Assembly (NCBI GenBank): GCA_001662655.1
Contig: KV460262.1
DNA: 64,000 bases
From: Pseudogymnoascus verrucosus
Lineage: Eukaryota
Direction: 5' to 3' (one strand)
A program made the translations under genes and the position numbers. The notes below the pieces were generated by a model. The model searched no databases and had not been told where the DNA came from. It worked only from the letters and a program-made list of their open reading frames with translations. This document shows, one piece after another, positions 1-64,000 of this stretch; the first letter of the stretch is position 1; each line of letters starts with the position of its first letter.

Positions 1-928
1 GCTGCGTCGGCAGAAAACGACGGCTCGCCCTTTCCTTTATAATCTTCTGGTAGGTATTTCTAATTTCATCGTTAGTGATCCTATCTGGCATGCACATTAA
101 AAGTTAAGTGGACTTACTACTCCATCCCATCTTTTATAGGCCCCACCAGGCGCGTCAGAGTCCCTCATTAAGTCATCACCCTCGGTGTAGTCCATGACCT
201 GCCCAGATTCGAGTCGTCCCCCAGGAGGCACAATGCCGACCCCATACAACGGAACATGCCTGCGAAGCGCATCTTCGATGTTCTCCTGGGGAGTAGCTTT
301 CAATGCCTCTGCATTTGATGAACGAACTGCATCGATAGGACTCTGATACTTGCTCGTATTCCTTGCGAGGAGAGTGGCATCGTAAGGTCCTTCGTGATGA
401 TAGAGCTGGTCCATGGAAGCATCCAAGCTATCGATAAGGTCTGCTCGAGGGAGATGCTTTTTCTTCAGATGTGGCGCTTGGCTGGCCAACTTATTCTGTT
501 TCCTAATCACATCAAGAGGTCGGTGGGACACATCTCCAGGGTACCTCTGGCTCAGAGAACCATGGCGTTGTCTTGGAGGTCCCCTCGGGAGTGGTTTGTC
601 GTTGAGAGCCTGACCTCCCTGGGCTTGCTGGCCGACGTCGATTAGGGGTTGCTGAGGTTGGGGATCACGGAATGGGTTTCTCGATGATAACTTGGACTGA
701 GATGACCTCGTCGAGGCCGGAGGGGTTGGCGTGAGTTTCTTGTCCAACGTGGACCCAAAGTGAGTCCCCGGGCCTGTGAGCTGGCTGGGCTCTGGAGCCG
801 TGAGAGGGTCAAGGAGATACTTCGACGCCTGGAACAGTCACTGTCAGCGATCATTGCAAGCAAAACTACCATATGCACGCACCGAAGGGGAAGCTTACCC
901 AGTCTTTATCTTCAGATGTGCTACCCAT
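1..928 (-). CDS. PAL1: Pal1 family cell-morphology/endocytosis protein; 3' end runs off the window
   Basis: ATG at 928 (MGSTSEDKDW), GTAAGC intron, then ASKYLLDPLTAPEPSQ joining ORF 97..747. That ORF has the Pal1 motif HHEGPYDATLLARN...PIDAVRSSNAEALKATP. A further intron lies near 60-117. Confidence 0.85.
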
Positions 929-1706
929 GTCTGTAGCTCTCTTGAGAGTAGAAGCTAGCCGGAGTGCTGAATTCAATATGTGATGTCGTAGACGATTTGA
1001 GTAGAGCTGCCTATTTCAATGCCCAATATCCGATGCCTGATGGCGTCTCTCACACGGGTTTATTGGGTTGGTAACAGCTCTTTTGTAGAGACAGTGAATG
1101 GATATTCTAGTTGAATCGAGATGGCGGAGTCAGAGAGATTATGGAGTAGAAATTAGACTTTTTAGGAGTGTCTATACAATATGATATATGGGTGAGAATG
1201 GGATGGAACGGCGGGGGGGTGTGACGAAGTATTTAGTTGGGAGAGGAGGTAAAAAAGATGTATCCGGCCCTGGCTGGACACTGTCACCGATCCGATTTCC
1301 CAGCCATGTAGATGTACTTACACTATCTAAGCTAGACAGGTATATGTTTGGTGTTGGGCATTGCAGGATGGTACTTTCCACTTCTAACAATATGAAGTCA
1401 CTCCTGATGTCATATCTCAGTTTCCGGGCCTTGGCCAAGATGTTGGCAAGACACGCGTCCGGCACCCAGTTGATTCTTTCCTGCTATTTATATCCACACC
1501 CCCACCAACGGCCGCAGTGCCTAACGTACACACCCCCACCAAAAACCTGAGGACGTAATTGATGACTAATCATCAAAGGGTTCTTATCGCAGACGTCACT
1601 GCCCCTAACGGATCCTTATCGCGATGAAGCTTACTGTTTTTGGACAGCTCCCAAAGGCCGAGACATTCGCCAAATAAGTAGGGATATCAGAATGAACCAT
1701 CACTAA

Positions 1707-2856
1707 ATGGCTCTCGTCGACTATAACTCCTCCAGCGACGATGAAGAGCTTCAAGATGGAGAAGATAGTTCCGCAGCTAAAAAGGAGGGAAACCCAACAG
1801 CAGCAGCCCCCTCGACAAACACTCCAGGCACCCTCAATCCTCCACGAAATACCCTAAAACGGAAACACGAAGCTGCGCCGCCCTCCCCCCTCCCCCCCTT
1901 ACCCTCCCGCTTCCTCGACCTCTACGCCTCCAACTCCCGCGCCAGCGCCCGCGACGACCCCTCCCTCCACGGCGGGCGCAAACGCACTACGCCGCATATC
2001 CAAGGCAACTGGCCAACCCACCTCTATATCGAGTGTAAACCACCCCTCCCATTCCCGCTATGAGAAACCCGAGTTCTGACATGCACAGGGTATCCGAATC
2101 CTACCGAGCACGAACTTCTCACATCGCTCGTTGATTCGTTCCGCGATCAGTCACGGTATGGGCCTGAATACGAGCGGGATCTGGACGTCCAGTCCCTTCT
2201 CACTAGTGGTCTCGGCTCCCCTCTCCCGCTGCATATCAGTTTATCCCGACCTATTGGGTTTAGCACAGCCACAAAAGACGCGTTTCTCACTTCTATCCAA
2301 ACAGCTATCTCAAATAGTGATATCCATCCGTGAGCTCCCCCCTGCTTTTGTGCACCACTTGATCACATGACTGACTACCTGCAGCTTCCCTATCACATTC
2401 AATGGCTGCGATTGGGCCTCTAATTACGAGGGAACGCGCTGGTTTCTGGCTCTACGAGTTGCAAAACCGCTAGAAGATAATCTAAATAAGCTACTACGAG
2501 TATGCAACGACACAGTCCAGTCACATGGCCAGTCTCCCCTCTATGCTTCCGCCCGGCCTCCTGACCCTGATACCCCGGCGCAAAACAAACTTCCACCACG
2601 ACCACCATCAAACTCACCTTCCCCGCAAAAAGACCTCTCATCCTCCTTCCACATCAGCATAGCATGGGCCCTCACCGCCCCGTCAAAGACATCAGATACC
2701 CCGAAATACCCCAGTGCCTCTGAAATCGAGAAACTGAATTCCGCGTCCATGCCAATCGTGGCTTCCGTGATCAAAGCTAAGATCGGGAATGTGGTGACGA
2801 GCATACCCCTTTCCGTAGAGCGGGAGGAAAGGAGAAAAGGACTTTTTGGGGTTTGA
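1707..2856 (+). CDS. USB1: U6 snRNA 3' phosphodiesterase (Usb1/Mpn1), 3 exons
   Basis: MALVDY..., DDPSLHGGRKR...GNWPTHLYIEW, and two 2H-phosphodiesterase motifs (LHISL, FHISI) recovered by splicing introns at about 2035-2088 and 2329-2384. Stop TGA 2854-2856. Confidence 0.92.
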
Positions 2857-2904
2857 ATAGAGTAAATAGACCTTAATATGAAATTATACTTCCAAGAATC
2901 CAAC

Positions 2905-3183
2905 CTACTGCTCCTGACCTTCTTTGTGAACCTTACTCCTGACTGCTCCCATAGATGAGGCGTGCACGTACTTGCCTTGGAGAACATATAAGCTACTCCT
3001 TACATATACATTGATTCGGTCACAAGTGCAACAGCTGGTATCCGGGTTCGCAATTTTCCTACCTATGTGAAGAGAGCATTGGACGATGGCCACAATCACC
3101 CACAAAGGACTTCTGATGTGGTGTCCTATCCCTGGGTGAAGCTGCCCATTGTGAGCCGCTGGGGCATTATTCATGCGGTATAA
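2905..3183 (+). pseudogene. Decayed GIY-YIG nuclease-like gene fragment, copy A
   Basis: Reads LTFFVNL...R*GVHVLALENI*ATPYIYIDSVTSATAGIRVR...PTYVKRALDDG / frameshift / TITHKGLLMWCPIP. Stops at 2956 and 2989. Aligns by eye with copies B and C. Confidence 0.7.
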
Positions 3184-3204
3184 TCTCAAACACATGAAGG
3201 GTCT

Positions 3205-3301
3205 GCCTGGATTGCTGCTGCTTCTCGTGTAAAGGCTGCGGTGGTAGGAGCGTAGCGGTGACAGCAGCGGCAACGGCGACAGCAGTTCAGCGGCAAGAAA
3301 G
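3205..3301. repeat. Diverged ~100-bp leader repeat, unit 1 of 3
   Basis: tggattgctgctg...cgtgtaaaggc...gtggtaggagcgtagcggtgacagcagcggcaacggcgacagcagttcagcg matches the units at about 3700-3830 and 4385-4492. Confidence 0.75.
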
Positions 3302-3469
3302 CCCCCGGTAAGATATCCCCCTCTATACCGTAAACGAACGTGGAGTAATCACAGGGACTACGGCGAAGCATCTCGACCTCGACAGTACCAGCGGTCTTGA
3401 TTTTTTTCTTCCAGTGGTAATTTGTTGCACTGTGAGCCGTCAGTGCATTGTGCTCGCGGCAGGTTATAT

Positions 3470-3705
3470 CATCGCCCGAAAAGGGCTGCTCCCCTGACTT
3501 CTGATCCCGCCTTCAGCAGATATTCCAAGTCATATACCCCCATATTCCTATAGGAGACTTGATTCCTAGAGACTTTGGGTTGCTTTCGCCCGAGCAGCTC
3601 AAAAAGGCCGCTGTAGATGTCAAGGCGAAGATGGTCTCCTACCACGCTGAAAAGCACCAGCAAAGCTCTGCTCCCTCATCCAAGTTCCGCCGGCGCAGTC
3701 GGCAT
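3470..3705 (-). pseudogene. Possible N-terminal fragment of the same GIY-YIG-like family, copy D
   Basis: Follows leader unit 2 and ATG 3705. VGDHLRLDIYSGLFELLGRKQP...GVY resembles copy B (LGRH...FCDGLFEAF...APP...WGIY). The plus strand (DFGLLSPEQLKKAA) is an alternative reading. Confidence 0.4.
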
Positions 3706-3830
3706 GGATTGTTGGTGCCGCTGCTGGTGCCGCCGTTGCTGATCGTGTAATGGCCGCAATAAAGGCCGGGGTGGTAGGAGTGCGGCCGGTGACAGGAACG
3801 GCACGACAGCAACAGCTTCAGCGACGTGAA
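3700..3830. repeat. Diverged leader repeat, unit 2 of 3
   Basis: ggcatggattgttgg...gatcgtgtaa...aaaggccggggtggtaggagtgcggccggtgacaggaacggcacgacagcaacagcttcagcg. Confidence 0.75.
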
Positions 3831-3849
3831 TCATGGTATGTGCACTGGA

Positions 3850-4215
3850 ATCGGAATCGGAATCGCAGTCGGAATCAGAATTAGATACCAGACGAGTAAC
3901 CCTCTATGCCAGACTTTATACCCATTTTCTATTGTAGTTTTAACGTAACGAAGAAACGGCCCGGATTTAGAGTATTGCCCCAGTCGACGACGGACGCCAT
4001 GTAGAGAAGAGGTACCGGATCTCCCACCTAAATGAGGGACCTGGACCCTTCCTTCTCATGGAGGATGACGTATATTCCCCATTGGTCAATAGACGCTGCA
4101 GAAAGTGCTCGTGGGGAATTAGACAGTTGGAGGCGCATCACAACTCCTTAAAAGGCCTCGAAGAGGCCGTCGCAGAAGCAGAAGGAGAAGACGGAGTGGC
4201 GACCAAGGCTGTCTC
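3850..4215 (-). pseudogene. Decayed GIY-YIG nuclease-like gene, copy B
   Basis: Minus strand reads QWGIYVILHEKEGSRSLI*VG / SGTSSLHGVRRRLGQYSKSGPFLRYVKTTIENGYKVWHRG / LLVWYLI. Literal GIY at 4078-4070, a [Y>*]VG motif and a downstream Arg, with in-frame stops and frameshifts. Confidence 0.75.
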
Positions 4216-4384
4216 TTTCTCCTGTGACGGCCTTGAGAATGCCGATTATATATGTCATGGGTTCCTCCTGTCCGTGACCTCGAAATTCCTTTGTGTACGG
4301 CGGACTATGCAGTCACAGCCCCCTACGGGACGTCGTTCCTGTAAACTTCAGACTCTCGCCACGAAACTTGAGGCACCGTGACCG

Positions 4385-4506
4385 GCGTGAATTACTACTC
4401 CTGCTTCTCCTGCTCATGTAAATTCCAGAGCGGTGGCAAGACTGCAGCGACGACAACAGCGCCACGACAGCAGCAGCCCCAGCGACAAGAAACCCCCCCC
4501 CCCCCC
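4385..4506. repeat. Diverged leader repeat, unit 3 of 3, ending in a poly-C run
   Basis: ctgcttctcctgctcatgtaaattcc...cggtggcaagactgcagcgacgacaacagcgccacgacagcagcagccccagcgacaagaaa followed by C14. Confidence 0.65.
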
Positions 4507-4695
4507 TCCCTACCTGGCTAAGATACACCGCCGCCACAACCGTAATCAAGTCCCGTTACCCGACAGCCGCCGCAGGAAGGCCCTGAAAAAAGTATCTTGG
4601 AGGTGGTATGGCCCCTTGGATGGGCTCGTTAAGGCTGGCACAGAATGATAAAGAGGTAGTGGCAAGTGAAAATTGATTTAAGGGGGGGATTATAG

Positions 4696-4952
4696 TGAGG
4701 AGTGTATGTCGTACTCCTCGAAAAGATAGATGCCTGGCCCATAATCTATATTAGATCCTGTGATTCTTCTCTGAGGGGTGTTCGTTATCGCGTTGTGCAG
4801 TATTCAAAATCTAGTCTTCATTCTCTTCGTTTTGTCAAAGCCACCCTCCAAAATGAATACGAAATCCCACATAAGGGGCTACTTCTCTGCCCCCCGCGTC
4901 ATTTACATATCCATACAAGCGATGATCACTTTCCGTTTCTGGGCGATGCACT
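4696..4952 (+). pseudogene. Decayed GIY-YIG nuclease-like gene fragment, copy C
   Basis: *GVYVVLLEKIDAWPIIYIRSCDSSLRGVRYRVVQYSKSS...LRFVKATLQNEYEIPHKGLLL / RVIYISIQAMITFRFWAMH (ORFs 4702..5031 and 4778..4999). No start codon; frameshifted. Confidence 0.72.
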
Positions 4953-5779
4953 CAATCCGGATAAGGCCCAGCAGCGTGCTCGGCGTGAATTTCTCCTGAT
5001 GCTGCTGTTGCACACCCCATTCCCCCGGTAAAAGACACAGGTGTGACAGTGGATCATGCCTTAGTTGCCGCTCATACCATGACAATTTCTTTTCCAAGCA
5101 CGAACAGCTGCAGGAAGAAGGCCCCGAAAGAACTCGATCGATATTTTATGCATTTAACCACGACTAATTATCAGAGCCTCGTAGATCACACACCCCATCA
5201 CTCAGATAAAATCAGACAATCACGGAGCCTCACTCACAATAGATCGGCAAGGTAAGATATAAAAACTTGATTTCCCCTCAACACACGCCTCCTCCCTACC
5301 CCTATCCCCCATCCCCATCCCCACCAAGCCCAGCCAGTCCTATCAAATACCAAAAAAACAAGCAATAAAAAAAAAGACAAAAACGCCATCCCATGATCCA
5401 TAATTCCCACACACATGTCCGCAAAGCCAGAAAAAAAAAGCCAAAAGCCAAAGCCAAATATGTCCCGCCCGAAACCCGAAGAAAGCATCAGGAGCCGACA
5501 TATCGCATCGTAGATTTTCCATGCAAAGAAATAAAAGCTAATCCTTTGCCCTATATAGTAAAAAGTTGAGTATTGCCAGCCAAAAAAGAACAACGTATAG
5601 ATCGGCGATTCGGGGGGGAAAACGAAGTGCGAAAATTTGAACGCCGTGATTTCCCATTGCCGAACGGAATGGGGGGTATCCTCATCGATCTCAGCAGCCG
5701 TGATAACTATAAGTCCGGCGTATTATATCCCTCCTCTCCCTCTCCTCTCCTCTCTCTTCGCAAGCAATCAAACCCTTAC

Positions 5780-7775
5780 TCACGGCTCATGCTTAACCCT
5801 CTTCGCCTCCCCTCCTCCCCCCCCATCCTCGGCATCAGGACTCTTCCTCTTCCCCCCCATCCCCGCCGGCTCATGCAAAAAACTCGGTCCACTCCCCACC
5901 ACCGGCGTCGCGAAATTCAGCGGACTAGGGAGTGTATTCCCGTCTCCGCCCCTAAAATTCCACTCGGGGTAGAAACTACTCGGGCTCGGTAGGAGTTCAT
6001 TGTTCATGAATCGACTAGGGAGTGCGGACACAGGTGTCTCGATTTCATTCCCACCACCGCGACCACCGCCGCCGGGACCACCGCCGCCGCCGCCGCCTTG
6101 GTTAGGTGGATGGGGTCGCGCGAAGGGGTTTGGTGGACCGGAGGCGCCGGCGCTGAGGAGGGCGGAGGCGGAGGGGGAGGGGGGGGGGAGGACGACGCCG
6201 GAGCTGTGACTTGCGTCTGTGCCTGGCCCGCCGCGGCGGGAGGGGTGGGAACCGGTGTCGTTTGATTCGCGGGGGGAGTTGGTGGAGGCGCCTGTTGCTT
6301 CACCTCCATCCGACGGTTCATCGGGGATCTGGACAGTGAGACGGGGTCGCTTGCCGCTTAGTTGCACAGAGTTGGTGCGGGAGGGTGGACCGGTGGGGGG
6401 TGTGAATTTGTCTGAGGAGGGCGGGGGTTTGATGGAGTTTGTTGGGTGCAGGGGAGGGGATTTGATGGTGCCGTTGCGGGAGTCGAGGGAGGAGGTGGAG
6501 GTGCGGTTGGTGAGTGCGGGTTCGCTGCGGGAGGGTTCGGGGGCGGAGGTGGATGAGATCCAGTGCTGGGAGAGGATGGAGCGGGATTCGTCGATGGGGG
6601 TGAAGATGCTGCGGGATTTAACGGATGGTCGTTTTGGCTCGAGCATCTGCCCCGTGTTGTGTGACTGTTGGGGTTGCGGCGGCGGTTGGTGGTGTTGTTG
6701 GGGTGATGGATGGTGTTGCTGGGGCGGTGGAGGTGCTAGTTGATGTTGTGGCTGCTGCTGCTGCTGCTGTTGTTGTTGCTGTTGGTGCTGCTGCTGCTGC
6801 GGAGGTATTTGTCGTTGTTGCGGTTGCGGAGGAGTATTCATAGGCCCCGATTCTTGACGTTCTTGCTTTGGAAACACAGGAGGCATTGATGAGCGCCGCT
6901 GCTCTTCCATATACACCTGCTGAAGCTGGTGAGACGGTGGCGGCGGACCTTGCTGGTACTGATATGAGGGCTGCTGCTGCTGCGGCGGCGGTTGGCTATG
7001 CGGCGGCATATTCTGTCCATGCGGAGGCATGTTCTGCCCATGCTGCTGCTGTGGGTTGTACATCCCCGGCTGTGGCATATACGAGTAACCATTCATAGGC
7101 GGCGAAGGCTGAGGGCCCTGCTGCATATGCTGTTGCGCCATATTCGAGTTTACGCGATGAGGAGCATTCCGTGACGCTGGCCGGGATCCCATCTGCGGTG
7201 GCGGTTGAGGCGTGTGCTGGCGCTGTATATTCTGGAAATGCGCGCCGTTCTGTATGGGTGGTGAAGCCGAGGGAGCTTGTCGCATGTGCTGAAACGCCGC
7301 TTGGGATTGGAAATGCGGTCGCATCATGGGTCCTCCTTCTTGTGGGTGGCCTTCGTCCATGACAGAGCCCTCGTCATCCTCATCATCGTCGTCTCGTTTG
7401 CCGTTGAAGTCCGATGGACCCTTGTGCTCGTTTGCGCCGCCATACTGATTGATAATGTTAGCCACGCTCGTATTACTGATCGCGCCGTGTACGCTACTCA
7501 CAAAGTTGTGCCGTTGGAGGATCTCTCCAATATCCGAGGACGAATATTCGTATAACTTCTTGTTGTTGCCAAATATTATGACTGCGACATCGACAGAACA
7601 GAGGACGGAAAGCTCATGCGCCTTCTTGAACAGCCCTCCTTTACGCTTCAGAAACGTTCTGCAAGGGGAACATGTCAGTCAACAGCGCCAGCAGATAGAA
7701 AATCATCACCACGACGTACACTGAGCGATTTCTATCATCCTTGATAGCCTTGATTTCGATCTTGCGACGACCCAT
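5780..7775 (-). CDS. RLM1: MEF2-type MADS-box transcription factor (Rlm1/RlmA), cell-wall integrity pathway
   Basis: ATG 7775 [19 protein letters not shown] / [29 protein letters not shown]. Introns at about 7660-7719 and 7445-7501. Q/P-rich body; C-terminal [11 protein letters not shown]...[12 protein letters not shown]...[10 protein letters not shown]. Confidence 0.95.
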
Positions 7776-8607
7776 GATGAATGCGCGCCGAGTCCCCGGC
7801 TAGTCGTACTGAAGGTGTCGATAAACGGGTATCGCAGTGGTGCTGGAGCCTAGCGACGCGTCTAATTTAACTCCCTCAATCTCTATCGATCCTTCGCGCG
7901 ACCGGAAATTATATCCTACAATCCTATTCCTTCGGTCCCGAGCTCGTGTGGGTATTTCGCAGACTCGGTATATCCTCGACGCTTTGGACTGAGAGGTTGG
8001 TTTCCCAAGCTCCTCAGGCGGGTCGAGTAGAGAATTGAGCCGGTCGCAGGCCCTCTCTAGAGACACAGAGTCTCGATAATTACCAACGAGAGTCGATGGC
8101 GGGGTATTGTCGCCGCGACGATGGGTCGAGTCTATGAGGTTGTGATATACTTTTGGCGCACAGTCGGCACTTTTTGGGCTGAGCGATGATGTTGATGCTA
8201 ATAATAGAGAAGGGTTCTTGCGGCGGAGGGAGGCGGCGTGTTCTCGTGCAGTGGAAGGGTTTCTTGGGGGGTGCGTTGTGGGGGTGAGTGGGTGACCGTA
8301 GATATGAGTGACATGTCCAACACATAGTAAATTGGTAATGAGAAGAAGTACCGCTAGTTATAAAGTGTGTGAGAGTAGTGTGAGAGAGTGTGTGAGTGGT
8401 CCCTTGGTAGTCGCAGACTAAGAAATACAAGGGTACATGGTCTTAGTGCTGTCCCTGTTAAGCGCCGCTGCGGCCAATCGGTCGATACGGAGGACCTGTT
8501 CGACCTAAATGGCAAAAAGACCCAGGTACGTACTCGGTAGCCCCTCCACAATTGGTGGAGAGGAGGAGCGTGCATGGACCAACTATGTGCTATGCTGCAC
8601 CAAGCGT

Positions 8608-8617
8608 CTATAAATAG
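8608..8617. promoter_or_regulatory. Perfect MEF2/Rlm1 consensus site CTA(A/T)4TAG upstream of RLM1
   Basis: CTATAAATAG about 830 bp 5' of the RLM1 ATG. Confidence 0.5.
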
Positions 8618-9939
8618 ATAGCCGTTTGGGATAGTACAGCTCTGCCACAGAACAACTACCACGAATTCTAGAACCGGCACTTGGAAGAACGGAGTTGGAT
8701 GTTGGATACGTAGCCGTCTCTGTGATCCCATAAGAGATGAACTTCATTCAGACGTCATTCTCTCATCGACGTCAACACCAGGAGCAGTATAGTACAGTAT
8801 TACAGTATCAGCTTTGCCGTACATATCATACTGCACAAATCCGGCTCTGACCTCTCCCCTCACAATGGCTTGGCTCTCTCTCTGCCGTATACGAGCTTCA
8901 CCGTCCCTCCCGGCTTTCCCAAGCCCTGTCACCGTGAAACAGCCGAAGCAGCCCATCACACGCCCTGGCCGCATACACGAGCGACCAGCAAAACCAACAC
9001 AGAACTTGCACGCACGCAAGTAGCCCAGAGCATCTCCTCAACTAGGCCGCCTCCTATCCCGCTCGCTCGTTGCCTGCAGTAGAGTGCACATATGGACGAC
9101 GAACGAACAGTATGAGTGTAAACGAGGAGGCGCAGACGCCTGTAACCGCGGGTGTAACGCTGTCAGGCTGATTGGTGCCTCTGGACGCGGTGCCCAGGAG
9201 AGGCTGGCTGCCCAGCTTTCGTGTTGGACTCCTTCGGCCAGGTGCATAGCCCACCCACCAGCTCTGTCAATTACAGTGGTGACTTTCTTACCTTCAATCC
9301 CTCTATCGTTGACCGGTTGATGAACACTCCACACGCCCGCAGCCTCTTCCGGCTCCCCGGCACATCTGCTGTTGTTGGAGTGTTGGAAGTGTATGCATCT
9401 CCAACCTCACGAAACCACAAAGTCGAGCTCACCACATTCTGCCCCACCCGCTGCCACAACCCCATGTTTCAGCCCTGTGCACCCTGTCCCAGATGTAAAT
9501 ATCCTACCCTTCTGCGGCTCTTCACATGAGACCCTGTAGCGTTTCCCGTTTCTATTCCCGACGTCGAAACAGACTAACTCCCACGTGCTGTTCCCCCCAT
9601 CCAAAACACAACGATCACCATCGTCAAACCCCTCCCTGTGAATCCGAGGACACGGAAGGAAGGGAAAAGAACCTCCTCAATCGGACCGTTACCCCCGCCC
9701 CGGCTCGCAGCATGGAGCTGTTGTGTCATGCCTCACGTTTCTCCATCACCACATGTTTTAAGAGATGTTCAATTAAGCTTCATACAGTCAAACGCATCAT
9801 CCCATCCCGGTAATCTGCATGCTCCCCCCGCCATCCCTGATCGCACGACCTCGTGGTGGATAAGAATAGAACACACCATCCCAAAATCCACGAGCGGCAC
9901 ATGCGCATACGCTACACCAGACCAGGCACCGTACCACCT

Positions 9940-11806
9940 TCAGCGCGCCCGGTTCTCCCGCAGCCCTCGCGTCCTTAAGCTCGTCGGCGTCTCTGCATCA
10001 AAGGGGAGCTGTAAACTCAAATTCCCCTTCGTCCCACCGTTCGCGCTGCTGCCGTGCTCCAGGGCCTTCCTTGCCGCGTCTGCTAACCCCTCTTCGCTGC
10101 CCCTCCTGCTCGGTAGGGGCGTTACTTTCCCAGCTAGGAGTCCGCGAATGCCACCGGATTTCCGGACGGGGAGCTCCGCTGTGCCGGCAGAGCAGACGTA
10201 CAGCAGGTATTTGAGATTGGGTAGCGTGTGTCTGATGTCGATGAGTTTGAGACCCTGGCTCTCAGCGAGGCATTCAATGTCTTTGTTGAGGAGGAAGACG
10301 GCGTACTCGAATCTGAAACGGATGGTGCCTTTGCCATACAGCGGGAATGTACGCTGTGTATCCACTAGCGTGGAGATCTCGTCGCGCACGATGGAGCGAG
10401 AGCCGTACGGCATGACTGGGTAGGGGATAGGTACTGATAGATAATATTGGAGCATGTCGACTAATCGGGCAACGTGCCCAAGTGCAGCAGCAACGACGTC
10501 TTCGTCGGAATCATCGAATGAGGTGTTTGGAAGGAGTAAGCCGCAGATTGTGAAGGTCAGAGATCGTGCAGTCGGTTCAATTGGGAATATATGCAGCAAT
10601 TCCTCGCATATTCGCCGGCGCTGGCCATGTATCTGCTCTGTGTTCGCTTGTTGCGCAACCATCATTTCTTCCACTTGCTCCAGGATAGATACCAGTTCAA
10701 TCTCTGCCTGGGCTTGTGACTTGGTGCCTTCCTCTATTGCTTTCCGTCTTGCGGCAATTGAAGCTTGAAGCTCGTCACGCTGTTTGATGGCGAGTTTCAC
10801 AAGCCTTTGCTCGGATTTCAGGTACTTCGCAGCCAATGCTGCCTCTTCTTCTGCCAGCGGCGTTTCGTCCACAGGTTGCTCTTGTAGAATAGTATTTATT
10901 TGAGCCGCAAGTCGCTCGCGTGTAGCCAAAGCATCTTGTATAGAGTCATCCAGGCTAGATAAACGCATCAATGCACTGTATGAAGATGTGGAGACAGGCG
11001 GGAGGTGTTTTGGAGGGAGGGTCACCGATGGTAGGTCTAAAGCATAGATACCATCGATAAGGTGAAAGATGACACAGTTAGGGGGAAGTTGGCGATTATT
11101 CAACTGCATTGGTCAGATACCATCTTCGAACAAGGAGGATATCACATACCGATCCGAGGAAATGAAGGGAGCTAAGCTCAATTTCCTGTTCGAGGAACAA
11201 CGAGTACTCTTTCCGCTTCACCCACAATTTAATTGTGAATCTCGATAACCGTGTTATAGAAGGCCCATAATTAGTGAGATCAAAGAATCGAAAATTTGGA
11301 TTCTATATACCATTAGCATTTCCGTGGTCTTATGGCAGTTAACGGCGGGAGGCCGGGTATATTTTGGCAACATCCACCAGACTGAAGTAAGAAAAAATAG
11401 CACAAACCATAGCCTTTTCCGTAACCTCAGATATGTATATTGGCTCATCTTCTCCTGCACAATGCAACGAAAAGAAGGCATCGACCATCCCATTGTCAAT
11501 GACGTCTTCCAGCTTCCTTTGCCTGTAATCCGGGCTCTGCCCAGCCCATATTGTGCTTCTCCTCCGCCTCCCACTTGGCCGGATGTTGGCATTCAAATCA
11601 TCTGAAGACGCCGAGTGATGTAACGAGGGTTCATGTAGAGATCTCCTCAGAGATTCAAGCTTCTCTGGAGTCTTATTCAGCGTCGCATCGTCAATTGTAT
11701 GGCCGCGCGGTCGGGCTAAGGTGAGGTTGCGCAGGTATATGCCTTGTAGATGCCGCAACCGACGAGTTTGAGGCGCCAATAAAGGCCGCGAGCCTTCTGT
11801 CGCCAT
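9940..11806 (-). CDS. VPS38: UVRAG/Vps38, PI3K complex II subunit
   Basis: MATEGSRPLLAPQTRRLRHLQGIYLRNL, DAFFSLH...EPIYISEV, LPPNCVIFHLIDGIY, a coiled coil, and RTFPLY...RFEYAVFLLNKDIECL...HTLPNLKYLL. Two introns. Confidence 0.88.
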
Positions 11807-12051
11807 TCCTATAACGCCGCAGACATGTTGCCAACTTGGCCTTGTTGACGATGCTGGAGCTGGTACGACAAGGCTGAGGTATCGGAACTGACAAGGTCCC
11901 CACACCGACGGTCTAGCGCACCCTGCACAGACCAAGTTAGCCATTGTTCAACCTTGCTGTCGTCGAGGCTGAAAACTTTAAGGCTTCAAACCACATCATT
12001 CCTCCCAAACTTTGCAGCAGCTTCGGGCAAACAGGAAATATTACCCCGAAT

Positions 12052-13768
12052 ATGGACGGCAAGAGAGGTGGCTACGGCTACAGACGAGAAAAGTCGCCAC
12101 GTCACGATATCACCGCACCACGACGAGACACAAACAATCGCATATCGAAACCATCACGCGCAGAGCCAAGTCGTAGTTTCCAAGAGGCACGACCACGACG
12201 CAACCAAACAACAGAGGATGAACAAACACGCAAGTGGGTCTCGGAGGAGGACAAATTTGTGCTGAAGCAGGCGAAAAAGAAAGCGGATATTCGTGTGAGA
12301 GAAGGCAGGGCGAAACCGGTCGATTGGTTGGCAGTCATACTACGAGTGATTGATCCTGATCGAGATCTCCTGGACGATGATGAAGAGGAGGTACAAGCCG
12401 ATGTCGTGGACCCAGAGGGCGTATTTGAAGGGTTAGATGATGCTCAGCTGGCTGAGCTTGAGCAAGACATCACGTCATATATTACGCTCGAAACAAACAT
12501 GAGGAACCAGGAGTATTGGAAAACGATGCAGATCATATGCAATGATAGACGCCAGAAGCTGAAGCCTAGAGGCCCGGAGGAACGAGCAGTTAGTTCGGTG
12601 GCAGCCGACGTTGATAAGCTGCTTGGGCCGAAGACATATGAGCAGCTAGAAGCTCTCGAGAAGCAGATCCGATCAAAGCTACGGTCGAACGAAGATATCG
12701 ATGTGGATTATTGGGAACAACTGTTGAAGAGTTTGCTTATATGGAAGGCAAAAGCGAAGCTAAAGAAAGTCTACCAGTCAGTGTTGGATAGTCGCCTCGA
12801 AGCCCTACGAAAGCAGCAACAGGAGGATGCCGAAGGTGTTTGCAACAAGCTGCAGTCTATTATTGCTGCAGTAGAACCTGGGGTGCCTGCCGTCGCTGCG
12901 ATACCATACTCTCAAGTTTATGACCCCGAGCCTTTCCTGAAGCTTGGCACTGAACATAAAACCGAGATCCTGGATGAGTCCGACTTTTTACGCAAGGTAT
13001 CTGCGGAGCGGGTTAGGATTCTCAAGCTGGGATATGTGCCAATGCCGCAGGCTACGGCCGAGAAAGGCAAAAGTCACACGGAAAAGCCCAGCGGTAGCAC
13101 GACAGTTGGCATACACCCGCCAGGCACGCAAAGGTTTTCCACGTTGGTCAATGAAGATTTCTCTCAGGCTACGAAACACTTATATGAAAGAGAGGTTGCC
13201 CGAGGAATCGACGAGAATGAGGAGATCTTCACCGCAGAAGAGAGTGTTGCGACGGCATTGGTGCCTCAATGGGCGGACAAGTATCGCCCAAGAAAGCCAA
13301 AGTATTTTAATCGGGTGCAGATGGGCTACGAATGGAACAAGTACAACCAGACCCATTACGATCATGATAATCCTCCCCCGAAAGTGGTCCAAGGCTACAA
13401 GTTCAATATTTTCTATCCAGATCTCATCGACAAAGTGAAGGCGCCAACGTACAAGATCATTCGAGAGCATGGCCGCAAACGAGGAGAATCATTTGCCCCC
13501 GCAGGCGAGGAGGATACGTGTTTGATCCGCTTTATTGCTGGCCCTCCATATGAAGACATCGCTTTCCGCATCGTCGACAAAGAATGGGACTATTCTGCTA
13601 AAAGAGACCGAGGGTTTAAAAGCAGTTTTGACAAGGTATGTTATTCCAGTATCCGAGACATCGGAGCTGTCACCCGGAACCTTACTTGCTGAAGACCAAT
13701 CGCTGACATTGATACAGGGCATTCTCTCACTTCATTTCCAGTTCAAAAAGATTTATTACAGGAAGTAG
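12052..13768 (+). CDS. CACTIN: Cactin, spliceosome C*/P-complex factor
   Basis: EDKFVLKQAKKKADIRVREGRAKPVD, YRPRKPKYFNRVQMGYEWNKYNQTHYDHDNPPPKVVQGYKFNIFYPDL, AGPPYEDIAFRIV. An intron at about 13636-13718 yields the terminal GILSLHFQFKKIYYRK. Confidence 0.95.
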
Positions 13769-14944
13769 CGGAAACGTGTGCTTTGTACATTACATACTGG
13801 CAGCTGCACCCAGGACGGGCCTAGGGGCAGAAGTAGTTGCTTTCTGAGGCGACTCTAGGACAAACAAGGTGGCTCTGGTCTTGAAATTATTATATGGCAG
13901 CGATGATATGGATGATCGCAGGGGTTTGCCGGTGAAGTGGGTAGGTTACATAAGCCTGCAATGACTACTACGCGACATTTGTATATCAAACAATTCGTGA
14001 TGCAATATTTGCTCTGTTAGTAGCCTTTTCATCGCTGCTTGCTTTTTAAATCGTGTGAGTGTGCTGCGTCGTTGCTGCGTCGTTGCTCCGCTGCTGCATC
14101 CGCTTGCATACTGGAGGCGCCCACGAGCATAAAATTATGATGCTCGTTCTCCGTCGGTGGAGTCAATGAGAATCCGCCGCCGATCTCCAACCCGACGCCA
14201 TCCAACCGCCCCCTCAATGGAACGCTGATACTTCTAGCGCTGTTCTAGAAGATGGTAACTCTAAGACCTCCAGGGTCGTCCAATTGTGTCGAATGCAGAG
14301 ACCCTACGGAGCCAATCCGTGAATGGCGACGGCACCCACCTAAAACGCCTCCGGTACGTTGTTTCTGACACTATTTCCTGTGGCTACCTGCAACTTATGG
14401 GTTGCTGCATGTGCGGACATGTAGCTTCCTTCATCCCGCTTCGCAAATCACTGTCCTACCACCATGTGAGTTGACCAAGCTGGTTGGTCGCCCAGATGCA
14501 ACTTGCAAGCCTATTTCCGTCCCGCCGTGCAATCCTCTGATTGTTTTCCATGACCATCTTGTATCGGTAAGTAGGGCACTCTCCTGTTTACCTCTCTACC
14601 TCCTCCGTCCAGGGCCTGGCTGCTGCATATTGCGCCCTGCCCCGTTTGCCTCTCCCAGTCACACACACCAGGACCGCCCTGTGAGTTGGCAATACGTCGC
14701 ATGCAGAATGGCATCCCCGTTTCCTATCTGTCGGCTTCTTGGCCCCGCCACAAGCCACTCCTGCTCCGTTCCATATCTATGGGCTGCTTTAGTCTCCTTG
14801 TTCCTCTTCCAGAATACTTCTTTCTAGTTTATCCGAGATCTCAATGTCTTGATCTCCATGTCTGATATATTCGTTTTGGACACACGTTTCAGTTATTACT
14901 ACAAGATTCCCGAGTGTAACTCTAGAAGAGCTATCACCATCATC

Positions 14945-16350
14945 ATGGCCACAAACAACTTTCAAAACGCCAGGCAACGTTTCGGTGACTCCCCTCTTCA
15001 TGATCAAGAGATTCGTGCCTCAGAATCTCCCTTTTATACGCGGGGCTCTTGTTCTTTTCTTCTGGATAATCTTCAACAATCTCAGCAAGATCACTACTAT
15101 ATGAGCGAGCAAGGCTCATCATTCCACGGGCTACTTCGTCAAGACTCGCCGTTGTCGCCAGACATGAATTCCTTTGGGCTCGGCGGTCCAAATTACTCCA
15201 ATACTTCTCATGGAGGCTATTACTCTGGTTATACCAACAACCAGAACGCGGATGTCTTCTACACTGGCACAAGCGGCACAACAGCTTGTCCAAGAAACCA
15301 CCAGCAATCATACAGCCCAAAGATGATACAGGGTCTTGGCCTTTCAGATCCGTCCTTGCAATGCCAGCTGCGTGATACAGATCAGAACCTCAGAACCGGA
15401 AACTCGGGTGGCTATTACAGGAGACAAGTCTCGATGTCTCGGACACCTTCTTTGCCAGATGCTGCGTCTTGCAAGGCTGAAGACGACGCTGAAGATGATG
15501 TTGCCTCGAACACAGAAGAAAGCAAAATCGGAGAACCTTACGCAAAGCTCATCCACCGTGCCTTGATGGGCGCTCCAAGCCACTCCATGGCTCTACAGGA
15601 AATTTACCAGTGGTTCATTGATAACACGGAGAAGGGGTCTTCAGCTGGCTCTGGCTGGCGCAACAGCATACGGCACAATCTCTCAATGAACGCAGTAAGT
15701 TATCATTTTTTCATAGTGCAACCTCTTCACTGTACTCACATATTATCCAGGCTTTCTGTAAAACAGACCGCACAATCGCCTCGCCATCCGATGCACCCGC
15801 AAAGAAGACGTCGGAATGGGTCCTTGCAGATTGGGCCATCGCAGACGGTGTCACTCCCACGACTCGTTACCGCAAGACCACCTCAAAAAAGTCAGCACGG
15901 CCAGACTCGCACGGCGCCATGAACGCATCACGTCAGAACGCCGGCAAGAAAGGGGGAAGCATGGCCGGACGAACGAAGACCCTGAGAATGACCCAAGGTC
16001 GCAGCCTAGGCTTTGATGGGCAGGCCTTGCGAGCGAGGGATGCTGAGAGGGACAGAGAGGCGCGCAGGGAGAGGAGGAGATATCACCAGTTACGCACCAT
16101 GGCAACGCCACCGCAGGAGGATTCGGAACAGCGTCCGTTCTCGCCAACGACACCAACAGCCGCAGCTGGGATGAACGTCGCCAATCCGTACTACTTCAAG
16201 GATTCGTCGTTTGAGGGCATGGATGTGGCGGTGTATGATATGGGCCATGTACAGGGTGTGTATACAGGGGATGATGGGCCAGTGTTTACTCACAATGGGT
16301 TACCCAGCTTTGACGGTGAGGGGTTATGGCCGGGGATGCATGGGCACTAG
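14945..16350 (+). CDS. Forkhead (winged-helix) transcription factor without an FHA domain
   Basis: EPYAKLIHRALM...MALQEIYQWF...GWRNSIRHNLSMNA / AF across intron 15695-15750, continuing into ORF 15919..16350. Start codon uncertain. Confidence 0.88.
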
Positions 16351-19300
16351 TGAAGTAAGGTGTCGGAAACAACTGGTGATGTGTGGGAGAGGCTGTGATG
16401 TAATCGCGTGATAAGATCTACGGAGGATGTCTAGGATTTTGGATGTTGGTCGCTGCTTTTTGGGGATTCTGGTGGCTTGGATTGTCTTGGATAGTGGCAG
16501 CCCCCACGACTACCGGGGCGGGACCTCCGCGGGTCGAAGGGTCAGTGTTGATAATGGTCCTGGGCTGGGCATTTTGGAATTCAATAGATCGTAACTTTAG
16601 GGTGTGCTTGACGCACTTTGTAGCAGCACAAACGGCATTATCCATCCAGCTTACTGGCGTTTTCCACAGTGATAAATCTTGCGTCTTACCTGCAACCGAG
16701 TTCACACGTCGTGCGTGCATCTGGCCAGCCCCCCATCACCGGCACCCAACAACCAACAACCTTCACGTAGCGTGCATATGTCCACCTCCCCTGCCCCTGT
16801 CCGAGTGCAGATCTTAGATCGTTCCGCCATCGTGAAAGGAGGCCTTCTCGGTGCATCACTAAAAGCGGGAAAGCCGCGCATCTCACAGGCGGCCATCACT
16901 TCACCTCATGTGTCACTTTTCACCCCCCAAGATATACGAGTACTAGTGCGTGTCCTCGATGCATCCAAGACCCTCTAATGATGCAGGATGACACCCCATC
17001 GCTGTCTCGGCGCATGATAGTCTCCGAGACCTCTCTCGGTCGGGCATTTGGCGACGAGGCGCGTATCCTAGATATGGTACAGGCGAGATGGCCAGTGAGA
17101 GGGTGCAAACGAACGCCGTCGCGGCAGCCACAGTACAGTAGGGTATGGGCTAGGATGAGACAGGATGCGATTGGACCGGCCTCGTACGAAGATCTAGTTA
17201 TATTCAGGGTGTATTGTGTGACCCCATTGCAGTAGTTGCATTCTAAGATTTGGGGTATTGTGGAGCTGGTGGTGTGCAAGCCTTCTAAGCCTTTACAAAG
17301 CCTTGAGTAGTAACTCGAGAGTTACCACACCTGGGTATGGGGATGACCCCCCACGTCTCTTACAAGTAGATTTAGCTGCAGCAGACCGCGGCTAGTAGAT
17401 AGCGAAGCGCCCCCTCACGTCCGCATTATCAGATGAGGGAGGAGATTGCGCGTGTAGATGCATGCGGGGATAGATGCCGGGCCCAACTGTCAGTTCCTTG
17501 CGGCGGCAGACCATAAAAGTGGTATCTCGTTGCGAGCCTTTAACGAATGAACATTGCGAGCACTCCTACAGTACATAGTACGGTTGGTTTACAGTGCATG
17601 GATGGCTATGATATTACTTCTGCTCAACGATTTGGTACGGTATTGGCAGATCTCAAGCGCCTCCTTCTCATGAATTGTTGACGAGTGCCCCAGGATACTC
17701 TTCCTACCCGGGTTTTGTCAATATTGCCTGCCTTAGCTGGAATCCAAACTCCATTGCATGCTGTACTATGAGTAAATAGGTAAATATGGTTGTCTATCAT
17801 GCAGTCCAAATAACATTCCTTCGAAACTAGTTTTCTAGAAGGGTTCTCATCCCTGACCATCTGCATGCAAGGGGTGAGAAGTGAATGCCCATGCCTATGT
17901 CGGTAGAACATGCAGCTGGCTAGTGCCAGGTTCCGTAAGCCACAAGACAAGAACTCCATCCCACATACGTCCATTGTTCACTAATGAGTTGACAGGTCAC
18001 TTCAGCTCCTGTCTCAGACTTCACCTATCACTCTATCACTCTATCACATCTTCATAGGGTTCTATGATACGCACACAGTAAGCGCCCCCCCCACGGTCCG
18101 TGCCGTTCTAGAAGACATCCAACGACCTTTCGAAGGTGCGTTTGACTGTGTACGCTTACCCGGTTTGGAAGCGGCCGCCGTGGTTCTGTGCCACTCGCGG
18201 GCCTCCAAAACCGTCCCCGGCGAGGCTGGGACTGGGTGTCAGCCACATTGAGGTAGGTTCCGCCGACGCAGGTCAAGTATCACCACAACGGTCAACGCAC
18301 TGTATCAACAATATCACATATCAGATTCAGGATTCATTGACGCCTCCTCACATTGCCACTCTAGTCTTGGTGGCGAAATGGACGATAATGTCTCAGCCAG
18401 CCATATCCCACCGGTCTCCATTCCATATCTTGGCTTAGAAAGTAATCTGCACAGAAAAGCCCTGTTTGGGATGGTGTACTGTATGTTGCGCGGACGCCAC
18501 TGATGTTGGGTTCTGGATAGATGTTGACTTTGGCGTATTAGATCCCCGCATCAGTCTTGGTGTGATAACACGGATGTAATCCTGAGACAGCATAGAACAA
18601 ATTATAGTCTTCTAGAACCACACATTGCATTTCAGAGTGTGTGGTTGGAGAAGCTAGAGCTCAGCTAGCGATCTAGCACCAAACCAATTGGGTCGCCGAG
18701 GCACCTGCAACTTGGTCCTTGGAGGTTGCTGGAAAGTTGTACCTTGAGTACCCTAACGGAGGGTGGCCTGGCGGAGGATAGAAAACCCCTAATGCCATAT
18801 GCCCAATACTATCCAAGGGGCCCAACAGTAAACCTGAAGTCATGGAAAAGTGCACATGGTTATGCTCAAGCTGTTCTTGACTGATGTCGCAATTCTAGCT
18901 TGGTAAGAGACTTGGATAAAAGTCCCTCCTTCATAGCCCCCAGCAATGATCTTTTGAACTTAACATGACCATAATTTTCCTGTTTCTTAGTGTCAGCAGA
19001 GGCTCGATAATATATTTATGGAGAGCGTAACAGTGAGATATGTGATTCAGAGAGAAGATTGTGTTTCGACATGATCGCGTCGTAAACCAGCAATCCATCT
19101 GCTCCAGCTCGACAGCCACCCACCCCCAATTTGGGGAGACTGCTTAACTCAAGCAAACGTCATGCCAACTCCGCACGAGTCCGACTAAGGATGACGATAC
19201 AATGGATTTCATCATGGTAATATCTTGAGAGAAGAGGGTTTGTGAGACTTACAATAGATGGGGAGTCTCATGTATGCCAAGATCTTATGGCACCACGGGG

Positions 19301-19391
19301 ACTGGCAACTCGAGGGGTTATGCGTGCCGTAATTTCAGCATCGTCGCAGATAGTATCTTATTTATAAAGTCCGACAGTTATAGTACCGGCT

Positions 19392-20049
19392 TCACACGTC
19401 GTCATACGAAATTGTTCTTCGCTGAGGTCCTGCATTTCGTTTTGGTGAAGGCCGAGCAACATCTTCTTCGTAGTCTAACGTTTCCAAGCCATGGTCGACC
19501 TGGTCCCAAGTTCTCTTTCTCAAGTCAGGTTTGATATTCCTCTTGAAGTGGCTTTTCTTCTTCTTATTGTCCTCTGTGGGTTTCGTTTGTGATAATTGTC
19601 CAGCTTCTGACTGAGTGAGTGGCGCCTTTGAAGCTTGGGTGCTAAGCAAAGATGCACCCTGAGATCCAGGATATTCTCCAGCTTTTCGTTCCAAGTCGGA
19701 TGCTCTTTCTGCCTTGTCCGCTTTGGCCTCATCGGATTTTCTCTTCTCTCTCAACAGTGTTTCAATCTCAGTATGACGGAACATGGCGATCTGTTCGTCT
19801 GTTAAGGTCCTCTTAACGCCGTCATCGTAGTATCCTAAGTTGTCATCTTCCTCCTCGGTGACTCCCTCAGCTAGGAAAGTGGTGGCGAAGTGGTCCTTAG
19901 AATGTCCCGAAAAGTGCTTCGTGTAGAAGTCGGCCAGTTCAACCTGATACGGCTGTTAGCAAGAGGCTCCATCGACACATGATAGCTGTACATACCGTGG
20001 AAACTAATGGCACAGTACCAACCGGCGAGCTTGCAGGAGGTACTGCCAT
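19392..20049 (-). CDS. DUF3807 family protein
   Basis: ATG 20049 and one intron (about 19944-19995), then ELADFYTKHF...LGYYDDGVKRTLTDEQIAMFRHTEI and a C-terminal RTWDQVD...LDY. Confidence 0.82.
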
Positions 20050-20509
20050 TATGAAGTAGTTCTCGTCCCATGTAGTTGACGTTTTATTTTCTTGTCTCTG
20101 GCCGTGAAGTCGAGCTTTGTTGTGAGACAGGGGAGGAGCTGGTAGCTTCGGTTTCTAGGCAGATATGCAAGGCTGACAAAATAGCCTTCGTCACGTGCTA
20201 GCATATAAAGTGAACGTCAAAGCTCTAATATATATTTCACTGTCGATGCCTCAGCTTGAGACTAATAATACCGATTCTATTACCTCGAACTTTCGTTGGT
20301 GCCTGATACCATACGACGTTATATATTTTTGGTTGCCTGGTTCGACTGTACAATTTCCAATATCAGCCATAGAGCCGCTTGGTATCAGATGATATATGAA
20401 CCCAACGTCATTTTAGAGCACTCTCATCTCAGTGCTTCACTATCCAGATTACGGGGTTATACGGCTACCGAAGTATTTACCGATTTGAAGTCTATACAAG
20501 GTGCTTGCA

Positions 20510-22225
20510 ATGGCTGTATCATGGCGCCCGTTCATGATATCAGCGATAGACTCCCGCATGCCCCCTCTATTAATTTCAACTACCTTCACCACGGATTCAT
20601 ATAAGATATACCTTACAGATCTTGCCCATCTTTGGTGCGAAGATCTCGACCGGCGCGCTATTCTGCGCCGAAGCCTCGCCGAGGACACTAGCATCGATCC
20701 GAGCGAGGATGCTGGTCAACTTAAGCTCTTCCTCGAGAAAATCTCGCTGGGTCTTGAGGGAGGGAAGGATGTTGACCTCCTCCTCGGCCTTGACACTCAT
20801 GCGGGCAAGGAAAGTTCAACGGGGGCGAGAAATCTGGAAATAAATATGAGCATTGCTCTGCCCAAGCCGCTGCAGCCTTTGAACTGGACAATAAGGCTTT
20901 CTTCCTGCCCGCAAAGTGACTTTGCTATGCATTTCACCATACCCCTTCTGTGTGCTCAGAATGCCAGGCTCAAAGAGCTTGATAGCCTGGTTGGCTTGCT
21001 GCGCGATAAAGATAACGTCATCCAGAAGTTGGTGGACAAATTGGAGGCTACGGGGGCAGAGCTGGGGCATCTTTTCCCTGCGGTTGCGGGTAAAGGCGGC
21101 AGGAAAACCCCGCGAAGGGTGGTTGAGGAGAAAGTGAAGGGGTTGGAAGTATTTGCACAAGAGCAGTGGCGCACTGCCATGCGGAAGGCCGAGGCTGAAG
21201 ACGAACATGATGGTGTGAAAACTATCATCCAAGGTGCTTTCACTAAGAATTCTCCTGTTGGGTCACATGCCCATGGTGCAGAACTCTTAGGCAGATTTGA
21301 GAAATGGTGGGATCAGTTGAAAGATGGGGCGATACCTTTGTCGACGCCAAAAGATGGAGGGAATGTCGATGATGCTGCTGCGGAGGATGTGAAGGCTGAA
21401 CCGGCAGACGCGGATATGGATACAACTGAGGATGAAGGAACAGATGGGCACGCGGACGGTTTTCAAGTTGCGGCAACGCCACCTCGCCAACAAATACTAT
21501 CGTCAAGAGCCAAACCTTCATCATCACGGAAACCGACCCGGAAGCAAGAATTGTCAGATGACGGTACAGACGATTCAGATGACCTCGGTGCATCTCAGTC
21601 GCAGCATGTCACTATCCGCGACAGCTTTCCCGCACCAAAAGAGGCAGTGCGCCCAGAAACAAAGAAGATCGGGGCGATCGGGGGGGGGGGAAAGGCCGCA
21701 AAAACAGCCACCAAGATGAAGCCGGAAGCAGAGCCAGAGCCAGATCCAGAGCCCGAACCTGTCGCAAGAGCCACAAGGAGCCACAAACAGGATGGTGCCG
21801 ATGACGATGAAACTGAAACAGAGGATGAGGGTCCGAAAGCTCCATCCAAGCCCACTACGCCTCAAAAGAAATCACCTCCAAAACCGGCCGCCAAAGCCGC
21901 GAAGAAAGGAGGTCTTGGGAAGATCGGAGGGAAGAAGTCTGATCCCCCGCCAGTTCCTGCGTCTCCACCAAAGGAGGATGCACCAGACGCTCAAAAATCA
22001 GAAGCCCCACCAAAAGCCACGAAGTCCAGACTTGGCCGGATAGGACACAAACCTCCCAAAGAAGAACCTGGCGCTGATGAGGAGTCAAGAGGACGGACGG
22101 AGGTGAAGGAGGAAGAGAAGCCACGAGAAACGTCGGAAGAGAGAGCACAGCGAAAACGAGAAGAGTTGAAGCGACAGTTGGAGGAGAAAGCCAAAGCGCC
22201 TGCGAAAAAGAAGAGGAAGTTCTAA
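20510..22225 (+). CDS. NEJ1: XLF/Cernunnos/Nej1 family NHEJ factor
   Basis: N-terminal SYKIYLTDLAHLWCEDL...DTSIDPSEDAGQLKLFL...LPKPLQPLNW...LLRDKDNVIQKLVDKLE, a disordered K/P-rich tail, and a basic C-terminus KKKRKF (Ku-binding-motif-like). Confidence 0.88.
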   Translation: MAVSWRPFMISAIDSRMPPLLISTTFTTDSYKIYLTDLAHLWCEDLDRRAILRRSLAEDTSIDPSEDAGQLKLFLEKISLGLEGGKDVDLLLGLDTHAGKESSTGARNLEINMSIALPKPLQPLNWTIRLSSCPQSDFAMHFTIPLLCAQNARLKELDSLVGLLRDKDNVIQKLVDKLEATGAELGHLFPAVAGKGGRKTPRRVVEEKVKGLEVFAQEQWRTAMRKAEAEDEHDGVKTIIQGAFTKNSPVGSHAHGAELLGRFEKWWDQLKDGAIPLSTPKDGGNVDDAAAEDVKAEPADADMDTTEDEGTDGHADGFQVAATPPRQQILSSRAKPSSSRKPTRKQELSDDGTDDSDDLGASQSQHVTIRDSFPAPKEAVRPETKKIGAIGGGGKAAKTATKMKPEAEPEPDPEPEPVARATRSHKQDGADDDETETEDEGPKAPSKPTTPQKKSPPKPAAKAAKKGGLGKIGGKKSDPPPVPASPPKEDAPDAQKSEAPPKATKSRLGRIGHKPPKEEPGADEESRGRTEVKEEEKPRETSEERAQRKREELKRQLEEKAKAPAKKKRKF

Positions 22226-22466
22226 TGCTGCCTACTCGTGTCGCTCAAAGTCCGATGGATTGCATATAACAGGGTTAATGTCAGCAGTTTAATCTCCTGG
22301 AACTTATCTCTTCACTTCCATTTATCAGTGGCTTGCTTACTGGTTGCCGCTCTAAGTGATTACACGCCATGTTATAGTTGCTGTGATTTCTGTCATTATG
22401 TACAGCCCCATTTCATACATTTGGTCTTGCTGTCATAAAGTTACTCTCTTACAGCCTTCCCCTCAA

Positions 22467-23185
22467 TCATTTGTGCACCTTTTCTTCAAAATACTTATCC
22501 CACTGCTCCACCGTCCACGAGCTACTAATGCTATTGTCCACAAGACCATCCCACAGCACAGTAGGGGAAACATGGATCCCTGTCTGTCGTCCCAGCTTGA
22601 TGAGCAACTTCAGATCATCTGTGACCTTATTCCCAATATTCAACGCCCCTCCCTCGCCAGCCTTCTCTCCCACAACCAACAACTCATAGAGCTTATCCTC
22701 GTCAGCTTGGTGGGTCCCGGGGCCAGAAGCCCCCAAGGCACCGTAGAGTTTGGCAAGGCGTCTGTATGTCTGGTTGCGCGTTTCGTTTACGACGTTGACA
22801 TCGAAGAACTCGGTCTGATGCTTGAACAACACCGCTGAGTAGGCCCAGAATGTCTTGGGGTCCAGGCGCAGTGCTGCAACGCCTGCTTCATGGACCAGGG
22901 TTGAGGAGGGATGCCATGGCTGGACTTGCTGGCGGAAGACAACGTTGATCCTACCTGTGTACTTCGTCTTTATGATGGGAAAGACCTTCTCATAGAGGGT
23001 TTCAAATTGCTTCTTGGAAAACTGGAATTTAGTTAGATAGCTGCCCGGTAGTCCTGCGAGGTTACGTGAAGTTGTGGATATCTTACCGGACAGACATAGT
23101 CTAAGTAAACTTCCAACGTGTGGACCTTCGGTGCATGTGAAAGCGAGGTAAAAAGCTGCCCATAGAACTTCGGTGCGAGCGCCAT
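22467..23185 (-). CDS. Thioredoxin/DsbA-like fold protein with a CxxS motif
   Basis: ATG 23185 MALAPKF...TLEVYLDYVCP / intron / FSKK...VFRQQVQPWHPSS...GIHVSPTVLWDG...SSSWTVEQW. Confidence 0.85.
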
Positions 23186-23720
23186 GTTTTTGAAATATGC
23201 TGCTGAGTAGTTCTGGCAAACAGAAATATTGTGTTGAAGTCTCTCTGTGTAATCTTGGAGGACGTGGATTGCAACGCTGGATTGCGACTTTGAACGTCGT
23301 GTTGCATCATGTAACCATCATCCATGACGCAATGTGGGGTGGAGTTAGGGAGCTTATCGGGAAGATAGGAAATGTACGGGTCCAACCCCTTGTATTTATC
23401 GATGGGGAACTCCAGCATTATGAGAGAATACTACAGCAACAAAGCAATTATTGGACTTCCATATTTTTATAATGATATTTTATAATACAATGGTCTATTT
23501 GTCTACCTTGTCGAGTAATCGCCCATCAGTAGTGGTCTCCCTCCCTTCGGTAGCCCGCCGGCAATATATATTAATTGCCGACTCCTGAACAATCGCCCAT
23601 TATCAAAGCGCCGTGCAAATGCCGCTGAACGCCTCGAATGCCCATCCCATGCCTTCCCATTCGCAAATTCGAACCCCTCGCTCCTCCATATTCATCCCTC
23701 TTTGCCAAGACTATCCTATC

Positions 23721-25172
23721 TTAAAAAGGTCGCGGACTCTGTTTCTTTCTTCTTGTCCTACGCACTCCCAACTGGCAGTTCCTAGCATCATATGTCTTCG
23801 TCTTGGGGTCCCATACTCCAATAACTTCCAAAGTAACAAAGTCAAGTTGCGTTTCTATCTCTACCCACCCGGTAACTACGATGCTGCCCCTAGGTATAAC
23901 TTTCACTTGCTTCCAATTGGCGGTATTGGTGAATCTGAAAGTAAAAAGGGCGTGACTACAGCGTTTGGTCATCATCTTATACATATGACTATCTCTGATT
24001 GTCCTGTGCTCTGGTGGGTCACTGGCGTTCTGGTTCCCGTTTTTAGCTGCTGATGCGGCATTCGATTGGGTTTGTAGGGCCTTTTCGCCAATGTCGCCCG
24101 GTTGCTTGTTAGCTGACTCCTGGGTCTGTTGTGCCGTGGAATTGTTAAAATTGCCGGCCTGTGTCGTAACGCCGACCCCGCCTGTAACTCTGGCTTGTCG
24201 AACCTTTTCTTCGGTTACCTTTTTGTCGCTTGAGGCTAGAGCAGGATATGTCTTCTTAACCTCGGCAGGATCAGGAAGCCTATAATGGGCACGCATTATG
24301 CTGCGTGTTTTCTCTTCTGGATCTTGGCTGAAGAGAACTTGCACAAACTTCCAACTAGCTTTTGCTACAGCAACAGGGAATAAAGCTTGGTGGAGTCGCA
24401 AAACAGTTTCTTGATCGATGGGAACGGTGGTCCAGGAAACGAAATCGTCCGTAATTTCAATGCTGCAAGCCAGATAAATGTCAGTAATGTGTGGAGAGGC
24501 AGAGGAGGGGTTGTATAACGTACCCTGAATGCACGAAAGCTGGTGGAGGGCCGGAAGGGTAGATGACGTCCAGCCAGTGTTTCAGTATTCGAGCACCTTT
24601 GCCCCCTTTTGCGTTTTCAACCGATCGTCTAGTGATCTCAGCAAGTTCAACTGTTCACAGTCAGTTAGCAAGCCTTCATTAAACAGATGATAATCCTTAC
24701 TTCTAACTTTCTTAATAAGCTCAAGATCTTTACTGAACTTTATATACTCTTGCCATTCCGGGTCGCTGCCTCGATACGGGCTTTGAGGAATTTGCTTGAT
24801 TGTGCCTGGGAATGGTATGAAAAGCGCATCTTCCAGCTCTTCCGGCGTTTCGCTGTCCGATATGGTCCCTTCCTTCTCGAATTCATCTGCCAGTTTATCG
24901 AGCGGTGCAAAAGCTACTTTGGTGAAGATATTATACATCATAAGTATTCCTATTGCTGAACCGAGGATATATCTACAGGCGATCAGTTTACGAACGACAG
25001 ATTGTGGCGGGGCCGGCAATTACCTCCTGCTCTTAGGCGCTTTCTTGAGGCGCACCCCTTGAACTAATGCATTGCCACCATCCCGTCGTACTCGCGCGTG
25101 AACCGATAAAGGCAGGCGGTTCAGCCTGAAAAGGCTTGATGTGGCACGAAATGCCCTGAACATTTGGGCCAT
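23721..25172 (-). CDS. Conserved fungal hypothetical protein, probably mitochondrial, 4 exons
   Basis: R/S-rich N-terminus MAQMFRAFRATSSLFRL, one hydrophobic segment, FIPFPG...YRGSDPEWQEYIKFSKD, WLDVIYPSGPPP, PRGSIVVTGWVEI. Exons join via canonical introns. Confidence 0.75.
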
Positions 25173-25524
25173 CAGGGGCCCCTTCGGGGGGCTAGCAAGC
25201 CTTGTAGGGCGTTTATCTTATAACGAGGTGTTGTTTTAGGCGTTGGAAGCTGCAAGTCTCATCCGAAATCTAATCGTCTTGACATATGCAATCTTTCAGT
25301 TGCAATAACGCCAGGCGCATATCGTCTTGGTGATTCTGATCGGCGCCGTGGCCGAGGACGCCTACAAAGTTGAGCCCCGGAGGGCGGTAAATTATGGCAA
25401 TATTTCTGTATTCGGTTTAGCGCAACCGCGCCCAATGAGCTACAGCTCGTCGACGCTATCGCGACTCGCAAGGTAGACGACAGTTAAGTGCCTCCATCCG
25501 TACGAAAGGCCTCATACAGCAATT

Positions 25525-26745
25525 ATGAGGCTCTCATTTGGCTTGCTACTGCCGGCAATTGCTGGAGTAGCGCATGCTACTTCCTCACGCATCGACGGCT
25601 TTGTATTCACAGCATCGAAGGAACTGGATGCCGGATCCGTTTCCCTTACTCCAGAGCAAGTCAGGGTTGTCCTGGCGCAACAACTCGATGTCACACAATA
25701 CCATAGCTTAGGTGCCGGAGACAGGAGTGAAAAGGAGCTGAAACTCATCAACACGTTTGGCGGGCAGCACCCTAAACTCTTCGATGAGGATGTTGCGGGG
25801 ACAACCTCCCCTAGGCACCTGGTGGTGTTCTTGGACGTCTCTCTTGAGGGAAGCAAGGCCCTCAAGGCCAAATGGAGTGAAAAGGGTCGGACGGAGCCAT
25901 CATTTGTGATGGTAGGAAGTCCAGGCCGTGAGTCCGTTGGCACTCTCGTTCGAGACATCCAACAGCAGATTTCCCCGCGAGAGCTTCCTAATGAGCAATG
26001 CACTCTTACCAAGGCCATCGATGTGTCTGCCTCCGAATGCTGGCACAACAAGAATAGCCACATCATGCACAAGTTCACCGAGGATAGTGTAAGTAAATTC
26101 TGTCTACCTCTCACAATCACCACTAACAACTTCCAGTCCGACTTCGACACTTTCGTCAGGAGCCAAGACTCTCTTTTCAGTGCAATCGAAAAAGGAGACC
26201 TCGAAGCCACTTTCCTTCTGATGACACCAGGACAGACCAACCGCTTCAAGAAGCAGCCTTGGGGATCGTATTCGCTTCCGGGTTCTGACTCCGATCTTCG
26301 GAAACGAGAACAAGAACAGCCAATGTCGGACGTCGTCTCTTCCTCGTCCTCCTCCACTCTTTCTGGCCCTCAACCTACTTCTACCCCCATCGGTCGTCTC
26401 CCGCCGCTCTGCTACAACACACTGGAGTCTTGCACCACATCGACACAAAACTGTTCAGGGCACGGGAAGTGCTTCCGTAAGTTCGGCCCCGCCAAAGGAG
26501 CGTCAGGCGCCAGCTGCTTTGCCTGCAAATGCTATGGCCCAGACCCAACCGACAAAACGAGGAAGGGCCACTGGGGAGGGGCTGCGTGTCAGAAACAGGA
26601 CATTAGTGCGCAGTTCTGGATCATCGCCGGCTTCAGCGCTCTCCTGATTGGGATTGTAAGCTACGCCATTGGGATGATGTTCAGCATTGGGTCCGAGAAG
26701 TTGCCGGGTGTCATTGGGGCTGGAGTTGCGGCGAAGACAAGGTAG
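25525..26745 (+). CDS. DUF3844 type-I membrane protein with a Cys-rich luminal module
   Basis: Signal peptide, CYNTLESCTTSTQNCSGHGKC...CFACKC...WGGAACQKQDIS, a TM helix, and LPGVIGAGV. Probable 48-nt intron 26089-26136. Confidence 0.85.
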   Translation: MRLSFGLLLPAIAGVAHATSSRIDGFVFTASKELDAGSVSLTPEQVRVVLAQQLDVTQYHSLGAGDRSEKELKLINTFGGQHPKLFDEDVAGTTSPRHLVVFLDVSLEGSKALKAKWSEKGRTEPSFVMVGSPGRESVGTLVRDIQQQISPRELPNEQCTLTKAIDVSASECWHNKNSHIMHKFTEDSVSKFCLPLTITTNNFQSDFDTFVRSQDSLFSAIEKGDLEATFLLMTPGQTNRFKKQPWGSYSLPGSDSDLRKREQEQPMSDVVSSSSSSTLSGPQPTSTPIGRLPPLCYNTLESCTTSTQNCSGHGKCFRKFGPAKGASGASCFACKCYGPDPTDKTRKGHWGGAACQKQDISAQFWIIAGFSALLIGIVSYAIGMMFSIGSEKLPGVIGAGVAAKTR

Positions 26746-27227
26746 ACGGTGGGAAGGTAAACGGCTGGATGACGTGAAACCGGAATCACTGCTTTCTACG
26801 TTTTGTTTTAGCTCAAAGCCAGGGCTCGGGTTGGCGTTTTGATGTAGAATCATGTATACATAGCGATTAAGTGCACTGCACGGCTTTGAAGGATATTAGG
26901 AAGACGATGCGGAGTCTGTTATAATACTCATTGTTTTCTGTGAGGTTTGAAATGATTTACTTTGTATGCACTATCCCAGCGATGCAGGTGAATGACGTTG
27001 AAAGTTTTATTGGCAGCCCGCAATTCTGCCACAACATATCTTTCGCCCATATTGCCGCTTTCCAAATCCTCGAGTCACGGATATCTACTATACAGGGCAG
27101 CGAAGTTTGGTTGTTGCAGTAATATTTCACGGCTCCGATTGAAGTATCAAAGATAATATACCCTTCATATATCGTATATCTACATTCTACCCACGCCAAC
27201 GCCTAATCACACCCCATTTTATCACCC

Positions 27228-30200
27228 TCAGTACTTCTTCCCAGTCTTAGCCTTCTTATTGCCCCGGTCCTTCTTCTTTTCTCCCATCTCCTCCTCGTAA
27301 ATCTCTGCCGCGCTCTCGCCCGCCTTCCTCTTTGACTTAAGGGTCTTTACGCTGATAGCCGATGGCTTCGCTCCCTTCTTTGTAGCCTTAAGGACTTCCT
27401 GCTCGGCATGTGCCCACCCCGGTGCTTCAGATGCGATCTCATATCTATAATTGCGTTAGTTTAAGTTATAACTTGTCAATGTGGAAAGAGACTTACTGGT
27501 CCAATGGTAGCGCATCAATAAGCTCCCTCTGCTTTTCCCGCAGTGCCTTCATAGCCTCGTCACCGCCCTCCTCCAACTCATCTTCCAGGTTTGTCTCAAG
27601 AGCCACAAATCTCTCGTCAATGATCTCATCATCGTGTGCGGCACTTGCATCCGCACGGCTTACACCAAGCGTCTCCTGCTTTGGTAGCTCGGCGTCAATG
27701 GCTCCAGTCACTAGGCTTCCAAAGTGACTCGACAACTTTCGCATGATCTTGATGAACATGGCCAACAGCTGGCTACTTGGCAGGTTAAGCTCGCTCTCAA
27801 CAGCAGTCAAGTCTTTGCGTTGCAGACCGACAGCCAAAAGAATCGCAGCTTGGACGCCAGTAAGCTTCAGCACAGGGAGGCGGCCAGTGAAATACAGCGC
27901 CGCGAGGGTTGGGATCAAGTCCAATACAACATGGTAATCGAGCATGTTGTTCGCATATGACTCCAAGCGCTTCAGGTCGAACGGAGAGAGAAGACCGTCG
28001 AGTTCCGTCTTAACAAGTGCCTTGGCCTCATGCTCTGGGTCCAATTTGAAGCCTCCACGAGCTGATTCGTCGATGCTGAGCGCAGTGATAGAGGCGAAGT
28101 CTCGGAACTGATACGAAAGTAGAGACAGGAAGCGCTTGTGATAATCTCTAGCAAAAGCTCCCAGCCAAGCCTTGTCGTCCCCATTCTGCAATGGACGCAG
28201 CATAACACAGGTATGTTCGCCAGTCAAATCATTCGCTGTTTGGCGGAGGTATACGGGAACAAACTGCGAACGTTTCCAGAACTTGTGCAGGGGTTGTGTG
28301 AGACCATAGGACACGCCGATATAATCGAGGTTGTCGGGTTGGCGCTCTGTGAGCTTGCTGAATAGCGGAGGCATTTTGCGGATGTCCCTAACCTTGATAT
28401 CGTCGTCCAGTAAGGTAGCATTGGCAAGCTCCTCATCTGTGACACGGGTAATAGACTGCTCAGCTGATAGCGGAGCGGCGTCCTCGGAGAGATTTGCAAA
28501 CTTTCCTTCGTAGAAGTCGTTGAGAAGCTCAATGGCCCGCGCACCATAGCCCATTCCAATATAGTCTGGGTTGGTAGCAATCCTCACAATGCGAGCTCCA
28601 GAAAGGCCAGCGAAGTCTTCGTCCTGGAATTGCTGAGATACCAGCCAAGGGATGAGATCACCTGCGGCGCGCTGTCCACGAGCAAGAGAGTTCAGCACCG
28701 ATTGCTTGGAAATCTGACCTTCAAGGGCTATTTGTATGACGACGAGGGGTTCCGGAAGACGAGCGCTATCTTCAGACACAGGAGGGACAAGGACGAACAG
28801 CTGGTGAGCTGGTGCATCGGACATGAGCTGAAGGTCATCTGGGGAGTTTTTGTAATGTGAAGCGACGTATAGAGCGATCATTTGTTGCAGGAACTTTTCG
28901 GAGACGGGGTGGAAGGAGAAAAGAGTGTCGCGGTTGACGTTGAGGAGTTGGCACTGGGATGGGTGAGGGCAGCCTTGGGTGTTAAGTTTTGAGCGAGGGA
29001 GGGTAGCATCGAGACAGAGGAGGTTGTTGAGCCACTTCTCAACTAGGTCGCCCTGGGTATAACGAATGGGCTCTGACAAAGTGATTTCACGTAGTGAACG
29101 GCCGCCTGTGAAGCTGTTGTCGGATTTAATGGCCTTGCCGCTTGTTCGATCCATCTCTGCGTCCTCTCCTGTAGATTTAGTAGTTCCACGCGATTGCTCA
29201 CGGAGCTGCTTAATCAGTTTCAAAGATAGCGAACGTCCAGTTCCCTCGTAACCGTTAATTGTTGATGCCATGAAGACCAGATAAGGGCCCATGAGTTTTC
29301 TGACAAGGGGCAGAGGGATAGCTGCTGCCTCATCGATAACAAGTAACTCGGCCTGGCCTAAAACATGTGCATCCTGGGGTCTGATATATTGGATAGTTTG
29401 GCGATGCTGGCGATGTACGTTAACACGGACAATAGCTTTGTTGAAATCAGGGTTTGTAGACTGAATGATGGAGTAGTCGACATGGTCCATATAACCCAAT
29501 GAGTCGAATCCTTTGAAGATGAACTCGAAGAGCGTCTTCAAATTCTCTGGGCTTGGAGAAGTGATGAAAATGTTGCTGTAACCATGTGCAACGGCAGCCG
29601 CCACCGCAACACCTAGTGCTGCCGATTTACCACGACCTCTAGCCGCCGTCAATGTGACTGTGCTCTTCAATGTCTTCTCTGCAATAGCATCCACGAAGGT
29701 CAAGAGAGCCTTGGCTTGGTCCACGGTCTTAGCCAAGGTTATCAACGATCCTACGGGTTGAGTGTCTTGTAGTGTATCTTTCATGGTGTCAAGTTCTTTC
29801 TGCTTCTCGGTTTTGGGCTCATCAAGGTCTGGCGGTGGTAGCGCCTTCACGTTTTTGCCTCCCGAAATGGGAAGCACGTTGAGTTCGTCATCGATAACCA
29901 GACACGACTCGCAGCTTCCCAGGGACAGGATAAATCTCTCGTTAAATCGTGCGGTAACATCGTCGTGGGCCTCTGTCCGGTATCTCGAATGGACGTCCAT
30001 CGACAGCGTGTACAGCTGCTTCAAACTGCTCATTCCCTTCAATAATAGCACCACAAGTCCGCCACCTTCCACAGTCTCGATTGTTCTAGCGAGGAGATTG
30101 GGGGTAATCGCTTCGAAATCCTGCAAGATGCACATGCCGTAGGTGTTTCCCAGGATCTTCTCCGTCTCTTTATAGTAAACATAGCGGATGTCGTGTAATG

Positions 30201-30609
30201 ATACAAAAAGTTCAAACGGGTCTTCGTTATTGGCTTCGCGGATTCCTCGTTTAATATCTTTCTTAATCTTCAGCTCGCGCTTCTTCCGATGACTGCAAAT
30301 CTAAAGGTCAATTCCGACTCGCGCTTGCCGCAAAAATTGGGTGTGCTAACCTGGTGAAGCCCAACAGCTTGTTCTTGTATGCCCACAACACCGACTTGTT
30401 CTGCTTTACATCCATACTTGACATAATATAGTGAAGATGGACGATGACATCCTTGGACCGGTCGCCAACGACGACGATAAAGCTTCTCTTCTTTTCTTGG
30501 ACTCCATTGCGAATGAGCGCGGGGATGCGCGAATCCCTTTGAAAGTGTCAGTTGAGCATATTTTTTGCATACAGGAGAAGCTTGGGACATACACTGCTTT
30601 GCGAACCAT
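27228..30609 (-). CDS. KRE33: RNA cytidine acetyltransferase Kre33/NAT10
   Basis: MVRKAVDSRIPALIRNG, LQDFEAITPNLLARTIETVEGGG, Walker A TAARGRGKS, DEAAAIP, GYEGTGRSL, YVASHYKNSP, GNAT motif RIATNPDYIGMGYG. Three introns. Confidence 0.97.
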
Positions 30610-30986
30610 ATCTTCGACGTTATCAGTGCTCTAATTGCCTGTGGAGGGCAATATGAACCTGGGTTGAAGCGACTGGAAACAGAGAGTTCGAAAGGCTGCG
30701 AAATGATTAAGCTAGACGAGCCTTGCGATAAAGTCGTCCCTCGAGAACTTTTTTGCAGGGATACAACACGACCATGCTATATTCGGCCTAGCTTATCCTA
30801 CCCCGGATTAACAGAAATCCAAAGAGATTTTCACGTGACCAGATACGAAGGATGACCAAGTCCATCCTGGAACTCAACGCCCCTGAAAGCTTATATAGCA
30901 CCCCTCCCCCCATACTTTGCTGGGATAACGCGATGAATTGGACATACTAGTCCGTTTGTATAGTTGTATTTTTTTTGGCTTTCGCA

Positions 30987-33900
30987 ATGGCAAATGGCCC
31001 CTTTATGGGAGCCATTGGACTATGGTACGTACCGATATCCGTCGTGTCCGGTCACTCCCTTTCTCGGCCTCAAGTTAACACAGTATACAGTTTTTGTATA
31101 ATTATCACATGGCTGCCTATCACGTGGCAAGAGCATCCTTCTTTCAGTGCGTACGACAATCCAATAATGCCGCGGGCAGCTACTAATCGGTTGCTAGTTC
31201 ATCCCGTTCATGCCGCTATCACTGCTTTTTTCATTGCTGGCATTGTCCTACTGGCAATTAGTAGAACCAATATTCCTACCCGTTTAGGGAGAGGACGTGG
31301 AGGAGCTGGTAGAGAGTATAGGAGTCATGGCGGCGGCATATCAGCTACGCCAGCTCGAATTGCTATTGCCCCAGCACAACTCACTCCCCAAAGGCGGAGA
31401 CTAGTCTTCAGCCTTCTTGTTTTCTGTACTGTTATCCGTGTGGGGACGTTGAGAAAAATATCCGAAGCAGCTCAATGCTCAGCAAGGGATCTTGAGGTAT
31501 GCACGCATTCCAATCGTTCTTGTCCCTTATTCAATATTTTCTTGACTGGGAGCTCTTTTCTGCACATTATTCCAGAATGGCCTTGTCTTCTTATTTTCAA
31601 TTCGGAGTAGCCAATACCTCATAAACATAAAGGTTAGCAATATGTATTTTGATACATTTACTAATTTCAGCAGGTTATATCTCTCCCTATTATATTCGCC
31701 ATATATGATTTCGTCACTAGTCCGCCGAATTATAATGCGGATGATATAAGAGATTCTATATCAAACAGCGCGTTAGAGGACCTATTCGATACAATAAGAT
31801 GGTCACGGGTCCGCTACATCGTTCCTACGATCCTGTTAACTCTGGGAATATATCTCACCTCTTCGCGATTACCGTCTGCTTTTGTATGTTCCCAAGCATT
31901 GAATCAGCGCAGCTACACTATTTGTCTCCAAGTTGTGGGTATTGGTTTAGATTGCATTATCATTGTCGTATTGTCGCAGTTGTTGGCTGGCTGCAATGAC
32001 GACAAACGGAGAACAAGTATGCTTGGATATATCATGATGGCATCTGCTGCTTTACTCTCAGCCGCAGCGTTTTTATATCTAATTGTTCACCCCTTTCAAA
32101 TCACGGCAATACTTTCTACGCCATCATCATTTAAATACAGCATTTTCATCGATGGAATGGCACTTACAGCACTTATATTCTGTGTCGCCTATCTCAATTC
32201 GGACCTAAGGCCTTTCGCAGTTGTCATGACCATTGTTTTCACGACAGTCATGGCCCCATTAGTGGCTAATGCTTGGTCCGAGAAGCGCCCGTTTCCGCCG
32301 CAGTCAGATACTTCCAGGATTCTAGGGGTTGCCTCACTTGTTTTTGGATACATGAGTTTTATTATAATATATAAATACGGGGAGGCTGCCAAACAACCCC
32401 AGAATATCTTGAACCGAGTTCATGCTATTTTTTATATCCTACTGGCTGTAGCGTTTATCTACACGGAAACAGTCTTTATTTGGCGAAGTAATAAGGCTGG
32501 TAAGTCCACGAAAGCTTGCGGCATTTTGGCTTCGCGTCGATCATTAATACCTTAGCTAACACATCCGATAGGCTTCCACCCTGTCCGCCTGCTTGTGTAC
32601 CAAGGCCAAGTTAATGCTAATGCCTGGTCCAAACAAGCCTCTTCGAGCAAAAATCTCACAGCGGCCGTTGACGAGTACAAATCTCGATACCATCGACTTC
32701 CACCTCCAAACTTTGATAAATGGTTTGAGTATGCTAAAGATCGGAATTGCACCACCATTGACGACTACGACCAGATCTATGAAGACCTTCTCCCATTCTG
32801 GGGTGTGAAGCCTGCTTTGATTAGAAAACAGTCTACCATTAAGCGCAAAAATAGTAGCTTTATCAGCATCCAAATCGATATGGGGAAAGTGAACACAGTG
32901 CACGTTTCGGAGGAATACTCGCACCTGGACGATCCTATCATCAACATGATCAAATCTTTTGCTACTTGGCTCCCTCAAATGCAAATTGTCCTAAACCCCA
33001 GCCCGTCGCCACAGATTGCATTGCCTCGTTCTTCTCTAGCAAAGCTCGAATCTGCTGGGCATCGATCTGAGCATATTGAAGAAAGGGAGACAATTATCAC
33101 TACATGGGCCACCCTATCAAAATGGGGCCCTTTGACGGCCGTTGAAAGCGGACTACCAGTCCCGCCAATGGCTAGACATATTTCTCGATGGGACGCTTAT
33201 ATGGCACCCACGTGCTCCTCGAACTCGCCCGCGCGCTCACATCCGCACTCATCTCGTACCCTCTGTACCTCATGCTTCGCATCTTATTCCGCCGGACAAT
33301 TTATACGCGATATATCTCACTCACTCGACCCTTGCTTGCAGTCTGACCTTCGCACGGTTTCCTCCTTTCTTTCCTCGCCAGCCACAGTTCCTAACACGGG
33401 CTACCCTGCCGACAAACTCATACCCATATTCAGCTCGCGGAAAATTGAAGGGTACAACGATATTCTATTTCCGCTTCCAGGGACATATGTTCCCTCTGGC
33501 CCAGCCTCTAACCCAGATCTCTCACTTTCCGTCCCAGGTCAAAAACCTTTCGCCGAACTGCGGGATGTGCTATATTGGCGCGGCGAGGCTCCGCCGTCTG
33601 GGTTAGGAGCGCATAGTTGGCAAGGGGTCAGCGAGCAGCGCCTCGTTACACTAGCCCACCAAGCGCCGTCCAACTATAAGATCCCGATTCTAGTACCTTT
33701 TGACACTGAGGGCAAAAAACATGAGTACGGGTATGTCAGACTGGCGGCGATCTCTGACCAAATACAAGTCGACGCTGGTTTTACCGGAGTTCCAGAGAAG
33801 AACTGTCACCGGGAAGAAGAGTGCCAGGAACAGCGCAAACATTTTGGTACCAATGCGACGCTTAGTGATAGCGACGAAGATAGGTATTCCAGTCGATACA

Positions 33901-34286
33901 TACTCACGACCGATGTCTCTGAGCCAAAAGAGTTTTTAAAGAACGTTGTCTCTGGCTCAGTTGCCGTACGGTCTGGGATCTTCAAGAGTTGGTACGAAAA
34001 ACGTCTTACGCCTTGGATACATTATATACCACTCGACATGCGCTGGCAGGGCCTGCACAGTACGATGGCATATTTTATGGGGCTTTCTGGGACGGTGAAA
34101 GGGGAGCAGGTCAGTATGGACGCCCAAGTGAGGGAAGCAAAGTTGATTGCCGAGCAAGGGAAAGCGAGGGCAGAGAGTATGGTTAGAGAGGCCGATGCAG
34201 AAGTATATCTCTTCAGGCTACTGCTTGAATGGGGGAGGATTGTTGATGACTACCGGGATGAGGTTGGGTTTGTTCTAAAGGAATAA
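30987..34286 (+). CDS. Multi-TM glycosyltransferase family 90 (CAP10-like) protein
   Basis: N-terminal TM segments, then AVDEYKSRYHRLPPPNFDKWFEYA...IDDYDQIYEDLLPFWG, LYWRG, RLTPWIHYIPL, YLFRLLLEWGR. Start and first introns uncertain. Confidence 0.82.
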
Positions 34287-34477
34287 GAATTTGGAGTTAA
34301 ATATTTATAGAATATATTTGGTGTATATTAAATGCTTACATGAAATTTGGAACAAAACAACCATTCTACTATGAGTTACACGTTACCCATACGTTCACTA
34401 TAGCATTAGAGGCACTGCAGTATTCGTGATTTATACTCTTTTATTAATTAACTCTTCCCGCTATTTACAACTGTCCT

Positions 34478-36093
34478 CTACTCTTTCCACGTCGTCAACA
34501 CAGGGCTCCCCTTCGCAGGCGGGGCACTAAATTTGGTCTGCACAAACACCTTCTGCATCCCATCCTCCTTCTTGTCAAACTTCATATACACCGTGTCCAT
34601 CTCATCCAAGGAGACCCGATGCGTCACCATCTTCAATGGGTCAATCTCCCCCTTCTCAACCATCCCCAGCAACTTCTCCCAATACATATGCACAGGCGCC
34701 TGTCCATTTCCAATCAACCTAATCCCGCGCTCCATAAGCGCCCCGATGTTAAAGTGGTTCGTGAAGCCTGTGTATACACCCGTGATACCGCAGCGCCCAT
34801 ATGATTTCACCGACGTTAGCATCTCGTTCACGAGCTCAGATGTATCCGTCTCCATTCCCAGCATCAACTCAAAGTAATGCGCCCAGCCCTTCGCGTACTC
34901 TCCTGCCGCGCACTCAATGCACACATCCGGCCGCCAGGAACCATCTCCCGCAGCTTAGAGGTCACTGTCGTACCACGCTTGAGTGCGGTGTAGTTTAGCG
35001 TTTCGACCCGGAGGCACTTGGACTTCGCGTAGGCGAGGCGCCAGTTGTTGTCTATGAGAATAACGCGGGCAGCACCGTTGTGAAGACTGAAATCGGCAGC
35101 CATCTGGCCGATAGGACCTGCTCCCCAAATAGCAACGACGTCGCCCTTTTCGACGCCAGTGTCTACGATGGCATTCCAAGCTGTGCAGATGACATCGGAG
35201 AGGTAGAGGCCTTCGCATGTTAGTGGCAGACTTTTAAGAAGGAAGTTTTAAACGCACCTTTCTCGTCTGGGACACTATCTGGTAGTTTCAGGAGGTTGAC
35301 GTCCCCGAACGGAACACGGACGTATTCTGCCTGTCCGCCTGCAAAGCCACCCGTGAAGTGAGAGTATCCAAAAAGGCCACTATATCAGGACAATCAGCCT
35401 TGTCTTCTCCAATAACCTTAGGATTCGACGGGGCTAATAACCCACGCAGTCTGAGTCCCATACATAGCAGCTGCCAGCGAATTTTCATTCGTCTTCTCAC
35501 ACTGGCTACTCTGCTTCTTCTTGCAAGGTCCGCATTCCCCGCATGCAATCTGGAAGCTGGCCACCACACGCTGGCCAGGCTTGACATTCTTGACTTGCGG
35601 GCCGACAGACTCCACGATGCCGCAGAACTCGTGGCCCAGGATGTCGCCTTTCTGCAGCTCCAAAATGGTCCCGTGCAGGAGATGCAAGTCGGAACCACAG
35701 ATAGTAGAACCAGTAACGCGCAAGACAACGTCTCTAGGTTCCACTACATGTGGTTTTGGAACTTCTTCTGTGTTGTGTATTAGTTGGAGTTTTGTACACA
35801 GATGGAAATAATTGAGTATCCGTCGGGAATGGTGGATGGCACAGTCCAAATATATCTTGAAGTGATAAATCCGCACCACATTTATTCCGGCTGAAATTAA
35901 AAAAAGCATTGTGCAACTTACGAACTTCCACATGGTTCTTTCCCATCCATATCAAAGCTTTCATCTTCTCGCCGCTCGGATCGGCGTATTTTGATCTATC
36001 TAGTGCTGGGTTGCTCACATCCTGTTGCGTGGTGGCGCTGCCATCGTGCCCAACGGCTTGCTCCACCTTGAAAGCAGCCTGTGATGCTGCGAT
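34478..36093 (-). pseudogene. Zn-dependent MDR alcohol/formaldehyde dehydrogenase-like gene, disrupted
   Basis: STICGSDLH, GHEFCG, CGECGPC...C and the Rossmann motif WGAGPIG are intact. The expected start reads ATC (36093-36091), and there is a 1-nt frameshift near 34930 (VPGG / DVCIECAAGEY) with no intron. Confidence 0.75.
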
Positions 36094-36627
36094 TATTACT
36101 TGGTTGAAATTCCAATTCTCGATTTCTAATTGAATAATTGTTTAATATTAATTACGACCAAGCCGGTTGGGGTTTCCACGTCGTGGTTGTCATGTTGTGA
36201 GAATCGACGTCAGAGTTGAGATAGAAGCTAAGTCTACACGTCATGAATCTGACACAGACTGACAACAACAAAACGTGGTTAATTGGTTATAACGACTTCT
36301 AGCTCTCCTATTTAAGTAGTCGGATGAAGAGAGTTATGGTGATATTTACTGAAAGTAACACATCGTGTTCTGGTGGCCATGTTGATGTATTCGAATATTA
36401 GACACTTAGATTTGGCTCGCAAATAATATGAAATCAGGTGCAAATAATGATGAAATGGTATTAGTTTATTTCATCTGTATCTTGGCTACAATAACAAGCC
36501 CCTTTGGCTTAGATATTTGAGGACATGTACTCATAATAAAGTCCGCCACATACATATATTACAGCCTCACAACGCCCTATAATGACCGCTCGCAACGCCG
36601 ATTTCCCTTTTATAGCCAACCGCCTTA

Positions 36628-39600
36628 TCAGCCGTCCAAAAGCCCGCTCTCCTTTAAGCTGGAGAATAGCTCCGGCTCGAGGAATTTGGCCACGCTAACA
36701 TCCTCGCTCAATCCCTTTCTCCTCCTCGTCTTGAGTACAAAGTCTCGCGCCGTTCCTTGCACGCTCGCCGGCTCTAGGGGTCGGAGCGTCACTTCCCTAT
36801 CCAGAGGATCACCAGGCACAATACTCCAGCGCTCAAAGACAAGACTGACGGCCGCCTGACCCTGTGTGTGAATCCTCAAATCTGTCTCGAATCCGAACGA
36901 GTCAATGACAGGTATTAAACCCTGGCACCTGTAGAGTGGAGTTCCGGCAATTGGGCCATCGCTGAGGACATGACCACGTCGCCTTGCAAGAACAGTGTAC
37001 AATGCCGAGACAGAGTCCGCAGGTCCCGTCATAGCAACACTATACACAGGCTCCATTAGGCGTGGCGATGCCATAAGGAAAGAAGAGTAAACTGCACGGC
37101 GAGAAGTAGGGATTATTTGACCGCCACCACGGAAGATTGGTGAAGCAGCGAGAGTTGCATCGGTGATTTTAAATTTCGTGTTGCGGATTGGCTCCTCGCA
37201 CAGAGGCCCTTCTCTGGTACCCCAGCTGAAGCCTTGACGGATAGTATCGCGGACAGTGGCAAGTAATTTCTTGTCAACCTGCGCAAATATTAGTTATCAT
37301 GCACGTTGATATCTAGTTGGGGTAAAAACTTACTTCAGAGGGGAGAGTATCATCCTGTAGGATATTTGGGCCGATATCATCTGGACCGAAGGCCCAGATG
37401 CTGCGCGATGCTAACAAGTCCCAGCCGTAGTTCTCCTCGAAGAATTTACCAGTCTTCCTGACTGGGTCTCTGATGCTGACTTTCCCGCTCTCAATGTCCT
37501 CTGCGATTCCTGAGTCAAGGGGTTCAGCAACCATCGTTATTTTGACCTTCTTGTTTGGCGATAGCGCGTAGCACTTGATCGCCGACGTCTCAACAACCGT
37601 CTCACAGAACCTCGTGACCGGATCTGAAACCTTGATTTCCATTTCAGCGTAGAGACGACGGAGATCGTACAAGACGCAATCCATATAAAGCTCTCCCGTG
37701 CCAAGAATGACATGCTCTCCTGATTCTTCAACTTTAGTTGTAATCAGAGGATAGCTTTTATTGATCTTCCTTAATCCGTCAAGCATCTTTGGAAGCTCCG
37801 ACGGGTTAATTGGCTCAACGGCGACCTTGAAAACAGACTCTGTAAGCTGCTTGATTGGCTTGAAAATGTACGCCTCTTCGTCGTCTTCAAGCTTGAGCGG
37901 CACCAACGTTGAGGACTTCACAATCGAATTATCGACCCCGCCCAAAAGGCACCAATTACCCGCCGGAATACCATCTGTGGGAATATTGTACCTGGTCTCA
38001 GCAATCCACACATCAGATATAGTGGCAATCGCCATATCTTCTTCGTCATGCACAGAGTAGCCCTCTCCAAGAACCCGAACCTGCTGTCCAGGCTTAGCAG
38101 TTCCACTCAGTACTCTTCCAAAAGCATTGAAGCCTGAAGCGTCACTAGTGTTGAATAACTTGGAGATCTGGACCACTAATGGACCGTCTTGGTCGCACTT
38201 TGCCATTGACTCTGCCACCTTTGTGTCTAACGGACCCGTGTAATATTGCTGGAGCTTCTTTTGTGCGCCCTCCACGGGGGATGGAATATGTTCAACAACC
38301 ATATCGACGAAGCCATTAGCCGGCCCAAAGAACTGTGCACAGACCAAATTTAATAAAACTTTCGCGTCCGCCTTGTATTGTGACGGCTTCAAGTGTATGT
38401 TCAGTGTAGCCAGTGTTTCCTTGAGATCCTCTGGGCTCTCACTGATAGTATGTGAATAGAGCTTGTAAATGGGCTCCAGAATGAAGTTAACAAACGACCG
38501 CTTTGAACGCTCCTCGACCCCTTTCCTTGTGAAAGATCTCTTCGTTGGGTTGAAGAATACATCGCCCCATAACCGGCGCGCAAATTCTGTGGCGCTAACT
38601 CCTGGATATGTGTCTGCATACATCCTCGCAAAGGATTGTAAAGTGAAGCACCATTGCATGCCACTGCAGGCAAACAGGACATTTCCTTTCTCGGGGCTCA
38701 GTCTTCTCGTTTCGCCCTGGCCCGGTAAAGCGTTCTCAATGGCCGTATTAACTTCTTCGATAACATGCTTCAGCTTGAAGTAGGCGTCCGTAGGGGGAAG
38801 CTTCAGCTCCAAGATCAGTCGATCTAGCTTATTCACAACCAATACAAGAGGCAGACCCTCTAGTACGGCGTACTTGATAATCTGCTCCGTATTGACCTGC
38901 ACGCCCTCGACCACATCCACCACCAAGACAACACCATCGACAAGTCGCAGGGAGGCTGCCACCTCGTCGACGAAGTTGACATGTCCAGGGGTATCTATAA
39001 TATTAAGGAGATGCGATTTGCCTTTGGTGTTTTGGAGAACTAAGCTCATTGGCGCAGCCTTGATAGAAAGCCCTCGGTCTCGCTCCATTATAGAAGTATC
39101 CGTATATCGTAATTGCTCGTCCCGTGCCTTTCCCACCCTGTTCTCGAGTCTATCTGCGATATCGTGAGTCTCCAGAACGAGCATGTCCATCAACGCTGTC
39201 TTTCCGTGGTGCAAATGTCCAGCAAAAGCAACGTTTCGTACTTGGTCGGGAAAGTTCATAAGGTCTGCCATGAACGGTCTGTCGAAGTGAACTGGTGGTA
39301 GGTCTGCCTCCTCAAGCAGGAACTTCTTCACCTCGACGGGCGCAATAATTGGCTGTGTGAGCGGCTGCGCATCCTCTTCCTGGACCATTGTCTCGACATC
39401 TTCGCCATAAACCTGTTGCGCAGTCGGATAGTATTGCTTATCTTCGTGTAGTATGACTGCATTGGATGGCCCATCTTCGTCTATTTCCATTAACTCCTGC
39501 CCTGTAACCTCTGGCGCCTCCTCCTCCTCGGGGTATTCCTGATCGTAGACATATGCGCTAGCATCAATGCCATGTTGAGAATCATCTTCTGATTCTTCTG

Positions 39601-39706
39601 CTTCACCAATGAAGTTACCGAACCTAGTTGACAGTTAGCGCATATTCTTGTTCTTGTAGCTGGGGCTAGATTGGAAGGTAACATACTCATCATAGAGGTC
39701 GTCCAT
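36628..39706 (-). CDS. SNU114: U5 snRNP GTPase Snu114/EFTUD2
   Basis: [46 protein letters not shown]-2-like domain [19 protein letters not shown]. Two introns. Confidence 0.97.
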
Positions 39707-40127
39707 GGCTGCGGTATTGGAGTGTGTAGAATAGGAAACGTGAGGCTGGCTTCCTTCCCTCTTGCTGCCTTGTTAAAATGTTCGCGAATCTTGAAAGGTC
39801 GCGTCGTCCGCACGTGATCTCATTCAACCTTCGCTGGGGTTTTGAGCTCTGGCCCAGACGCTAGGGCCGATTAGTGATCGAGCCACTGGGTTGAGCTTCT
39901 GGTGTGATTGTGGGCTGATGCCAAGATTTCAGGAACCCATACAACGGTACACCGCCAAATGCTGGAGCTAAACCGCTCCGGTTGAGTCCCCGACTGTCGC
40001 TGCCCCTCACCATAATTGATAAATCCTCCTTTATCCCCCCACCCTCTCTCCCTTTCTCCAACTTCTCCACCATAACTCTACACTCCCAACCTCAAATCTG
40101 TAAACTTTCAGATATTATATTGCAGTC

Positions 40128-41463
<1,336 letters not shown>

Positions 41464-42035
41464 ATGGAGCTTTGTCAGACTCAAAAAGAGGTTGGCGACG
41501 CGCAAGCTTGCCTAGATGCATGTCAGGAGGTTGAGTATGTTTCAAAAGTAGCGCACAATTAGAAGCAGTATTCAAATTTAATGATTAATAAACACAACTT
41601 GACCGGGTTAATACCACATAGAACCCGCAGGCCGCGTAATTGTGGCTATGCTGCTCAACATACTTCTGTTTCCAGGCACCCCCAAAAGCCGCATATGTGA
41701 ATATGATACGATTCTGTTGGTGCTATTGTGTTGCGGTACCTGCAGCTCATTCGAAATGTCGGTGTGCCGTCAACGTCTCAACCGATTTTCTTCCACAATT
41801 CACCATGTCACTGCACTATACGTAAGAATTCAAAGCGAGTTGCAGGTGGGCGCGATGTCTTCCCATGGTATTCGTATGTTGTTGCCTATAAGCTTATAAC
41901 AGCCTTTACGCCTCCGCCCAATGCGTCACTGTCCAACCCCACCGTATGTGTAGGTCCAGTGCGAACCTTTTGACACCGCTCACGCCGCACCTCCGTAGCA
42001 AATTGCATATTATCCCAACCAGCCCTACCGCATGC

Positions 42036-42517
42036 TCATCCGCGGTCCTGACGATCGCCGCCTATCCTCTCCAGCGCCTCCAGCATGACGACCGAGTTGC
42101 CACGAATAACCTAGACACCGATCAGTTCCTGTCCGTGAATATTCTTGCCATGTAGAGTGCGACATACCACCATCCCTATTCTGACCTTCTCTCCGCCCTC
42201 CTTCTCCTCAACTGCGTCGTCGAGCACGATATTCAAGAACACCTAGACGCATAGTATCAGCACAAGCTTCGGGCGTGTGGAACCAGAGTATATTGACTAA
42301 CATCGTATCCGCGAAGAACTCCGATAACTTTTCGGCTTCCATTGAGCTGGACGAAGAGCCTCTTGTCGAGGTACTATATTCAGTTAGCCTAGTCCATCAT
42401 TTGACTCCCCGCAGCCATGGTCGCGTGTCGCATGCGCCGACACGGCGAATTCATTGTAGAGACCGGGCTTTAAGAACAGAAGCGTACCTTCTTAAGCTCG
42501 GGCTGAGCTTGAGGCAT
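42036..42517 (-). CDS. SMX2: Small nuclear ribonucleoprotein G (SmG), 4 exons, absent from the ORF track
   Basis: Spliced translation MPQAQPELKK/YLDKRLFVQLNGSRKVIGVLRGYD/VFLNIVLDDAVEEKEGGEKVRIGMV/VIRGNSVVMLEALERI. Confidence 0.95.
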
Positions 42518-42768
42518 TGTGAGAGGCGGGGTTGTGTATATGCTGCTGAACCTTGAGACGCGGCGGCACAAGAGCTGGAGTGGGTTGTGGATTTAGAGTC
42601 TTCTAGGTCACGTGCCGATAAAGACGTGAGGTAGCCTTGGGAACGACCATTTTTATCAGCCTTGGACTTCCGTGTCTCAACATCAACCTACTTTTTGTGA
42701 ACATTGCGCTGCCATAAATTGTAACTGTTGAGGGGCATAGTTGGCGCTATAGAAACATTACTTGCGCC

Positions 42769-44283
42769 ATGTCTTCCTTCGGCGGAAAGCGCAAGGCGCG
42801 CAAAATCCTGGTCAACGACGACGACGACGAGACAACAACATCACCAGCACCTGTTGAACCCAAGGCCACAGTTGAACGTACGTCCTTATTGTTCCCTCCC
42901 TGCGTCCTCTGCTGATCCAAATCACATAGCTGACACCTTCTCCTAGAAAAACCAACTACAACCTCGCACGCCCGATCTAAACCCTTCAAGAAATCAGCCT
43001 TGCGCCACAGTATCGCCTTCGATGACGAACAGTCGCAAGACACCTCCGGCACAGATGGAGGCAGTGAACCCAAGCCAATCCGTGAGGTTGACTTTGGGCC
43101 GTCACGATCAAGTGGCAAACGGGCAGGACAGACCAAGAAGAAACCCGCAGCTTCGCGGTTATCCTTTGGGCCGGGAGAAATAATATCTGGCGATGATGCG
43201 GCAGCATTGGAAGAAGACGAGTCGTTTACGCCCAAGAAAGCAGCCCCGAGACGAGGCATCGAAGGGAATAATGTGCGGCTGAGTTTACCGGCTTACCAGC
43301 GAGGACGAGAAGGGGAGGAGGAGGAGCGGCCGACGTATAGCAAAGATTACTTGGAGGAGCTGAAGATGAGCACGAAGAGCACGCCAAAGGATCTACAAAA
43401 GTTTCCCGCTCAGGATGCTGATGAAGGGGGACTGGATGCTAGCGAGCTTGAGGGCGCGACGGTGGTAGAACCCAGTGGCGAGCTGATATCGCGGCGCGAC
43501 GAGGATAAAGCGTATATCCCCACCGAAGCCGAGATCGCAGAGAAGAAGCAACGGAGAGCAAGGCTTGCGCAGGAGCAAGATTTCATATCACTCGACGATG
43601 GAGGGGATATGAGTCAAATAGGACAGATCTCGCTGCTACCGAGCCGAAAGAAGGAGACGCGGTTAGTTCGAGACGATGAGGACGTTATGGAGGGGTTTGA
43701 AGACTTCGTTGACGATGGCCGCATTTCCCTCGACAAGAAAGCGCAGCGCAAGGCGCAGCGGCAGCAGAAGAAGATAATTGCCCAGGCCATCCAGGAGGCG
43801 GAGGGTAGCTCGTCTGAGGAGTCTGATGACTCGGAAGCCGAACGGCGCGCGGAGTACGAAGCCGCGCAGACTCGCGCAGGGATGGACGGGCTCAAGAAAC
43901 TCGACGCGACGCAGACGGCAGCGCTGATTCCGCCAAAGGTCACGCCCATACCGAGCCTATCAGAGTGTTTGGCGCGACTGCGGACGTCATTGAGCGAGGC
44001 AGAGCAAGAGTCCACAAAGCGGAGCTGGAGGATGGGCGAGCTGGTGAGGGAGAAGGCGGAGATTGTTGCTAGGGAGCAGGAAGTTCAGAGGTTGCTGCGA
44101 GAGGCGGGGGAGAGGTATTCGGCGCTGAGGGGCGATTCGAATTTACCTCCCGTTGACACGGCGGATCCGATGGCGTTCCCGTCGGTTGGGGATGGGTTTA
44201 GGGAGGCTACGAGCAGGAATCGGGGATTGGAGAGTTTTGGGAATACGCCTGTGGGGACTTCGGGGGTGGAGGATGCGGAATGA
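42769..44283 (+). CDS. NTR2: Ntr2 family spliceosome disassembly factor
   Basis: MSSFGGKRKARKI, one intron, RPTYSKDYLEELKMST, IPTEAEIAEKKQRRARLA, EGFEDFVDDGRI, YEAAQTRAG, C-terminal coiled coil. Confidence 0.82.
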
Positions 44284-44606
44284 GAGATGAGTGACTGCGG
44301 TTGAGGCATGTTGCTATAGGTCCCATTGAAGATATGTTAGTGTAATAATACCCAAATTTATAACATAAATTTCGAAACCTCATAAGCCATTGTTATGTAC
44401 GAATCTCTGCGTATTTATTTTTCGTGATTCATATCAGTTAGCAATCGTCTATGAACATTTATGGACATCCATCCCAATATCTCATTCGCACGATATTGGC
44501 TTTGTCTTCATCAAGGTAGTTCCCAATCTACTCCGTCACCAGTACGCCATGCTCTCGGCGAATATTTAACTTCCCTCCCAGACACAATATCTTCCTCTAC
44601 TGTAGC

Positions 44607-47600
44607 TCAGTCCGTCTCCACTTGGGTCTGTCCTAGCTTCTGAAACGCCTTCACTATATCACCATCAACATTGACCAACCAATCCCTCTGGAATGCCTCT
44701 TCACCACCAGCATTTTGCACCAATCCCCCCAATCTCTCCTTCGTGAACTGATGCGCGTGAATAGTATGCACCGGGTCATTCCTCTCTAGAGCCTTCTTTC
44801 GCCCATCCTCCATACTATCCCACTCCTTTGGCTCCTGTGGAGTGTCCTCCGACCATACCAGGGCCTCTCGACCCTCTCCCCAGCCATCCAAAAGCTCAGC
44901 TATCACACTCGACCACATGGCGAAGTAATCCTGAAGCTTCTGCAGCACCAGCCCCGTCATCGGCGGTGGTAGTTCCAAGAAACGTGTCAGCGCTAGACAC
45001 GACAACTTCTGACGATGCGGATTCGCCATGCTATCGAAGTGAAGGAACCACTCCGTGCTCAACCATCCCCACACCGATTCCAGAGGCCCAATGCTCGAAA
45101 TGGTACCCACGAATGTCGCAGGGTCGGTAATCGCAAGCCTAGCAATGATGGTGAAGTAGTCTGTTTCAACAACGTCGCTGATTTTGGGGTAGCGGCGATT
45201 TGGGCCGGTGGTTTGGTGTGCTTCCCATGCCTCGTGCAGCTCTGTCAAGATTTTCTCCATGAAGCCACTCTCGACGAGGTCCTTCGCCACGGCAACTACG
45301 CCGTTGGTGCCACCTAAGATCTCGGCCTGGCGAATCATGTTCTCTACGATACTAATAACTTTGCCGACTAGATCGCGCTTCGAGATCTCGAGAGCGCTAG
45401 TCATATAACTGAGGACCCGAAGGCGAGTAGTGTCGGCAAGCATGACCTCAGGCGCGAGGAGTACATATGATTCCAATATCCCCAGCACCACACTTAGAGT
45501 GTCGCTGCCAATTTCCAAAAGAGGGAAAACGGAGTCGACAAGCGGTATGACGGGCCCAGATTCAGCTTCAGGTGTCTGCTCCAGCATACTGGACCAGAGA
45601 TCTAACGCCTCTTCGAGGAGGTACACTGCCATCTCCGAGCCATGTTCAACAGCTCGTTGAATCAGTGGTACGATAAGAGGGTGGTAGCGCACGGAGTGCA
45701 CCTTCGTGGCCATGACGATATTTGTGAGGAGGGTAAGAATGGCCTGTTTCATGAGATGCTCTTCACCTGACGCAGTCCAGAGATCCGGAAGTAAAGAGAC
45801 AATTTCGTCGGCAAATGGCGCGGCTTGTAATTCGAGGCGTATGAAGATGACACGGATGGTCTCGAGGACCGCCAGTTGGGTCTCAGCATGGCTGAGCTCT
45901 CGAATAAGAGCCATGAGGCGATGGAGAAACTCCTCTGCAAATGGCAAGAATTGCTCAACTTCGAAGCTGAAATCATCTACTGCAGACTTAAGGTGGCGTG
46001 CAGCAGTCACGCGAACGACTTGATCGTTGACTGGGTCCGCTGGGTTAAGGAGGTGCTTGAATATCTCGTAGACGAGAGGTCTATTTGCCACCGATATTTT
46101 GATAGTTACCCATTGCCCAATGAGTATTGCGATTCTTCGGCGCAAGACCTTGTATTCTGGGCTGGTTTTGTGAACATCATTGACCAGTGTCGAAGCCAAG
46201 AAGGAGTCAAAGTCGAAACTATCAGATAGAACCGGTGCGGCGATACCCATAGCCGTGTAAACAGAGTCTTTTGCAACAATGTCCCCATTGTCTGTTCCTG
46301 TTACAGATTGGAAGAAGCTAAGTAACGGTTGCGCGAGTAGATGCTTGTAATTGATGACAAGGTCCATGAAGAGCTTTTCCGAGCATGGCCGGACTTCAAA
46401 CTCCCAACCATCGCCTCCTGCATCTTCCCGTATCTCCCACTCATATGGATCCTCGTTCCATGCTTCCAGGTCTGCTTGGCGGAAAATGAAGAACTTTGTG
46501 ACAATAACACTTGCCATCTGAGAAACCAGTTCGTCTGTGAGAAGTTGGAACTTGATGACATCCATCAGGCCCTTTTCTGCCTCTTTTATTTCGGCGCTGC
46601 GGTACACGAACGACAGCTTTGGCCTGAACACCATTTGCAGGCATGATCTCAATAGCGAAAGCCCCTTTAGTGCCAACTTCTCCAATACATGACGGCCATC
46701 TGCGTCGTCAGCATCTGCATCGGTTTTGGAGGTAAATGTCGAAGAGCCATATGCCTCCCCATATTTCTCAATGAGACTCCAATATCCGCGAGCCAGCTCG
46801 ACTGAATTAGGAAGGGAGGCAAATGAAGATGCATGGGTTTTTGCCATTTCGAGGTGTAACTTGGATAACTGAAGCAGATGCTTTTCCACCAGGTCCTTGG
46901 CAGGCGACGAGATTAGCGGTGGCTCGTGAGAAATCATCCCGAATAATTGTCCGAACTGGAGTTGTGAGTGACCCCACAACTCTTGGACATCTTTATCTTG
47001 GCCGGGATATTTGTAACCAGCTATCAGCAGGCGCCGAAGAATCTTCAGGGCCAGGAGACTGCTGTCCATGGCGTCCATAGCACCTCCCTCGTCGTCTCCG
47101 CCGGCGGTGAGAAAACCATACCACTGGTTAACTTTCTGCGTGTAGATATTGCTCAAAAAGAAAACAATTTCTGGCGTAACTGACTGCAGGGCCGTCTGCG
47201 ACTTCCTTAAACGAGCGGAAGCCAGCTCCTTCACGACCTGGAGCAGAATCAACAAGCCCCTCTGTAAACGAAGCTGGTTCGATTCGCTTGCAACCCGCAT
47301 AAGTGCAATTAAGGACGTGAGGACATCGGGCCAGTCATTGGGGTACTCAATACGCGCAATCTTGGATATCACAAGGGCGTTTTGCAACGCGAGCTGCGCG
47401 TTTGCCTCTGCCATACCGCCCTCCAGTAGCTTCGATCTCATCTCCTCCTTTTCGGCCTTCTGTATGCATTTCGCCACGCCCTTCCTCCAATACTTGTCCA
47501 TTCCATTTTTAAGTTGTATGACGGCGAGGTATCGTATTTCTGTGGGCAGTGAAGTGTCCAAGAATGCAGACTGAGATATGATTAGCCGCCGCGTCTACAG

Positions 47601-47810
47601 TATGGGACGAGGATGATAGCCAGTCTCCTGTGGTGGTGTGCTTACCTGGAGCAAAGAGTAATAACCGGGCCGACCCTCCCATGTCTGCATTTGCTGTGTC
47701 CCCGATTGTATCAGGTTCTGCTGGTGAGAACTGGCTGACTTCAAGGCCATAAGCACCTCCTGTGGGGTTAGCGGGGCAGCCTCCCCAGGAAGCTCGATAG
47801 CTCCCTCCAT
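44607..47810 (-). CDS. KAP120: Importin-beta family karyopherin (importin-11/Kap120)
   Basis: IBN_N motif IRYLAVIQLKNGMDKYWR, ARIEYPNDWP, LEAWNEDPYEW...RPCSEKLF, VLRRRIAILIGQW. One intron near the 5' end. Confidence 0.9.
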
Positions 47811-48190
47811 GGCTGACGTGGCAGCAGAAGAAATGGAGGAGACAGAGATGGATAAATAGAAATATGAGGAGGACGCTATCAGTCAATATTTTATCCTCCT
47901 TGTTAAGTCACAGTGCTTCTCTCTGCGCTCAAATCTGTGATGGTTCCTCCCAGGAATTAAGCTTCATGGACCCTAGAAATTATGTTCCCCACCATCCACA
48001 ATCAACAGCCTCGCGATAAACGTTAATCCGCTCCGGGCCTTCCATCAGAACGAGCCCCCAACGACCTCGGCTCAGCACCTCACAGCTTCCCTCACAAGCA
48101 AGTACGGGCCGACAGCAGCTTTAGCAAACCCCCGATATCCCCTCGCCAGATCTCAAGAATCAGCACACGACCTCATACCATGCGCTCATA

Positions 48191-49572
48191 ATGTCCTCCG
48201 CCGACTTCCAAGCCGCGCAACAGCGCATCGCCGCCCGCCGAGCAGCGCACGCCGCGTCCGTTGCTTCTCAACCACACCCCCCCGCCTCGTCACCCCTCCA
48301 CAAGCACCTCGCCAACCTCCCGCCGTCCCTCAACCGTCTCGGCGCCGCCGGTATCACAGCATGGGATACCATACGCGGGCGCTCTGGCACCAGCCCTGCC
48401 TTCCGCGTCGGGCAGGCTGATGCCGAGCTCCTAGACGAAGAGCTCCTCTCCCTCCTCCGCGGCCAGATCACCTCGGGCCTGAAATACTTCGGCGACATAC
48501 AAGAAGAATGGGGCGAAGAAGTCGGGCTCGCGCTGCGCGGCATACTCTTCAAAGTCTCCGTCTGGGATCATGGTACGACCCCCCTCCCTATTCCACACTA
48601 TGAGGACCACTACTAACCACCGTCCCAGACGCGACCTACGGCGCCGCCCTCCAAAACCTCCGCTTCACCGACGCGCGCCACACCGGCCTAGTCCCCCTCC
48701 CCCCCTCTCGCTCCCAAAAAGCGCTCTACGGGCTCCTCACCGTCTTCGGCCCCTACGCCTGGACACGCTGGGAGCGCTACCTCTCCTCGCCCTCCTTCTC
48801 GCTCTCCTCGCGCCTCAACACCATCACCTCGCGCCTCACAACCGTCTACTCCCTCGCCTCCCTCGCCTCCTTCAGCGCCTTCCTCCTCAACGGGCGCTAC
48901 CGCACCCTCCTCGACCGCGCGCTCCGCCTGCGCCTCGCACCGCGCACGAACCAGCTCGCAAGGGATATTTCCTTCGAGTACCTTAATCGCCAACTCGTCT
49001 GGCACGCATTCACCGAGTTTCTCCTCTTCCTCCTCCCACTCCTCGGCATCGCGCGCTGGCGGCGCTGGCTCTCGCGCACATGGCGCAGGGTATCCTCTCT
49101 CTCCTCCCCATCCGACGGGCCTGCAGAAGTCAAACAAGGTCCTCTTGCACATCTCCCCGAGCGCACATGCGCGATCTGCTACGAAGACCAGAATAAGGCG
49201 AAATCAGAAGCTGAGATCGTCGCTGCGAGCGCGGCGGGGCAGGGGGGCGTGGCTGGCGGGATGACGGATGTGACGAATCCGTACTGCGGGCCGTGCGGGT
49301 GCGTGTACTGCTTCGTCTGTCTAGCAGGCAGGCTTGAGGGCGAGGCAGGGGAGGGATGGGTGTGTCTGCGCTGTGGAGAGGTGATGCAGGAGTGTTGGGC
49401 GTGGGGGGGGGATGTGATTGAGGAGAAGCCTGTGAGGGTGGGGAGGGAGAAGAAGGTGGGGTTCGTGGATGGGAATGGGAGTAGCAGCGACAGCGGGAGC
49501 GCGAGTGAGGAGAGGGATGAGGAGGGGTCGGAGGTTTACGAGGAGAATGAGATGCCGGATTTTGACGAATAG
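48191..49572 (+). CDS. PEX2: Peroxin-2 RING E3 ligase
   Basis: FRVGQADAELLDEEL, ATYGAALQNLRF, GRYRTLLDR, ISFEYLNRQLVWHAFTEFLLFLLP, RING CAIC...CGCVYCFVC...CLRC. One intron at about 48572-48628. Confidence 0.95.
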
Positions 49573-49866
49573 GTAGTTGGGACGGGGATGGGGATGTGTG
49601 TTTACTAGGCGCGTTTTGTGCTTTCGGTTCTTGTGGCGGCCGTCAAGGTGACGGATTGGTTATGTTGTTGCGATTTTGGGATACCCGGGGGCGGCTGCGG
49701 AGCAGCATGCGCGTGGAAGACGGGGTGTATAAGTACTATTTACGGTGTATCACCACGAGAGGACAGACTACGGCTGTGTAGTTCAAATAATATCATATTT
49801 TACGCCTAAGCTCATGCAATAGTGTTACGTTTCCCCAGAGCACCTAAGCCCTATTACTCGTATCCT

Positions 49867-50998
49867 TTACTTCTTCTGATACGCCTCGCCGATTCCGCGC
49901 TGGACGGCCTCCCTCGCCGCAACCCTATCGATCCAGCGGAGCAAGTGCGGGAACTTCGCGAGCTCCTCATCAGTGAACCCGGTGTTCTTCCAGCCCTTGA
50001 CCCAAGGCCAGGTGCCAAGCTCGGCAACACTGTATCTGCCCTTTCCGTTACCAGCAAGGTACTCGCGCTCGACACCGGTATATCTACCCGACAATTGGAT
50101 CTCAAGCACCTCATAAACGCGGAGAGTCTCGTTGCGGAAACGGTTAATTGCGAAGCTAGTAATTGGTGTTAGTGGGACGGTGCGGGGAAAGAGTGTGGGG
50201 ACTGTGGGGACTACTCACGGAATCTGCTCGGCTTGTCTGCGGAAGAAGTTGGTGTTGCCTTGGTACGGAGCTCCGCTGCCGTGCCAGAAAATAAGCCATT
50301 GCTCGGCCTGGCTGGTCTGGAGCTCGTCCTTGAAGCGGAAGTGGTGGTCCGGGTCGTAGTTACGGACGAGGTAGAGAAGGATGGCGGAGGTCTCGAAGAC
50401 GGGGAAGGGGGGGGATTGGTTGTTGTCGATGAGGACGGGGATGCGGCCGTTGGGGTTGAGACGGAGGAACCACTCCTTCTTCTGCTCGTTGGTGGAGATG
50501 TCGCTGCGGTGATGTCAGTGTGTTGTTCTGATGAGCTGGAAGTTTGGGAACGGGGGGCAAACGGACATCACAGTAGTGGTGAATTGGAGACCATATTTGT
50601 CCTTGAGCTCCTCAAGCAAGATCTGGACCTTTTGGCCGTTGGGGGTGCTTTGGGTCACCAAGTGGAGGCCCTATTCCGTGAGTTACAGTCAGTCTCATAA
50701 CATAACCACAGGAAGCGAGAAGTGATAAAACACAGTGAAGCTCTACCTTTGCATTCTTGACATCAGCAGGTGTCTCATCGATGTAGATTGATTGAGACAT
50801 GTTGATTCCCTTTCCCTTTTTTGAAGGCTGTCGGGTAGGATGTGTTTGTTTATGTATAGTTTTCTTAGAAGTGAAGTGCCGAAGCTGAGGTTGGAGTGGT
50901 GTAAGTGAGAAGCGTACAAGTCGTCGGGGTATATGTGCACAGAGTGAAGTTGAAGAAAGCGAAGAAGAAGCAGCGAGGAAAGAGCGCATTATATACAT
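49867..50998 (-). CDS. Glutathione S-transferase, Ure2/Nu-like, with a possible N-terminal presequence
   Basis: Spliced: STPNGQKVQILLEEL, NEQKKEWFLRLNPNGRIP, FETSAILLYL, ETLRVYEVLE, EYLAG...YSVAELGTWPWV. In-frame ATGs at 50998, 50989 and 50800. Confidence 0.9.
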
Positions 50999-51618
50999 TT
51001 CTCAATCGACGTCACGATACACCAATAGCTCTTTCCTTTGTGAGCTCTCAATCAGTCCCGTAACATTAATGATTAATCACACCACCACCACAGCGGGACC
51101 AACACCCGGCACGTCATTAGCTCTCCCTGCTTTGTCATATGCACCAGCACCGCCTTTGTCTTTAAGCGGGTGTTCTATCTATCGCCATTGCACAAAAAAA
51201 GGTAATTATTAAGCCATAAGACGGCCCAATAATTTAAGAGATGCCGACAAAAAGAATGCGCGTTGGATGGCTATGTGCAGATGTCGCGATTTGAAATCAA
51301 AAATACGTATTCTTCGTCGCTGTTGTACGAAGTAGCACTGTTTCGCCATAGGTATAGCTTCAACCCCACGGTCCGCGCCCCGCCTTGCTTGTGCCAAGAT
51401 CATGGAATAGAGGGGAAGTATTTACGATTAAAAGTCGGAGATCGGCATTTGCGCCATCATAGTCTATTTCATTCCATATATACGTTATACGACACTATCG
51501 CCGAAAACGCCGGCCATCGGCTTCATTTTGCCCGTTAATCGTGCTGTATCTACAAACCCCCGCTTCTTCTACAGATATCATAGTTGCTGCCGTGACATTT
51601 ACATGCATCATCCCTCAT

Positions 51619-54600
51619 CTACACCACAATCAGGTTCTTCACCCGTAGCCCCTTCGCACTCTCAACCCAATATCTCCTCCTGATCCCTAAACTCCTCGCC
51701 CTCCTCAGCGCCCCCCACGTCGCCTCCCCTCCCCCAACCATCACCATCGGCACCTCATGCGCGCGCCTCATCCCCGCTGGCGTCTTCTGCACCACCTCCA
51801 GCAGCGGCCGGATGAGCTCATTATCATCATCATCGCTCACCATAACCACCATCTGTAGCCCCGCAGCGGTAGGGTAGAAGGCCGGCACATTCGCCAGCTT
51901 CTCACTGAAACTGCACCCGCCTCGCCGCATCACGATCACATTGTACGCGCGCACCACGCGGTCAGGCAGCTTGCCGTCGCAGTTGTGAGAGGCGAAGTAG
52001 ATGCTCGTCCAGGATAGGGGGTCGTTGGAGACGGCGTTGGAGTCGGGCGCTTCAGGCGCGGCGGGAATTGGTGCCGCGCCCGTGCCAACCGCACACTGTG
52101 CGCGGAGGGAGAGGAGTTGATATTTTGGTTCCTCATTAGGCTGGGGTAGGAGCGTTGCGACGGGGTCGCGGAGCGCTGATGTGACTTGTTGAAGGAGGGA
52201 GGAGAACATGGTGCGGTAGTCTGAGGGTAAGTCTGCTAGCGCCTCGAGGTGCAGGGATTCGGGTGCTGCTTCGGAGTGAAGAGCTTCTTCGATCTTGCCG
52301 CTTGTGGGGAGCCTTGATGATGGCATTCCGTCTGTTTTGTTGACCTGAGAGTTCTCAACCTGGATGACGAGGTCGACGGTGAGAGGGTCACGGACTCGGG
52401 TAAATGATGGGTCAACGATGGGCCCTATCGTTTCTCGAGAGATGAAGACCTTCTCATCCCGACCCAGTGGGGTTGTGCCGATATTGAGGATTCGCCAGGA
52501 CTTGGAAACGGGTCCTTCATCGTAGATGAATTGTGCTGAACTTTCTTCCTCGATCATCGCCACCGTAAGGCCAGCAAGGTTCTGAATGAGGACGCCCTCG
52601 TTGTTCACTCTGACAACGGGCTGAGAACCCACAGCTATATTGAACCCCTGACTTGCAAGTTGTGAGCTGGATGGGAATTCTATCCAAAACGTGTCTCGAA
52701 TAGGTAAGCGTGCGCAAATCGCGTTGGGAGGCACGAGACTTGAAGGCAGAGTCCAGGGGTAGATTGAATGATTTGCTGGTTGTGACCATTGATTCTCCAC
52801 CGCCTTTGTAGTATCCAAAGCAATTTCATCCATGGCATTGTAATTCGGAACACGGTGAAGCCCGACTAAGCTCGCAGCATGGAAGATATCTGGCCGTGCA
52901 GCAGTGGGTGACCCCGTAAGTGGTTGCATTGTTGGCGGAACAGGACAAACTTCGGCATTCTCGGGCGAGGTATAAGACTCTACCGAAGAACTCCTAGGCG
53001 CTTTTGGTGTGTTCTTTTGCTGACTTGATTTTCGTGGAATGATTAAAGGATGGCCTTCTGTGGTGAAGACGTAGGGGGCGTCGAGAGAATTCAAAGGATG
53101 ATCCGGATCAAAGAGGAGGTAAAGATACTTCGCTGTCTCTCCCAGAAAGAAGCTTTCCATCCTATCACTCATCTCACCAGTGCGAACATCTTGCAAGCCA
53201 GACCATCCGCACTCTGCCCAGCAGCGTCGCTGGATATCTTTCAATACCATCTCCCCAACATGAAGGTACCACGGATCTTGGGTTGCACGGAATATATGGT
53301 AATTCGACTCAATAAATTCCGGGCGGCCAGGCCACCAACCTAGCCCGCCCTCAACGGTTCCGTCCCTCACTGACCATCTCTCCGGTAACGCCGAGTATCT
53401 GGTCCACAATGCCGTGTAAAGTAAATGGGTTTCGATAGCTTCGTCTATCTCACCAGCTATGGCCAACAGGCCTGGGTAATAGGCACCAAGACTATCTATC
53501 CAATAAGTCTGCGGCGACCCTGTAGCAAGGTGTGCAACAACATAGTGAGGGTGGTGAGTACTGCTGTATAAATGCCTCTTGATAGCGCTGTGCGCCTCTT
53601 TCCAGGCCTCCAGAAAACTGTCCGAGGCATTCTCCTCAGAAGTTAGAGGTTTGAAAATTGTATTCGGGTCGAGCCAAGTATCCGACCTCTTGCCAGCTGG
53701 AACCGTGGTATTTGGTGGCGCAAGACCAGATGTGAGTATGTGAGTCTTAAATGCATATTCAAAGAAGCTATCAGTGCCTGCACCAATACCAGCATATGGT
53801 CCTATCCACTTTCCATTCTCGGCGTCAATACCCGCACCGAGAAGGCTGAGCTGACTCCGATGAGACCACACAGCCCAAAACGCCCGTTTAGCAAGTTGTT
53901 CGAACCGAGGGTCGCCAGTTAACCGGCTAAGCACAGTAAACTCGAGGACCAAGCTTCCTGCGCCAGCACTGCACGTTTCGGTGACCTCATTGGAACCAGC
54001 GCCGCCCTCCCGTGCCCCGGAGCCCTTGTGCAACGGGGACCTATGATAAAATGGTATGCCGTGTCGCAAGTTGACCCTGGGATACGGCATTCCAGTATTG
54101 GTATAAAATGCCGGGAGCATTCGTTGCGCCAAGTCCAAGGCAAGGCGTAGTAACTGCCCGTCGTATTTGAATCCATTCGACCACAGTATTGGGGCTTCTT
54201 CGCCTGGCACGTCTGCCTTCCAAGGCCAACTTGAAGCTCTTCGCGGTTTGTAGTTTCTTATAGGCAGCTCACCGATTGCAAAAAGGTGAGCGCTAAGGAG
54301 TCCTCCTACACCGCGAATCACTGTCTCGAAGACCTGGACCTTGCTGTCTAAATCGAAGCCCCGCGCCTTGAGACCCTGCCCGGACGACCCTTCTGTGCCG
54401 TCGCCATAGTGGATAATGAGCGATGCAATGCCGTCTTGAAAGTCGTGGAGCGCGTTGAGACCGGTTCGTTCATTATCCGGGGGTGCCGAAGCCAGAATGG
54501 CCAGCGTCGACAAGCTGTCAATGAGTGTGAGCGAGTAGTTTCCAAGCGCATCGTTGAGGTCTATGTTTCTCGGATTATTGCTTCGTGTCAAGGGTTTGCA

Positions 54601-54885
54601 GGAGACTGGTCTAAGCTGCGCAGAATATTAGTAACTATAGAAACTCTCAGTGGGGAAAGAACGTACCTCATCGTCCGGAAATGCAATGTTCATGTAGTTG
54701 TCGTATCCATGGTAGAACATGTCAACTGCCTCTTGACGCAACTCGGCAATGCGCCGCGGGGGCATAGCATTGGCCACTGCGACGAAGGCAGCAACTAGAA
54801 ATATATATAGCCATGGTCGTGTGTGAGAAGGTGGCCTGCTCTTATATGAGGTACGCAGGGACGGCCTCAGCCATCGCAATGGCAT
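51619..54885 (-). CDS. MNL1: EDEM/Mnl1-like GH47 alpha-1,2-mannosidase with a C-terminal PA domain
   Basis: Signal anchor, MFYHGYDNYMNIAFPDDE/LRP, SLTLIDSL, VQVFETVIR, TETCSAGAG, GAGTDSFFEY, RPEFIES, MESFFLGET, FTTEGHP, PA motif RGGCSFSEK. Confidence 0.92.
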
Positions 54886-55456
54886 CGCCGCTATGGGAAT
54901 AATAACGGCATGGGAGCTAGGCGCAAATCAACAACAGCTCTGATGGCTGCTCGCGCGACAAATTAAGCAAATGGGTATCTAGGAAAGGAAGGTTGGGAAG
55001 AATAGTAGTAGTAGGAGCATGAGTAGCACGGGAATCGCGATGTGATGTGGCTTTAAATTCAGTGTAGTAGGGTGGCATATTATGTCAACTAATACCGAGG
55101 CACGTGAGGCTAAAGATGAATTTCTAATAAAGTAAATACGAGTTTAAATCAATATAATAAAATATTGCAAGACGAGTTCCTGAAAGTACACCTGGCATTT
55201 TAGTGAGTTTATTCGATCGTACCTATCACAGAAATATCATCCCATGGGTCGAGGGGACAGTACATGAATTGTAACCCGGCAAATTAATGGTCCGTTGGTC
55301 AACCTCGCCGAGCAAGGCTGAGAAAGGTCCCAAGAAACCACCTACGAACCCGCCCACTCATTTGACGATAAGGAGTGAAAGTCGACCCGCGCGATCCAGC
55401 AGCACCACCACGACACCAGCGATGTTATTAGGCAACAGGTTTGCTCATCGTAAACT

Positions 55457-56796
55457 ATGATCGAGCATGATTTAGCAGGCACAAGTAAGGACTTTGCGAG
55501 ATGAGGGTGACGTACCACTGCTAACACGTTCACCAGCGCCATTATGGTCGACGGAATCTACGGCTGTCTTGCTCGCCGAGCTGGCACGACGACAGGAGGA
55601 GGGAGAACGGCCGGCTTGTGGTTCTGCGCAAGGGGGGGATTATAGTACACCAGCTCACGTTGGAGCCTTGGTTCTCATCCTCGTCCTGAGTATTGCTGGT
55701 ACGATTGACACCCGATACACAATTTCCAGGGCGCTACTAACAATTATCAGGCTGTGGCTTCCCCCTCATCTCCCAACGTGCGAACAAACATAAAGGGCCA
55801 AACGACCTCGTCTTCTACTCACAACACTTCGGCACAGGAGTGCTGATTGCAACCGCCTTCGTGCATCTCCTCCCCACCGCATTCGTCTCCCTCACCAACC
55901 CCTGTCTCCCATGGTTCTTCAACCAGGGATACCGGCCACTGGCCGGCGTAATAGCCATGATATCCGCCCTCATCGTCGTCGGGCTCGAGATGTTCCTCCG
56001 CACGCGAGGCGTCGCGCACACCCATTCCCACCTCGAAACGTGGGAACCCGAGACTACCGCCATCCCCGAACAGGGCCAGGCGGACCAGGATCGCGAGTAT
56101 GAGGAATCGACCGTTGGACTGATGGGCGCGAGGTCGTGGAATGGTGAGCCGAGCCCAAAGGAAAATGGAAACAAGACGACATCGGACTACCGCGGAGATG
56201 CGGAGGACTCGGATCTCGATTTGGATGAATTGGACCCCGCGACGGGGACAAATGGTGGTACCGGCTCGCGGCCGCATGCTCAAACTCTTAGCCCGGAGGA
56301 ATTACAGAAGAAACTCATGGTTCAGTGTATGCTCCTCGAAGCCGGGATCATCTTCCACTCCGTCTTCATCGGCATGGCCGTATCCGTCGCGACCGGGCCC
56401 CCATTCGTCGTTTTCCTCATCGCCATCTCCTTCCACCAGACGTTTGAGGGCATGGCATTAGGCTCCCGTATAGCGGCCATTAAATTCCCCAAGGGCTCCT
56501 TCAAGCCCTGGCTTATGGTTCTTGCCTACGGCGTTACGACGCCTATCGGACAGGCTATCGGTCTGGCCGTTCACACGCTTTATGACCCGAAGAGCCAGGC
56601 TGGGCTCCTCATGGTGGGGGTGATGAATGCGATTAGCAGCGGCTTGCTGTTGTTCGCGGGGCTGGTGCAGTTGCTTGCGGAGGACTTCCTCAGTGAGGGG
56701 AGTTATGGTGTACTACAAGGGAAGAAGAGGGTTCAGGCTTTTACGGCGGTGATTTTGGGAGCTACGTTGATGGCAATGGTAGGTGCGTTTGCGTGA
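55457..56796 (+). CDS. ZIP family zinc/iron transporter
   Basis: PACGS...HVGALVLIL, HFGTGVLIATAFVHLLP, HTHSH loop, LEAGIIFHSVFIG, FHQTFEG, TTPIGQAIG. Two introns; start approximate. Confidence 0.9.
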
Positions 56797-57735
56797 TTAT
56801 GTATCCGCTTGTATAGACAGCGTGGGATTTTTGTATGCATATTTGGAATAGTAAAAGGGGCATGTAAGAAGATTCGTTTTTGGGTAATGGCATATTTTGT
56901 TAATATCTGCACCAAGTTTTGCAATGGAAACCAACTTGAATAGATCTGGCTTTGATGGGATTCAATCAGATATGTGCACGACAAGGCATGAACTATTATC
57001 TGAAGTGATTCGGACCCCGACATCTATTACCCTATTACCATTGGCAGGAGATGAGAGCATCTAGGCCAGGCCATAAAAACTTAACCAACTCGTATTCCTG
57101 TCAATCTACTTCAACGGGCCGTCCTCTGTCCGATCACCTGCATCGGGACTGTGTTACTGAGGAACTGGGGACTTGTAACATATCTACCACAACCAAAGGA
57201 TAGAAGTTGATGCTAATCACATAATTTATCTTCTTCTATAATCAACGACTTTTAAGCTATATAGCTAGATATGATTGTAAATACCAGCTTTGCCTGCCTA
57301 TAAAATCGTCATTGTTGATAATCAATGTATTTATAGCGTACGCACTATTGACGATAACGCGTAACCCCATAACCACCCGCAACATTAGTACGTGCCACCC
57401 TGGCCCATCGTACTCGACTACAACTTGGGGTCCAAGGCAGCACTTCGTAGTAGCACATCCCAATTGTCTCAGAATACAACGCATGTCTCTGTCCAGCTTC
57501 CAGCTCCAACTCACCACCAGCTGAGTTAATCCTCTATATCGTTGCATCGCGCAGCATCACCAACACATCCCATCGTCGCATCAAGCTCCTGTCGAGCTAC
57601 CCCGGATCGTCGTTACTCAGCCTTGCGATGTCATAGGCGTTCCAGCCTCGCCACAGTCGTAATCAAAGCACGACATACCGTCCCGAACCTCGAGCATATA
57701 CCGAGAGCCTCACGTCGAGAGCCTCTGAAGCAGCC

Positions 57736-58886
57736 ATGCCTACCGTTATCGATGGCTTCGAGGCCCTGTATTATATGAATATATGGCGGATCCTAGCCGA
57801 CCTCACGCACTCACTGTCGAAATGCATCCTTATCTTCGCCATCCACCGCAACCGGAGCTCTGAAGGTCTGTCTCCCCCCCCTTCTCCCCCCCATCGCAGT
57901 CCAGATCTCGGTATAGAACAAACTCTAACACCCCCCCAGGCGTCTCCGTCATCTCCCAAGCCCTCTACGCCCTCGTCTTCTGCACCCGCTACATCGACCT
58001 CTTCTGGAAGAACCCCAAGGACAACTACTGGAACTTCATCTTCAAAATCTTCTACATCGTCTCCTCGCTCTACATCCTCCTCCTCATGACCCGCATCTTC
58101 GCCCGCACCCGCGAGCGCGAAGTCTCCTACCGCCTCGGCGCATACAGTCTTCTCGGCGCCCTCGTCCTCTCCCCCTTCATCACCATGATCGCCGAGAAGG
58201 CGTGGGGTCCGTCATTTTCCTATATCGTTATCAACTTCTCCCTCATCCTCGAGAGTGTCTGCGTTTTGCCGCAACTGCTCTTACTGCGCCAGACTACGGT
58301 CCCGACGGTCATCGACTCGTACTACCTCCTCGCGCTGGGCGCGTATCGTGCGCTGTATATCTGTAACTGGATCCAGCGTTACGCGTCTGCGGACCCGGTG
58401 AAGCCAGAGGCTGTGGCGGTTATCTTTGGCGTCATACAAACACTACTATACGTCGACTTCGCATGGGTGTACTACTCACGCCAACGCGTGAAGCTGCGCA
58501 GCGGCGGAATCGTAGACGCCGATGACCTGAGCAAGTCTTGGATGTTACGGCGAGTTCTTCGCCGCGGCCGGGACAGCGAGGAGAATGATGAAGAAGCGAG
58601 ACCAGCGCTGGGAGATGATGGGGAGTATGAGCAGAACGTGTCCGGGAGGGAGGGGTCGAGGGGACGAGCGGGGGGTTGGGGGAGGAGGGGCATCAGTGTT
58701 AGTGCTGATGATGATGTGCTGGCGGCGGAGAGGGGTGAAGGGAGCCCGATTGCGGCGGATGCCAGGATGAGGGATCCGGATGAGTTGGCGAGGATCTTGC
58801 ATGATGAGGATGATAGTGATGCGGAGGTGACTGGGGCGCCGAAGGCGACGCCGATTGGAGGGGAGGAGTGGAGGGATAGGATTTAG
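57736..58886 (+). CDS. ERD2-like ER lumen protein-retaining receptor paralogue with a long acidic C-terminal tail
   Basis: MNIWRILADLTH...EGVSVISQALYALVFCTRYIDL, FSLILESVCVLPQL, LGAYRALYICNW, GVIQTLLYVDF. One intron; start at 57736 or 57775. Confidence 0.88.
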
Positions 58887-59329
58887 CTTGATGTGGTGGA
58901 AGAGGGGTGGTTGTTTGATTGAGGAAGTCTTGGGTGTTTGAGACTACAGGGCGAGATTGTTACTATACAATATGTTAAATGAAATGATATTATACCCCCC
59001 ACTGTGAAAATACAATTACCATTTGGTATGATGGGGATCAAGAAGTGTTTCGTAGAGACCAGCAATCGAAGAAGAATTAGAACCTGCGCTCCGCATATTC
59101 CCTTACCCTATCTGAACAGTGACCATGTAAAGCCAGGGGTTGTCAACAGCAAAATAAAGGCAGTGACAACAGCGCATGGCGGCGAGAATGGCAGTGAGAA
59201 TGACAGGAGAATAACACGACAGCAACACCACACAGCGACAATGCAACCCACTTCCACCATTCTCAATATCTTCTCCACACATTCTCCCCCGGCTTCGTGT
59301 AGAGCCGGCTACAGGTTCGGCGTTGGGAA

Positions 59330-59500
59330 AGGGCCCGTCACAATGTCCTTTGCTTTGCTGTACGTAGACAATCCTCTGATCAAACCTTGTCCCATCCTCA
59401 ACTCTACTTAACGTATCCATAACTGAGTATCCTCACCCTCCCTGCTTTAGAACTCTCTTTGAGTAGATCCTTCGGAGTGAAGCTGCCATGTCCGAGATGA
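59330..59500 (-). pseudogene. Possible relic of an NLR-associated alpha/beta-hydrolase N-terminal domain
   Basis: SFTPKDLLKESSKAGRVRILSYGY resembles the WP.DLL...RIL.YGY motif. It is followed by stops. Confidence 0.35.
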
Positions 59501-59879
59501 TCTTTGCGACCTCCCATTTTTTTTGTACTTCCGCTACAGCCTCTTTGAGGCCATTCAATAGGCTCCGCATCATCTGATCGAGTTCTTTCGGGGTCTTCCT
59601 GCGGTGACTGTCCGATAATGAGTATATGTGTCATCGTTATGGAGAAGTCAGATAGATGCCAGGCCAATCATATACGTTGGCTGTGGAACATGTGGCCCTT
59701 TTCCCGTTTTGTTAGCGATGCTTTGCGAAATGGCCACGAAATCCCAAGTAAAGAGCTGGGGTGTTTGCATCTAGACCGAAGACCAACAGCGGCAGCGGCA
59801 GCGGCAGCGGCAGCGGCAACGGGGGATTGTCGACAACAAGAGAAGAGCGGTAACAACAGCACGTGGCGGTGAGAATGAC

Positions 59880-60670
59880 GGCATGAAGACTGATGTATCT
59901 TGGTAAGTTCAAGGGGTTCTGAGAGACGGAGGGCCGTTTTGGTGTGTTCATACATAGCGGTGGATTATCTGCTTCTTCGACAAAGGATGTCCGAGAACAA
60001 GGTAATTATCTGGAGTACAATAACCCCTATATCAAAGTACAAAGCACAAAGCACAACATCTGTTCATTCATTGTCTTGTTTTCTAATTCACCATAGACAA
60101 AGACGGGGGTGGGTTCACAATAGTCGAATGATTCGAACGAACAACCCCCTTCTCCTAAGTTTCATCTCATATTCACAAGATTACCAGGTCTATATAAGAC
60201 GACATGAACCTCCCTCTCATCTCTTCCGCTAACCAGAAACAGAGCAACACACTTTCCAGCACAATCAAAAGACAATCTAAAGCAGGAACATCATCAAAAA
60301 CCCTCTCGGCTTCTCCAACCTCCTTCAAGACACCCATCCCACCTCCTCTCCGCAACCATGCCTTCCACACAACTAACCTCCTTCACTAGATTCCCAAAGC
60401 TCCCCGTCGAGATCCAAGTTATGATCTGGCAGTATGCTATCCATTCTGTCCCAAGTGGCATACTACTATGCTACAGACCGGACAGGCTATCGGCCGAGGT
60501 TCTTACCTGCGGCGGTCCTGCAAGCATGTTATCTCTCGCGCCTGCTGGCACAGGAGCGTTGGACGCTAGGCATACCTAATGATGCTACTGTTAACAAGAA
60601 GGTGTATATTGATGTTGGGAGGGATGCAATCTTCTACTTTGGTCCTCCGCAGCATGATGATAGTAGGTAA
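59880..60670 (+). repeat. Duplicated unit 1 (upstream region plus 2EXR gene)
   Basis: Collinear blocks shared with 61370-62234: gcatgaa(a)gact, ttcgacaaaggatgtcc.agaacaa, aacaacccc, tttcatctcata, ctatataagac, gaacctccctc, aaccagaaaca, ccgcaaccatgccttccaca. Confidence 0.85.
60358..60670 (+). pseudogene. 2EXR-domain gene, frameshifted
   Basis: MPSTQLTSFTRFPKLPVEIQVMIWQYA in one frame; PAAVLQACYLSRLLAQERW...KKVYIDVGRDAIF in another, with no plausible intron between them. Confidence 0.75.
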
Positions 60671-61254
60671 GTCGCTTAGAGGCTTGAGATGGTGGTCTTT
60701 ATATATATACATATTAGCATACTAGAGCGGCTGCGAAGGCGATATAGCAGGATAATGGAGGTGGTAGCAAAATCAGTGATAGAAAATAATAGGTAGGTCA
60801 TAACAAGTGGGTCTTTCATCAGCTTAACTCAGCGGTCTTTAATATATACCATATCCCAGCATTCTATAACAACTGCGGCAGGGTTAGTCTTTTGGATAGT
60901 TCGCCCCTATACCATGATCATGTACCCATCCCCTTTTTTACTTTGAGCCGTGTCTCCATTGACCCTGCTAGTGTGGATGACGGTGTTGTGGTGTAGTTGG
61001 TATTAGGATTAGTTGGTGTTAAGATTGGACATCTCATGTAAATAGCTCGAGAAACTGCTTGCTTTTTCGGGAAAGCAGTATCCTCGTTCTCCTCCACGAT
61101 CCCCGTCTCCTTGTGGCCGATACCTTCTTGCCCATTCCCTATAGGGTTGGGGATTGGGGCGCGAGAGGCTAAAGGGGATGAATGGCTTCGCGTTTATGTA
61201 GAGTTATCTGAATGTGCCGCTGCAGTCCTGGGATGGGATAGGATGAGAGGGTGA

Positions 61255-61442
61255 GGGAAGGGAGAAGTGCATGAAAGACTTCCAAGGCCGATTAGGTTTT
61301 GGGAATTTTAAGGGTTTTTCAAAGAGGGAGGGCCGTTTTGATAAGGTGGGGGATGGGAAGGGGGAGAGCATGAAAGACTATCAAGGTCGATTCGGACTTG
61401 GAAACTTTGAGAGTTCTGAAAGAGGGAGGGTTGCTTTGATAG
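61255..61442. repeat. Tandem ~98-bp diverged duplication
   Basis: gggaaggg...gcatgaaagact.caagg.cgatt.gg..ttgg.aa.ttt.ag.gtt...aa.agagggaggg occurs twice; a third related copy lies at 59881-59945. Confidence 0.8.
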
Positions 61443-61781
61443 AATCCATATGCAGCCGTGGATCATTTGTTGTTCGACAAAGGATGTCCAAGAACAAAGA
61501 TGGAGACTAGTTCGCCCACCAAGGACGAATGATTTGAAATGAACAACCCCGTCTTCCTGGTTTCATCTCATACTCGCGCCACAATAAACAATACGACCGG
61601 TTCTATATAAGACAGTGCGAACCTCCCTCCCATCTCCTCCCTAAACCAGAAACACACCAACACAGCTCGCCAACAAAATCGCAATCCAATCTAAAAGAAA
61701 AAAAAGCATCCTCAAAAACCCTCGCAGCTTCTCAAAACTCCTCTTTTCGAGATATCCTCATCCCATCTCCTCCCCGCAACC

Positions 61782-62234
61782 ATGCCTTCCACATAGCTAA
61801 CCTCCTCTCCCAGCTTCCGCGACCTCCCCGTCGAGATCAAAATCATGATCTGGAGATTCGCCATCCACGCCGTCCCAGGCCGCGACGTAATCATCCACCA
61901 CAGGCCCCTCCCCTACATCCCCCTACCCATCCCCGACGTCCTTCCACGAACCGAGATCACCTCCAGCACGCCAATCCCCGCCGTCCTACACGCATGTCAC
62001 CTCTCGCGGCTGCTGGCGCAGGAGCGGTGGATGTTAAGCTTGGGAGCACATGCGGCTGCCGAGAAGAAGGTGTATGTCGATGTGGAGACTGATTCGATTC
62101 ATTTCCCGGTCCAGACGTTGTTGATGATCTGGCACCATGATGGGGATTGGGAGGATCTGTTGAGGTTTGCTGGGAGGGAGAATATTCATGTGGTGGGGGG
62201 TTGGCATGGCTTGAATCCTGAGCTCACGCATTAG
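61782..62234 (+). pseudogene. 2EXR-domain gene with a stop at codon 5
   Basis: ATG CCT TCC ACA TAG (61794-61796, where the paralogue has CAA), then SFRDLPVEIKIMIWRFA...IPAVLHACHLSRLLAQERW...KKVYVDVETDSIHF. Confidence 0.8.
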
Positions 62235-62559
62235 AGTCCTGTGTTGAGTTTTAGATATAATATAACCCCCCATCTGGTAGCTCATTTTAGGCGTGTGGGG
62301 AGATAATGAATTAGAATATATCTCTATTTATGCTACAGTTTATGAGACTTCTTTGAGGAGGCAAAGTGCGTGATTTCCGGACTACTAACTACATTATTGT
62401 AGCTCTTGTAAGTAGACGAATTAAAAACTTAAAGGGCGCTCGTATGACTATTTTTCCAGTATATACGATCAGTATGGGGGAAAAGTGGGATGAAGAGTGC
62501 CAGATTTAGTGATAATAGTTTGGCAGGACAGTATATTCCTTAGTCATGTTGGCGTGCGC

Positions 62560-63751
62560 CACTTTTGTTGCCCTGCATGTGCTGTGCCCTCTTTACGGAA
62601 GGTTTAGCATCCCAACAACAGACCTTCTCCAACTCTTTCAAAATTATTATGCTTCCTCATACTTCCATGGATTCTTCTGTAATTGTGAGAAATAAACGGT
62701 TGCTCATCATATTAGGACACAGAAAGCAGGACATGGGCAATTCTAAATGGTGTGGGCGCAGTTGTGGCAGTGGATACGTGGGAACTTTCTGTCAAGACGT
62801 CCCTGAAAGTCTTAGACACTAGGGAAAAACTCAATAGCGTTTTACGGTCTGAGATTTCTGAAAAAAATTGTGAACTTAATTCGGCAGGTAATTGGGACAA
62901 ATTAACAGGGCCTGGGGTGTGTGAGGGAAGGCGTTGCTTCTTTCACGGCAATTTGTCATCCCAAATAGGGGTTTCTATGAACTGTTAGCACGGCCCAGTA
63001 TGCAAATATTGATATTTTTACCTCGAGAATCATAGTATGGCCTCTTGAGTTTTGCAGCTACCTCGAGACAAGGCCGATCGTCGCCTGTATTTGATACCGA
63101 GATATCTGGCATGTTGTTGTCACACTTAGTCCTTCCTTCGAGACAGTCCAACGAGTTTTGTCGAGAGTGTAGAATCTCAGCTGCCTGTTCAGGATTTAGA
63201 AGTGCAATGTAGATTGTTGTATAATCGCGGTAAAACTGATGAAGTTGTTCAGAGAACTTGGGGTGAGACTATGCTGAGTCGATAGCACAACAGTATTCAG
63301 GGAACCAGTCAACTGTTTTCACGCTTCTTAGGTTGCTGTTGGTTGCGAGGTTCCAGTGGCAGGCCAGGGGTTACGTGAACTCCGGGCCTTATGGCAGATT
63401 TCCGAACGAGAAGAGGCAGTACAGGTAAAAGCACCGAAGCCAGCTAACTATCTCCCGTTTCCATGAAGCCGCCGTCGTGATCGAAGACATAGGATGCGGC
63501 CGTTCGAGAGGCCCGAGGCAGATATCACAATTGACCAACCATCCTCTGCTTTCGTGAAGTCGCCGTCGTGATGCGGCCTTTGGAAAGGCTCGAGGCAGGT
63601 TTGGGAAATCGACCAACCATTCCCCGTTTCTGCTGTTGTGATCGCAGACATTAGATGTGCCCTTTCGAGAAGTCACAGAATTGGCCAAGAACACAAGTTG
63701 CCATATTAATTCTAAAGAGTCGATTAAGCCAAGAATCCAAGCTTGGGACAC
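62560..63751 (-). pseudogene. Decayed F-box-like gene
   Basis: LSQLPAELSSQFFSEISDRKTLLSFSLVSKTFRDV is F-box-like. An upstream intron (about 62976-63021) is followed by an in-frame TGA at 62945-62943, with further stops downstream. Confidence 0.5.
63440..63652. repeat. About 2.5 diverged tandem units of ~70-85 bp
   Basis: Minus strand: atcac.ac.gc...gaaa...g..atggttggtc.att...ctgcctcg.gcct.tc.aa.ggccgcatc recurs. Confidence 0.65.
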
Positions 63752-64000
63752 AACAACGGTCTATTAAATCGAAAAATAAAAACCGTTAACGCTAAAACCT
63801 AAAGCCTTGAAATCAAAACCCGAGGACAAAAGACTAAAAGGCCTAAACTGTTAAAAAAATTAACTTGCTCTAATTTTGAGGTAGGGGGCTAACAAAGATG
63901 TTACCATTATGAACCTAGGGTGACAGTTGCGAGTTGCTATTATACTACATCCACAATATACAAGGATGGATGCCTTTAGGCGGGTAGTAAAGCGCGTACA

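Follow-up and report, generated by a model that had tools for sequence, protein, structure and literature searches.

Broken GIY-YIG nuclease genes in an intergenic spacer of Pseudogymnoascus verrucosus as probable debris of homing-intron invasions

The window analyzed here is a 64,000-nucleotide stretch of contig KV460262.1 from Pseudogymnoascus verrucosus (GCA_001662655.1). A cluster of about eight nuclease-gene pieces, on both strands and none of them intact, was found at 2.9 to 5.1 kb between an HVSL-family gene, which we take to be USB1, and a convergent transcription factor gene, which is presumably RLM1. A further copy (D) lies at 59.5 kb, directly 3' of an ERD2-family gene (PF00810), and two additional loci (C25 and C29) were found elsewhere in the genome. 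Most pieces are followed by a motif of about 100 nt, here called X. The features of the window are as follows.

1707..2856, plus strand: HVSL-family gene, left flank (Pfam PF09749, E 5e-29), with its stop about 50 nt 5' of the first fragment
2899..3183, plus strand: copy A, nuclease core, profile positions 83-167 (34 bits, protein profile), with a tail to about 3183
3205..3310, plus strand: motif X copy 1, about 100 nt of degenerate GACAGC/GGCAGC units
3342..3470, minus strand: weak piece of the zinc-finger/3' region (DNA profile E 0.003; E 0.015 on the whole window)
3453..3675, plus strand: pieces A2, SSB-type, profile positions 147-172 and 218-263 (post-core motif and linker)
3725..3840, plus strand: motif X copy 2
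3855..4195, minus strand: copy B, profile positions 65-170, with a frameshift in the YIG strand (50 bits)
4251..4379, plus strand: piece G, profile positions 198-240, with a W..YGGLCSH motif (30 bits)
4395..4500, plus strand: motif X copy 3
4559..4699, minus strand: piece E, N-terminal part, profile positions 61-94 (profile match 4565-4666), abutting copy C on the opposite strand
4696..4960, plus strand: copy C, profile positions 99-193 (54 bits)
4971..5014, plus strand: partial X-upstream repeat (DNA-level match only, E 0.003-0.009)
5095..5140, minus strand: short remnant of an N-terminal piece (DNA-level match only, E 0.003-0.009)
5780..7760, minus strand: MADS/SRF transcription factor gene, right flank, convergent (PF00319, E 8e-18)
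59125..59250, plus strand: X-like motif upstream of copy D
59452..59770, plus strand: copy D, N-terminal part and core with an internal deletion (23 bits; profile match 59523-59693)
59780..59885, plus strand: X-like motif after copy D, with perfect GGCAGC repeats

An earlier note, made from the letters of the window alone, had described three mutually alignable fragments (A, B, and C) between USB1 and RLM1, and these were recovered at the places claimed (A, +2911-3139; B, -3855-4195; C, +4696-4954). Copy C extends to the FWAM motif, as the note had read it, after a frameshift. B and C share 63% nucleotide identity over 196 nt (E 4e-13), and a profile made of only C and B matched A at E 7e-6 among 2562 six-frame window chunks, the best unrelated chunk scoring E 0.29. 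Pfam also bore out the convergent HVSL and SRF-TF flanks. The count of three to four copies was too low: the family profile adds +3453-3530 and +3538-3675 (both within A2), +4251-4379, -4565-4666, and copy D, and the DNA profile adds -3342-3470.

All window pieces are truncated, and they occur on both strands. Copy A has stops at the conserved Trp and in strand 2 and has its first catalytic Tyr changed to His; in copy C, the Trp is a stop, the YIG Gly is Arg, the catalytic Glu is Gln, and a frameshift is present. The pieces make no nuclease. The HVSL gene contains a 55-nt GT-AG intron visible in a run guessed to be RNA; run X8 (guessed RNA) covers the flanking exons only and has no bearing on expression. 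Host exon remnants were absent from the window copies in comparisons with 21 host references and the neighboring genes, and the copies are intergenic. No RIP signature was seen (TpA/ApT, 0.80 versus 0.73 for the window), an Rfam search of 2800-5800 gave nothing near gathering score and no ribozyme match, and a fold-back search at the strand switches, with a script that had no positive-control validation, returned nothing. Copy C, read through its frameshift, was also used in a word-indexed search, which found 0 relatives among 37 candidates.

The pieces derive from a family that is large in ascomycetes (479 clusters at 50% identity), with proteins of about 370 amino acids that combine an N-terminal helical part, a GIY-YIG-fold domain, and C2H2 zinc fingers of the jaz/met type. 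Pfam GIY-YIG matched 0 of 14 intact members and 0 of 9 window ORFs, and the family was assigned by its fold and conserved residues instead. Y86, Y100, and E166 are invariant in 81 members, and G102 and R114 are conserved in at least 90% of them; each window copy has partly lost this set. The corresponding two Tyr, Arg, and Glu residues are catalytic in I-TevI. The fold model of an intact relative (pLDDT 95) has I-TevI as its top structure match (Z 7.4, below the tool's safe level of 8; rmsd 2.2 Å over 88 of 92 residues), with EndoII, UvrC, and Eco29kI also among the structure matches. In Foldseek, which the earlier note had proposed, the top three matches of the intact relative are likewise I-TevI, but at E 0.24-0.44. 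Sequence identity to I-TevI-type GIY-YIG proteins is 15-16%, and a PDB sequence search gave zinc-finger matches only, among the 60 matches listed. The GIY-YIG nuclease-like identity that the note had assigned is thus upheld through intact relatives: the family is a predicted member of the GIY-YIG nuclease superfamily, with the fold computed on an intact relative and cleavage predicted. Neither of the neighbors that the note had thought worth seeking, a reverse transcriptase (RT) or a recombinase, was found among 124 + 130 flanking ORFs, and the 14 members themselves contain no RT. Among viral contigs, 14 matches to one pattern were obtained, and none was confirmed as a relative.

In other fungi, intact members lie inside spliceosomal introns of 1.3-2.7 kb, codirectional with the host. 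The codons interrupted recur and belong to housekeeping genes, among them HSP70/SSB, PYC, URA2, CPA2, and clathrin. A codirectional host exon was found at 58 of 80 loci. No contig carrying one of the eight intact ORFs without a host exon exceeds 2.3 kb, and the long outside loci without one (L065 and L082) are broken. When junctions of every kind were scored, GT-AG came out best in 8 of 13 cases, and peptide anchors gave further cases. At the URA2 site, L012, L017, and L018 have a GTAAGT donor and a branch site but lack an AG immediately 5' of the following exon, and the junction of L015 is undefined. Database entries named aconitase, cpa2, and HSP70 are fusions with, or replacements by, the intron ORF. 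Nuclease clades track the target gene (SH-aLRT: SSB, 98; other HSP70s, 97; DEAD, 98; clathrin site, 99). The eight loci compared at the SSB site comprise three that are intron-less, one with a short intron, one bearing the nuclease, two with an intron of undefined length, and one uncovered; the CPA2 intron of L073 (about 340 nt) retains the last codons of a nuclease ORF. On this comparative sequence evidence, we think it likely that the intact members behave like homing introns, and we infer homing itself from the same patterns.

The three cores do not read as copies of one dead gene. Between B and C, 31 third positions differ versus 14 second positions in 59 codons (Fisher p 0.002), and between A and C the figures are 38 versus 17 in 53 codons (p 8e-5); the codon-position bias holds in five of five tested pairs (p 8e-5 to 0.046). 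The copies diverged from one another under purifying selection. Their identity to intact relatives is 45-65%. The USB1-RLM1 interval is rearranged in related runs, where X and the spacers are better conserved than the nuclease parts; uncovered nuclease parts in runs X3 and X4 were scored absent only where the contig joins across, and runs contributing small shares (X5-X7 and X9-X14) were set aside. Because third codon positions differ far more than second positions and the interval differs in related runs, several different copies seem to have arrived.

The clade assignments point the same way, although they are firm for A, E, and G only. The SH-aLRT values come from a quick tree, and 15 near-duplicate or long-branch rows were dropped for the placements; B, C, D, and the core pieces of C29 took no single, consistent place in trees. 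Copy A falls in the SSB clade (support 0.91; DNA profile 78.9 bits for SSB versus 20.4 for the URA2 group), as do piece G (0.99) and piece E (0.93-0.98). By DNA profile, copy D is SSB-type (49.5 versus 30.6 bits) and copy B is not clearly so (66.9 bits for the URA2/L014 group versus 31.7 for SSB); the best BLAST matches of copy C are in the SSB clade, yet its DNA profiles tie. Both SSB-type and URA2-type linkers are present among the pieces, and the window cluster appears to be mostly SSB-type with at least one other type. That a single dead copy was duplicated and scrambled locally, without repeated arrivals, would fit the short repeat shared by the tail of A and A2, which has a stop at the same place in both, and the local duplications at C29 (470 nt at 62%) and beside D. 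The codon-position bias and the two linker types largely refute it for cores A, B, and C, and as a general account it is very improbable; it may hold for single pieces.

No intact family copy, of the kind the earlier note had suggested seeking, was found in this genome by three protein searches. What the genome does contain are ORF-less introns of 325-500 nt at four nuclease sites; its ordinary introns are 55-59 nt long. The SSB intron (402 nt) has the same junction and GTTAGT donor as that of L016, whose ORF is P0003, the second-best match. The others are in URA2 (about 325 nt), CPA2 (about 450 nt), and PYC (about 500 nt). No similarity of these introns to nuclease ORFs was detectable, which leaves room for their being old introns, invaded by nucleases elsewhere.

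Broken pieces were found at four intergenic loci (the window, D, C25, and C29), a lower bound, since protein-query searches with P0011 and P0003 missed D and C29. SSB lies 14 kb from the window cluster and 71 kb from copy D, and the URA2-type C29 cluster lies 21 kb from URA2; no recognized target gene is within 40 kb of the C25 piece, and no family debris was found near CPA2, PYC/clathrin, or ATP2. Closeness of debris to a target (about 20 kb) therefore holds for two of four loci, a pattern noticed post hoc. In another genome, L019 has an SSB-type leader and N terminus 8.4 kb from its own SSB site, which has only a 57-nt intron.

The explanation that we favor, and judge reasonably probable, is that several homing-intron invasions left the cluster behind as dead, ectopic debris of their nuclease genes, and that it is not a free-standing element. 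The nuclease would cut intron-less alleles, and break repair would copy the intron in; internal deletion would later remove the ORF and leave an ordinary intron. There may have been several such invasions, of SSB-type and at least one other type, in which faulty repair with template switching, or local rearrangement, would have dropped truncated and partly inverted pieces into nearby spacers. The USB1-RLM1 spacer would have been struck repeatedly and may still be rearranging. The earlier note had read the cluster as repeated arrival or turnover of a selfish element or antagonistic gene family at this site. The selfish origin and the arrival of several different copies stand; the site as the element's home and the arrival of whole genes are not supported, because all pieces are truncated with strands mixed and intact members with informative flanks are in housekeeping-gene introns.

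Motif X accompanies pieces at all four loci, C29 having been found through X alone. It has a single orientation at any given locus and comes after pieces that are truncated at differing places. It is absent from all 80 outside loci, shows no consensus RNA structure (plus strand folded), and in no frame matches the family profile. At G000:C12:139.3-141.6 kb, 7 kb from ATP2, an X-like array (E 8e-4) carries only a BLASTX hint of a nuclease (E 0.23) and was left uncounted. No support was obtained for deriving X from a zinc finger by decay, from the catalytic helix read in reverse, or from a duplicated USB1 3' end. X could instead be the end of an element whose sublineage left introns and became free-standing, homing or transposing to gene 3' spacers, with the clusters as successive insertions, as in the yeast WHO elements. 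The distribution and orientation of X agree with this, as do the variable content in related runs and a patch of eight changes in the last exon of USB1. Against it stand the missing intact copy, the broken state of L065 and L082, the origin of the pieces in at least two intron-targeting clades, and the search for duplicated host 3' ends, in which six genes compared with three clusters gave nothing beyond low-complexity matches. We regard such an element as unlikely, while allowing it some chance.

LINE chimeras in fungi and twin priming exist, and the units here can be written as inverted piece, sense piece, and X, with X always on one strand. A LINE-type RT could have started on X-bearing RNA and switched to nuclease transcripts, the 5' inversions arising by twin priming. 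X is rare genome-wide, though (2 and 1 matches at up to 3 mismatches), the flanking ORFs include no RT, and closeness to target genes is not predicted, so that we consider retroposition quite unlikely. Nuclease fragments in both orientations between convergent genes might also be transcribed into antisense or double-stranded RNA, by which homing introns would be silenced. One site does combine mixed strands with several clades, the flanks converge at the window and C25, and the ORF is gone from four target introns. The flanks at C29 and D are tandem, however, the nuclease parts are those less conserved in related runs, and 45-65% identity to intact relatives is too far for silencing today. Silencing from such loci is hence improbable, and we give little more credence to the broader proposal that the lineage answers homing introns with X-marked trap spacers that capture nuclease pieces, in both orientations and near targets, for silencing.

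Among known systems, Penelope-like retroelements have a GIY-YIG endonuclease and occur as tandem and inverted partial copies. The present family differs in its fixed intron sites, in having no RT in or beside the members examined, and in the lack of a ribozyme match in the cluster. With I-TevI and the GIY-YIG homing endonucleases of group I introns, it shares the catalytic fold, the invariant residues, and the layout of nuclease, linker, and DNA-binding part; unlike in I-TevI, the host intron is spliceosomal rather than self-splicing and the targets are nuclear protein-coding genes, besides the low identity and the silence of Pfam. The closest parallel is the spliceosomal homing introns ("shintrons") of mirusviruses, which PMC12768974 describes as GT-AG introns with endonuclease ORFs, including GIY-YIG, in essential genes, with target-gene specificity and with homing inferred; that paper states that eukaryote genomes are apparently without equivalents. 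In the literature searched, such introns were described for mirusviruses only and for no cellular genome. The fungal family is similar in its GT-AG introns with a branch site, essential targets, target specificity, and intron-less alleles elsewhere, homing again being our deduction; it differs in its hosts, which are fungal nuclear housekeeping genes, and in the added N-terminal helical part and jaz/met-type zinc fingers, and the window copies, besides being dead, do not lie in an intron. The Torulaspora WHO elements (bioRxiv 10.64898/2026.08.13.744650) are free-standing, LAGLIDADG-type, with intact members and duplicated FBA1 3' halves. The likeness is a cluster of diverse nuclease and zinc-finger genes and pseudogenes just 3' of a gene, variable between relatives; the window cluster is instead GIY-YIG, all broken, on mixed strands, and without host 3' duplicates. 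Introners, as described in PMC11282704, are short, mostly nonautonomous transposon-derived repeats that provide a route to new spliceosomal introns in fungi; unlike introners as portrayed there, the fungal family carries its own nuclease and occupies fixed codons.

The locus is dead, yet it opens onto a family whose nuclease genes, hundreds in all, are housed in spliceosomal introns of essential genes in fungi. Late stages are found together in one genome, where four nuclease sites have emptied introns, other sites hold alleles with no intron, and debris lies in the neighborhood of two targets. The family is also a source of numerous natural, putatively site-specific nucleases whose targets can be predicted. 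If they do home, these introns would act as gene drives occurring naturally in the nucleus and would provide a way of gaining introns that can be put to the test; ascomycete nuclear genes would then host a large class of homing spliceosomal introns that turns over in cycles, with ordinary introns as what remains.

The window corresponds to G000:C57:124001-188000 in the 30.2-Mb Pseudogymnoascus verrucosus assembly (G000), and the nuclease-gene cluster in it is real and made of dead relics. The three broken fragments reported in the earlier note (A, B, and C) are present where it placed them, flanked by an HVSL gene (+) and an SRF-type factor gene (-), which we take to be USB1 and RLM1, respectively. 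They are alignable to each other, as had been claimed: B and C share 63% identity across 196 nt (E value, 4e-13), and a profile from B and C alone matches A (E value, 7e-6 among 2,562 chunks). Comparison of the window with itself added copy D, which follows an ERD2-family gene at 59.5 kb, and brought out a motif of ~100 nt that recurs (motif X). The pieces are as follows.

A, family profile positions 83-167, + strand
A2, family profile positions 147-172 and 218-263, + strand
B, family profile positions 65-170, - strand
G, family profile positions 198-240, + strand
E, family profile positions 61-94, - strand
C, family profile positions 99-193, + strand
D, family profile positions 66-121, + strand
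weak 3' piece of the nuclease gene, - strand (DNA profile)

By the family profile, the cluster is a mosaic in which no piece is full-length, and every core has lost catalytic positions or its reading frame. B and C differ at 21, 14, and 31 of 59 first, second, and third codon positions, and A and C differ at 26, 17, and 38 of 53; third-position differences exceed second-position differences in all five pairs tested, so the copies diverged while still functional; the profile-guided alignment may slightly inflate this excess. Duplication purely on the spot is an extremely improbable source of the pieces. Tree placement puts A, E, and G in the SSB-intron clade (support, 0.91 to 0.99), with no resolved place for B, C, and D. 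DNA profiles favor the SSB group for A, A2, E, G, and D and another group for B, with C a tie. No host-exon remnants, duplicated ends of neighboring genes, RNA family, or RIP signature were found in the cluster. Copy D is followed at 59899-62098 by two or three diverged tandem units (65 to 78% identical) with decayed 2EXR-family open reading frames (ORFs), past which a HET-domain gene lies just outside the window (L096:617-2572).

A search profile of eight unaltered window pieces matched 479 representatives among 1.84 billion at an E value of <=0.001. The typical member has ~370 amino acids, with a helical N terminus, then W-x-x-Y...Y-I-G-S-G-T...G-V-x-x-R, L-E-A farther along, the motif W..YDGLCSH, a linker that is helical, and jaz/met-type C2H2 fingers; Y86, Y100, T105, P150, and E166 are invariant across 81 members. 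The Pfam GIY-YIG model matched none of 14 intact members. The GIY-YIG assignment of the earlier note is supported by the AlphaFold model of an intact relative, P0041 (pLDDT, 95), whose top structural match is the I-TevI catalytic domain (Z, 7.4; rmsd, 2.2 Å; 88 residues), followed at lower rank by T4 EndoII, UvrC, and Eco29kI; the top three Foldseek rows are likewise I-TevI, none significant. Atlas clusters of the family are ascomycete and without a name, with GIY-YIG clusters as subthreshold neighbors. The sources of the named members are Fulvia, Neophaeococcomyces, Zymoseptoria, Elasticomyces, Lachnellula, Coleophoma, Fusarium, Diaporthe, Pleopsidium, and Lipomyces. Several of these proteins carry an aconitase or cpa2 label or a fusion with aconitase or HSP70 domains. 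One protein of 1,515 amino acids (P0103) carries a tandem pair of family cores along with many zinc fingers and is possibly domesticated or a gene-model fusion.

Flanking ORFs in metagenome loci revealed that the nuclease ORF interrupts conserved genes on the same strand, namely, those for aconitase, HSP70s, pyruvate carboxylase, SF3B1, a DEAD-box helicase, CPA2/URA2, clathrin heavy chain, amine oxidase, ATP synthase, and MutS. A host exon lies on at least one side in 58 of 80 loci (retained of 88 confirmed), a sample biased toward intact copies and containing duplicates from one organism. Among the other 22, the 8 with an intact ORF all sit on contigs of <=2.3 kb, and the ORF is broken in the long loci (L065, L073, and L082); that of L073 is probably within a peptidase intron. 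A blind search of every donor/acceptor pair in 13 cases settled on GT-AG plus a CTAAC/T branch site for 8 (introns of 1.36 to 1.88 kb). In the remaining five, the reference is distant or there are additional small exons; peptide anchors settled two, inspection showed one to be GC-AG, and some, three URA2 acceptors among them, gave no junction. At the URA2/CPA2 site, L012, L017, L018, and L073 have a canonical donor and branch site with TG or GG, not AG, before the next exon, possibly a complex or shifted acceptor.

A single PYC site is shared by nine loci. In a quick maximum-likelihood tree of 72 rows, the nucleases cluster by target gene (SH-aLRT, 98 for the eight-row SSB clade, 97 for other HSP70s, 98 for DEAD, and 99 for one clathrin site); support for the CPA2/URA2 group is weak (81), and aconitase rows are scattered. 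These are the features of homing introns, and we infer that the introns with intact members home; the family would act as a spliceosomal intron's homing endonuclease gene. One clathrin heavy-chain gene (L050) carries two family introns at separate codons, one with a decayed ORF; L014 and L058 have a tandem partial ORF copy immediately upstream of a second copy. A truncated HSP70-clade copy with stops between unrelated ORFs of another fungus (L082/L083) is a further ectopic relic. The sole transposase among 124 flanking ORFs, a DDE_1 ORF (L059:5308-7056) lying 3 kb upstream of a DEAD-box gene with an intron, was taken as unrelated.

Searches of G000 with three intact relatives returned no intact copy. 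Four target sites there carry enlarged introns without an ORF, ordinary introns being 55 to 59 nt.

SSB intron, 402 nt, sharing its junction and its GTTAGT donor with L016
URA2 intron, ~325 nt
CPA2 intron, ~450 nt
PYC intron, ~500 nt, with the L062 acceptor and 4 nt from the L038 junction

The second SSB site, main PYC site, clathrin sites, and ATP2 site of G000 have no intron, and the remnant introns gave no match to the nucleases. The short CPA2 intron of L073 retains the last codons of a nuclease ORF and is a caught intermediate. The G000 introns at the SSB, PYC, and URA2 sites (L109, L125, and L114) are packed with degenerate tandem repeats (56 nt, 4.3 times; 14 nt, 16 times; 160 nt, twice) that resemble minisatellites in intact-intron leaders (L023, L016, and L073).

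A second mosaic was reached through motif X at C29:192.6-195.6 kb, and P0028 as the query found a single piece with an X core at C25:288.1 kb; linker pieces of both best match URA2-intron nucleases. In 338 kb of G000 scanned, core matches of >=8 bits are confined to the window cluster, D, C29, and C25, bar one 8.0-bit coiled-coil match, and motif X occurs at all four and in one array without clear debris. Motif X has no structure on the + strand and no protein match, and none of 80 outside loci contains it. SSB is 14 kb from the window cluster and URA2 is 21 kb from the C29 cluster, a closeness with a chance of ~0.001 each for one named gene in a test made after the fact. No known target gene lies near the C25 piece, and no family debris lies near CPA2, PYC/clathrin, or ATP2. 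In a separate case, L019, an SSB-type leader and N terminus lie 8.4 kb from its own SSB site.

Other features of these regions are a ~470-nt direct repeat (62%) on C29 whose copies alternate with nuclease pieces and motif X (L093:7695-8156 and 8462-8923); an array of X-like units with a faint nuclease hint only, located 7 kb from ATP2 in a spacer flanked by convergent genes (C12:139300-141600); tRNA-like sequences, by eye, ~500 nt from the C25 fragment (L105:8800-8975); and an inverted 157-nt, 100% copy of the SSB 3' coding sequence ~350 nt beyond its stop (L109; C57, ~110.3-111.1 kb), a recent fold-back event or an assembly artifact.

Four of 14 related runs were compared. In run X2, from a different study and ~99% alike, the cluster is the same and likewise broken. 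Both flanking genes are retained in X3 and X4, which join position 2883 to an inverted motif X; X4 jumps over 3825-4359, and X3 has 134 other letters in place of 4697-4838. The USB1-RLM1 spacer turns over fast, and no clean empty site was seen in these runs. The last USB1 exon has eight substitutions in 35 nt (2750-2784) relative to all three related DNA runs, with ~0.3 expected from the closest (scan-corrected P, ~2e-7); the patch, 70 to 105 nt before the cluster, resembles a short tract converted by a diverged allele.

The most likely origin, and a reasonably probable one, is a series of invasions by homing-intron nucleases, with SSB, URA2, and other genes as targets; the introns would later have lost their nuclease ORFs, and faulty break repair would have dropped truncated, partly inverted pieces in nearby spacers. 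A free-standing element ending in motif X is an unlikely origin, retroposed chimeras are improbable, and a trap locus is very improbable. Identification of the cluster as a Penelope element or as WHO, the Torulaspora nuclease clusters, was rejected; WHO offers an analogy for the clustering of nuclease copies (bioRxiv 10.64898/2026.08.13.744650). PMC12768974 introduces the name shintrons for spliceosomal homing introns of mirusviruses and reports that eukaryotes apparently lack equivalents; no other relevant paper in the literature searched uses the term. PMC11889510 and PMC11282704 concern ribosomal DNA introns and introners. In the literature searched, largely outside subscription journals, no account was found of spliceosomal introns that carry a nuclease within nuclear protein genes of fungi or other cellular organisms. 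The locus contributes the late life cycle within one genome and the clustering of the debris.
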